NCBI GenBank assembly: GCA_976226885.1 | Contig: OZ320316.1 | Span: forward strand, 17,794,001 to 17,858,000 | Reading direction: 5' to 3' | Length of the DNA: 64,000 nucleotides | Origin: Iphione sp. A-MEVVRFRX5 | Lineage: Eukaryota | In this document: positions 1 through 64,000 of the stretch, piece by piece | Numbering within the stretch: position 1 is the first letter of the stretch | How the letters are laid out: each line of letters starts with the position of its first letter | Notes under the pieces: generated by a model | Seen by the model: the letters and a program-made list of their open reading frames with translations, nothing else | Database searches by the model: none | What the model was told of the DNA's origin: nothing | Translations under genes and position numbers: made by a program

Positions 1-1000
1 TCTTTTCTACCAAAACAATAGGCGACGCCCACGGACTATGACTCGGCTGTATAATACCTGCATCCAGCATGCTGTATAATACCTGCATCTTCTCTTCCAC
101 CACCCCTTGGCGTGAGAGCGGAGTATGGTAAGGCTTCTGCGCTATAGGGGCATGAAGCCCCATATCGATATCCATTGTAAGGAGGTGGGTTCATCCTAAC
201 TCTATGTCGGACGCTGCAAAGAGATCCTCATTTAAAGCTAACAGTTCTTCTAACGTAGTAGCTGCCTCTGGAATCATTCTCTCCGTCGGTCCTGGGTTAG
301 ATTGTATAAGACCAATCTCCCGCACCATCTCGTTCCCTACACCCTCCAACTCCGCTATCACATTGCCCGTTCTAACGGCAATTGTGCGGGTAATGGCATT
401 CACGACAACCACTAGGATATCTCCATTTTGATGGAGAGTTAGACAGTTGGCGATCATTACTCCTGGCTCTCTGGACAAAGGCCCTTCCTGAGAACCCATC
501 ACAATAGCTGGAGTTCCCTCTTCTCTGGGATCTCTTAGGATTTGCCTCCCGCGGAGCACCATTGTGGTCCCCCCTGGGATAACCGAGCTATCGACTGCCC
601 TAACCACAGCTCCCAGTTTCCGTTCCCCTATCATTGGTATCGTTAAATTGCCACATCTCACTCTCTGCTGACCCGGCATGAGTTGAACAGGGTGCCGGTT
701 CAACCAGTCCCATCCAAGGATAAAGGTGTGTCGGGTCTCCGGTAATACCCGAAAATCTACCTCGAAGATGGTCTGTTGTATCCGGAACTGGATTTGAGCT
801 ACGCATTGTTCCAGCACTCTGCCCCCCACACCCTTCAGGGTGGTGGATAAATCAACCATCTCCCAGGCCAACCCCTTCCATTTCAGAAGTTGGTATATGT
901 CCTCACGCACAATTGACACATCCGCCCCAGTATCCAAAAGAGCCCGATACCCAAAAGACCCCACTTGGATTCTAATTGTTGGTTGTTCCATTCCCGACAT
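1..1000 (-). pseudogene. pol: pol: aspartic protease and RT N-terminus with an in-frame TGA at 191-193 and a small duplication
   Basis: ORF 191-1000 has ALLDTGADVS and ILGWDWL. After SDIELG* the frame continues THLLTMDIDMG...QKPYHTPL; ATGCAGGTATTATACAGC is duplicated (~44-87 on +); SPWASPIVLV is at the window edge. Confidence 0.9.
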
Positions 1001-1054
1001 CCTCTTTCTAGAGACCTAATTCCCCTGAGAGGAGTTATTCTTGTTAGATGGGCA

Positions 1055-2112
1055 CTAGGACTGGTAATGCCCAAACTTCTTACAATTGTAGCACTGGACC
1101 TTTCTTCCCTTCGATGCCTCTGCCCCAGCCGTCGAAGGATTATTTTGAGCCCTTGGCTGCCTACCTTTAGCCGCAAAACAGTTCCTTGCAAAGTGACCCT
1201 TCTTTCCGCAACAATAACACGCTGCGGAAGTTACCCGTTTCTTTTCTGCATCGACGACATCCACTTCCATAGGAGTGTGTTCATCTCAGCCCCGCAAGGT
1301 AAATCGCTGGAAAACCTCTGTCTCTCCGCCTGGTGTTTTCACTGCATCCATGAACTGCGTCGGTCGCTCGTGTATAACCTTCCTAGCCACCTTAGGGTTT
1401 TTCAAACCATCCACAAAGAACTCAACTAACTGTAACTGCACTGCCAGTTGTTGCAACTCGTCTTCATCAAATGCGTCTTTAGCCAGGTCTAGAAGCCGTT
1501 CTGAGTATACGTATACAGCCTCATCGGATCTTAGTTTGCATTTTCTGAGAAGCCCCTTGGCATGGACGGGGTCAATAACCTCCCCGAAACAGCGAGACAA
1601 CCTAGCCTTAAACTCTACTCAAATGTCAGGCATCAGTATTGGCTCATCAACACCCATCTGTTGTTGACGCAATTTATCATCCTGCTCCTCCAGATAGCGG
1701 ATAATAAAGTCGGCTACCGACCCTTCTGCTGTTAATTGTGCTAACTTTTGTTTAAACCGAACAGCTACACCCGGGGCGCTCACATAGCTCCGAGCTGCAT
1801 GTTCGATTGATTTCATCCACGTCTTAAAATGTTTTGGCTTCCCATCAAAAGTTGTCACACCTTGTCTAGCCCCTTGCAGCGCTAAGTTATCTGTTACCCG
1901 AGTCAAGTTACGGTCAATACCCTGAAAGCACTGTTGGAGAGCAGCATCCTCGGGATTACGATTCATTCCACCTGCGGGCCCTCCAGGGAAATGATTTGCA
2001 CCCCTGAAGGTCCTGGTTGTGCATGCTCATCCCAATCATCACCAGAGATACCTCCCTGAGGATTAACTGGGGGTGGAAACTGAAAATGCAAGGGGCGAAT
2101 TTCAGGGTTCAT
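1055..2112 (-). pseudogene. gag: gag (capsid region plus two CCHC zinc knuckles), frameshifted
   Basis: ORF pieces 1619-1966 (TTFDGKPKHFKTWMKSIE), 1286-1600 (VYSERLLDLA...FFVDGL) and 1055-1270 (CYCCGKKGHFARNC; CYNCKKFGHYQS). Likely ATG at 2112. Confidence 0.9.
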
Positions 2113-2126
2113 TCTGGTCCCTCCCC

Positions 2127-2309
2127 TCACGCCAGCGTCATAGTGCCCGGTTCATCATGGAATGCTCTTGTCACTACCGTTGGGTCGTAGGCCAACATGC
2201 GACAGGCCATTGCTACCATGGCAAACACAAATACACACAACAGCATTAACATAGCGATCATGCATCCCAACACAAGCGGCTCCATGATCTCCTTTTGGTC
2301 CAGCCCCAC
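2127..2309 (-). CDS. Small ORF with one hydrophobic, probably transmembrane, segment just upstream of gag
   Basis: PLVLGCMIAMLMLLCVFVFAMVAMAC; ends 14 nt before the presumed gag ATG. Confidence 0.3.
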   Translation of the reverse strand: MGLDQKEIMEPLVLGCMIAMLMLLCVFVFAMVAMACRMLAYDPTVVTRAFHDEPGTMTLA

Positions 2310-2554
2310 CTACAATCAGCAACCATCCCTCATAGTCGCCTACCCTACTACTGTCCCCATACACCCCTGGTTGGCAAATGTGGACAGAAATAACTCCCGC
2401 TCACCTTGGCACCGTCGCGAGTCCATCCTGATTTTCGTCATGACTGTTCTTAATCGAAGGTCGGCGCCCCTGGCCGCAGTTCAGGTGGTGGTGTCCTCCG
2501 GTTTCCTCTCGCCACGCCCATCCGCCACACCACCTGCGCGTCAGCCTGTGACAT

Positions 2555-3157
2555 TCACCCTTCCCGAAGCACCTGCAGAATTGCCTCAGTCTTTCTTTTT
2601 TCACGACTCAGCGCATCATGCATCAGCACTTCGTGTGCCAACATATGCGGTTGTCGCTTGGTGCCCACCTCCCTCAGTGCCTGCTGTTGCTTTCGTCTGG
2701 GGATGATGGTCCCTGGTCTCTCTTCTAACTGGCCCTTGGTTGGGTCGGGGGTGCCCTCGCTTGTATCTGCTGGAACCGTGACGCGGAGATCCTCGGCCTG
2801 CGCCCCCTCGCTTGCTGTCATCTCCTGTCCGTTGTCCAACACCTCCACCCACCGCTGCTTGACTGACACAGCTACAAGAGACGCATCAGGATTAGGAGCC
2901 AAAGCCACCACATCTTGTCTGGGGTCCGGCACCCACAGAGGCACCCAGCCAGTATGCAAGTGGCGTCCAGGTTGATCAAAAGTTTTGGTCACGCACAGAT
3001 ACAAGACTGGCGGCGTTGGCAGCAGCCCGTGCCCTCGTCCGTATGGCCTTGTTCTACACGCTGGAGTAGATCTTGTTTGCGCACCAGCGTATGCCACACA
3101 CCGGTTGGCGGTTTCGGCAACGTCTTCTACAAAAGGGAGATGCGGTGACGCCCACAT
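2555..3157 (-). CDS. Unidentified leader ORF between PBS and gag (~200 aa)
   Basis: Long open frame with ATG 27 nt after the PBS; no recognisable domain. Confidence 0.35.
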   Translation of the reverse strand: MWASPHLPFVEDVAETANRCVAYAGAQTRSTPACRTRPYGRGHGLLPTPPVLYLCVTKTFDQPGRHLHTGWVPLWVPDPRQDVVALAPNPDASLVAVSVKQRWVEVLDNGQEMTASEGAQAEDLRVTVPADTSEGTPDPTKGQLEERPGTIIPRRKQQQALREVGTKRQPHMLAHEVLMHDALSREKRKTEAILQVLREG

Positions 3158-3183
3158 CCACCCTTCTTTTCGCACTGCTCAGA

Positions 3184-3204
3184 CGAATCCTGGTCACGGC
3201 ACCA
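3184..3204 (-). promoter_or_regulatory. Primer binding site complementary to the tRNA-His 3' end
   Basis: Minus strand reads TGGTGCCGTGACCAGGATTCG, matching the complement of the eukaryotic tRNA-His 3' end (TGGTGCCGTGACTCGGATTCG) with two mismatches. Confidence 0.85.
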
Positions 3205-3219
3205 AAATATATTCTCAGG

Positions 3220-3699
3220 TGTAACAAAAGACACCACGAGCAGGTTCTTCAATCGTCTGGCCTTTTATTGCAGAAGCGCAGCAGCACAGGTTACACGGTC
3301 GTCTCAAGCGGGTCCCGACAAGGGACGCGCACCTCGATCCTTATATACAACTCTGTGACGTAAACACGCTAACGGAAATATGTGAAACTCGCTGTGTTAT
3401 CAACAGCGGATGTCGCATTAGACTAAATACGATTGATCACCCATTGTGTCAACTCCAACCGGTTACAGTATCGTATGCTCATTGCTGATAATACCTCGTT
3501 AATTGTAATAGCCACTTCATTAACAAGATAAGGAACAACCTGTTTACACTTTAGGCGTCACATACGCCAATGAAAATTTTCGGAACTGCGTCACCAGTAA
3601 AAGGTCCTTCTTCAGCTACGTATATCTGTACACTTTACACACACAGTACACCCCTTTGTGCATGCATATATTCTTAATTCTTATTCGTACTGTGTCACA
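3220..3699 (-). repeat. 5' LTR of the Gypsy element (~480 bp)
   Basis: Bounded by TGTAACA (3220) and TGTCACA (3693-3699). Minus-strand TATA (TGTATATAAG, ~3340-3349) and AATAAA (3264-3269) lie in LTR order. The partner LTR is outside the window, so the ends are unconfirmed. Confidence 0.75.
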
Positions 3700-4006
3700 A
3701 GGTTAGTACAGGAAATTTATGCTTTGAACAAGGTTAAGTGTAATCTAAGATATACTGACATGTTAACTCTATATATAACATTTCTACAAACACATATTGA
3801 GTACTCAACTATGTTTTAAACTTGTAATAATAAGATGAAGCTCAAATACAGTAGAGTCTTAATTTCCGACCAGTGATTGGGACTGATCCAAAATGGTCGC
3901 AATAGCAAGTTTGGTCAGAAATCAATTTTGCAGGGGGTCTGGGTTGGAAACAATATCCCTTTCTCCCTCTCTCCCTAGTTAAATGTGCATACTCTCTGAA
4001 ACGTCC

Positions 4007-4390
4007 AAAAAGTGCTGAATTTGATGACTTTAAGTCCAAAAAGTTCTGAATTTGATGACTAAAAGTCCAAAATGTGCTGAATTGGATGTCTAAAAGTGAC
4101 TAAAAGAGGTGTGAGGTACAGCTCCTCCAGGGTGTGAGCTCCATCAGAGAAGTAGCAATTGACACCCCCTACCTCTCCCGCCACCCTCTTCAGGTTGTGA
4201 GGGACATCAGAGAGGTCGCTGTTGACACCCCCGGCAGGTATAGACCGCAAATTGGCGGGTTTAGACCACAAATAGGCGGGTTTAGACTGATTTCAAGGTG
4301 TGAGGAACATCAGAGAGGTTGCCATTGATGCGTCTGACCTCTCTTGCACCCTCTCCAAGGTGTGAGGTACACATCAGAGAGGTCGCCAGC
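4007..4390. repeat. Short tandem repeats (~31-bp unit x3, then degenerate ~60-bp units) plus a dispersed repeat shared with the window end
   Basis: AAAAGT(G/T)CTGAATTTGATGACT x3 at 4007-4095; GGTGTGAGG..CATCAGAGAGGT recurs at 4110-4390; 4255-4305 is the reverse complement of ~63945-64000. Confidence 0.7.
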
Positions 4391-5837
4391 CAACCACTCC
4401 ATGCTTGGACGGAAATCAATAGTAAAATATACAGAAAATGACCCAAAGATGAGTGGTCGGAAGGTGATTTTGGTCGGAAATCAATATGGTCGGAAAGCAA
4501 TACTCAATCATATAGGAAATGTATTGAGAATATTTCCGTTCCGACGACGAATGGTCGGAATGGTCAGTTTGGTTGGAAATTGGTGCAGTCGGAAATTAAG
4601 ACTTCCCTGTATATATAAATGTAATGAAATAGGGCTCTTACTCTAATTGATTCAAAAAGCACTCCTTACCAGTTGCTGACAACAGCTCAACCAGTGAGGA
4701 GAGTTTACATGTAAAGTGTGGTGTCATGAGCACTTATCAAAGGACCTATTTTTCCCTTCAACATCATGCATAATCTTGTACTATTATCTATTATATGGCC
4801 TGGTTTCCATGGATCTGGTTTTTTTTCTTTTACAGGAGAGGGCTAAGAATTTGGCTGATTTTCCAGGCCCCTACGGGCCCCGGTTTCTATGTGTATGGGC
4901 GTGGAAGTGCAGGTGGGAGTACAGGAAGGAGTAGAGGTGGGAGTAAGGGCAGGAGTACAGGTGCTATCAGCCGCTCCCCTGGCTTCTCCCCGGTAGGTGA
5001 CCAAATCTGTTCCTACACAAATTATATATGCAGATTAGATATTATTTTCCATGAACTAGACAGTCCTCATTTCCTTAGCCAACACTCCACATGCATCCGT
5101 AATCCCGAAAAAAATGAACGATAGACACCTCCAGACACCAGACTATGGACACCAGCCAAAAGGAACAGCACCAGACATATGTAGTTTGGCTGAGCGGTAT
5201 GACAGTGCCGAGACACTTATCCTCCTTTATTGCTAACGACTTTAAATAGTCCTCATAGAAGAACAAAGGAAATAAAATCGAGCTGGAGGGCCTACATACT
5301 CCCTCATCCGAATCAGTGTGACAACTGAATGTGGTGCTAAATGGGCTATACATCCCAGTTGCTAGGCAACCTGACTACAGACCTTTCCTACAGATGGCAG
5401 CAGTGGCCCGGAGAGTGCCTCCTCCTGGTGGGGTTGGATAGAGTTATACATACATAATTCCATAATTATATTCACCATCGTTGAAATTCCAAAGATTTTG
5501 ACATAAGACTATTACATTGTCAATACATTTGTCATAATTATAGTTGTGTGTATAACATATAACATAAGTCTAACGTTATAATTGCTCATATGTATAATAG
5601 TTTGCATTCATTACTATATATATATTTATACATGTGTGTGTGTATTGTTGGCGATTAGCATGTAGTTGGGTGGAGGGAGGTGCGAAGGGAAGGTGTGTTG
5701 AGGGGTTCAGTTGCGGAGGTGTAAATTGGGCGGAGGACATAATTGGGCGAAGAGCGTAATTGGACGGAGGGGTTTTCCTGATAGCATATAAGCAAGTTAG
5801 GTAGAGGTTGCACCTCATCCCCGGGCCCCGCAGAGGG

Positions 5838-6143
5838 ATGACCCTTCAAGGGGGTAGGGTCAACTTCAAGACACAGGTATTTGAGGGAACCACCAACTTG
5901 CTGGGTTTCAAACATCACTTCAAGTTAAGTGGCGGCCGCCAACGGCCGAACCGATGTGGAGGTGGCGGTGAGGAATGGGAGTGTGGGAAGCAAGCGTGTG
6001 TCGGCCCCTGTTGGCAGTACTTGTGGATTGATTCCAATCCAACGACCCAGGTGGACATGTTACAAGAATCAGCCGAAATGCTACTACTGGCAGAAGAACG
6101 AGGAAGACTGTCCACAACCCGACGATATATACTATCAATGTAA
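5838..6143 (+). CDS. Orphan single-exon Cys-containing ORF, possibly mobile-element or virus derived
   Basis: ATG at 5838 preceded by CATATAAG (5786-5793) and three ATTGG boxes; the frame continues 18 codons past the TAA to 6200. Confidence 0.3.
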   Translation: MTLQGGRVNFKTQVFEGTTNLLGFKHHFKLSGGRQRPNRCGGGGEEWECGKQACVGPCWQYLWIDSNPTTQVDMLQESAEMLLLAEERGRLSTTRRYILSM

Positions 6144-7043
6144 CTAATGCGCATGGAAGAAATGTGGGGGTACAGAACGGATGGGAAATTTCCTGTTTAA
6201 ACACCGTTTGCGTTTTTGTTTCTTTTCTTCAACTTTTCAACTTTTTTACTGTGTTACTCTTCGATTTCATCTTGAAAACCTCTGTACTTGAGACGGAGAC
6301 GATTAATAAAGAACATTCACTCACTCATCCATTCATCCATTCATTCATTCTTTAAGTCATCTCCATTCCCCATCCATTCTGTGTCATAATATGTCTCCGA
6401 AGCAGTTTTGATTTCAGGTAGAAAATAGCATAGTTTGCATGCATTTATAGGCATAGTTAAGACGATAGTATTGGTGAATTTTTACAAGACACTTTAGATA
6501 TGTATGTATGACAAACACATGAACAGTACATAGCTATTTGTTTTATATATTCTTCTTGCATGTATCCATGTATATATGGTGCAGTAAACAATCAACACAC
6601 GACAATGAAAATAACAAATCGCTTTGAATAAGCATCTTTCCATGTATAGACATATTTCCAGCTCTTCATTCGTGAGTACGTTTAATAACTGATTGCCCAA
6701 ACTCACCTTCTGGTCATGATTCAAGACTTTTATGATAATATCAGAAACAATAATGATATATGATAATATCAGAAACGTGGCTATTTTCACTGATCCTTGA
6801 AACTTTTCTAATCGGTCCCAGCCAAGGCCTCTCCTTGTTCACCGGGAGGTGGCAGCACCGTGTCTACAAGGGCCGTCGAGGGGTTCAAAATATGAGCTCT
6901 TCTTTCTAAAACGAAGAGTTGAACACCATAAATATTTATTGTGTATGTCAACACGTCCCTTGCACTGTACACAGCTACCCACTACCCTAATGAAGGGAAG
7001 GCGTGAAAACCAAGCTGTATAATCATTGATGTACGTAAATAAA

Positions 7044-7202
7044 CAGGCCTGTAGCAAGAATTTTTATGGGGGGTATCGGATGATACCCCCAATACCACAG
7101 GGGTGGAACATCCTGGTGACCATCACTATTAAAGTGTGTATGTAGTAATCTTTGAAGGGGGTATCGGACAATACCCCCGATACCCCCTTGGCTATGGGTC
7201 TA
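7044..7202. mobile_element. MITE family A (TIR CAGGCCCGTAGCCA), diverged copy
   Basis: CAGGCCTGTAGCAAG...GGGGTATCGG..ATACCCCC...TTGGCTATGGGTCT; same structure as copies at 41309, 41473, 42071, 43281 and 58257. Confidence 0.75.
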
Positions 7203-9847
7203 TATTTATTAAATACCAGTGCGCTTCACAATCTGACCACTAAAAGTGAAATTAAAAGGAAAAACATTACCTCCCGGAATGCCCCCCACCTCCCAGAATG
7301 CACCGTGAAGGGCCGGATTTTCCGGAACGATGCCTTTTTGTATAAGTAGTGAAACAACCATGGGATCCAGCTCACATTGCTCTCCGTTGAGACATCAGGA
7401 CTGATAACGTTGTTCAAATGCCCTACAAACACACATATATGCATAAGCAGGTGTTACAGCTGGGTAGGCAACCGTGTCTTGCTGAAATAAACTGTCAGCA
7501 GTTAACACTGTCCGCATCACTCATTTCATAGTACACTCTACGATATGTACACCCTGAAGGTGATGATTCAACGTTTTTACAATCTCGTGTCAAGTTTTTG
7601 TTTAACCTAACCGAACTCCAACGTCCTATAAACGTCATTTTTATGTTGTGTTAGCTGGGGTGTATCTAGATACATATTTACTCGCAGCGCGTATAGGAAA
7701 TACATCAGCTGGTGTTTAATGCTATACTGGAGAAGAAATCTACAAGCCTCAGAGTGAGAGATTTATTTCATGTGGATCTTTCTATATGGATATGGGAGAG
7801 ACTATGCTGCTGTAACATCAGTGAGGCAAATCAATACCAGGTTGGTTTAATGTAACTAGGATATGTGATAATATTATGATATAAATTGTCGGTAACCATA
7901 GACACTAACACTGTTATTTAAACCCTTCCAGACTGTCCTTGTTCAAATCGATTAATGTTTTAGGTAGTTTAAAGAAATATTTAATTTGCCAATACTCAGA
8001 GCAAACTGAAGGTATGAGATTAATTCTATTATTTGAGTGCACCGTCACGAAATTACAGCAAACTACAAGTGGTATACCGGTACATGGTGTATAAATGAGA
8101 TGGGCAGGTTTGTTGATCTGGAGGCTTAAACATAATTTTGATACTCTAGAATATGCTTTTTTGTTTCCCTGACGGAGAATAACCGGAGATTGATTGAAAA
8201 TTCAGTAAGAATACTATATATTCTATAAACGAAATAAAAATATGCAAAAATAGGAAATTCACATCGTCTTACAGATGTAACCACGTTACTTTAAGGACCT
8301 TTATATAGAATTTTAAATCTTTTCAGGGACAATTCTGAGTAAAACTCGACCATTATCAGTAAATAATGATATTTCCTTCAGTAAATAAACTAATTCAGGG
8401 ATAAGGATTAGAATATAAATGGAAACTATATCTTTCACAAACTCTATTGAAGATACCTTTATAGGTGACAAACCTAGATATAAGAGGCACTATCTTAAAA
8501 ACATGTCTTTTTGTTGGTCTATAGGTTTATGTATGGATTCTTATAAATTGTCCCATAGTTTATCCACATCACCCGAGACCACAGGTCAAGGGTGTAAGTG
8601 GATAAACTATGGGACAATTTATAAAGAATTCATACTTAAACATAGTTCTGCCGACGATAAGAGAGAGAAATGGATGAAACAGATTGAAATATTACCACTA
8701 CAAGGTCCATTTTATATGACTGAAGACAAAAGTGCACTCGACAACCGCCATTTTAGTTATTTACATTTCAAAGGATGAATTTCATTGGCCAAAATATACT
8801 TTCTCCAAATATCATTAGCATGTGAAGTTGTTTTCAAATCACATGACCTACTTCCGTCTTGTTGACATTAAAATCAAAGATGCTACATTGGATTTCCGAA
8901 GCCATAAATATGTATCATATACACAGAGCTTGTTTAAAACTACTTTTTTCTTATGCTAAATGCATTTATATGCCAATCCAGTCTGTATGTTCTCAATATT
9001 ATCCTTCTAAACTTTTTAATCGAGTCAGCAAGAAGCTGCCATTTTCATTTTTGCAAAACCAATGATACAAAGTCTTATGAAATGAGCCCGTGTGGTTGTC
9101 TACTGACAAACGTATGGAAAAGACAATCATTTCTATGGGACTAACTCACGGAGACAACTGCCAGAGTGGTAGAACTATCCATCTCCCATCGGCTATATTA
9201 GATTACCCCAAGAACATACCTTAAATCGTGTATCCTTTATCTGAATAATATGGCCAACCCTCCCTATGCATCTAGCTTGCTAATTTCTGTTATGTCCTCT
9301 GATCAATGTGTCCTATTATTGATCAATGTGTCCTGAGTTGCTTGTAACTGGACCTGGTTGAATAACTACCCATTGCCAACCATTACTATCCATATATCCT
9401 GTGTTACTTTTTGTTTTCTCTCTCTCTCCGTGAAATGTTTAGCTAACAAATGTGCTTCAGGGAAGAGGCACAACAGACCCAGATCATTTTAATCTTATGC
9501 AGATTCTATTCACTGGCACAATGTAACACAACACAGGACAACACAGGTTTCCAAGTTAGTTGTTCTTTATTGAGACAGAGTAGACACGTACAGGTAGCAT
9601 GATGAAGCTCTCTGAAAAGTCCCGATGATTCAAGGGCATAATATACGAACAGTTCACAACCCTTATCTTGAAGTTCACAACCTTCCTCTCATAGTTCATA
9701 GTTCATCATCTTGGGTACATAGTTCACAACCTTTCATAACCTTAGGTCACAGGACACATAAACTCTGACCTGGGTGCACACCCTGGGTCATGATCTGTCA
9801 ATTTTTTAATTAACCCCAGATCCCACCCTAGTACCCTTTGTGATATA

Positions 9848-10024
9848 CAGTGGAACCTCTCTACTATGGACAGCAAAGGGAATGGCCAAAAACTGTCCAT
9901 AAAGAGGGATATCCTTTATAGCAGGAGTATGTAAACATGATTATATAGACTGGTTCTGTCTCTAGTTTGTACATAGATTGGGGTGTCCTTTATAGAGGGT
10001 GTCCCTAGTAAAGGGGCTCCACTG
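9848..10024. mobile_element. Tc1/mariner-type MITE (TA TSD)
   Basis: TA|CAGTGGAACCTCT...GGGGCTCCACTG|TA. Confidence 0.8.
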
Positions 10025-11624
10025 TATATCTTTTCCAGGCATGAGCTGTCAACACCTATCCTAGAAGTCCCTTGAATTCCCCATTTCAATGTAGCATTTG
10101 TTATGTCCACATGCCACTCTTACAAAGTTTATGAGTGTCTGCTCCACCTGAGACTGTCAGTGTCCAGACTATCAATGGCACCACTTAGTAACATGGCCCA
10201 GCTGTTGTCTCCACGCAGACAGCACTTACAGACTTGTATCTTTACACTGTACAAGGAACTCTCTTTCTATTAAATAAACCACAACTGACAGGAATAGCAT
10301 AATTTTATCTTAGGGATAAGATGTTATCTTATTATAACTTAACACTTGTTTGAATTGTCACATAGTGTTATCCCACTATAGCATAATACCTCCAACTCAT
10401 TGTCTGAATCATATAATGTTATCTCATTCACTTTCTTCTGATCATAATGTAAAATAAAGGTCCAAACCATGTCTGAACATTCTTTGGTCCATATGTCTGA
10501 ATGTCCAAATGACTGAATGTCCACACATCCATCATAATATCCTCTATTTAACACACTGTGTTACAACAAATGCACAAAGCATACATCTCTAACAGTCAAG
10601 GCGAAATGTTTTGATCTAAAGCTAATCCATGCTATTGGTAGCAGGACTCCTCTCACAGCATGCACTCATGCCCACACCAACCCAAAAGGTTTTGTTTAGG
10701 TGGTATTCACGTATCTGGAAAATGCTATGCAAACGGATCTGTTTGTGTATGTTTTACACCATTCCTATGTGAATCAACATACCTGTCAGATGTATCTGTA
10801 GTTATGCAATCTATGCAAATAGATGCATTTGCATATTTTCAGAACCCGGGTAGGATGGAGTTTCTATACATATGGATGCATAGTCCATAGGCTTCTATAG
10901 TGAAAGGCATGTGGTTAACATCTGGTATATCATCACACATCTCTATTGGGGGTTGCTATGCTTTCAGATCCATAAGCGTATTTTTCACATGGATACATCT
11001 GAATACCACCTAACAGAGTTTGTTTCAGTCCTATGCACAAATGGGGGTGTCACTAATGGTTGTTGGTCTAGAGTGGTCTATGTGTGTGAGATGACAGGCT
11101 TTACTAGTAAAGTTTGGCTCCGTCCACCATTTACAAGGCACATCACTAATTATGGTTGGATACAGACTTTTGTTGGTAAGGGTCAAGGTAGCATGATGAA
11201 ATTGAATCGTAACACTTGAGGTTCAGTTTCAAATGACCAGTAAACCAGAGGAGATATTCTCCCTCCTCTGATGCAAGTATACCAAGATCTCAAGTCCTGT
11301 TCTATCATAGCATGGATACAAGGGAGGTCTGGTTTAACAAAAAAGGCACAATGTAGACAGATTTACCAAAATGTACACAGTTGTGACAGAGTTTCCAAGG
11401 GGTTTGAATAAAAAGGCCACATTTATTCGAATTTTGCTTATTAACTACTCTTCTTAAGTACTCTATAATTATCTATAATGATCATGTACATGTGCATTTG
11501 TTTACCACCAATGGTGAAGAGCTAGGTTAATATATGACATTCACCAAATTAAGAATTAATAATATTTTTATACTCATCTCACTTAAAACATGCCTATTTC
11601 AGGCTGTACCACACAACTGCAAAG

Positions 11625-14600
11625 ATGCTTTCACTCAAGAACCGACACAGGCTACTCTCCATCTTCGACTCTGCCATAGCTCTTTTGATCATCACCCCTA
11701 GTTTAATCACCTACTGGCGAGGAATGTGGACCCTTATTGACTATTACGTCTTGCCCCATCACATTCCAGTGAACTATTGGGTATGCATTGGTATTGCTCA
11801 GCTACAAATAGTAAGTTACCTCTGTCTGCCATTTCTGTATAAACGCCTTGATCCATCACGGAAGGTTGCCTACTGGATGGCTACTCGTCTCCTCCTCTAT
11901 CTTCACGCAGTTCCATTTATGGCTTATTGGTATGGCCTTTGGCTGTTCTTAGACCATTACTTTGGCACAGAATGGCAGTATTCATTTGTGACACTGGCTG
12001 TAAGTTGGTCAACACTTCTCCTGATGTCAAGCTGCCGTAGTCTAATGTGGCCCCCATTTATTGTATCAGTGGATGGACAGCCTGACATGTTAATCGCATC
12101 TACCAGATTTAATTGCACGGTATGTTTTCCAAAAATTAATTACTTATTTTTTCAGATTCTCGAAATATATGAGTGATTATAAATTAAAATATTTTTAGTA
12201 TTCTTTTCAAATCAGGTTTAGCTATGTTAATGACATCATTCATGTAACTATAATTTTGTCAAAAATTATACCAGACCTAGCTACTGGATCCATCTAAAGA
12301 GGCACCTTCCCATGGACCTTGATGAGCCAATGTGATCATTCACTGGATTACACACACTAGATACATAAATCATGCTCCATTTTACTAGAAACCGTAGGGT
12401 TGAGACTCACATGTAGACAACAGCTGAGCCTTTGCAAGACAAACCATAGGAATATTTCACTTTTTATGGAATAGATATAAGAAAGTCCTTTATGCTTATA
12501 TACCACATAGATACTATATTTTTGTAGTACATCAAACATATATGGTTTTGGAAATACACCAGAAAGGGTTTTCGTGCTCTATACTCAGACACCTGCAAGC
12601 ATTTCGTTCTCATATCCAAGCCTCTCATCAGTGTGTAATCCAAAAACCTGGCAAGTAACAGTTAACCTCTCAGTGGCAATTCTAGCAGAAAATGAAGTAT
12701 ATGAAATATTGATGGACAGAACAATGAAGGGTACACTGAGAGCAAGATGAGGAGCAACAGAGATTTCAAGAATAATTGGCATATCAGAACTCTTCATGCA
12801 ACCATGATAAAGAGCCTTTACATTAAATCATGGGGAATAAGAGAGTGAGACAAAACATTACCCTTTTGTGAGCTGAATTGGATGGGATTTTGGCCACAAA
12901 TGATTTTATCATATCACTGACCTTTTAATTATAATATACATTATATTTCAACCTATTTACTGCATGCTTTTAGGTAAATGACAGAAAATCTTCTTGACTA
13001 GGCTGTTTTCCAGAAGTTTATATCAAGTCATCCTTTGAAAATGTTGATGGGTAAAAAGCAAATATTGAGAAAGAAATCCAAAATTGTTACAACAGCAGAT
13101 CTCTTGGTACTCTCAGTATTCTCACTGCTCTATTTCTTACACTGTCAGCCCTTTTCTGTGCATTATTTTTCCGTGTAGATGACAATGTTGTCTTGTCCAG
13201 AGACATTAAGCAATGTTGAACCTAGTTAAGAAGTAACTGAATGGCTAGCCATCTTCTGTGTGATTCCACGAAGTGTGCAAGTGAGGGGTGGCCCTAAGGC
13301 ACACCTAGACATGGATATGGGAGAAACCTTCAGACTCAATGGAGCACAGATAAGGTAGCTTGCATTGACTGTGACATCATAGCTGGACCCATCTTCCCTA
13401 GCACTCAGCAACACAGCTGACTTCTCCTCCTGTTGGCGTGAATGTTTTCTGAGTACAGACTGTCCTGTAAGCACCTCTGGTGCAACAATAGCTTGACTGG
13501 TGCCCAGCTCCCAGGATGCTGAATTAGATGAAAATACAGTAGTAGACTCCTCTTCCTGTTGGCATGAATGTTTGCTGAGTACAGATTGTTCTGTATGTAC
13601 CTCTGGTGCAACAATAGCTTGACTGGTGCCCCAGTAGACAAGCTTCCAGAATGCTCAATTAGATGAAATACAGTAGTAGACTCCTCTTCCTGTTGGTGTG
13701 AATGTTTGCTCGCAGCATGCTCAATTAGATGAAATAAATATATACAGTAGCAACTCGCCAAGGCCACCAGCTGTGGGGGTTGGACAAAAGTGCCCACATC
13801 TGCAAGGTGGTTGTACTTCTGCATAACTTTTACATTAAAATTACATCAATCGGACTGGCTGAAAGTCATAAATGTGAGGTGACCACCTATTCGAGCTGCC
13901 TGTCAACTGGGTTGTGACTGTGTAGCCTCTGATGACTTCCTGAGTTCCTCCCTCAGATGAGGACTTGGTAGAAATCTCAAATAATAATGGGTTGTAACCG
14001 CTGGCATTATCAATTTTTGTTAATCCTAGGGTTTTGCATCTCTCACATGTCTATACCTTGCTAAATTTTTCTAATGTTATACTACACTATATAGTTATCA
14101 CTAGGTGACCCAGATTGTTTTAACTATGCATAGTTAAATATCATTGTGTACATGTATATGGAGATTTGGGTCAGTTGACTTTAATTTGTAGGACACAATG
14201 ATTATGGATAGTTACCCTTAGGCAATCAAGAGCATTTCAACACTGCATGAGTAACTATCATTCTATACCTGGAGACACGGGTAAGTTGCCTTTAAGTGAT
14301 GGAACCCAATGATAATGCATAGTTACCACTGGGTGACCCAGATTGTCTCAACATTGTATGACTAATTATCATTCATTTAAAGCAATTATAATTTCGCATG
14401 TACCATTTTTGTCATGTTCTGAATGTCAGTTCTGTAGTACACCTAAGATGGTCAACTATTCTGGATGAAAACCTCTGCATCACTGGAAATTCCTGAAAAA
14501 TAATAATAATACAAGCAAAGTTATCTATGGGAATAGTGAATAAAATGATGGTCCGAAACTGTATGTACAAAATAAAGAAAACTCAAGTGCAATGCAGTCA

Positions 14601-17297
14601 GGTAAAGATGCATACAAATATTCACAGCACAGTACAAACAAATCAATATGACATCATTGCAATGGCCAACAGACCCTGAATAGAAATCAATTCAATTCAA
14701 CTGGATGTATGGAAATGTGGGTAAGTTGCTTCTACACAACGATGATGTATATAGTTACCCCTAGGTGACCCATTGTTTCAACATTGCATGACTGAATATC
14801 ATTCTACATATATTGAGACATGAGCCAGTTGCCTTCAAGTAGTGGAACAAGGTGACTGCCATGTTACTGAAAAGACTAATTCAAGGAAAGTGCCTTTTCT
14901 CAAAACGTATTCTGCAATTAGGTCTATGACATTGGATATTACAACTGTATACGTCATTGATTTATGCAGTCTTACTGAACATATTCACTGATCGCTTTTG
15001 GGATGATAAATCCTCCCACAGCCAAGCGTTATAACCACATGTTTCTGGCATAGACAAGCTGTAGTTTCTCTAGGCCTTTTCAATGGTAAAAAGCTCATCT
15101 TTCACTGTTAATAACATAAGATGTATTCGATGGAAAAATACAAAGATTGTTCTGAATCATAGTTAATACATATTCTTCAGGCACACAAAAGGAAATAATT
15201 CTATCTGTAATATTAACAGAGGTATTTAATCTTCCCATTGAATGCAATGCTGGGCAACTTTGTTTGTCTATAGTGCAAGTTCCCATGCTTTGGGCAGGAT
15301 GCGCTGTGATTGGTCCTGCTTAAGTGTCACTCAAAAAAACGAATGGTGAATTGAGTCACAGCCGAGGATACACAGGCCAATGGATGATCCCCCCTTACAG
15401 ACCGGGTGGTCTAACTATGGCATTTGACTAGCAAGGACTATTTCAGCCAGACTGATCACAAATGGATTGAATCACTACAACATCATTTTCTAAATTACAT
15501 GTCCAAAGTCCCACGCAGACACCTCGTCTCTGCTAGTACCAGACAATACAGTCATATACTCCAAATGGACGAACAAACAATGCAACAATGTGATGCCCAC
15601 CAGAAAGTTTCAAAATTGGTTGTCTCTTACTTGATACCAACAGCTGGAATTATTAGTCTCCTATTTCATAACAATGGATCACAATGAAGATGAATGAAGG
15701 TGGCCCAGGCTAAGACATCCAAGCTATCGAATGGCTGTCTACAGTACAAGACCTGCTCAACCCTAAGGCCAAAAAAAACAATAAGTGTGTTTCTGGTCAC
15801 CCATCCCTCTCTAGTAAAACCTCACCCTACCTGAAGATTTTCTGGCCCCAAAAAGTTACCAAGGATGAATTTCCTTAGATATGTGTTTTCACAGCACATA
15901 TTTTTTGTAAATTCAGTATAAAAACAACTAAATCCATGGAAATTCAGCAAAAAACTGTAAAACTCATGTAAATTGGTCAAAATTCTTTATATTGTCTTTA
16001 TTATCATTGAAAACGATAGGGAGGAAGTGGAAAAAAATTTATAAAAAATGTTCTGGTCATTACTACACAAATAAAAAGCAGAAGCGATTGACAAGGTGCA
16101 TGCTACAATATATGCCAAAAACAGAATAGTTTTCCAAATAAGTCAATGAGAGTCACTGTATATGTCTAATGTACATCATTTATGAGGTAATAAATGAAGA
16201 GCAAGACACCTTTAAGCTCAGCTGGAACCTATGCTGTCTTTTTATATATCTCTTGACAAGTACAAATATATTTGCCAAAGAAATGTTTTTACAAAAAAGT
16301 CATCAAAATCACCTATTTCACCAAATGGTGCAAAGTTTGAGGTCAACATTATGAACATAGACATATCATCTTTTTTCATAAATAGACATGTAATTGTATG
16401 TTTATATTCCACCTTTATCCTATTATTTTTATCTAGGTTAGAAAGAGTGGATGGAAAGACTACATTGCAGATGCCTTCTTCTCTCAGATCATCCTGTGTG
16501 GTCTTGCAATTAGTTCCTGGCGTTCCATGTTTTCTGTTATCGGGATATATTTCTTCCCTGAAGATGAACTAAAGTCATACATTGTCTCAACAGCAATAGG
16601 TACTGGTGGTTCCATCTTACTTCTTACTCTACAAGTACCTCTGGGATGGATCTCAAAAGAACTTTCGAATCGCAGACATTTTGTTCTTAAACTCATCTGG
16701 GAAGATTTTGTTTACACTGTAACCTTTGTGGTGCTTGCCCTACTATATAGAGGTGTGTGGAACCTTAGCGAGAAATATTTCCTTCCTCAAATGCCTCTTG
16801 GTGGTTGGGTCAACATGCTGATTGGTTCGGTAATGCTGATTGGTATGCAAGCAATGTCTTCAGTGGCTTCCTTTGGAGTTACTATAGATGGACAGGATCC
16901 TGCTGGAGAGGCATTCTATCCTGTGTATTACCTGAGAATATTTCTGAGCAACTCAAACCATGAAAACAGCAATGAAGAGGTAAGTATGTATGGGTAATTT
17001 GATATTATTGTAAACATTTTTTGTATCAGAAAGCATATTGTGTAATCTAAGCATTTGCGTTGAGTCCATCTGTTGTTTATCAAAATAAAGTATACCTGGT
17101 CTCAGAACAAACCAAGCAGTTTCAGCAGACCAAGAATATGAATGCTATACATAGATTACGAAGATATTTGTTTCATTTAGGCATTACAAATTCTTATTAA
17201 TCTGCAGAGAATCAACAACAAGGAAAGTGCAGAAAACCCTGGGGTAATGCCAGTTATCAACAAAGGCTACATTCAAGAAAACAAGGTAACTGAATAA
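11625..17297 (+). CDS. fusl: Fuseless-family multi-pass membrane protein; join(11625..12119,16437..16979,17208..17297), ~375 aa
   Basis: Repeated hallmark motifs YWRGMWTLID, YWYGLWLFLD, SSWRSMF and LYRGVWNL, plus PPFIVSVDG...TRF. GT-AG introns are all phase 0. An acceptor 22 nt upstream of the ATG implies an unseen 5' UTR exon. Confidence 0.85.
13410..13730. repeat. ~125-bp tandem repeat (about 2.6 copies) in fuseless intron 1
   Basis: GACTCCTCTTCCTGTTGG..TGAATGTTTGCT...CTCTGGTGCAACAATAGCTTGACTGGTGCCC...AATTAGATGAAATACAGTAG repeated. Confidence 0.8.
15767..16060. mobile_element. Partial PIF/Harbinger-type MITE (same family as 58845-59183)
   Basis: TAA|GGCCAAAAAAAA...GTGTTTCTGGTCACCC resembles the TIR of the complete copy; right end not found. 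Confidence 0.5.
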
Positions 17298-18099
17298 GGA
17301 GACCAGTGAAAATAACTCGAGTAGATTCATTTTTCCCACAAACTCATACAAGTTTACCACGACTAGATGAACTTATCCTTATGCTGACAGTTCTAGCAAA
17401 TTGTACTTCTGCACCAAGTAGCTGTGATAGGTTCTTATAAGTACCAATAAGAGTAATATGTTTGTTTTTGCAAATGACCCACTCCTCCTCTATAGTTAAA
17501 AGTTGCCAATCACTGGTATGTAATTATGTATTGCCTCCCTAGTCTCAACAGTCAGAGGATCATTACTGCAAGTCATTATGAGCTAACATAGCCATGGGTT
17601 TTTCACTAGCCATGGTCTTGAACCATTATCTAGAGTGTAATGTAACAGAGGCAGGTCTGCTTCCTCCTGAAGTAGAGGTCATAGGACCCCTAGTGGACAG
17701 TCAGAGATGTTATTGTGTTATAAATGCACAAAGTGTTGATACCAAGACTGTTTTACTATTCCAATAACACTTCTGGAATGGAGATTTTCTAGCATTACTG
17801 CCTTTGTTTGCTAAGATAAGTAAAAGACATGCTTGGAAAACTAGAGTTTATTATAGATAATGCTCAAACTTTTACAATAAAATAGACTCTGCAGGTATAC
17901 CATCAAATAAAACTTACAAAATACAACAAATAATTACAAAATAGTTCAATAAGGTGCAGGTGGGCAGATATATAAATAAAACTGCACCAACTGAGGTGGG
18001 GTAGCAAAGAGAGGTGACTTATATACATTCTGAGGTGGCGTCCTCTGCAGCAATGATTGCACATCACATACCACACCATCTTATGCAACTTAAATAAAC

Positions 18100-20260
18100 A
18101 AGTGTTACATAACTATTACATACCTATCACTGTATATAAGGTGTGATGTCTTGCTGAATAAGCAGACACTCTCTCCTACACTTTGAGAAAGACACCCAGC
18201 ACTGCACTTGGAGTTAATCAGATTTTCTTGTGTGGACATTCTTTATTTTCTAAGCATCTTCTGAGCCATGATCTGTTCGTCATCAGACCAGGATTATATT
18301 ACATTATATGGTAGCTGCTATGGGATTTTCTCTCACAAAAAGGGACCAGAGGGAAGACAAGGACCTGTGCATCTGATGAGTGATGGCCATGGTTCACAAG
18401 GAGAGGATCGAGGAAGCACATGTGAATCCTCATCCCAACAGAGCACCACCATAACATGACCCCAAGAGAGGAGCAGAGAATCAAGAAGCATATGGAGCAG
18501 GGGTGGAAGAACCAGATTTGGAATTGAACAAAGGACGAGAACAAGTCCCACATCAGGACAAGCTCCAGGATCAGGAACTACAATACCAAGGACAAGACCA
18601 TGGAGTGGGTGAGCAGCAACCATGCACAGGGAAAGCTGTCCCTACCCCTGCACCTGGGCAGGTGTGGGATAATGCCCAAAGGTGTGGAGAGGACCCTGCA
18701 CCCCATCTGCACCCCACCTATAGATCCAAATTTACCAGGAAGTCCACATATTAAAGTCTGAACCTTCAAGAATTCCCAGTGGGATAGCAAGAGGGAGCCA
18801 CAGACTTCTGACTAAGGAGGGATGGCAGAAGAGTTTGGTGAGTTCTCAGCATGGAGAAAATAAAAGGGAAGTTGCAACACAGATGGAAGAGTCTGTGAAA
18901 GCACATGTCCTCCTCACAGAAATAGTCTCACCAAGAATAAACAAAACTACCCTCTTGCTTCACTCTATTCAAGCTGGAGCAATACAATTGGAAAGTGGAC
19001 TGTAAGGATGGCATTCTTAGATTAAGAAATGGGTCAAAGTCAGCAGTTAAGACAATAAGACCAAGAAAAGTATGTTGGCATTATCCTTGACATGAATTGC
19101 TCAATACAGATGGCACATGGAGCAGATGCTGCTATGCCCATACAAATTGCACTAAATGCCCACTGATGACATTATCCCAACCCTCCTTGAGATAAGATAA
19201 ACATGTACTTAATTTCAAATCTTATTAACTCATTTCAGAATGTCTTTTCATGGTAAAGAATAATTGTACACTGGAAGTTACATACAAATCCTGTTTATAA
19301 TCTCCAGAGAAAATAAGTATTAAACTTCACTCTATTCAAGCTGGAGTGATATAATTGGAAAGTGGACTGTGAGGATGGCATTCTTAGATTAAGAAATGGG
19401 CCAAAGGCAGCAGTTAGGACAATAAGACCAAAACAAGTATGGTCGCATTATCCTTGATATGAATAGCTCAATACTTCTACAAAGCCTTGACTTCAGCAGA
19501 GACATCTACATATGAGAAGGCATATAGACAGTCCTGAACCGTTTCAGACAGGGATGAGAGAAAGTTTGAGCAGGTGAAAGTAATGGAAGAATTAACAGAA
19601 TATTTAAGAGACTCTTTGAGTGATCTAAGAAACGTTTCTCTCCAGAACAGTAGAATGTAGTTCAGAAAGTATCAGTAGAATTGAAGACAACTTTCACTTC
19701 TGAAGGTGGCAGTAAATAATGTACCAGAGTAATGAAACATAGTATAGATGTACAGGGGAATCCTCCCATAAAGCAAAGAGTCCATCGTCTCTCCGTAGGG
19801 AAATGTCACAAAGAGCAGAAATGGACACAAGAAATTTTGAATACCAGAATGATCTGAGAAAATATCAGTCCTTGGGTCAGTTCCATAGAAATAGTTAAAA
19901 ATGAAGGCAGGAACTACACATTTTTGTGTAGATTACCAGAAATTGAAAGAAATCATGATGAATAACACCTGTTCCCTACCTTGGATAGATGACTCCCTTA
20001 ATGTAGTTCTCAGAACATATTTCTGCTCACTTGATCTGACCAGCCTATATTTGCAGGTACTGGCCAAGAATAACAGAAAATGTACAAGAATATGTATCAA
20101 GATGTATTTGCTCACAGCTACTCAAAAAGCCAATTGTCAATATTTGGTAGGTGAGCCAATGGAATGCTCATATATCTACATGTGAGAGAATTGAATCTCA
20201 GATGACATGTAGTACAGACGACAACTAGAGGAAAAAGGATGGTAGTGCATAAGAACAGAA
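18100..20260 (+). mobile_element. Heavily decayed second Gypsy retroelement (LTR-like start, gag/pro remnants, RT fragment)
   Basis: 19740-20080 reads IDVQGNPPIKQRVHRL...ISPWVSSIEIVK..GTTHFCVDYQKLKE..SLPWIDDSL..YFCSLDLTSLYLQV (RT motifs). TGTATATAAG at ~18132. A ~150-bp direct repeat at ~18958-19108 and ~19325-19475. Confidence 0.8.
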
Positions 20261-21749
20261 TCTATGAATTTTAGGGAAAAGGTATTCCAAAATGGGTTTA
20301 AAAAATTATGGGGAAGAAATTCAAGGAGACTGATCACATTGAATCTACGTTATAATCTAGGAAGAAATGGGGACAAAAATTAATGGTCATCATCCGCTGC
20401 CCAGGTGGCAAGTTTATCCACAAGGGTGTGTCATCCAGTAGTTTTGACCTCTGTCTCCAAATCAGAAGAATCCTTGATGATTTCATTGAATTTGGTCTCC
20501 AGAGAGGAGTCAGACATTTGTAGGTAACCTTTGTGCTCTGGAACTCTGGCAGCAAGAGGCAAGGATCTATGAGCAGATTGTCCTTCAGGGTAGGCCAGGC
20601 CTACAGCGTCTTCCAAAGACATGCTGTCCGGGATGATTAACTCAAAAGTGTCACCATTGGAGGAAACCTCCATGGCATCCAAGGTGTTTTTCCCCAAAGA
20701 GCTGTAAATGTGCTGAACTCATTTTTCAGGAAGTATGGTTAAGACTAGTTGCCATTGGTTGCTATAAATTACCAGAATCCAGCTATACATTGATCTGTCT
20801 ACATTGAACTGGATCCTGTGCCTGGGTATAGCATAGGGTCAAACTGAAGGATCCTCCTTCAGATCCACTACTTGAATAATGTCAGAACTGGTGAGGGCAC
20901 ATTCTGTGTTGTGTCCCTCTCCAATGATATTCTTAACTCCCTTATAGAGAATAAATAAATTATCCAGATTCTGTTCCGTATGCATGCCTGCTTCTATATT
21001 CTTTCAAAAAGAACCAAAAATGCTACTTAGAATTTGTAAGGATCTTAAGTAGTCAAGGAAAACTTTTGGAGGAAAAGAATCCTTAAGAAACATTAACATT
21101 ACCACAATTCAAAAAAAACTGTTTTGAGTAAGCAATTCAAACATTCTTGAAAATTTCAAAGCACTTTATTCATCAAAATCTGGTTCCCACTTAAAGAAGG
21201 GGAGAATGTAGCAGAGGCAGATCAGCCTCCTTCTTGAGTAGGGACATGGTCAATTGTGACCGGTTCTGGCGAAATGAGTCGGGAGTTGGCAAAATCAAAT
21301 TCACGTTACACATTCCATCAAAAAACGCTAAATCTTACCTTTCTAATAAGGTATAGCATGTCTTCCTACCGTAATTAGGCAAAATATAGTGATGTGACAA
21401 AGTTATGTAGTGATGCGGTAAACCGTAAATCAGAAACTGAGATATTGGCCTTTCAGGTTTGGTAGGCGCACTCTACCATGGTCTTCCTTAGCAATGGATT
21501 TTTTCTTATTTCTCAATCTTCCTGAAACTCAAGATAGTCTATCTAAACTATCTAAGCTACAAAATATCAAAGAATCATGTATTTAGAGGTATAATATGTT
21601 ATTCATGCTGGCCTCTGAAAATGTGACAAAATCTCGCTGTGGAATGAAAACTAGAAAGGCAAGCACAAAGTATCACAATACCTCTATCTAGAAGCTTAAA
21701 AGGGCTGTAGGTTGACCGTGGTCTTGACAAATAGTCTGTGTAAGTGTTC

Positions 21750-24500
21750 ATAGCTGTCTTTGGTTGATTAAAAGCATAGTTTTGGAGGTTTTAATAATAT
21801 AATAATTATAATAATGAACTGTCTTTAACAAAGTCTTTGTGGAAATTATTAGTAAGCAACCACTTGTGGTTTTTGATTCTAGTCAAGTAGACAATCAGAC
21901 ATTTAAACACAAACAGTAGAACAAGTTCATCTGGTCTTTTTGGGTTGACCACGACCTTCTTTAGCACACTTAGGTTGCGGTTGTGGCTATGGCTCTGGTT
22001 CAAAGTCAGAGTCCTGGTCCAAGCTGGGGCTCTCCATTTGTTTGAACATCTCCTCCTCCTCTGAAGTGTCCATGGTCTGGGCACGCCCACAGCCCCTACC
22101 TCTATCTCAGTCCCAGCCTCTGCCTCATGCAGGGCCTTTCTCAGCAGGTCTGGAGCTGGGCCTGTAGCAGGTCCTGGATCTGTGTCTGACTCTGCTTCTG
22201 TCACAGCGGGCTCAGGAACAGAGGCCTTCAGACACATGATGTCTTTAGTCTCCTCTGTGCAGAAGTCTCTGATGTTCTTCAACAGATACTATTGTCTCTT
22301 GGTAGACAAACCGGGAGAGGGAAGAGGTAGGGGAGGGTCCTTGAAGACAACTTGGGGGTTAACACTTAGCATCTTTAAAGTGTTTGGCTGGCTGTCTGCA
22401 TACTGACAGAAGGAGATAAGCTCGGGACTCTGGTTTGAGAACTCAAAATGGAGAAGTTGCTTAATACCTTGCAAATGTCAGACAAAAGGTGAGAAGAAAG
22501 CTTGCCAGTCATAAGATGGCACATGAACATTCCCCGACTCATTGCCAACAAGTTGGGGAAGATTGACCTGATCCTGGGTACTCTTAAGTACTATCTGAGA
22601 CAACTGGGATAGGCTAGAGACAGACTCATGCCGAAACTTCTGTTTCAGCAAACCAAAGCATCAGTCTGGGACAAACTTTATGTGGCCAATAATAAGAAAG
22701 TTAAGAGTGATTGTTTGGTGCTGACCAGTCAGGACCCTCCACATGAGATATGCAAGCACCCAATTGTTCTTGTTTTGGCCACTGCAGTTGCCACAGTCAG
22801 ATCAACAGAGTATGACCCCAGATCAAACATCTCAAAATAGTGCTGCAAATATGAGATTACATCATTGGCTCCCTTACTCTCACAGTGTCGCTCATCTATA
22901 AGATAGTTGACCTGCTTGGGAATAGCCTCATTACACACCCCAAAGATACCCACCTTCTGTGGGACTAGAAAATAATGTGGCCCAGGCTGCATGGGGAAAG
23001 AGGGGAGGTGGACCTGCTGGGCATAGTTAAAACTGATGTAAGTAGCTATGTCAACAGAACAGGGTGGGTGTGGACCAAGGGCTTGGGCATTGGCTTCCTG
23101 ATATGCAGCCTTGGCATTCTTCACCATATTCTGATAAAATATCCTTTCTGCTGTTACTACCTCCAGATGTTTCTGCTGTTTTTTAAGTTTTGCTGCCTTG
23201 ACTACCTCAGGGAGATTACTACATGAGGAAATGTCCCTGTAGTTACATTGACATTCCCAAAATAGGTCAGTTCTGGGGCAGAAACAAGATATACGGGGGA
23301 GAAGTTACAGCCACAGATTATTGGAATGTAGACAAAGGCATTGGACTCTGCATACAAGGTGATGAACCATGCAACTCTCTGGATGTTGGTGGGGTGGAGG
23401 ATCTTGGTTTTGGACTGTCTGCCACCAGCCCTCTTGACATGGGGGACAATGTCGTTGTTCTTATACCAGTGAATAATGCTGGTGAGGAAGGCAAAGTTGA
23501 ACACCCTTAATATCTAACCAAGACAGAAGGCCATTAGTGCAAGTAGGTTGTAACGTCTAATTGGTGGGTGGTTACATACTCCAAATCTATGACTCTCTGA
23601 CATATTTATCTATTAATCTACTATTACCGCTATAAATACAGGGAAATTACATTTTATCATTATGGTACCTGGAAGGAAATACAAGTATAAGGGATACTCA
23701 TGCATACATAAACTTAAAGGTATCCCTGCAAATGACCTTGGAACCAATGATGTAGTGGCTGTGTCGAGCACTTCCCCTTGTCCTCCTTCTTCCATGTTGA
23801 TGTCATGGTACTTATGTCTGTAACTGTAACTTATTATGCCTTGGAGTGGCATCTTCTTTTCCCCTAGAAGAGATGGGTATACATAACAAGATGGATAGGA
23901 TTGACATGGTGAAATTGACAAGTTTATAATAATAATTTTGGCCAATGTCAAATTAAAGTGATCTTTGGAAAATGGTTGCTGATAGTCTCAACAAGTTTTA
24001 CAACAAATTTGGGACCACAAGTCATCATTAAGGTAGATTAAAAATGGCCCTAACTGTGATGGCAATGGTAAAAAGCCTATTCTAATAAGATCGCAAAATA
24101 CTTCAGAATCTGCAAGGGGATCTACAACTACAGAGACAAAAATATAATAGGTTTTTTCTTAGATTGTTGTGAGCAATTACAAGTCACCATTATGGCAAAT
24201 TCAAAAAATTCACCTGATGTTTTTGCAGCATGTCCACTCGTCTTTCAGGATCTCCTCTGTAGGATCAGTGAATACCAGTGAATCATCAATCCTCTAAGGG
24301 TTCCTCCTCTTCCTCAGATTGTTCTTCCATCTCCTTGACATCCTCCTCTTCCATCAAGCCCTCCTCTACCTCCTCCTCATAGAGAAAGTACTCATCAATA
24401 AGATTCCGCCATTGTGCCTCTCCAGCCACGCCCTGTAAATTGGCCCAACTGATGTTGTTTAAAGTGTCTGCTAAGGTTTGGGCCCAATTCATGGCCATGC
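21750..24500 (-). pseudogene. Sola-like DDE DNA transposase, disrupted
   Basis: SFNYAQQVHLP..QPGPHYFLVPQKVGIFGVCNEAIPKQVNYLIDE; CGNCSGQNKN (the expected Asp of DNC is Gly); GHIKFVPD*CFGLLKQKFR; VPSYDWQAFF; C-terminal GLSTKRQ*YL..IRDFC; acidic N-terminus at 24286-24498. TIRs not found. Confidence 0.75.
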
Positions 24501-27500
24501 TTGGTTGTTGGCAGACACTTCTACATCTAAATGCTATGTTATTCCCCTCTTTATCAATTATTATCCACTGCTAGAGCAAAGATCCACATACCCAAAAAAT
24601 GTATGCGTGAGGCTCTCAACCAATCAGCGCACTACATTCACTACACGTCACCCCCATAGCAACAATTGTTTATATGACAGCTCTCTTTAAAACATGTGGT
24701 CATTGGTCTGAAAGAATGCGCCTTCACAATCTAAAGACGTCATTTGCTAGGGAAATTCTCGTGCTTTCAGCAGGTACCTGGGAAGTGGGCCTATGATGAT
24801 GGGAGGACTACAAGGCGAGCTGCTGAAGTTTGGAAAAATAGCAGCGAGCAAGGGTTCTTTTGTCTTTGTGCATTCGAGCATCCACAAAATTCAGAGCCGT
24901 ATTGCAGGCACTTATTTTCATCATGAGAGTCTAATATTTACACAGAATACACTTCATACACAATAGATATGAAAAACAATCAAAACCCATTTTCAATAAT
25001 TTGACTGACATCTGACTTTCGAGGCCTATATCTCAGTGTCAGGCCCTGTGACTTCCATCGCGATTTTGATATACATATTATCAATGCCAGAACTGACTTT
25101 GTATAAGATTACAAATACCTTGGCTTACATAATGCTTATGATCTTACAATCGAACTTCATGTATAAATGGTAATTAAGAAAACACTGAATGTGGTATTCC
25201 CAAGCACTCAATAACTGAATTAGCCATCTCACCACACTTTCACCACTATTCTGCTTTCATCACATAACCCTCAAATAGAACAGAACTTTATATTTTTTAA
25301 AAGTATCTTTTACAAAAAATAAGACGTTGAACTCTGAATCTCTGCATATCTGCCTCAAAAAGTTTCTATGCATTTAGCAGCTCATGTCTCAGTTACTTGA
25401 GCTTTCACTATTTCATCCAGTATCATTTTGATACTGAGTCATATCCTTCTAGAAGTAGTAGATTGATAACATTTCTCCATACAAAGAGTATTTTCATTTT
25501 GCAACTGTACAGTAAAAGAGGCATAACTATATTTAACTTTTACCCAAAACAATAGATAAGCCTGTCTGATACAGATCTTCATTCATATTAGTTGGTGATT
25601 TTTTTTATTGGTTATTGATTGAAAGCTTATGAATGATCACATAAAAATAATGAGTAAGATTGAGATTAAGTCAAAGTGAAAATAATACATAGGATTACAT
25701 GTAAGGACATTGCAGATATTCTAAATCAAACACTGTGAGGCATAGGTGCTACTGACTGGGTAGATACATTTCAGCTTATATTGCATGATTGATCAAGAAA
25801 ACCTTTTAATGTCATAGAAACAACTGATTTTGAATACGATGATAAAACATAAAATTATTGTAGAAGTTATAAAAACACAGACAGGTGCTTGGTGTGCAGG
25901 TGGTGGTACATTGAGCTTCAGGGACATTGTTAAAGATGATGTTATGTCCCTGATTTTCATAGATTGAAACTGACATGGTTTGTGCACCATTCTTGTATGT
26001 ACATGTATGCTGTGCAGTTAGATAAGTTATGTAATGATCAACTTGATTATTCCTCCTATAATTCCCATTAATATTACATTTGCAAATTCTTCCCATGAAA
26101 ACTTGACCATTTGTGAATCTTCTGTGAATTTTTTTTCTTTTCTTTTCTATCCATAGATCACAGTCTTGGAGGGTCTACCTGATCATGCAGTTGCATTCTC
26201 ACTAAAGAAAAACATAGAAGTGGATCTTCCCCAGAAAGACAGATATAAACCTCTTACTATAACAAGTGAAGCAAAGAAGCTAAGTCACACATCTAAATTA
26301 TGAAAGCACTCAGATTCAATAATATACCATAAAACCTTCTCTGTTCTAATGACTTTACATAGCTTGATAATAATTTACCTGGATATATTATCAGCAGGGT
26401 AAGGAGTGCTTGTCCTTATCGTTGGATGACATAAGTTTCTCAGCATTAAGTGTAGACCACATAGAAGATGAGTTTTATATAAACTAATCTCAGTAGTAAA
26501 TGTAAAAAGAATTTGACTATTGTTCTCTTCTTTAATTTGTAATCGAAATACAAAATGAATAATGTAACATCCCCCTTAATAAAGTAGGTTATCAAGAAAG
26601 CTCCACTCTCTGGATAGTCTTTGACAAAGATAAGGGTCCACACAGGAATACGGTTCCATTAAAATGATATATGTTATTTTAGGGTTATATATTGTTATTA
26701 CAAAACTGCTTATGTTGCACCTGCTCTATTCTATTGATCAGATTACACATTGAAAAAAGTGCATAGCTTCTAGAAATGACTGCATACTCATTTCCCTCAC
26801 TTCATGTAAAATATTACTGACAATAATAAGACAACAACAAAACCTACCTGCGTTTCTAGTAACGTGGAAAAAATGTATTGTTGATAGGTAGGTACATTTT
26901 TATGTTAATTCATTTTTTCCTATTGTTAATGACTCCTGAAGACAAAAGATGTGTATGATAATAGCACTTCACTGTTCAGATTTTAATGAAGCTAGTGGCA
27001 TATGATGCCCTAAGGAAGAAAACTGTGTACTGTATAAGTCCCTAGTATTATTCATGCTGAAGATATTCACAAAACAAAAAAGAAAATCTTCCATTAGTAT
27101 AGAAATCAGAGTCATTTGGGTCACCGGAAACACAGATATTTTTAGTATGTCTCATGGTGATTAAATTTATTGTATATATTACCCCATAAGAGCATTATTC
27201 CAAGTGTGGAAGGGTAGGAATACTTCTTGAAGGAGTATGAATGTCACCGTTATGCATTTTATGTATTGAGTTTATGATGGAAAGAAAAACACATCTCCTT
27301 GATGTGTTAACAAATAAAATATTTCAAATGACATTTCAAAACATGTACATGTGGTATTAGGAGCACATAAATGTGCATACAATTTCGAAATCATCCAAGT
27401 AGCTCAAAATCTTATACAATGGATGTAACTGGTTACATATTTGTATAGTATTACATGTATAATATACTGAGGTTTTTATACTTTCTCTTTGGAAATAAGG

Positions 27501-27559
27501 AATTTTGTAGTCAAGCCATCTAGCTGTCTCGCTCTTGATTTATTTTCTGTTTGTCAAAA

Positions 27560-28270
27560 ACCTGTATGGACCAATTTTTAACTAAACCCAAACGTTCTCC
27601 ACCATTTCTAAGTAACCATCAGTTTACATGTATATTCATTGTGTAAATGATCTGAGTAACCTACACCATTTAATTCACATTGTATTATTCTCAAGGCTAC
27701 AATCTGAGGAAGCTATTATATTTTTTTCTTGAAGTTTTTGAGGATGATTATTTGAATTCTTTGTGTTATCTAGAAAGAATTTAGTTGAAAAATAAACATG
27801 TGAACATGTGATAACAAATTTGTACATAGAGGATCTTTACCTCTTAAGTAGTTTTTAATTAAGTGAGAACATATATTTTGTGTAATACAATCTTACATAA
27901 TTTAGTGTCCAATTTTAAGTTGTTGTCAAACAAGGTTCCTAGATATCGATATCAAGTAACTTTTACAATTTGAACCATAGAAATAGAACTTGGTAGGCTT
28001 AAGGAAGTTGTATGCTGCCATTCTATGGTATGGAGAATAGGTAGTATTTGTTTGGTATTAGTATTTGATATAATTCTATTGGATGTACACAATATTTCAA
28101 TGCCATTTCAACTTTTTGTTTTTTATTCAATATAGACAATTTCCAAGTAGAAATAGATATGTGAGTGTCACCAATAAATAATGTCAGTGAGGATATTTAG
28201 TGAAGGTTTAGGTAATTGATGAATCAAGAAAAGAAGGGAGCCCAAGGGTTGACCCTTAAGGTACTCCATT
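27560..28270 (-). mobile_element. Decayed LINE (CR1/L2-like) reverse transcriptase fragment
   Basis: Minus strand reads GVP*GSTLG (GVPQGS motif) near 28240-28267, a degraded YADDT-like segment, and YRYLGTLFDNNL near 27915-27950. Confidence 0.65.
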
Positions 28271-28684
28271 TTTTCACTTTTGAAATAGTACTGATGACTT
28301 AACACCGTTGATACATGCTCTTTAAATAGAGAACCAGTTTATGTTTAAAAAATAACTGCTAGGTTGGCTATGTCGGCATGACGTACAGTTACATTTCTTT
28401 TGCTCCTGATTTAAAAAATATATGTATCCAAAGGTGTACTAAATTTGAAGAGAATCTATCCATGCATTAGTGAGCGGTTGCTTTTGAAAGTTTTAAATGT
28501 GGGGATTTGTCAGCCATTTTTTTGGTTGACTTTTTGTGTGTTGCCTTATTGAGATGTCACAAATGGTAACAAATGTCATGGACAGTACATGTTCTATGAA
28601 CTACTTGACGATAGATCAATTAATTAATAACAAAAAGTCAACAGTGTCAGAACCTTTTTTTGATTTATATTTTATTGTTCATAG

Positions 28685-28872
28685 ATTTACAAGCATTACA
28701 AAGTTCTGATCGAGGGCTCTCATGATACCGTGTATGGGTCTGGTTGTGCTCTTCGGGACCAGAGAATTCTTGACGGTCAATGGACGGGATCAAATGTCAT
28801 GGGCCAGGCATTACAGAGAGCACGTGCTGCAATACGACATGACTCGAATCTTCCATCATTGGTCTCAGAATG
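28685..28872 (+). CDS. Probable terminal exon encoding the C-terminal part of a NADAR (YbiA-like) domain
   Basis: After the acceptor TTTTATTGTTCATAG: IYKHYKVLIEGSHDTVYGSGCALRDQRILDGQWTGSNVMGQALQRARAAIR, fitting L.E.S..D..WG.G...W.G.N.(L/M)G..L...R. Upstream exons not identified. Confidence 0.6.
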
Positions 28873-29109
28873 ACATACGTTACTTATATATTAATTAAAC
28901 TTAGCTTCCTTTGCAGTGGGCATACTCCATTTCATTTTTCCAACTCGAGAGTGACGGGAATCTATAATAAGCCATAGCGTAGTTTCAGTCAAACGGGAAT
29001 TGACCAATGCAACCTTTCATGAAGGAATAAACCTGTAAGTAACCTTAGATCTATTGTAGTCTGCATCTCTCATAACCTTTGTAAGCTTTTCCACATATCT
29101 AGCCATATT

Positions 29110-29260
29110 GCATGTGATAGAGAGCGACGATGCAGAGGAAGACCCAGAACAGAATGGATTAACAACATAATGGAATGGAGTGGAATAAAGAAATATGATG
29201 AGCTGGAGGATCATGGCAGCCCACCTTCGTGATGAGGACGGCACCTGATGATGATGATGA
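29110..29260 (+). mobile_element. 3' end of an RTE-clade LINE with a (TGA)n tail
   Basis: RRCRGRPRTEWINNIMEWSG...(frameshift)...SWRIMAAHLRDEDGT*, then TGATGATGATGATGA. Confidence 0.8.
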
Positions 29261-30094
29261 GAGAGCAACACTGTGTGAGGTTTTTCTTTTCTACCTTTAA
29301 CAAACTACATTGTTTTATAATTATTTCATTTACGTTATGTGTTAGCTGGACAGCTGGGAAATATGTTGAAGGCTTCAGCACCCAGTCCCTATTGCTTCCT
29401 TCTTCTTGGGTTCAGTGGTAACTATGACCACTGGTTGCCCAGTCCTTTTAGGTTGACATTCTTACCGATTTTCTTTTACCAGATATTCCCAACAATACAG
29501 CTAAATACTGTATAAGTAAAATTATTAAATTTGACGCTATATGTGACAATAGTAATAACTGACAAATCTTTCATGCCCTGGAATAGTACTTTTGTCCATA
29601 TGTAGAAGGCACCATCTGCAGCTGAATTTTACAAACAATTTAACATCTACATCTCATGCACGTATTTGGTACATCATTCTAAATAAATGTACACCAATTT
29701 GATGACACCTGGATTATATATACCACCCCATTTATCATATACATTTTATTTCATTTATAAAACAGTGTACAGGTCTATAAAGGACATGGATACACTGTTT
29801 AGCAATGAGAAGAGATTCTGGAATAAGCATGCTGGAACTGATCCATTATGATACTTGGTAGAGTGAAGTCTTGGAATCAGCTTTTATCATAGGTTGGAGT
29901 TGAATTGAAACCTCCCCCCCCCTCCATTGCTAGAGTTTACATACCTAATTTCGATTATGTGCTCTTGATTAATAACAGTGTTTTACCTGTAGCTAATGGC
30001 CTTAGTAGTGTAATTCCATCCCTCAGAAATAAAATATTCATTAGGTCAAAATACTGCCGACCTATCTATCCATTGAGCTTCTTTCATCTTTCAG

Positions 30095-30402
30095 TTATAG
30101 TGGGGATCCAGACCAGTGGAGACCCAGTTAAAGACCGAATCGTACTTGTAACAAAACAGGGACAGAGACCAAGATTTCTAGGACCGTATCGTACCTTGTG
30201 TGGTAGAGATACTCTCACCTTATTTAGTGGTAGTGTTGCACTGCAAGATATCATGTGTGCAACCACACAACACAATAGTTGATCTGCAGATATTACAATT
30301 GCTGAATGGATACCAACCAAATTTCCAACAGATCTTAAGCAAGGGACAATTGCCCCATTGTTTAGGATTAAGGATGAATCTAGTGCCATCTACAATAAGC
30401 TG
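30095..30402 (+). pseudogene. Unidentified exon-like segment with one in-frame stop
   Basis: Acceptor CTTTCATCTTTCAG and donor CTG|GTGAGT; 102 codons are open except a TGA at 30280-30282. Confidence 0.3.
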
Positions 30403-31158
30403 GTGAGTGTCCTCAGCTTTTAAATACATTATTCAATTCAACATCTACAATTATCAGAGTACAGAGAATCCAATGGGCTCATCTGTGATACTAAAGATAG
30501 TGTCAGAAAATAATAGAAGTACTGGCGATTCCCTCACAAAATTTGTAGCAAAATTTGTTAGCAATATCAGACACCTAGGACTGGGTGTTTTTGGCTTGGA
30601 AAAACAGAATATATCTTGTATTTGACACAGAACAAGTCAGGAGGATGTGAAAACGGATGTAAGCTTTCTATCTATTTCACAGCATCATGCTGACGTAAAA
30701 AGGTGATTGGTCCATCATAACCAGTATTCAAGTTATCCGACATAACTCTAAGCCGGATGTGTGGTGGCACACCTGCAACACACAACACACACTGAGCAAG
30801 AGGTGAAGGGATGTCATAACTGGTAATAGGTTAAGCATGAAAGTATGATGATAATCCAACAGATGTGTTTATCAAAAATAGAAACTATCAGTGCACTGCT
30901 GTGTGGTCGCACACTTTGCGTGTGACCTTCTCTCCAAATCATTCAGGGATCTCAATATCGGTCCACTGAATTAAATCTCAGACAGAAAAACAAAGTAACT
31001 TCAGAAGGATAAACAGTGGATGTAGAAACCCCATTCATAGGCACAGAATATCCCAACAACTGCTACACCCTCTTCAACTCTCACTTAGGAGATCACCTCT
31101 GGGACTGGAGTAATCTGGTCTCTAGTCAGGTCTCCCCCTGCTATCTGGTCTACCCTGT

Positions 31159-31251
31159 AGCAGCAGTATAGTAGCAATAGCCCCACTGGGGGGTGTACTT
31201 TAAACCCCACCTGGGTCAGATCGATTTTTAGCCCCACCATCAGTGCTCCCT
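31159..31251 (+). repeat. Left TIR of the Polinton-type element
   Basis: Exact reverse complement of 39263-39355. Confidence 0.97.
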
Positions 31252-31429
31252 CCCTCCCCCACCTCCTTCACACATGTGAGGACGTATGTTATCTGTTATC
31301 AGAGAGATTTAGTCTAGATAACACTGAGCTTCGATTTTAGCATGTAGTGTGTGGTAAAGTGACATAAAAATAGTAGGATCTTATCTTGATAAAAGCAAAT
31401 GTCATGTTCTTTTAGATGTGAGAAATCAA

Positions 31430-33150
31430 TGCCGCTTGCCGCTCAACGCTTGCCAATCGGCGATTACGATCGCCATTTTAATATATTTAGAATCATGATA
31501 AAAACAAACGGATTTCGGATTCGAAAAGAGCAGACTCTTAGCGTTCTGTACATATAAAGTTTATGAAAATCGATCAAGTAGAAGTGATAGTTCTGGTCAC
31601 ATTTATACAACCACTGTCAAACCCTTTACATAGTCGGCCGCTACCCTACCGACCGCTATCCCGTCGGCGAATCCGCTCGCCAATTTGAGGAATTTACAAT
31701 AAAGATACAGACAAATGGATTTCAGATTAGAAGAGAGCAGACTGTCAGCTTTCTGAAGATATAAAGTTTATGAAAATCGGTCAATTAGAAGTAGTGTTCT
31801 GGGCTACTTGAGTAGAACCACCCTAAAATACAAATTATGCCGCTCATACAGTCGGCCGTTTTCCGATTGGCATTACGTTTTGTATGATTACGAACAGGTC
31901 AGTAGGGATAGAGAAATATAGATTGCAGATTTGAAACGCCCAAGCTCTGGGCTTTTTGAAGATATAAAGTTTATGAAAATCGGATAATTAGAAGTGGTGA
32001 TAAAAATTTCTTTTCATACCCAATGTCAAATCAATTACATGGGTGGCCGCTACCCTGCCGTCCGTTTTCTGATTGGCGATTACGCTCGCCATTTTCATGT
32101 ACTTAGAATAAAGATAGAGACAAACGGATTTCAGATCTGAAATGCCCAGAGTATCATCTTTCTGTAGAAATAAAGTTTATGAAACTCGGCTAAGCAAAAG
32201 TGTGCTTTTTGGCTACTTTAGTACACCCACCCTAAAATGCACATTATGCTGCATAGTCGGCTGTTTTCCGATCAGTGATTATGCTTGCCAAAATGAAGTA
32301 TTGATAATGCATTTACATCAAAACTTACATTTGTGAAAAGAGCAGACCCTCAGCATTTTAATGGTGGTTGAATCGTTTAGATCAGATAATTAGAAGTAGT
32401 ATTTTTGGCTACCTTAGGAGACCCACCCTACCATGTGTGTTTATTATTATCCGGTCGGCCGCTTGCCAATGGGTGATACGTTTTCTATTATTATGACTCT
32501 TGTAGCACAGATAGAGAAACATGGATTTCAGATTTGAAAAAAGCAGGCTCTTAATATTCTGTAGATATAAAATATGTGTAAATACGATCATTGGAAGTGT
32601 GGTTTGGGCTACTTTAGTGCACCTACCATAAAATACACATTATGCCACTCGTACAGTCGGCTGCATCCCAGTTGATGATTACGCTCGCCATTTTCAGATA
32701 TTTACCTTACAGATAGAGAAAAATGAATTCCAGATTCAAAAAGAAGATACTCTTAGCTTTTTGTAGATATAAATTATATGAAAATCAGACAAGTGGTCTT
32801 TCCTCCCACTTTAGTACACCCACTGTCAAACCAATTACATGGTCAGCACTACCCTGTCAGCTGCTTTCCGATTGGCGTTATGTTTGCTATTACAAGCAAA
32901 TCAGTAATGATCTGAATACAGCATACCCCCAGCTCTTTGTAGTTTTTCCCCGGATCAAAATGGCAAAGCAGAATAATGAATACCTTTGTAGACCTACTCT
33001 AACTTGTGGTTTTTCCACTATCCTACCGGTCACTCCCTGCTCCCAGATTGGCAAATCCACTCCCCCATAGGAGGCACTTATACTATAGATAGAGACCCTC
33101 AGCTTTCTGCAGATACAAAGTTTATGTCAATCGGATGAGTAGAAGTACAT
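31430..33150. repeat. Degenerate ~200-bp tandem array (about 8 units) inside the Polinton left end
   Basis: Anchor GATATAAAGTTTATGAAAATCGG variants at 31551, 31758, 31961, 32167, 32564, 32766 and 33112, with shared GGATTTCAGAT and CGATTGGCGATTACGCTCGCC motifs. Confidence 0.85.
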
Positions 33151-33556
33151 CCACTATCGGTAGATTATGCAGTCACCAACCACTACTAAGAGCTAAAAAT
33201 GTCACATGTTCAGATGGGTATACTAAAGTTCCTTTCATTTGGATTAAAATTGGTCTTTTCTAGCTGGCATAAAAAAGGACTACAAATAGCTGAGAATCTC
33301 CTAGGTCTAATTTGTGCATTCTAAAAATAACTTTCTTAATGATGGGAATCTTGACTTGTCCGGAACACCCCATCTACAAAGATCTAAAGCCATAGCATAA
33401 TGCAGATCTGTATTTTTGGCTATCAGCTGCATACAAGTCTTTGTATCATCACAATTGGTACACTCTAGCCAATGGGTGTAATAGCTTGTGGACATTACAA
33501 AACATATCCATAATCCAATCCCTCCTCATTTGCCCTTCAGACACCAACCTGTTAAC

Positions 33557-35431
33557 ATGGGAAAAAAATATCATTGTGATTTGTGTAATGCAGACTTCTC
33601 CAGGAGGTTTTGCTTCAATCGCCATTGTAAAAGAAAGCACCCAAATTGTACTACAATGAGAGAACCTAATCCAGACATTATACTAGCACCAGCAATGACA
33701 CCAGCACTGGCACCAGCACCAGCACTGGCACCAGCACTGGCACCAGCACCAGCACTGGCAATGGCACCCGGTGTAACACCAGCACTAATGCCAGCACCAG
33801 CACTGGCACCAGCACCTGGTGTAACACCAGCACTGGCACCAACACCAGCACCGGCACCAGCACCTGGTGTAACACCAGCACCAGGTGTAACACCAGCACC
33901 AGCACCGGCACCCGGTGTAACACCAGCACCAGCACCGGCACCTGGTGTAACACCGGCACCAGCACCAGCACCGGCACCCAGTGTAACACCAGCACCAACA
34001 CCAGCACCAGCACCCAGTATAACACTGGCACCAGCACTGGCACCTGGTGTAACACCGGCACCAGCAACGTCACCCAGTGTAACACCGGCACCAGCACCCA
34101 GTGTAACACTGGCACCAGCACTGGCACCTGGTGTAACACTGGCACCAGCACCGGCACCCAGTGTAACACCACCAGCAGTACCCAGTGTAACATCAGCACT
34201 GGCACAGCCATATGATGTAACACCAAACATGACACATACTGAGGTGACATTTACTCATCCTTTTACCATGGTGATTGCTGGGCCTACTCAGTGTGGTAAG
34301 ACTACCTGGATCAAAAACTTGATTCAAAACCTACCAAATTGGATTCAGCCATGCCCGCAAAGAGTGGTGTGGTGTTATGCTCAGTGGCAACCCATGTATG
34401 AGTATATGAGTGGAGTAGAGTTTGTAAAAGGCCTACCTGCTACCCTAGAAGATGAAGGTTTCTTTGACCCTGAGGCACGGAACCTGCTTATTCTAGATGA
34501 TTTAATGACAGAGGTGGGAAAAGATCAAAGAATTACTCATCTGTATACGAGGGGTAGTCACCACCAAAACTTATCTGTCATAACTATTATGCAGAATTTC
34601 TTTGGTCCAGGGACAAAAACAATCAGGCGTAACTCACACTACATGGTACTCTTTGATATGCCAGCTGATAGACAGGAGGTTCATACTATTGCACAACAAA
34701 TGTTTCCAGGAAACCGAGATTGTCTTCTACACAAATACGAAGAAGCTGTATCTATTCCTTATGGACATTTAGTGGTGATTAACAAACCCAACATGCTTCC
34801 TCAGGACAGACTGCTGGCAAATCCTATAAAAGACCCTCAACTAACAGTGGTTACTCAGTCTGATTCAGACAGCCAACAAGTAAACATCTTAGACATGGCA
34901 TCTAATAGCTGTGTGAACACCTCACAAATGGAGTCTAATAGCAGTATGCAGAGGAAAAAGTTCCACCCTTGTGATGAGTGTGGGGCAGTGTATGGAAGCC
35001 TATATGACCTTTTCAGACATATGAGTCACTGTTTGGTGGAAACTCCGTCAAAGAAACCCAAGGTTGAGAGAGAGGATGATGACACTGAAGAAGAAGATTC
35101 TGATGTGGATATTACAGAAAATGCAACTTTTCAATGGATGTGGGATGCTGCCAAACAAGCAGAAGAGCAACAAGAAAAAGAGTTTTTCAAAATTTACAAA
35201 CAGTATCTTGACCAGGCTATAGATCTCAGAAATGACAAAACTACTAATGATATTTTAGACAAAGCTGAAGGATACATCAACAAAGGAGTAGATGAGTCCA
35301 GAGCTGTTAAGAAAGCACTAAAGAAACATAAATCACTATTTCAAGACCTGTTTGAGGATGATTCTAGTGATGACTCAGAGTCAGAGTCAGAAGAAGAGGA
35401 GAAAGAGGAAGAGGAGGAGAAGGATATATAA
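33557..35431 (+). CDS. C2H2 finger + Pro/Ala (GVTPAPAPAP) repeats + Polinton A32/FtsK-like packaging ATPase + second Cys/His finger + acidic helical domain (624 aa from ATG 33557)
   Basis: HPFTMVIAGPTQCGKT (Walker A), LLILDD (Walker B), TRGSHHQNLSVITIMQN, RRNSHYMVLF and PYGHL; CDLCNADFSRRFCFNRHCKRKH; CDECGAVYGSLYDLFRHMSHC. The frame is uninterrupted. Confidence 0.9.
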   Translation: MGKKYHCDLCNADFSRRFCFNRHCKRKHPNCTTMREPNPDIILAPAMTPALAPAPALAPALAPAPALAMAPGVTPALMPAPALAPAPGVTPALAPTPAPAPAPGVTPAPGVTPAPAPAPGVTPAPAPAPGVTPAPAPAPAPSVTPAPTPAPAPSITLAPALAPGVTPAPATSPSVTPAPAPSVTLAPALAPGVTLAPAPAPSVTPPAVPSVTSALAQPYDVTPNMTHTEVTFTHPFTMVIAGPTQCGKTTWIKNLIQNLPNWIQPCPQRVVWCYAQWQPMYEYMSGVEFVKGLPATLEDEGFFDPEARNLLILDDLMTEVGKDQRITHLYTRGSHHQNLSVITIMQNFFGPGTKTIRRNSHYMVLFDMPADRQEVHTIAQQMFPGNRDCLLHKYEEAVSIPYGHLVVINKPNMLPQDRLLANPIKDPQLTVVTQSDSDSQQVNILDMASNSCVNTSQMESNSSMQRKKFHPCDECGAVYGSLYDLFRHMSHCLVETPSKKPKVEREDDDTEEEDSDVDITENATFQWMWDAAKQAEEQQEKEFFKIYKQYLDQAIDLRNDKTTNDILDKAEGYINKGVDESRAVKKALKKHKSLFQDLFEDDSSDDSESESEEEEKEEEEEKDI

Positions 35432-35470
35432 AATGTCTTCACTTTCTGTAATATAATAGAAGATGTCTGA

Positions 35471-35674
35471 AACAGAGAACTCCCCAGCATACAACAGATA
35501 CCACATGATTTTTTCCAAGGAACAGGTCATGCAGACTTATCAATCATTGATCAGTTTCCAGTCACAAGAAAGGAAGTCAGTATTATCACAATACATATTA
35601 AGGATGAACAGTTAGAATTCGCACCATTAGTAGACCAGCCGTCAACCTGTACACTTCATTTCTTTAGAAAATGA
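35471..35674 (+). pseudogene. C-terminal remnant of the Polinton minor capsid (penton-like) protein
   Basis: QFPVTRKEVSIITIHIKDEQLEFAPLVDQPSTCTLHFFRK* fits the Y.PV...I.I.I.D...PF...TLHF(R) ending; the N-terminus is missing. Confidence 0.6.
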
Positions 35675-35997
35675 GTGCCAATATGTGGAAAAAACATTTC
35701 AAAGCCATGTTAGAAGGAAAGATACGTCCAGACAAAAATGGAATATGGCAAGTAAAGGACACTGCTGCACAAGATGGTGAACCTCCAGCAATCATCAAAG
35801 TAGTTAGTAATACTCAACAGGCAGTGGAACAAGCAAAAAACAAGACACAGAATCAAAAGAGGAAACTTCTTATGCTTTATTCTCAGAACAAGAAGAGGAA
35901 GACAGCTAATCAAAACAAGAGAAAATCTACCACCAAAAGCCATCAGTCTACTCCAAAACATCACTGGAAAATGTTACCACCAAAAAAAAGTCTTTAG
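35671..35997 (+). CDS. Small basic (Lys-rich) Polinton protein, possible DNA-binding core protein
   Basis: MSANMWKKHFKAM...VVSNTQQAVEQAK...KRK; the ATG overlaps the upstream stop (ATGA); lies between the minor and major capsid remnants. Confidence 0.65.
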   Translation: MSANMWKKHFKAMLEGKIRPDKNGIWQVKDTAAQDGEPPAIIKVVSNTQQAVEQAKNKTQNQKRKLLMLYSQNKKRKTANQNKRKSTTKSHQSTPKHHWKMLPPKKSL

Positions 35998-36002
35998 TCT
36001 AA

Positions 36003-37043
36003 ATGCAATGGCAGACAATTCTAAAAAAAGATAGCTGGCCATAACAATAATATGTCCTTGTTCTGTACATCTGTGAAAGACACGTCTACGGAATGGGGAG
36101 AGTACTGACCTGTGAGTCAACTAAGCTCAGACAGTGCCTTGGAATTCAATGTTTCTGGTAACATTACCAAGTACATGGACTTACAAAACACAACTGAAAA
36201 TCAAGTTTCAAATTCTTCAAGGCGATAGCAAAACACTACCAGCAATACCAGAGGCACCAAAACCTACTCCAAAAGCTGCCAAAGTAGGTCCAATCAACCT
36301 GTTTCTAAAAAAAACATGTGGTACTAATTAGATGTGTCTTCAACAACAAGCTGTTTCACCAAATATGGCAACACACCATCCCTACAAGGCTTATATCAAA
36401 ATTCTTCTGAATTATGGATGTGATGGCAAGGAATCACAACTGCAGTCCCAATTTTATTCCAAAGACACTAATGTAGATCCAGTGAATGGAAGCAATGCAG
36501 ATCTATGGAAAGTAAAATCATTGATATGGAGGGTGCAGTCTACATGGATATATATGTCTTGAATGCAGTTTAGGTCAGTTTTAAATTCTGGCAAAGTTCT
36601 AACCACCTAAAAAACTTGTTATTGGATTTGTGTCATCTGAGGGATTCATTTGAAACTACACAAAGAATCCATTCTTTTTCCAAACTTATAATTGTAACTT
36701 CATTGGTTTCTATGTAGATGGGAAGTCTATGTCTGAAGAACCACTGTGTCCTAATTATGTGGCAAAAAATTATTTATCCTCATATATGACACTGTTTGGA
36801 GATAATTCAAATTCTGGTAATTACATTTCAAGAGATGAATATTTAAAAGGCTATTGTTTATACATGTTTGATGTCTGTCAGAATAATTGTGACAAGTTTG
36901 TACAAAATGTAAGAAGGGGTCATACTAGACTAGAAGTAAAATTCTCTGACCCATTACCAGAAGCTGTAACTATGATCTTTGCTAAATTTCCAGGCATGTT
37001 GGAAATTCATCAGACCCATAATGTAGAAAATCATGTAATGTAG
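36003..37043 (+). pseudogene. Polinton major capsid protein (double jelly-roll type), frameshifted and internally deleted
   Basis: LEFNVSG..KYMDLQNT / LKIKFQI / VGPINLFL / HPYKAYIKILLNYG.DGKESQLQSQFYSKDT, and C-terminal SYMTLF..GNYISRDEYLKGYCLYMFD...RLEVKFSDPLPEAVT, spread over several frames. Confidence 0.85.
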
Positions 37044-37187
37044 CTCTGTGGATTAGCCATGTATTTGATGCTTTTATTGATTCTAGTAATATGAATTAGA
37101 ATGTAAACATGTTTCTAGATCAAATAAAGAAGAAAGAATGTCAATCATCGTTTTAATTTTTTCTGTACATAAGAACAAAATAAGTAA

Positions 37188-37511
37188 CTAAGCCAAGGTG
37201 ATAAAATCATTTTCAGGATTTATTTCATATACAACATTTGGTATTTCTCCTCTTTTGGGAATATTATTTTCCATATCATCATACAGTGGCTGCCACACTC
37301 CATAACAATAAAGAATAGATTGGGGTGGATCTTTCTCAAACATACCTGGCAAGTTCTGTAGCAATCGATAAGTCCAGTAAGTCTTTCCACTACCTGTGCA
37401 GCCAACAACACAGATACTAGATCTAGGTTTGAATGGTAACAAACTTTGCGTTTTCCACCACTCTTTGTTACACCCTTTGCCATCCCTGCTCTGAAGTGAT
37501 TCCTTTGACAT
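37188..37511 (-). pseudogene. Truncated second packaging ATPase (N-terminal third only)
   Basis: FKPRSSICVVGCTGSGKTYW (Walker A)...ILYCYGVWQPLY; no Walker B before the stop. Confidence 0.8.
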
Positions 37512-37610
37512 CCTGAATTCAACTACTGTGGTTTTACACTAGTACATTTCTTTTAAGGAAGAGAAACACATGGTTTGGTTTTGAAACATTTATTTCATCA
37601 TACATATCTT

Positions 37611-38987
37611 TCAACAATCACAATCTTCCACAGACTTCATCTTTTTCACATTTTCCATTGCTTTTTCAACAAGGTCATCATACATTGTGTCATTTGACTT
37701 TTTCTCTAACATCTCTTTTAACAAATCCACATTTTCTAGAACACGGTGAACCCAAAACTGACCATACTGAAGGGGTCTGAGATCTAGGATATGCCTACAT
37801 TCAACATACAAAGCCATAATAATAGCTTTAGTGATCTGCTGTTTGGCTTCATCTAGATGATGGAGAATTTTACTCTCCCATTCATCGAGACAACTTCCCA
37901 TACCCATGTGAGCCTCTTGTCCTTGTGCATCGATTTCACAACCAACACATGTTTCATGACTCAACCTTCCAATATCGTCTTGTAACAAGTGACATGCACA
38001 GTGAAGCATTAGTTTGAATGGACTCACATCATCTTCAGCAACATAGTCCCTTTGTGTTACCCTTCCAACAGCATCGGCATAATGTTTCTCAGTCTTCTCA
38101 TTCAGCAACATCTCTTTCAATATATCATCTTGATGAAGACAATTACGAGCTGTGCCTGCCACAAATATGTCTGGTGGCATATTCAATACTCTCCTGCATT
38201 CTGTATACAATGAAACAAGAGAAGAAACACACAGGGTTCTCTTTACATCACGGTAATGAAACTGCACCTTATGCTTCCATACATCTAGACAACCACCTTT
38301 AGATCTGTGGTCATCATCTTGCTTGAACACATCACATCCTGGACATGCTGCATTTGACATACGAGTGATACCTTTATGTAACATGTGATAGACACAATGT
38401 AACATCAACCTGTCTGAGCCTTGACCATTACCAGAAGGTATGATCTCCCTTCCTTCACCAGAACCTTCCATGGATCGCTCACATGCTGGTATCCGTTGTA
38501 GAAAGTCTTTCAACTGATCCCACTCACTAAATTTCAAAGCTATACCATGTCGAGTGGGAATTAAATCCTTTCCATTATCAAACAGCCTCGGTGAAAACTC
38601 ACGAATGTTCACACATCTGTACTGACTGTCCAAAGAGACGTACATGTCTCCCAGCAAATGAATCATCTCTCGAGAGACACACTCGTTATTGTCAATTTTC
38701 ACCAACACATCATCGATATCAGTCATTCGCTGCTCCAGGTTCAACCAGTTCTGTAGGGAAAGGGTCACTCCCTTCTCTGGGTGTGGTCGCCAGATATCTT
38801 GACTGACATCCTTCTCCCATAGTCGGATGGACAGTGTATTATTATGACAGGTCACCTTGACCCATCGATCCTTTCCAATATTGACACGTATAGGAGAATC
38901 AACGATGTCCTCGTCATTCGACACAGGTTCCGGTGACATTCTCTTGGGTGAACCTATCACAGCTTCAGTAGACATTGTGCGCTTCAT
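37611..38987 (-). CDS. 458-aa protein with two PC4-like ssDNA-binding domains and two copies of a ~125-aa Cys/His module
   Basis: IGKDRWVKV..SIRLW..KGVTLSLQNWLNL and YVSL..VNIREF..IPTRHGIALKFSEWDQL; the module MLHC...CxGC...H...CLD.W...LY.ECR..L...LKEML occurs twice. Predicted 5' UTR intron 38989-39144. Confidence 0.8.
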   Translation of the reverse strand: MKRTMSTEAVIGSPKRMSPEPVSNDEDIVDSPIRVNIGKDRWVKVTCHNNTLSIRLWEKDVSQDIWRPHPEKGVTLSLQNWLNLEQRMTDIDDVLVKIDNNECVSREMIHLLGDMYVSLDSQYRCVNIREFSPRLFDNGKDLIPTRHGIALKFSEWDQLKDFLQRIPACERSMEGSGEGREIIPSGNGQGSDRLMLHCVYHMLHKGITRMSNAACPGCDVFKQDDDHRSKGGCLDVWKHKVQFHYRDVKRTLCVSSLVSLYTECRRVLNMPPDIFVAGTARNCLHQDDILKEMLLNEKTEKHYADAVGRVTQRDYVAEDDVSPFKLMLHCACHLLQDDIGRLSHETCVGCEIDAQGQEAHMGMGSCLDEWESKILHHLDEAKQQITKAIIMALYVECRHILDLRPLQYGQFWVHRVLENVDLLKEMLEKKSNDTMYDDLVEKAMENVKKMKSVEDCDC

Positions 38988-39262
38988 TCTGAAAAAAAAT
39001 CAAATTCTGTAAGTACCAATACTATGTATATACCAACGTATAGCAATTTGATCAATATGACAAAATGCAAATTCTGTAAGTACCAATACTATATATATAT
39101 GCCAACGTATAGCAATTTGATCAATATGACAAAATGCAACTTACCTGAATTGAATATGGCTGTCTGTTGAAGACTGTCGTACCTGTATCACACTCCATAT
39201 TATATGGTCCTAACTCATTTGCATATTACCCAGAATGCAATTACCCAGAATGCACGACAGAT

Positions 39263-39358
39263 AGGGAGCACTGATGGTGGGGCTAAAAATCGATCTGACC
39301 CAGGTGGGGTTTAAAGTACACCCCCCAGTGGGGCTATTGCTACTATACTGCTGCTGCT
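39263..39358 (-). repeat. Right TIR of the Polinton-type element
   Basis: Exact reverse complement of the left TIR plus one extra AGC unit. Confidence 0.97.
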
Positions 39359-40999
39359 CCCTGTGATCTGGTCTTCAATTGAGAGTCGACTCTACTACGT
39401 AAATGGAACTCCAGTGAGGTCCTTATACGTAGAGTGAGAATGGCTGCAGACAAGAGCACACACAGTAGACCGTGACAACACGAGAAGAGCAGTTCTCATT
39501 TCTCAATGCATTCGCCTGAATGTATGTATGTATGTATATATGTATGTATCTGTGGTGTATAATATGTAACCATGCATTTCATAACTGCATCTCATCTTAC
39601 AGAAAGTAACTGACAGCAAAGCCCGGCATTATGTAAAGGTTATCCGGTATGTAAACACTAAATAACAAAAACAAAGCATCTCGGTGATTTGTGGTATATG
39701 GTTTCGGTCCTCTGTAGATGGCGCGGGGTGGCGGGGGGGGGCGGGATTCCGTGAGGGATGACCTTAATACACGCTTCGACACAGACACACACACACACAC
39801 ACACACACACAATAAGGCGTGCGCGGTGGCGGTGGTGGTGGTGTCTGTAGCAATGTGCATAGACCAGTTTTGTGAGGGGAAATCCCCACCACTGACGGCC
39901 ATCCTGTTTCCTGTCCCAGTCATGGTCCCTAATTGAAGGCTACTCCATAATTTTGACTAAAAACCTCACTATTTTCCCTGCAATGATCTTTTTTGAAAAC
40001 TGGCAATCTAGTAGATGAGGCCATACTCTATCATTCAAGTTTGAAGCAAGTTTCTGTCTTATATTTTTCCATTTTTAGAAATGCTAGAGATTTCTTAAGA
40101 GGATATTTCTAAAAATTGGTGTCTCGTTGCTAGTGCCTGCCAGTGGACGATGGTATTTGGAAAATCCCATGGTTTACATGGACATATATTCTAATATATT
40201 TAAATAAGTATAATTACGGGCTAGAGATCTTGCCTCGTCATTCATCCTAATATAGCTGATGAGAATGGGAATTCCCACTGTACAATGTTTAGGAGGAACG
40301 CCCGAAGAACTAGCAATAGTGCGTGCGAAGGACAACAGGGGGAAAACCTGAATTATATAAAAAAGAAAAAAAAGAAAGAAAAGAAAACAAAGAAAGAAAA
40401 GAAAAAGAAAAAGAAAAAAAAGGAAAAAAACCCAGTCAAATCGGAGCCTCCAACAGGAGAATATCTTGTTTAATGCTGTCGTCATGGGTCGGAGTGGCTG
40501 GCGAAGGCAAAATCGCCCAAATTCCCAGTATGACCTCACTAATTTTGTTACCCAATGTTACCATCTTCTCCTGAACTGATAATGCTTGTAAAATACTATG
40601 AAGACGTCCCGCGGAAAGTATTGGAAGTAAACTAAATATGACAATGATACATGTGCGTGAATTCTTCCCTGAACTTGACCCCAGAAGTGCATTTTCTACA
40701 ATATCTTAGCACATGAGAATGCAATTTTAATCTTCCACAGAACAGTTTAGTAAACACTCAAATCTTTCATTATTCAAACTTGATATGACCTCTATTTAAT
40801 TGCAGCGAGTGGTCGTAAGCCTAGAGAAAATTATATTTCTATAATGACACAGAACGGCACTTAATTATATTCCCTAAGTAACACAATATAGCAGCTCGAG
40901 CTTGTATTCCTTCGGGAATATTTAAATAAATTTCCAAATGTTAAAATTTTTTTAAAAACGTGTTTATTCGATGTATTCACCTTCCATAGCCACCACAAC

Positions 41000-41230
41000 C
41001 CAGCCAAGCGGAACACTGAAGTCAGGACGAGCCGCCGTTCTCTCACTTCTGATGCACTGGGAAGTCCAGGAGGTGGGGGATCACGTGCTACCGACCGACC
41101 GACCGACCGGCCGAATGAAGTCGACTTCTAAATGACAACACACCTTGGCGTAGCATCACAGCGCGGAGTTCTTCGAGAAGTACGCATGGTGCTGTGACGT
41201 TCGCTTGCAAAGGGTGTCCTTCGGACAGAG
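41000..41230 (+). other. Possible 5' non-coding exon (CpG-rich, strong donor GAG|GTAAGA), perhaps of the NLR gene
   Basis: CpG-rich stretch ending at a consensus donor; the NLR ATG at 47842 directly follows an acceptor, so an upstream exon is expected. Confidence 0.3.
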
Positions 41231-41308
41231 GTAAGATAATCCTTCCTGTGATAATTGTGTACATAGGCCACTCACAAGTACTACTTTCTACGTGTTTACC
41301 TCACAGTC

Positions 41309-41642
41309 CAGGCCCGTAGCCAAGAGGTTTTCTGGGGGGTATCGGACGATGCCCCCAATACCTGAGAGGTGGAACTAATATGTGTGTATTCCTATCAAGG
41401 CCTATAGTTATAAATGTCTATGGGGGCATCGGACGATACCTCCAATATCCCCTTGGCTACGGGCCTGCAGTCCAGGCCGGTAGCCAAGGGGGTATCTGGG
41501 GTATCGTCCGATACCCCCCCCCCAAACATTAATACCAACAAGCTTTCATAGAGGTAAAAATAAATTAGTTCCACCTTTTGGGTTATTGGGGGTATCTTCC
41601 GATAACACCCCCCCGGCCGAAAACCTCCTGGCTACGGGCCTG
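41309..41642. mobile_element. Two adjacent MITE family A copies (41309-41467 and 41473-41642)
   Basis: CAGGCCCGTAGCCA...TGGCTACGGGCCTG twice; the first copy is flanked by CAGTC on both sides. Confidence 0.9.
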
Positions 41643-42070
41643 CGTACATGTATACATGTATATATGAAATGTTCCCAGGTAAGGGATTTATAGTGAGACG
41701 ACACTGTGTCAATCCCTCCCTCCTGAGGGGTATATTGCATGCACAAGTACGGATCATTCTGAGGTGTTGTGATCTACCTTAAAGCTTGACTGTGTGGGAC
41801 TCTGTACATAGTACCCCAGAGTGAACGAACAAAGACACGGCAGACTGTGAAAGACACTGGAACCATCCCTAGATCCAATCACATCCACTGCCCATTAATA
41901 AAAGCAGGGTCTATTCCTGACTTGACTGTCCATTTATAACTCGTTTGGTAGAAATAGTAATGGGAAATTAATATTTCAGAGCACGATTCAGAGTTGTGTA
42001 GATGGGAGTATTTTTTTCCCCGGAACGTCCGTCTCGTCCAAGCGTAATTACACGTTTATGCGTTCAGGAG

Positions 42071-42270
42071 CAGGCCCGTAGCCAGGAAGTTTTCTGGGGG
42101 GTATCGGAAGATACCCCCGATACCCCACAGGTGGAATTAATTTAATTTTTCCTCTATGGACACCTGTTGGCATTAATGTTTTGGGGAGGTATCGGACGAT
42201 AATGGTCGTTCACCAGAAGTTCCACCTCTCTATTTTCAACCCCCCCCCCTCAACAAAGATTCCTAGCTAC
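42071..42270. mobile_element. MITE family A, right end eroded
   Basis: CAGGCCCGTAGCCAGG...GGGGTATCGGAAGATACCCCCG. Confidence 0.75.
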
Positions 42271-42770
42271 TAATATTAGGAACAAATTGTGACATTGACG
42301 ATCCGGTGATCAGGTTCCTGCTTCTGCTCCCGGGATTCTCCTACCGTAGATGGTTTCTATATCCCTTTATGTGCCCAATTTGGGCCAATTTCACACCGCC
42401 CTCGAGTGTTCGGTAGTAGATCTACGGAGAGGGCCGTCTTTTCGCAACAACCTTTAAATCACCTAGTTTTGTGAACTGTAGTACAAAGCCTCCTTTTTAG
42501 GTGAGTCTGTCATAGGTGAGTGTCTGTAGTGGTCAAGAGGAGGCCCTAGACATGAAAGAGAGGGTTGGCGTATGATTCTGGAGTCTTTTTGTCCGTAGTA
42601 AGGTTTGACCGCTATGTCCAGTTGTATATGCTAACTGATGTTCCACTGTACATGCTAACACAGTTTACTAAATACGGGCAGAAGTCAGGTCTTATGAACG
42701 TGAGGATGGAGAATCTGTTTAAAACAAAGATATGTGTGCTGGTTTGAAAGGACTGGATTATTATGAAGTG

Positions 42771-42914
42771 CAGTGTCTCCTCGGTCTAAGACCGCCTCTC
42801 TAATCAGACCACCTCCCTAATAAGACCGCTTTTACCCCTCTCTAATAAGACCACTCCCTATTCAGATAACTTGAGGTAAGAACCAATGGTGGTCTTATCA
42901 GCGAGGGGACACTG
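42771..42914. mobile_element. Tc1/mariner-type MITE
   Basis: CAGTGTCTCCTCGGTCTAAGACC...GGTCTTATCAGCGAGGGGACACTG|TA. Confidence 0.7.
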
Positions 42915-43280
42915 TATCCTTCCTATAACCTTGTTAAAGATTAACATCATTGAGGCATTTACGAATAGCATTTTTGCCAAAAGGGACACTTTTTAATGAT
43001 CGTTTCATGACCCTACTGTGTTACAAACTTGTTATAATGCTTGTGACTAAAGACCTGTCCGGGAAAACCCAGCCTTAAACCAGCTACATGCAGTCTTCAT
43101 GTATGACTACGCAGTAACGAGTTTGCCTCAGGAAAATGGCGTCCTCCTACACCTGCCAGTTAGTGAGACACGATTGCCCAGCAGGTGATGGGAAGAACAG
43201 CTGCAAATGTGGGTGCCACTCGTGAGTTGCAGATAACATTAAAGCCCTGAAAAATATCCTAATTGTAGCCAACACATTTG

Positions 43281-43461
43281 CAGGCCCCTAGCCAAGGGGG
43301 TATCAGGGGTAGTGTCTGACAACCCCCACCCACCCACCCACCCACCCACCAAAAGGCCAGTATAGTTCCACCTCTGTAACCAGGAGGTCCACCTCTCTAA
43401 CCAGGAGTTCAACATCTCTAATTTCAGATACCTCCTGGGAAAATCCCTGGTTGCGGGCCTG
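43281..43461. mobile_element. MITE family A copy
   Basis: CAGGCCCCTAGCCA...TGGTTGCGGGCCTG; flanks ATTTG/ATTTC. Confidence 0.85.
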
Positions 43462-43481
43462 ATTTCTGGCGGTAATTATCA

Positions 43482-43515
<34 letters not shown>

Positions 43516-44372
43516 GGTATACGTTTCACGATAAATGCAGGACAATGTACTTCGTGTTTTTTATAGTTGTTTAACACGAAACATTTTCTCCGCAGATGTT
43601 TGTCTGACGTTACCACTTCAATAAAAACGTCTCACTGGGACCTGCAATACAGTACCGACGCACTAGTCTGTCGGGATCGGGAATAAGGAAGTGTGCTCGG
43701 CGCCCCCCCCCCCCCCCCACTTTCTCAGAGCGACGTTTAGATAAATGTTCCTGTATGGCGTGCCATTCGTGTTTCGACTATCGAAGGTCGGGTGGTGTAT
43801 GCAGAGGGAGTAGGCACATCAGCCATTTTTATGTAGAGGGACTTTGTGAGCTAATATCAAAAACAAAACGTACAAAACGAAAGTTCCGACGAAGGTAGTC
43901 GATAACTTTATATACCATTGTACGTATTCGTCTTAGAGACAGAACTGCCAAGATGAAACTATACTGTGGTCCTTAGTAGGTTGTAACGTGACCTGGTCTG
44001 TTGAGTAGTAGGACCATACTTCAAAGGTAGCCAATGGAATAACCAAGGCCCGCATAGAAAAATCGAGTTTACTCCATGTGCAGAACTCTGCTGGGTGCAA
44101 TTCTCTCTACATGTGCAGTGAGAGAATGTCTGTTTATTCACAACGATTGCGTAATACAGTGTTGCACAAGGTATACAATGCATCTTCTATTTTGTAATAC
44201 CCAATCTGACTTTCCAATCAGAACTAGATATTGGGATTGTTCGCCTCGGAATTTCCATCTCGGAACTCAGCATCGGAATTACTTGATACTGGAACCAACG
44301 GTACGTGGATCCCAGACAGATATGACACCAATTTACTCATTTTAGGGACTCTACTAGGACTCCGTCCATTAA

Positions 44373-47259
44373 CCCATTCCAGGCGGCCGATGCCCAGAGG
44401 CACTCCCGGGCGTAATACTGAGAATGCCTATAAGCACTCCCGTACAAAAGACGGAAGATGCCTTGAGGCATCTTTTTAGTGTTTATTTTTTTAAATGAAG
44501 ATTATAAATAGAAATAATTGTTGTAATTTCGTGATTTTTGGAGGGTATTTAGGAAAGACATTAAAGTTTATTATATGTTAATTCCAATGAGAAATAACGA
44601 GATTTTTGTATTATTTTGGACGCTGCAACATACTCAGCTATCCCTCTGCTGTCATATGTAGCGAGCTGCTCTGACGTTCATTCATTGAGAGAGGTCCAAG
44701 GAACTCGTGAAAACAAGAGAAATGGCAGACCAGTTTTCTGATACAGATGAAGAATGGGAGGACGATTTTCCTCTTTCCACAATACGAATTCTTGACAGAA
44801 TAGAAAATTGCATGGGAGCAGACCATTGTGAAGATAGTGATAGTTCAGGTGAATCAGATGAGGAAAGCGCGAAGACTGCTGCATCCGCTGAGCAGCAGAC
44901 AACAACGGGGGAGCGAAAATGGGTGCGTATCACTGGAAACATCAAGAAAACACCAGAATTGCAGGAATTTGACGATGAAAATTGTGGAATACAACCAATT
45001 GTGGATAGAGAGAAGACAAAGTCAGTATCTGATTTTTTCAGGGTCTTTTTCACTGTCGAATTCATCACTGAACTGGTAAACAGAACTAACGCCTATGCTC
45101 AGCGTCAACGTACCGCGCATCCCGCGGGACATAAAGGCAGGTGGTATCTGACAACAATCCAGGAATTGACGCGCTTCTTAGGGCTCACGTTCATTATGGG
45201 CATCATAAGGAAGCCAGACTTGAAGGGATATTGGACGATCATAGAGGAATTTGCCACCCCTTTCTTCAATAAAGCCATGCCAAGAGACAGATTCATTCAG
45301 ATACTACGGTAAGTAAAAAAAAAAACAATAAAAAATGAGCTTCCAACGTTTTTCTATGGTGACAATGCATACAATTCTCGTAAACATAAAATTTGTGGAG
45401 ATTCATGATGGAATGGAATGAATTTCGATCAAATTATTAAATTGGATTCATTCTTCGTTATTCCAGCTATATCAATTTCGCAGCCCCGAGCGGTGATACC
45501 GACCCAGCGCAACCTGGAACATCTACGGATACACCCCCAGACCAGACCACAGGCCCAATGAGCAAAGTCAGTTGGCTATTTGATTCATTCAATAAGATAG
45601 CCACTATGGTATACAAGCCTCAGAGAGACCTTGCTATAGACGAATCTATGGTCAAACACAAAGGGCGTTGCAAATTTCTCCAATACATGCCAAAGAAACC
45701 GTCAAAATGGGGCCTCAAGTGCTGGCTCTTAGCAGAAAGCAGAACTGGTGAGTATTTGTAATAATATAATTTCATATAATTTTATAACGTTTGGGTCTAG
45801 TGGATCGAGGGTTTACTTGTAAAATCAATTCTGATACCATTTCAATCTGTAAAAAATCGAAACAACTGAGCATATATCTATTATTTTCTGACAGGATACA
45901 TTTTACGGATGGACCCCTATTTTGGGAGAGAGGATCGAGGTGGACAGTCTCTCTATGAGCATGTCGTTATGAAACTTCTACGTGGAGCTGATGTCCTGGG
46001 CAAGTGTCACCGGTTATATGTTGACAATTACTATACGTCTGTATCCATGTTTGAAAAGCTAGCTGCATTTGGTATATTCTGCTGTGGGACTCTAAGACTC
46101 AATAGGTTAGGATTGCCAAAATCCCTAATGGTGAAAAAACATGCATCTCTGAAAAGTAGAGGAGACTGCATTTTTTCTAAGTGTGGCCAACTAGTGCTTT
46201 GTGTATGGAAAGATCGGAGACTGGTGCATCTATTATCCTCAATTCATGGTACTATCATGTCTGCAGTGAAACGTGTGATGCAACAACCTGACAGTGGCAA
46301 ATTTGCTAAGAGTGATGTTCCCTGTCCTGTAGCCATAAAAGATTATTCCAAGAACATGGGTGCGGTCGATTTAGCAGACCAAATGTACCAGTACTACTGT
46401 TTTGGGAGAAAAAGCAAAAAATGGACAAAAAAGCTTTTTTGGTTTATTTTAGAAATCATGAAGCTAAATGCATTCGTTATGTACAACACTATGGCATCCA
46501 AAAAAATTACCCTCCTAGACTTCTCATACAAACTTGTGATGTCACTGATGTCCATGCAAGATGTATCAGTAAGGCACGAGCAAATTGTACAATCTAATAG
46601 GGATAGACTGACAAAACGCTGCATGCCAGCAGATCTCTATAGAAAATCATTCTGTAGAGTCTGTTATCACCGTGTAAGGGTTGGTATTCAGCTGACAAGG
46701 AAGCAGACACGATATGGATGTAAGAGCTGTAATGTTCATCTTTGCATGCCGCATTGCTTTACAGTATATCATACTGTCAGCGACTATACATCGATCCAAT
46801 GTGAGGAGTAGCTATTTCCAAGAAAAATACAGTCAAATGTTGGAATCCAAAAAAAAAAGACATATTAAATCAATAAACCCCTTGAACACTTCAACTTACC
46901 TTTTTGTCTTGTTAATTTCCTAAAAAATATATTTCTCCATAGCATTACACGTGTATATCCGATTACGTAATAGGTTATCCGCTCGGTAATAATCCTGAAT
47001 GTGAGAGAAATACGAATAATTCCAGCTATATCCATACCAAGATGAAATCTGTAATTCCTCCTAAATAGATAATTCACAATGTCTATAGATGACATATCCA
47101 AAATAATTCCATTTCCAGAGAAATATCTAGTCCGGTGACGCTCCGCGCTTTGCATAACGTAATAGTAAAGTTGGGGTGCCGCCCTCTATAGGAAAGCGGT
47201 AGCATTAGGGCGCGCCGTGACGTTATGTCATGAAACGATAGGGGGCCGCCTGGAATGGG
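44373..47259 (+). mobile_element. piggyBac DNA transposon, full length (2887 bp)
   Basis: TTAA|CCCATTCCAGGCGGCC...GGCCGCCTGGAATGGG|TTAA: perfect 16-bp TIRs and a TTAA TSD. Confidence 0.97.
44722..46811 (+). CDS. piggyBac transposase; join(44722..45308,45467..45747,45895..46811), 594 aa
   Basis: Catalytic triad in IDESM, VDNYYTS and GAVDLADQ; C-terminal CRVC...CKSCNVHLC..HCF..YH Cys-rich domain. Two GT-AG introns (phase 2, phase 1) give an open frame. Confidence 0.93.
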
Positions 47260-47841
47260 TTAAACCACCATACAGTATACAATTTCCTAGCCAGAGGTGT
47301 TGCACGCGTATTGTCCGCTAGATATGTAGTAGACACTATATTATTTATTACTTATACTTTTTAAGTTGAAATGGAGATTTATAATGTTCATGGTTTTATA
47401 CAAGTGTGCATCGGAGGATTTCAATCTCTGATTGCCACTACTATACACAACAAAAGCATTTATTATTACCCCCCACATACTAGGTGCGGAGCCTTGCGAA
47501 TACAGGTGTACTGCTGTCTGACTGTCTGTATTTTTAGTATTTCTGGAGAGGTTGTCACACACACCCAAACGTCCCCACTCCTTCAGCTCCTGGCCCCTTG
47601 GTGACATGCTGCCAGATGAATAAAAATAATTATGTGCACTTGTACAGTATAGAACAGATGGTAATAGACCGTAAACTGAATATAACAGCTTCGTAAAAGA
47701 AGGGGTAGAAGTGCCCTGAGATGACCATTCTTATTTTGTTAATGTGTCTTCACAATATTCTTCTCGTATACCTTCAGTATGATGTCCTATACCTGTTCAC
47801 TAATTTAAATCTTTCATATTGTATTCCTCTTCTCCCAACAG

Positions 47842-50800
47842 ATGGAGCCTACTGGTAATCAGAAAGGTAACCCGGTATCTGCAAGGGAGCAGCTCTCAAC
47901 AACCGAGCAGATTCTGCAGATTCTGGCCGGGATAGAAAGAAGACTGGCTGCCATAGAATTCAGCCAGACACAGATGCTTGACAGACAGAGCTATTTGCCC
48001 AACGATCTGGACGCGCGATTATACTCGGTAGAGAACACGCAAGAAGAATTGCTTCGAAATCAGAAACAACTTCACGGTTCATTAGTCGCTCGCCTGGATG
48101 TGATTGAAAACACGCAGAGGTTGATGTTGGAAAATGGCATGGAGGTGCAACGCGACGTAGAGTTACGTTTGCGTACCATAGAGAGCACGCAGGCGATCGT
48201 ACGCCAAGAACAAGAGCAACTGCAAACTTCTTTATCCACGTTCCGAGAACAGTTCAGCATCGACAGTATTTCATCGCTCCGGGTCGACGGTTTACAACAA
48301 GGCATATCAAACCGAGGTCGGGCCGAGCGTACGCACAACTGTGCCGTTGATGACGCCACCATTGAAGATCAGATCATTCAAAGTGAACGAGCGTCAGTTT
48401 CACGTTCAATGCCTCCTCCTCCTCCTCCTCCTTCTCCTCCTCCTCCTCCTCCTCCTCATGCAGCCGAAGACAAGATCCGGTCCCAAGAGGCCACAGTTAG
48501 CCTCCTCGAGCCACCAGCAAGCAGTCTTCCCCTGGAGGATCCCCAGTTGGAGGATTCAAGCCAGACATACGTGAAAACATTGTGCTCCTCCAACTCTAGC
48601 ATAGATCCTCCAACGCAAACAGCGGTCATCAGCCTGTCGGAGACCAGAAGCCTAACACCGTCACCGGTCAGTACCGCCGCCACCGAGATAACGAGTTTGG
48701 CGGCTGCACCGCTTCCCGAGAAACCAAAATCAGCCGAGCGAGGCGAAGTCCTCGAGAAACATCGCTGCCGTCTCACGTTTAACCACAGTGATCACCTGAA
48801 GCGATGTTCTACACTTTTCCAAGAAGTGAGTGTTATTTTCATGCAGTTTCGCATAGTATGGAACTATGAAGACTAGTTTCAATAGGATGTAGGAATAAGT
48901 TGTATGGAGGAGTTGATTTACCGGTTTCGTAATGAATGAACCCACAGGATGAGTTTCATACCAAATTGGCATAAGAACTGAGCACAATAACTAAAATCCT
49001 TGCATCCTTTTTATTATAATTTTATACAGTTAACTGTAATGGAAGTAACTTTTTATACTGCCGGTGTGCATGGTATTGCACAGTGTGCAATACAAGGTGT
49101 GTAGGAGTTAGACATTAGTCCACCCTCATGCGGTACAACTGTATTAAAGTACACAATCATGTACTGCATAAGACTCACCATTGTGCAATAGAGACTTTCA
49201 CATGACTTTTAGTCTGAAACGTAAACATACAAAATGGCAGACCCATGTAGACTGGTTTTTCAACAGTAAAATTTAATCTAAAAAGACCCATTTCCATCAA
49301 AATAGAGAACAGGATGGCCTAAATTAATCATATACACACTCTTAAGACATATATTGAAGCCACATCAATAGATATCTACTTTAAATGAGATGAGTGTTTA
49401 TAAGTTAGTAGCTGAGTTCATAAGAGAAGATAATAACCAAATAACCTGAAAAACATGTAGAAGGTAAAAATCTTTAATAGATGGACTAGAGACAGGAAAC
49501 AGGAAGTACAGTGGAGAGCCTCCTTAGGGACATGCCTCTAATAGGGACACACCTCTAATAGGGACAGTTCAGCTCAGAACCAAAATATTCCCTATATAAT
49601 CATGTTTAAGGGAGAGCCTCTAATAGGGACACCATATAGGGGTGGAGTGCTTCCATAGGGACAGCTCTGAGGTGGGGGAGAGGTGGGTTTATACTGCAAA
49701 ATGGTGGGTTTATACCCCAAATCAGTGGGTTTATACTTCACAAGGGTGTCACCAAGCACTTGAAGGGGTGGAGCACTTCCAAAGGGACAGTTCAGAGATG
49801 TGGGAGAGAAGCACTACCACTTCAATCAAGCACTATAGGGACAGGCTAGAGGGGGCAGTGCCTTCAAAGGGACAGCTCAGAGGTGTGGGAGAGAAGTGCT
49901 ACCAAATCTATCACATTTCCATTCCTACTTGTTCAGTCTTAGCTACTTGAAAATATGTCTTTAGGCCACATCTTACTGTATGACTTATAAAATATGGCCC
50001 TAGGAATCATTCTACATGATAACCTGTATAGAGTGGCCTCAGGCCACAAAGTCTCTAATAGGGACAAGCCTCCATTAGGGACAGTTTGGTGAAGAACAGA
50101 GGGTGTCCCTAATAGAGGCGCTCCACTGTAGTTACATAAAGGTGTAATGACTAATTTATCAGCAAGTTGTTTTATTCAAATAACTTTAACCACTCACAAA
50201 CTGTGAGTGCACAAATTGTATGCATGCTTGAACGCAGCAACTTCTGGTCTAATGCGCATATGCAGTGAGCAAGAAATCTGTGAATATGCGTTTTTTAATG
50301 GAATGAAAAAATTGGCAAGGACTGTTTAATAGGGTAGGATTAACTTTACGTTATTATTAAACAGGAGTGGAATAGAGAATATTGAACTTACAGTGATTAA
50401 ATGTGCTGGAAGACTCATTTCTCTGTACTGCACTCAACCGGCGATCTCATGCAGTACAGAGAAACTCGTCTTCAAGTACATTCTGGTATTGTTGAAATAC
50501 GACCACATCCTGAAGATCCATTCTTGAAGATGAGTTTCTCTGTATTGCACAAGACTGGGGGTCGAGGGAAGTACAAGGAAACAAGTCTCCAAGCAGCACT
50601 AGCCACTGTAAACATGAAATGGTCTTTTTTCCAGGCTTCTTTAGTTTAAATAATAATTTACTTTAATTAATTTTCTTGTTAATGTATTATGTGAACAAGC
50701 CGTCTGCCATGCTGGTTTTGCAACTTTGGATATCCCGGTACCCTGTTCCTAACATTGTCATAGCGCATTTTAGTTGGACATGGAATATAGTTGAGATTTG

Positions 50801-53800
50801 CACTCAGCCGAAAGTCATATGACATTGTGTATTTCATGACCCGAGCAGCACATGCTTGATTACTGCATTGACCGGGGATGCAAGATATGTACGAATATTT
50901 TCAGGACAGATTTTTGCATAGGTTAATAATATGTAAATAATAGATTTGACTGATGTATATATACATATTAGATGGAGCAACACTGAGGTAATCTTCAACA
51001 CATAACTAACTGGCTGCGGGGCAACTTTTCGTGATTTGGCCGTTGACTTTTTGCATTCTCTCCCTTACATCCAACAATTACAGTCGCGAAGGCCACTGTG
51101 TCCAAATCTTTAATCTAAATCCAAAATAAATTCGACTCTGTGAAATGGTAAAATTCGGCTTTGTAAGCTATATAACGATGAGTACTAGAGTATTGTTCAT
51201 ATTTTAGAAATATAATCGACCACAGGTACATGGCTGAACGTGAAAAAAATTATATTGCCTATACTCAAGATGTACAATGAAAGCTTTAAGGAAATCTAAG
51301 AAACATTCGAGAAGTATGAACGAAAATACTCTCTGAACCAGTACCACGAAGGATATTTAAGCAGAGTGTCTCTAACACGGCGCAGCAATGTACAGAATTC
51401 CTGAAAATGTCATATTTGTCCCTTCTCTGCTAGGGTAAGCCAAACTGTCAGGACCTACTACAGACATTTTGGATGGAGCTTACAGCTCTGAACCTGCGGC
51501 ACCTGCTGCATCTTTTCCCTCAGCCAACTATCGAAGAGAATGCCAAAGATACCGAGGGTTTGCTTGACTGCCTTATGAGGTTTAGGGACCAGAAGCTGCA
51601 TCGCACCTTCTGGCTGGGCCTCAGTGGATTGGCGCCATTACTTTTCACTAGGGCCTTTGGTCGTCCACCAACAGACGAGGACAAAGGTAAGAGGCATATA
51701 GAATCTGGCAAAAAATAGCCTGAGAATACCATGTTCTTGAAGAAATTATCACCATTGTAATTTGCGATGGCTTTTTGTCGTCGACCGAGGGAGAAATGTT
51801 TGGTTAAATGCTATATTTTATGACTGAAAACAGGGTATTACAATATGGATTAATGATTGTATAACTCTTTTTTCTAAAGCGTTTTGTTTCTCAACAAGTG
51901 AAAGGAACTAAATCTGTCTTTGAATATATATCTCAATATACTAAATCATGTATCAAGCACAGCTAACCAAAATATAGCTTGCAAGGTATAAACTATACCA
52001 TATTTCTGATTTTGATGATACTTAAATATGAAGAGCTGTTTCCAAATGTGAAGATTGTTTTACATGTCAGACAATTGTATTTGCAAAAGAAGTTTGATAA
52101 TGATGGAGTTAAGGATACCAAAGCACTGAACATGTTTGTTTGAAAATTTAATAAAATAGGAACATCACCATGGGTTCTCCTGCAAAAAGGAACTAAGCAA
52201 TGAAGAAGACAAAAATACCTCTTGGGAACAACCTGACAGGAAACATGTTATGGATAATTGAATTTAAACCATAAAGTGCTCTTAGTTTCCTTAAAGAACT
52301 AATTATGTCAGATTGCATCTGCATATAACAGAACACTCGCGGAGGTCCATTTCTTGTGTAATAGTTGTGTATTAGTTGCTATAGAACTAGTCATATCTCA
52401 TTAAAGGTTATTTCAGTCAGAAAACATGAGGAAATTTATTATGTCCAATGTAGATAAAGTAGAGGGGAAGCTGATGTTTCAGTGGAGATACTCTACATCT
52501 GAGAGCTTTAATTTCCATTTTGTGTTTATATTTTCTCCAGAAGTGCTAATATCACAGTACATTCAGCTGTTTAAAGGACATTTGAAGAATTCCGTAATGT
52601 CCAATACGGACAAGCTGGGGGACAATCCGATAGATCTCAACACTCACTACGTCCAGCTGAGAGTCATCAAGGGCAAATATGCCAACCTGCCTAGGGGCAG
52701 GCGGGAGACCTACAGTAGTCATCATATGGTAAGGATTGCCTACAATTGTCACCATGTAGTAATGAGTGTCATACAGTAGTCATCATGTTGTAATGATTAT
52801 CATACAGTAGTCATCATGAGGTAATGATTGCCATTCAGTAGTCATCATATGGTAAGGATTGCCATATAGTAGTCATCATGTGGTAACAATTGTCATACAG
52901 TAGTCATCGTGTGGTAATGATTGTCATACAGTAGTCATCATGTGGTAATGATTGTCATACCGTAGTCATTATATGGTAAGGATTGCCATACAGTAATCAT
53001 CATATGGTAAGGATAGTCATGGAGCATATCTTTCACAAGTGATAAATTCTCATATCTATAAACAAATATATTTATAAATAAATAAATGTTTCCTTTGTAC
53101 ATTGTATTGAATATGGTATGAGGTTGTAGTTAAAGTGATAATAAACGAGAAGGCCATTAGTCCAAATCGTTTATGTTAGTAAATGATAGCCGACGACCTT
53201 AACTAATATAAACCATCTAGCCTACAACTGTTCAGTGTGCTCTCAAGCAAGGGGGCTTGATACATATCTTTTATATAATACGGAGACAAACAGACGGATA
53301 CAGATACAGTGTATACAAACAGGGTGGGTGAACGGCGCCCCCCCCCCCCCCCACACACACACATTCCAAAGCGAGATAAATGTACAGACAGGCAAACAGA
53401 GAGACAGAGAAAGCCAAGGGGGGCAGTTAAAGTCCCAAACCAGGCAGACAAAACTGTCAGACCACCTCNNNNNNNNNNNNNNNNNNNNNNNNNNNNNNNN
53501 NNNNNNNNNNNNNNNNNNNNNNNNNNNNNNNNNNNNNNNNNNNNNNNNNNNNNNNNNNNNNNNNNNNNNNNNNNNNNNNNNNNNNNNNNNNNNNNNNNNN
53601 NNNNNNNNNNNNNTGTATTTTAATGGTCTTGTGACATATTATAGGCGATATTATAGGCGTGGGATATTGATCTTGTGGTTGATTAAAGAGATAAAAGGAG
53701 GAGTACTTGAAATGAACTTCAGCTTATGAGACTCACATAACTATCGTTGTCTTCTCCCCATAAATCAGAACTGCGAAGGTGATGACAACTCTGATGATAA

Positions 53801-55908
53801 CGACTCCGATAATGATGATGATGGTGATGATGATGATGATGACGATGATGGCGCGCAACATCAGCAGATGCTGGAGGAGGACAACACCAGGTGGGATTTT
53901 CCATCCCATTTCCAGCTCAGGGCTGAGAGGAACGACTTGTTAGAAGTGCCCGCCGAGCAGTTCCTGGACGACGAGTTGAGCATCTCAACCAGCACAGTCA
54001 ATGATGAGTCAGCCCCTGCAGTATCAGAAGGAGGAGGAGGAGGCGGTGGTGATGCCAGATCCCGCCCTAGGCTGGTCCTCATTCGGGGACGTCCTGGAGT
54101 GGGTAAGACCACCACGGTACAGTGGCTCCACTGGCGATGGGCTCACGGCAATTTCGCCCCTGATTTCAGCATCTTCTTGGTGGTGCACCTCAGGTACCTC
54201 ATCCACGCCAGGGACCGACTGATGACCCTCAGCGACCTCCTGGCCAAATACTGCCTCTCCGCTAGGGGCGCTGGAGGGCTGCCGGACCACGTGTCGCTCT
54301 GGATGGAGGTCAACCAGAGTAAGGTCCTAATTGCCCTCGGTAGGTATCTCAGAAACACCCTTTATGAATTTACTTTTCTTTCACAGGCTTTGAGGTAAAC
54401 AATAGCTCCGCCCAGCTACCGCACCCTTAGGGCTATATCCTTATACCAGTGGTTAGGACTTGTGCCTTGCAGTATTAGTGCCCCTAGTTCAATGTCCAGC
54501 TCGTGAGTTCCCAGAATCCATTGCGGTCCTGCCCTTTGTTCTATATAGCTGCAATAGACGCCAGTTTCTCGGAAATGCTGAAAAATGCAAGAACAAAACG
54601 CATCCCACTTGGTATCTACTCGCTGTGGAGGTTACTTCAAATGAAACACACCAATGGGTTGTCAAAGGTTGGGTTTCCATTCAAGGGCTTTTTTTTTATA
54701 TCTCTCAATATGCTGCCGACGACCACCATGTTTCTTTTTGTTTGTTTTCGAGATGTGACAGAGACTTTCATCAGACCAATTCAAAGGAAACAAACAAATG
54801 GGAGGCCAAAGGCTTGGTTTACATTGGAAAGAATTGGCTCTGAATCTCTTAATGTGCTGCTGATGACAAACACATTTCTTAATTTTTCTTTCCGAGATGG
54901 GATGGAGACCTTCATCTTGCCCCCTTAATTTTCAGATGGACTTGATGAGATGCCGGACTTTGTTTCTCACTTCAAGCATTCGCCCGATATTACGTGCATC
55001 ACTGAAAATGCGCGACCTTTTGACCTTGTCATCAGTCTTCTACGCAAGAAACTCCTTCCCAAGGCCACCATTGTTGTCCTGACAAGGTAAGATATTTGCT
55101 TGCATATGGGAATTCATATGGAGGGTTAAATACATTGAGTTCACACAGCTTGACTGTAAAGAGCAGACTATCTATTCTAGGCCATTGAGTAACTCAAATT
55201 ACTTAGGGGAGGATATCCAAATGGATTGGGACATGTTATGAGGGGCAGTACATTATTCATTTCTTTTAATATAATAGAGTATAAGGGGGGCCCTGTTGTA
55301 ATGTATGTATGAAAAGATGGAAAGATATGAAGTACCATTAATCCAACTTTATTACAAAATCCTCGAAACATAAGACATGGGATAACAATTACAGACTGGT
55401 TTAATTTGTTTTTGAATAAGTACACATTTCTAACTTGATAACGACTTTCACGTCAAGATCGATTTTTCGATTTTCGTTAAATTCCTGGGGTATTGTTGGG
55501 TGTTTCAGACCTTTCAGCAAACTGATTGAAGTCATGTCAGACCGGGTTCTGGAGATCCAGGGCCTCAACGAGAGGGGAATCCTGGAGTACGTGGACAAGT
55601 TTGCTGCTCCTAAGCGCCGGGAGCCCATCAAAGGTCGGTGCAATTTCATCAAAGCATATATAGTAGTGGAGGTAGGGGGTTAAATAAATCAAAATGAATA
55701 TGGGTGAATACATGTAAATACAAAAATAAGATAAAATATTAAATGTTAATAAATTAAATACATTTTGGATACATCCAGTCGAACTTTTACCTAGATTTCG
55801 TCAAGGGCCCTGATATCTGACCTCATTCAAAAGTAATATGATAGGTACACTACATTTTATGTACCTACACGTTGTAAGTGCGAGCACATACACATGCACA
55901 CACACTCA

Positions 55909-55948
<40 letters not shown>

Positions 55949-58900
55949 ATAGAAAGTAGTTACGTATGTTACGTACTAAGGAGTGGTCCCTCTTCCTGAC
56001 TTACGGTCGTTGTATCAAGGGAGCCCAAGTGGGTTGAGGAGAGGGGGAAGGGGCGTCACTTGTTTCTTGGATGTCGTTTGTACAGTTCTGACCATTGACC
56101 ACAGGTGTAATGTTGCAGCTCGACAGTGTATGCCACAATATCCATGCAATATGAAATCGTAGTAGTTGTCGGTAAAATCCTCGGAAATTTCGATGCATGA
56201 GCAGTGGAAGGAATTCTGTTCTACACCACACAGGAAGAGTATTCCCATTTCAAAAATGGACATCTGCGTCTGGGTCCGGACAAAACCCATGCTCAATCGG
56301 TTGAGATTCCATGTCCACACGCGGATGCGGAAATGTCCGGACACATGTGAACGACTAAACAGTCTGCTGTTGTAACAGGGGAGTCAGGGGGTATCCAATA
56401 ACGCTTCAACAAGAATTTTTAAAAAGCCATAACGCTTAAAAGAAGAGCATATAAAACTTCACCAAGAATTCATTTCTTGGTATCCAATCACCAGAAAATG
56501 CGGAATGATGCTTCACCCTGCTTTGGAGAACCAAATAAATGTTTCACCAAGAATTAAAATGCACCCATCATGCTTTACCACAATAAGTGCCCCCCACTGT
56601 GTTGTATGGCTTTTCCCTATTGTCTTTTGCAGTGATGTTACAGCGAAGCCCAGTGCTCATGTCTGTCTGTAGCATCACCGTCTACTGCATGCTGGTGTGT
56701 AAGGCCTTCGCCGAGGACTGGTCCATCACTGAACAAGAACTGCAGACCTACACTCGCATATTTTCCTTCTTCATCACGGTGAGTTTATAGGTATACCTCT
56801 CGATATAGGCCTTGATATGAAGAAAATATCTGTGTTTATCGTAGCCTGACCGATGCTATCTTTTGGTTCATTGGGAACATTAAAAAAAATATAGGCCTTT
56901 TGTTTCGTCAGTATCTTGGGACTGTATAATGCTACAGAATCATACAGTACATCACATTGTTTCTTATGTTATTAGCTTTCATATGATATTAGCTTCATTA
57001 ACATCCATGTGAAGTGATAGTACCAAGCATGGAAAATACTGTCTGGCATTTTCACTTTTATATGTTAAAAAAAACAGAAAAATCACTTACCTACAGATAC
57101 TATTTTTTTTAAGCAGATCTTTTTTTTTTTTTGGGGGGGGGTGTGCTGAACCAGTGTGTGTTGATGTAATTCTTATATCTCTCTTTTTTTGTGGAAAACT
57201 GCGTTCTCATAGGCACATCACTCCAGTAAGAATTTGCAGTACAGTGGAGTCTCTATTTACGACCACTCCTCTGGACCAAGCTCACCTGGTCGTACTGGCA
57301 AGTTTGGTCATAAATAGATTATTGTTAACTGTAGGAATCAGCACTTCTGTTCCCATCTCAGGTGGTCATAATAGCAAGGAAGGTCAGAAATCGATGTGGT
57401 TGCAAATTGAGATTCTACTGTACTTTGATTTAAATTTATTTAAAAGCAGTTTGTGATTGTGAAACTATCTGTATACATGTAGTTGTTCTCTTGTCAATTA
57501 TAGTCTTGTCAATTGTCTCTTGTCCTTTTCGTCAATTCTTGTTGAAACAGGTGGGTAAAAACAGCCTGGCCGCAAAATTCGAATAGAAAATCAACTTCTT
57601 CATAGAAGAGCTTGGTTCTCACAGGCATTGTTGAACAGGGTATACCTGTTTAATATATGTTGGTTGGAATCCATTCTAGTCAAGATACAGGCCAACAATG
57701 CTTATATTTATGTTTTGTTTATGGCACTCCTGTCTAGTGCATCAAACGCAGGACATTGCCAAAGCGTTGCATGAATGTGATGGTTTGTTTATATCAGACT
57801 TAACTTTGTTAAGGCGTAGTGGTAGCATTTTCAGTTATGCTGTGGGAATGTAAGAAAAATCATGTTGTTACTGCAATGTGGGAACTTTTACATCAGTGGT
57901 AGCATACAGTATGTGGCAATGTTATTCACACAGTCTTGTGGAATTGAAAAGACCGTTATTTCCATATACATGTATTAGGAAGACTATATAATTATGAATT
58001 AATATATTTGATGATTGTTCGTGTTTTCCTTCTCAGCGCTACCTTCACCGTGCTGACGTCCCGGGGGGTATCACGGACAGGGACTGCGTGGGTTACAGGT
58101 ACGCCTCGCTCCTCCAGTCACTCTCCAGGCTGGCTCTCTCCGCTTTCCGGGAGAGGCCGGTCAAGATCGTCTTTACCGGGCGCGACCTCGTGGCCTCCAA
58201 CGTCGACACGAAAGACGGTGAGTATATTGGTGGGAGTGCGATGATGCGGAACAGAACGGGCCCGTAGCCTGGAAGTTTTAAATTAGAGAGGTGGAACTCT
58301 TAGCTAAAGAGGTGGAACTCTTGGTTAGAGAGATGGAACTCCTGGTTAGAGAGATCTTCCTCCCCCTCTCTCTCTGCTCTCTCTTTCTCTTTCTCTCTCT
58401 CCCTCTCTCGCTCTCTCTGTCTCTCTCTCTTTCTCAGGTGGAATTCCTGGCCTCTCTGGGGGGTATCAGATGATAGCCCCTATACCCCCTTGGCTACGGG
58501 CCTGCAGAGGAGATCCAATCGGGTGTTGAAGAAGGCAATTATCAGATACAAATGTAGGGAAAGTCATTATACTGGTTGGTGTGGAATGCGATGTAGGACG
58601 AGAAGGGCGGGACATTCCTCCCACGTACCAGAGAGTATCAGTAGTACCGCTGGAGGATTATGAGAATACGGGAGGAATAGTATAAAATGGAGATCTGGCA
58701 CAGGAGGAAGAGATCTATCTACCCATGTACTAAACAAGGCAGTGTGACAGAATGGAAGACTATAAACATGCTGGTAGAGTGGTAGAAGCGAGATAGGGGA
58801 CAAAAGAGCAGGATCTTCCAACCAAGCACTAAGCACGTTAGTTAGGCCTAAAAAAAATGCGTTCTGTGTTTCCAGTAACAGGCAAAAAAAGAGAGGGTCG

Positions 58901-61900
58901 GTCGGTAGGTACTATCTTTATTAATTTTTCTTTTTTTCCAATGTTAATTCAGGTTGAAGGGAGGAAATGTGTATGGTCATACCACTTATACTGCTTAGAT
59001 CTTAATGAAACGTATATCAAATGAAAGCTAATAACATAGGGGGTAATTTGGTGTATAGAGCATGTCTCTATCATTATTCATTCTGAAGTTATTCAGGAAA
59101 CAAGACAAAAATAAAAAGTTGCAATTGGCGCTGATGTAGGGTCAGTCGGGTTACCGGAAACACAGGTATTTTTTGTTTAGGCCTTATCCTAGAAGATGGT
59201 GAACACAGTGAGCCTTGTAAGAGGGACATGTGGAGCAGAAGGAATAGATGTTTTCCCATTTATAACCTAAGTCTAGTTACCAGGGATGGAAGTGTGGGAC
59301 AGGTAGAGACAAACTACAAACTTCTCAGTGTAGTCTAAGAAACCCACCATCTTCAGTCAAGTGAGTCGAAACTACAACCTCCTAGAAAAAATGTTATTGA
59401 TACTACTTAAACTACCACGATGCAACAATCTTGGGAACAGTAAGTCTTGTAAGATGAAGTGATCATGCATATAATAAGATGTTTGTCTTGTACCAAAGAA
59501 CCTTTTGACCGTATATATATGGCTGTAATTTTTTTATATTTACGGCAGCCGTCAACTCGGGACTCCTGACCGTAGATTCCGAAATCCCTCAAGACGCGGA
59601 TGACTCTCCTGTTACCATAGCAACCTACCTCCATCTTAGTGTACAGGAGTTTCTAGGCAGTGCCTCCACCACCACGGTAGGTGCTCCTACTGGAGAATGT
59701 CTTCTGTATTTTTTTTCATGTGACAACCAAATATCAATGATACTCGTACAAGTTTGTATACAAAGCAAACCTTTTTTTTATGCGAGAGCAAGAAACAAAA
59801 GAGTAATAATGTCATTGTCCAGCAGTCAGTTTTCCATAATACTAGTTATTTACATAAACGGTATACACGTATGATAATCTATAACAGTATGCTTTCCATT
59901 TTCTTTTTTCCCCATATCTTTAATATTGGAAGCTTAGCATTCAGCTCTCTGTCAGATACATTTTAATGATAACAAATTTTCTTCTGAATGTTTTTTTCAG
60001 CTGAACCCTGAAGAACTGGCCAAGTTCCTCTCGGAGGAGATCACCAAGGGACAGTTTGAGATGGCTTTCCTCTTCTCTTTCGGTTACATATTTGACAGCA
60101 ATGCCAAGAACATACGCCAGGTATGAACGTGAATTACTATAAGCAGGATTTAAAAGACTAATAGTGTACCTCTAAGAGTTGCTTTTGTTTGAAAATCTGA
60201 GCTACCAAAGGTATCAACTAGAATTTATATAAATGTTTGAAACTGTTAACATTTTAGAACTGCTTTCCGAACATATGGTACTGGAGGCCTATGCTTGGTA
60301 ATGTTTCTTGATTCATTATATAGATTTATGAAGGGATTAGTGGTGGGTCGAACAGTCCTGAAATAACGGAGGATGAGTGGCGTCAGAAGCGGAAGGCTCT
60401 CACAGACGTGTACAAATCACTGGTTGAATCGGTCAGTATCTAATATCCATATCTTTATAGACATCTATACCTTGATGCTGTAAGGGTCAGTTTGGTCATC
60501 TAGAAAAAAAAACAGGCGAAGAGCATTACGTCTGTAAGCATGGATATAATAGAATTTCAGTGAAAGATACATGATTATCTATACCTGGGGAATATAGGAA
60601 GGGGACCATTTTTTCTCATAAAACCATTCTATTATTCAGTACTTATAATCATGATAACAACATTACTATTTCATACTATAAATAATTATTAAATTCTAAA
60701 ACATAATGGACACACAGTCATGCCTAGTTATATGTTACCTGGATCACTCCCAATGCCGGATTATTTTTTCTGAATTTTGAATGTTCCAGACACAAAGTGA
60801 ACTCTGAGCAATTTAACTTTAACAGTTTGTACTTACCAAATGACTCTGTATAGTGAGACATTCCATCAACAAAGGCTTCATTAACAGGGACAAAGAGGGT
60901 AACTAAAATAAAATATGTGAAACGGATAGCAAGGACAGCCAATATTAGCCCTACTGCCTTTCCCACAGGCCGAGGACATGGACCACCGAGTTCGACTGAC
61001 AGTACTAGCTCACGAGAGCCAGAATCGGCGCCTGGCCAAGCTGTGTGCAGAGAAAATCGCCGACGGAGACACTCTCGAGTTCTCTCACACTCCAATGACG
61101 GTGGTGGATGTCTTTAGCGTGTTGTTCGTCTTCAAGCACGACCCACATCTCACCACCTTGTGGTAAGGGTCAAGTAGGACAAAATTTTCTCTCTTTTTTT
61201 CATTGTTAACAGATACTGAAAACGACAAATGTAAATTATGTTAATGTCACTTCTAGTGCTTACATTTTTATGAGACATGTATCATATGAAAGTTAATGGT
61301 GTATGGAACAATAGCTAACAAAACAATAATAAAATGATATGTTCCACACTTAAGTTGTGTAAGTGTTTTTGCATTAGCTTTGCATTTGTATTTTTCGTTT
61401 ACAGTCCTCGAGTATAAATGTAACACAACACGTGCAAACACACAAATAGGATAGAGGGGCTGGCCTTTGTTGTAAGCAAGAATATGTGTGAGCATATGTC
61501 ATAACATGTATAATGTGCATTTTGTGCACATTTCCACACATTTCTATGCCTGTTTTGGTGAAATTTGCCCGTGTAAGGATGATATTTCACCAGTTCACCA
61601 GGTCTAGGATATTTTCTCTTCAGATTTGCAACTTTTGGGATGTTTTACTTGTAATATTATTTGATCCGGAACCACAAGTACATTTGAAAGTTTGTAGAGA
61701 CAGGAATACACACATAGATGGTTATTATAACTGCAATTTATATACATTTGGGACTATATATATATGTAGATCTAATTGATGTGATGTAAGTGGAAGGTAG
61801 GGACAATATAGAGTGGAGTACCTCATGAATAAATTATGAAGGACAGAAGAAGGTATAAATGCATCAGAGCCATCATAATGGGTAGTAAGTAGTTATCTAG

Positions 61901-63570
61901 TAGTAAGGTAGTTTTTGCTCATGTTTTTTTCCTTTTCAAACTCTTTTCGTGTTCCGCTCGCAGAACTTTAGTACTCTGTACAGAAGAAGTGTGAATAAAA
62001 ATCTTTGAAATCCTTGAAAGTATTGGGCAGTAGAATTTTGAGGAAAGTAGGCGTCAAGGTAGCTAGCAAGTAGAGGATGAAAGAAAGTAGTGGGAATTAT
62101 AAACAGATACCAGTAGAAATCAGTCAGAGGCAATGCTAGGGGGCAAAAGGCGTTATATGTAGAATAGAGCACACTCCTTTCTTCGCTTAAAAAAAGTCAC
62201 ACTTCATGAGAAATGTAATTGCAGGGTGAATAACAGCAAAAATATTTTTTTATTTCAGTGAATACTCAATTACTGAAACTGCAACCAGTTAAACTTAATC
62301 ACTAGGTGATAAGCAGATGGTGCTACATACTGACAATGACTGTGATACTATTTTTCTTAGACGTTGCCATTGCTTATTGGAGCGGGCCATGGTTTTCTGT
62401 GATAAATTAAATTCATTTGTACGGTTACAAATTTTACTGCCTCGTAACTACACAAATGGTATGATGATTTCCTTCCACTATAGTAGTTGCTGCCAGACAC
62501 TTGATGAGTGATGGACATATCACACTTTTGCTGTATTCATTGCTCTGGTTACATATTGATCTTTAAAAGCTCATGTACTGAAAAGGTTAATAAAAAAAAC
62601 TTTGAAGTTTGAAGAAATCTCCTCGTCAATGAGACGTGCTCTGATGTCCTCTACTCTATCACACAGTTTAGAAAGATGTGGAATCGACGTGTCCTGCATT
62701 AAATGTATGAAGGATTTCCTGGCGACCACCACGACCTTGGAGCAGCTATGGTATGTTTCCTAACACTGTCAGGTCATATAGGACATCCTCATTACCAATT
62801 AATTAGTGGATGGATCAAGAATGTTGTTTAATTATTACACTACCTATATAAAACATTACCCGAAAGTAGTCCGGCCATGGGGGAAGATCTCATGTGTATG
62901 AAACATATTCCTAAGCTCGTGTTTAATTCTTTTCTGATATGAAATGTGAATCTTTTTTGGAATAATAGAGTCTGTTACATGTTTTAAGGTAGAAAACCAA
63001 ATATACAAGAAAGCAAAAAAAAAACATTGGGAAATACTTTTCCTTTCAGAGTTGTATCAATGCACCACTTTGTAAAGAAACACCCTCGATAGGTTGGAGG
63101 AAGGGGTCAAAGTACAGACTGAGCTAACAACCCTTAGCATTTTACAAGCCTTGGTTTGGGTAGCTGTATCGGCGGGTGTATGGGGGGGGGGTGAGAGAGA
63201 GGAGGAAGTGTATGTGTGTAGGTGCAGGTGCCAAAGGCGCTTGTAATTATAAAAATGATTACAGTTGAGACCCATTATAGGAGACCAAACTTGGGACTGG
63301 CAAATATGGTCTCTCTCATGTTTTTCCCAGTAGACACACTCAACATAGAAGGAATTGAATGGTTTGGTCTCAGAAATCTTGGTCTCTCCCCAGTTTGATT
63401 TCCCCTGTGATCTGGTCTTTAACCAGGTCGCTACTGTATCATTTTATACTCGGTGTTTAATTCATTTATGTTTAAATTTTTTGAAGGTTGCAGCACAATT
63501 ACTTCGGAGATGAATGTACCGAGCTTCTGGCCTGTTACTTGAAGAAGAATAAGTCTGTCAGATGTTTGCA
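47842..63570 (+). CDS. NLR (NACHT-LRR) protein, 3'-partial; join(47842..48825,51464..51686,52541..52728,53769..54339,54936..55086,55509..55633,56633..56778,58037..58217,59549..59676,60001..60120,60324..60431,60969..61162,62667..62750,63487..63570)
   Basis: Walker A LIRGRPGVGKTT, Walker B IALDGLDE, VLTRP, SVCSITVYCMLVC, LSRLALSAF, YLHLSVQEFL, FLFSFG, and two 84-nt LRR exons. All 13 introns are GT-AG with compatible phases. The N gap in intron 3 could hide an exon. Confidence 0.9.
49509..50128. mobile_element. Tc1/mariner-type non-autonomous element in NLR intron 1
   Basis: TA|CAGTGGAGAGCCTC...TAGAGGCGCTCCACTG|TA with internal CTCTAATAGGGACA repeats. Confidence 0.8.
52711..53020 (+). repeat. 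31-bp minisatellite (about 10 copies) spanning the NLR exon 3 donor
   Basis: Unit (A)TACAGTAGTCATCATATG|GTAAGGATTGCC; the first copy is the exon end and splice donor. Confidence 0.9.
53469..53613. other. Assembly gap (145 N)
   Basis: Run of N. Confidence 1.
55910..55946. repeat. (CT)n microsatellite; others include (AC)n at ~39786-39810 and (AT)n at ~43483-43512
   Basis: Directly visible dinucleotide runs. Confidence 0.95.
58257..58504. mobile_element. MITE family A copy in an NLR intron, with an internal CT-rich tract
   Basis: CGGGCCCGTAGCC...TGGCTACGGGCCTG; flanks CAGAA/CAGAG. Confidence 0.85.
58845..59183. mobile_element. PIF/Harbinger (Tourist-like) MITE
   Basis: TTA|GGCCTAAAAAAAA..TGTGTTTCCAGTAAC...GTTACCGGAAACACAG..TTTAGGCC|TTA: 3-bp TTA TSD and ~35-bp imperfect TIRs. 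Confidence 0.75.
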
Positions 63571-64000
63571 GTGAGTTGTGCATTTATTCAGCAATGCCAA
63601 AAAATACCATACACCAATCTTCTGCTATCCATACGAGCTATGAATATATAATAAACATGGACATCCCATGACAATTCCCTATATCTATATGAATCCATTA
63701 AGCACGTTCCTCATGCATGTAAACTACAGTAGGACTTCTTGTGGACACGTCTGGGATGCGGACACCTCCCAAATGTGGACAATTTGGAGAAGAACCAAAT
63801 GTTTCCTATAGTTAAGCATTGTAAGAGGACCTCCCTAATCAGGACACCCATTTTAGAGGAGCTTCTCCCTGTTGACACCCTCATAGGGTAGAGCTCCAAG
63901 CCTCTGTACATGTTTTTGTGTGAATTTGCACCTTGAAATGTGAATTCACACCTTGAAATCAGTCTAAACCCACCTATTTGTGGTCTAAACCCCCCCCATA

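What the first reader, a model, noticed from the sequence alone, without database searches (positions are those of the whole stretch)
31159..39358. 8.2-kb mini-Polinton with perfect ends but no replication or integration genes: candidate satellite of an endogenous DNA virus
Seen: identical 93-bp TIRs, (AGC)n termini, a perfect 6-bp TSD (CCCTGT), Polinton-type ATPase and capsid sequences, and no recognisable pPolB, integrase or protease. Established: autonomous Polintons/Mavericks are usually ~15-25 kb, encode pPolB and a retroviral-like integrase, and make 6-bp TSDs. Inference: TIRs and TSD are unmutated while the capsid genes carry several frameshifts and deletions. The element may therefore have been mobilised in trans after it had decayed, as a non-autonomous satellite family that keeps only the termini and a few genes.
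Basis: partly seen in the sequence, partly recalled or inferred. Interest (0 to 1): 0.85.

Follow-up and report, generated by a model that had tools for sequence, protein, structure and literature searches.

The report
Polinton satellite that swaps helper ends
This is a small parasitic relative of the Polinton virus-like transposons that has no polymerase or integrase and broken capsid genes, keeps one DNA-packaging-type ATPase under selection, and carries ends taken from whichever full-size Polinton family it likely depends on, which would make it a satellite of an animal's endogenous DNA viruses.

Summary
Real, and more than a deleted copy. The 8.2-kb element has 93-bp TIRs (plus one extra terminal trinucleotide) and a true 6-bp TSD. 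It is a chimera. Its ends and right 2.1 kb are 99.4% identical to three full-size Polintons (family A). Its core is a zinc-finger ATPase related to a capsid-less Polinton family (D), followed by dead penton/MCP genes. A second copy (X, 7.2 kb) shares the junctions and 16 capsid-module indels, but has its own TSD and the ends of another family (G). Four older decayed copies share the architecture. So the lesions predate at least two insertions, which fits mobilisation in trans. The ATPase stayed under purifying selection after polymerase loss (dN/dS 0.05 window vs X; tips and stem about 0.1; private changes in old copies 1.05). Best reading: a long-lived helper-dependent satellite that recaptures termini from the active helper. 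That its ATPase packages it into helper capsids is inferred. Corrections: a short pPolB vestige exists, and the helpers show no protease either. The scan noted an ATPase-keeping mini-Polinton in a coral before (unchecked).

The parts
31153..31158 (.). Left 6-bp target-site duplication (CCCTGT)
   Evidence: single in 4 paralogous host-repeat copies printed
31159..31251 (+). Left TIR, 93 bp, family-A type; identity to A's left end runs to base 96
31447..33250 (+). Array of 8 diverged ~200-bp repeat units; the same repeat family occurs in Polinton families A, B, C, E, D and in X, not in the G copy or the window's flanks; no source closer than about 79%
33386..33512 (+). Non-coding vestige of the 3' end of a family-D pPolB; the same 5' boundary (within 6 bp) recurs in 3 older copies
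   Evidence: (X: 44% aa, E=1e-4)
33557..35431 (+). Intact 624-aa ORF: C2H2-like N-terminus, Ala-Pro-rich repeats, A32/IVa2-like ATPase, C2H2 zinc finger, acidic tail; related to family-D ATPase; under purifying selection
35432..35674 (+). Remnant of the putative penton (minor capsid) gene: first 55 codons absent, internal stop; lesion shared with X and older copies
   Evidence: penton label rests on position and an Atlas lead
35671..35997 (+). 109-aa basic ORF, truncated homologue of the helper's 139-aa protein
36031..37041 (+). Broken double-jelly-roll major capsid gene (frameshifts, stops, 229-bp deletion shared with X)
37042..37254 (.). Family-specific spacer; found at 3 of 3 candidate loci (window, X, one old copy)
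37255..39358 (.). Right arm captured from helper family A (99.2-99.5% identical)
37188..37511 (-). 107-aa ORF: first 85 codons of the helper ATPase, running into the spacer
37611..38987 (-). Intact 458-aa PC4-domain ORF from the helper arm (broken in X)
39263..39358 (-). Right TIR, 93 bp plus one extra terminal trinucleotide
39359..39364 (.). Right 6-bp target-site duplication (CCCTGT)

Best explanation
The element is a young insertion of an old chimeric Polinton lineage that has no polymerase or integrase and dead capsid genes, keeps a zinc-finger ATPase under purifying selection, carries ends from different full-size families in different copies, and is likely replicated and integrated in trans by those helpers and likely packaged into their capsids by its own ATPase. 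Steps. (1) Shown: the core joins a D-type pPolB tail and ATPase to a penton-core-MCP module; polymerase, integrase and the penton 5' end were lost before the copies radiated. (2) Shown: two young copies share the lesions but have different TSDs and termini (A and G); an old copy has a third TIR type. (3) Inferred: during co-replication with an active helper, recombination replaces the right arm up to the end of homology and the left end at the TIR or in the repeat array, giving an origin and integrase site that match the current helper. (4) Inferred: helper pPolB copies it (the extra terminal trinucleotide fits jumping-back initiation) and helper integrase inserts it with a 6-bp TSD. (5) Inferred, weakest (about 0.4): the ATPase binds the element's own DNA, perhaps the ~200-bp array beside the left TIR, and loads it into helper capsids, which would explain selection on a gene in a non-autonomous element.
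For: Helpers with 99-100% identical TIRs and their own TSDs: 3. Window and X share 16 indels against family A in the capsid module, versus 6 and 5 private. The arm follows A at 268 of 274 A/G diagnostic sites and X follows G at 247 of 274 (138 and 120 of 143 without the two poorly aligned terminal bins); there are no shared private sites. X's left 238 bp is 98.3% and its right arm 97.7% identical to G. ATPase domain 16 synonymous/3 non-synonymous, dN/dS 0.05, p=4e-9, versus MCP N-part 11/24, 0.56 (Fisher p=4e-4). By branch: window tip 0.12, X tip 0.09, stem 0.10, satellite-vs-D 0.22, old-copy private changes 1.05. 6 of 7 chimeric-type ATPases form a starred clade apart from D (99/96). Three old copies share a different MCP deletion. 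One old copy ends its spacer at the same point and lacks the A arm. 0 of 20 D-like loci carry capsid genes.
Against: Only 2 young copies were found, and searches scored only 40 of 54-95 candidates. Synonymous divergence of the ATPase (16 of 122 sites) is about twice the total divergence in the dead MCP N-part (35 of 555), and X and the window differ by a mosaic tract in the MCP 3' part (27 vs 3 sites). So gene conversion from an unsampled donor could supply part of the selection signal. One old fragment (C2:75.79 Mb) falls outside the starred clade. No full-size family-G helper is in the assembly. The G copy lacks the repeat array yet has its own TSD, so the array is not needed for insertion. 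The third TIR type has no clear TSD. No virion, expression or binding data. The Pfam ATPase hit is under the cut-off.
Confidence: 0.65

Rival explanations
1. Same non-autonomous, end-swapping lineage, but the ATPase is kept because it interferes with helper packaging (a defective-interfering or host-protective element) or acts in replication, not to package the satellite.
For: Purifying selection says nothing about whose genome is served. Both young copies also keep a 107-aa truncated helper ATPase. Capsid-less family D keeps the same ATPase type intact, which could mean a non-packaging role.
Against: The truncated ATPase is re-supplied from the helper arm, so its retention is uninformative. 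Old integrated copies lose the ATPase neutrally (1.05), so the host is not preserving it in place.
Confidence: 0.2
2. Defective genomes are repeatedly patched by recombination with an unsampled autonomous D-like virus; the ATPase looks selected only because it is refreshed from that donor and has no role in the satellite.
For: Mosaic tract in the MCP 3' part; ATPase dS above the neutral level; whole-arm replacement shows recombination is frequent.
Against: Among the 20 D-like loci plus 3 other D copies the best identity is 88.6%, against 96.6% for X. Selection shows on four separate branches. The flanking pPolB-tail and penton junctions are shared back to copies about 20% diverged.
Confidence: 0.1
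3. A single family-A Polinton decayed in place by deletions, inversion and ectopic recombination.
For: Most vertebrate Maverick copies (96%) are defective fossils (PMC8097293, passages).
Against: A second locus has identical junctions and lesions with other termini and another TSD. The arm is 99.4% to A while the capsid remnants are 59-96% by bin. Older copies share the core.
Confidence: 0.03

Closest known systems
Polinton/Maverick elements (family A of this genome; PMC6431247, PMC5499653, passages)
   Same: TIRs with short terminal repeats, 6-bp TSD, A32-like ATPase, double-jelly-roll MCP lineage, PC4 arm; ends 99.4% identical to family A.
   Different: 8.2 kb instead of 15-25 kb; no pPolB or integrase gene; capsid genes dead; the functional ATPase comes from another Polinton type.
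Non-autonomous DNA transposon families and defective Mavericks (PMC8097293, PMC3014272 passages; non-autonomous Polintons in Kapitonov and Jurka 2006 recalled, paper not held)
   Same: Keeps termini and needs enzymes in trans; amplification after decay.
   Different: Not a deletion derivative of one parent: chimeric core, one gene under selection, termini replaced between helper families.
Tlr1 elements and transpovirons (PMC5499653, passages)
   Same: Polinton-derived, linear with inverted ends, lacking pPolB (Tlr1) or capsid genes (transpovirons).
   Different: Tlr1 keeps capsids, ATPase and integrase; both encode an SF1 helicase, for which no hit appeared here; this element's helper is an endogenous Polinton, not a giant virus.
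Phage satellites (PICI/SaPI, P4, PLE; PMC11417361 seen as search listing only, rest recalled)
   Same: Works like one: small integrated element, helper-supplied capsid, own packaging-related gene.
   Different: Eukaryotic and unrelated in sequence; has no integrase or replication gene of its own; packaging role is untested.

Membership tests
Autonomous Polinton/Maverick | Encodes protein-primed PolB | tested here: not met
   Only a ~125-bp non-coding D-type 3' vestige; profile hits otherwise weak, best in the window iE 0.04 over the PC4 frame region
Autonomous Polinton/Maverick | Encodes retroviral-like integrase | tested here: not met
   No hit in six frames with a 6-sequence profile or tblastn
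Autonomous Polinton/Maverick | TIRs and 6-bp TSD | tested here: met
Autonomous Polinton/Maverick | Intact double-jelly-roll MCP and minor capsid protein | tested here: not met
   Homologous but broken; helper MCP fold confirmed; penton label only a lead (low recognition score)
Autonomous Polinton/Maverick | A32-like packaging ATPase | tested here: met
   Intact ORF; 33% to helper ATPase, E=8e-38; Pox_A32 and Adeno_IVa2 hits under cut-off
Autonomous Polinton/Maverick | Adenovirus-like cysteine protease | tested here: inconclusive
   None in the element or in 10 family-A ORFs; genome-wide search blank but its control rang nowhere
Non-autonomous Polinton family | Several independent insertions sharing the same lesions | tested here: met
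   2 young copies with distinct TSDs and 16 shared indels; 4 older copies
Non-autonomous Polinton family | Co-resident helper with matching termini | tested here: met
   3 family-A elements; for X only a truncated G copy
Viral satellite | Replication and integration by helper proteins | not testable with these tools
   Inferred from absent genes, matching ends and TSD
Viral satellite | Packaged in helper capsids | not testable with these tools
   No particle data
Tlr1 / transpoviron | SF1 helicase gene | tested here: not met
   No SF1-helicase-sized ORF or Pfam hit among the 9 ORFs scanned

The most novel reading that the evidence does not exclude
Animal Polintons have their own capsid-hijacking satellites in nested layers: a capsid-less but self-replicating family (D) and a fully dependent chimera. 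Both keep a zinc-finger packaging ATPase that recognises their own DNA and loads it into helper virions, and the chimera outlives any one helper family by swapping its termini for those of the currently active one. That would be a PICI-like strategy in an animal germ line and indirect evidence that Polinton particles form.
Probability: 0.35. Interest if true: 0.9.

Novelty: new variant of a known kind. Interest (0 to 1): 0.72.

Why it matters
Polinton virions in animals have not been observed, and the amplification of defective copies is called unexplained (10.1101/2023.08.22.554363 and PMC8097293, passages). A lineage with no polymerase, integrase or capsid that still keeps a packaging-type ATPase under selection, and re-arms itself with the current helper's ends, gives a concrete route for such amplification. 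It also gives a sequence-level prediction: 7-9-kb genomes inside particles made by 16-21-kb helpers. And it warns that perfect TIRs date the ends, not the element.

Tried and rejected
Sequencing runs: none was listed, so there was no empty-site or expression test; this is no evidence either way. Genome-wide protease search: blank with a silent control, uninformative. Search for a close source of the left array: none above about 79% (40 of 249 candidates scored). Search for a D-type element with capsid genes: 0 of 20 loci, 6 kb each. Termini of old copies: clear TIRs in 1 of 6, no clear TSD. Pfam gave no hit for MCP or penton. TSD as chance in a repetitive flank: rejected. Simple deletion of family A and in-place decay: rejected. 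Host domestication of the ATPase: rejected, since old copies decay neutrally. Literature: 9 searches showed no description of an end-swapping, ATPase-retaining Polinton satellite. Kapitonov and Jurka 2006 and Krupovic and Koonin 2015 were not held, no supplements were read, and Repbase-type catalogues were not searchable, so similar families may be catalogued there. One search stopped with an error after printing its identity tables, and three E-family arms were left out of it; one was included.

Full report
OBSERVATION. The element spans 31159-39358. Its TIRs are 93 nt and 100% complementary; the right end has one extra GCT. CCCTGT flanks both sides. The flanks belong to a high-copy host repeat; in the 4 paralogues printed, left and right flank run on with one copy of the motif, so this is a true TSD. 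There is no N in the element. It holds an array of 8 ~200-bp units, an intact 624-aa ATPase ORF, broken penton/core/MCP genes on the + strand, and on the - strand a truncated second ATPase and an intact 458-aa PC4-domain ORF. No integrase signal was found in six frames. The only polymerase trace is a non-coding 3' vestige near 33386-33512.

HELPERS. A TIR search gave 40 matches (40 of 42 candidates scored). Eight were 99-100% identical: the window's two ends and three elements of 17-21 kb, each with its own 6-bp TSD. Family A encodes a 1456-aa pPolB (DNA_pol_B_2), an integrase (rve plus chromo), an A32 ATPase, PC4 and a 432-aa MCP; two of the three copies show lesions in core genes. The MCP model (102-row alignment, pLDDT 92) matches PBCV-1, iridovirus, mavirus and Sputnik capsids at E 1e-15 to 1e-12. 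Only the left 96-107 bases and the right 2.1 kb (from 37255) of the window element are family A (99.2-99.5%). The capsid remnants lie inverted relative to A and are 59-96% identical to it by 150-bp bin.

THE CORE. The ATPase ORF is 83% identical overall (85-89% in the ATPase domain) to a different family, D: about 9-kb elements with TIRs, TSDs, polymerase-like ORF, ATPase and integrase, and no capsid genes in 0 of 20 loci examined. In the window the D-type polymerase is reduced to its tail, and the ATPase stop runs directly into a penton lacking its first 55 codons, where D has its integrase.

A SECOND YOUNG COPY. X (G000:C10:111707063-111714221, 7159 bp, TSD CCAAAA, 136-bp TIR, 97.8% self-identical) matches the core at about 92-97%. 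Window and X were the only loci spanning either junction among 40 of 77 and 40 of 95 candidates scored. Against family A they share 16 indels in the capsid module, including the 165-bp penton loss and a 229-bp MCP deletion; 6 are private to the window and 5 to X. The lesions therefore predate both insertions. X's ends belong to family G: left 238 bp 98.3%, right arm 97.7%. At sites where A and G differ, the window follows A at 268 of 274 and X follows G at 247 of 274 (138 and 120 of 143 without the two terminal bins, where alignment is poor). No site is private to both. The switch to A lies within about 40 bp of the junction.

OLDER COPIES. Six more loci were examined. Four carry the D-type ATPase followed by capsid remnants at 71-85% identity; two are fragments. 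Three loci share the pPolB-tail boundary with the window. Three share another MCP deletion. One ends its spacer at the same point as the window, then continues with a ~200-bp unit and not the helper arm, so the arm is a later capture. One has a third TIR type (109 bp, 79%) with no clear TSD. In a tree of 29 ATPase stretches (L110 and the C2:130.74-Mb fragment had none), 6 of 7 chimeric-type rows form a starred clade apart from D; the seventh is unresolved.

SELECTION. Window vs X: ATPase domain 16 synonymous, 3 non-synonymous (dN/dS 0.05, p=4e-9); C-terminus 0.21; core ORF 0.44 (not significant); MCP N-part 0.56 (not different from 1); MCP C-part 0.26, confounded by a mosaic tract. By branch, pN/pS is 0.12 (window), 0.09 (X), 0.10 (their stem) and 0.22 (satellites vs D), while private changes in five old copies give 1.05 pooled, range 0.45-6.8. 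So the ATPase was constrained while the lineage propagated and decayed once a copy was stranded. Caveat: ATPase synonymous divergence (16 of 122) exceeds the neutral level in the dead MCP N-part (35 of 555), so some imported variation cannot be excluded.

MECHANISM. Shown: absence of replication, integration and capsid function; repeated insertion after decay; different termini on one core; a selected ATPase. Inferred: replication by helper pPolB from the captured TIR (terminal short repeats serve jumping-back initiation, PMC8097293 passage; the extra trinucleotide fits), integration by helper integrase, and capture of ends by recombination during co-replication. Most speculative: the ATPase has zinc fingers that the 238-aa helper ATPase lacks and would select the satellite's own DNA for helper capsids. 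The analogy is adenovirus IVa2 binding a packaging signal beside the left ITR (recalled). Interference with the helper is the main rival. Against a needed array: the G copy lacks it yet inserted.

COMPARISON. It fails membership of autonomous Polintons, which by definition encode pPolB and integrase (PMC5499653, passages; sizes in PMC6431247, passages). It meets the tests for a non-autonomous family. Polymerase replacement and module mosaicism among Polintons are in print (10.1101/2023.08.22.554363 and 10.64898/2026.10.13.758929, passages). Non-autonomous copies were reported absent in anole (PMC3014272, passages). Amplified defective Mavericks are called perplexing. 10.1101/2025.02.07.637071 and PMC11414722 (passages) gave nothing on such elements. 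Nine searches found no end-swapping, ATPase-retaining Polinton satellite; the founding paper was not held, and I recall that it mentions non-autonomous Polintons. An unchecked note of this scan (e1-9906646) describes a 4.3-kb ATPase-keeping mini-Polinton in a coral: a lead for convergence, not support.

VERDICT. Observation confirmed with two corrections. Interpretation supported and extended. New variant of a known kind; interest 0.72. Helper dependence with end-swapping about 0.8, the packaging role about 0.4.

Noticed in passing
L053-L058, L093-L112 (e.g. G000:C13:66580831-66589643, C26:26897672-26906928): Family D: about 9-kb Polintons with 157-bp TIRs, 6-bp TSDs, a 1291-aa pPolB-like ORF, zinc-finger ATPase and integrase but no capsid genes (0 of 20 loci; 18 of 20 with integrase hits); more than 20 loci, many near-identical. 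The pPolB label rests on size, layout and my recall: Pfam gave only zinc-finger and Endonuclease VII hits.
   Followed up: partly
window 31447-33250; L031, L041, L044, L062, L053: A ~200-bp repeat forms arrays (4-15 units per element) in nearly all Polinton families here and is absent from the window's flanks; function unexplained.
   Followed up: partly
L070:513-9022 (G000:C4:66791013-66799522): 8.5-kb family-G copy with own TSD, capsid, integrase and ATPase genes but lacking the arrays and the first two thirds of pPolB: a second kind of candidate non-autonomous copy.
   Followed up: partly
L077:2825-8063 (G000:C1:550825-556063): D-derived fold-back element with 2.1-kb inverted arms (98%) and a 6-bp TSD, like a copy-back defective genome.
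   Followed up: no
P0003 (another genome): 719-aa protein that looks like the N-terminus of a D-type pPolB fused to the D-type ATPase, suggesting polymerase loss with ATPase retention elsewhere (read by eye).
   Followed up: no
L031-L033, L034-L038: Family A shows no recognisable protease ORF and carries two ORFs that look like membrane proteins with leucine-rich repeats (by eye; no Pfam hit). MCP relatives with names are molluscan 'F54H12.2-like' proteins at 38-47% identity.
   Followed up: partly
G000:C10:12347880-12394066 and C2:61998221-62043641: Two elements with family-B-like TIR pairs about 45-46 kb apart, twice the usual size.
   Followed up: no
window 38996-39139: 69-bp tandem duplication upstream of the PC4 ORF, shared with family A.
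   Followed up: no
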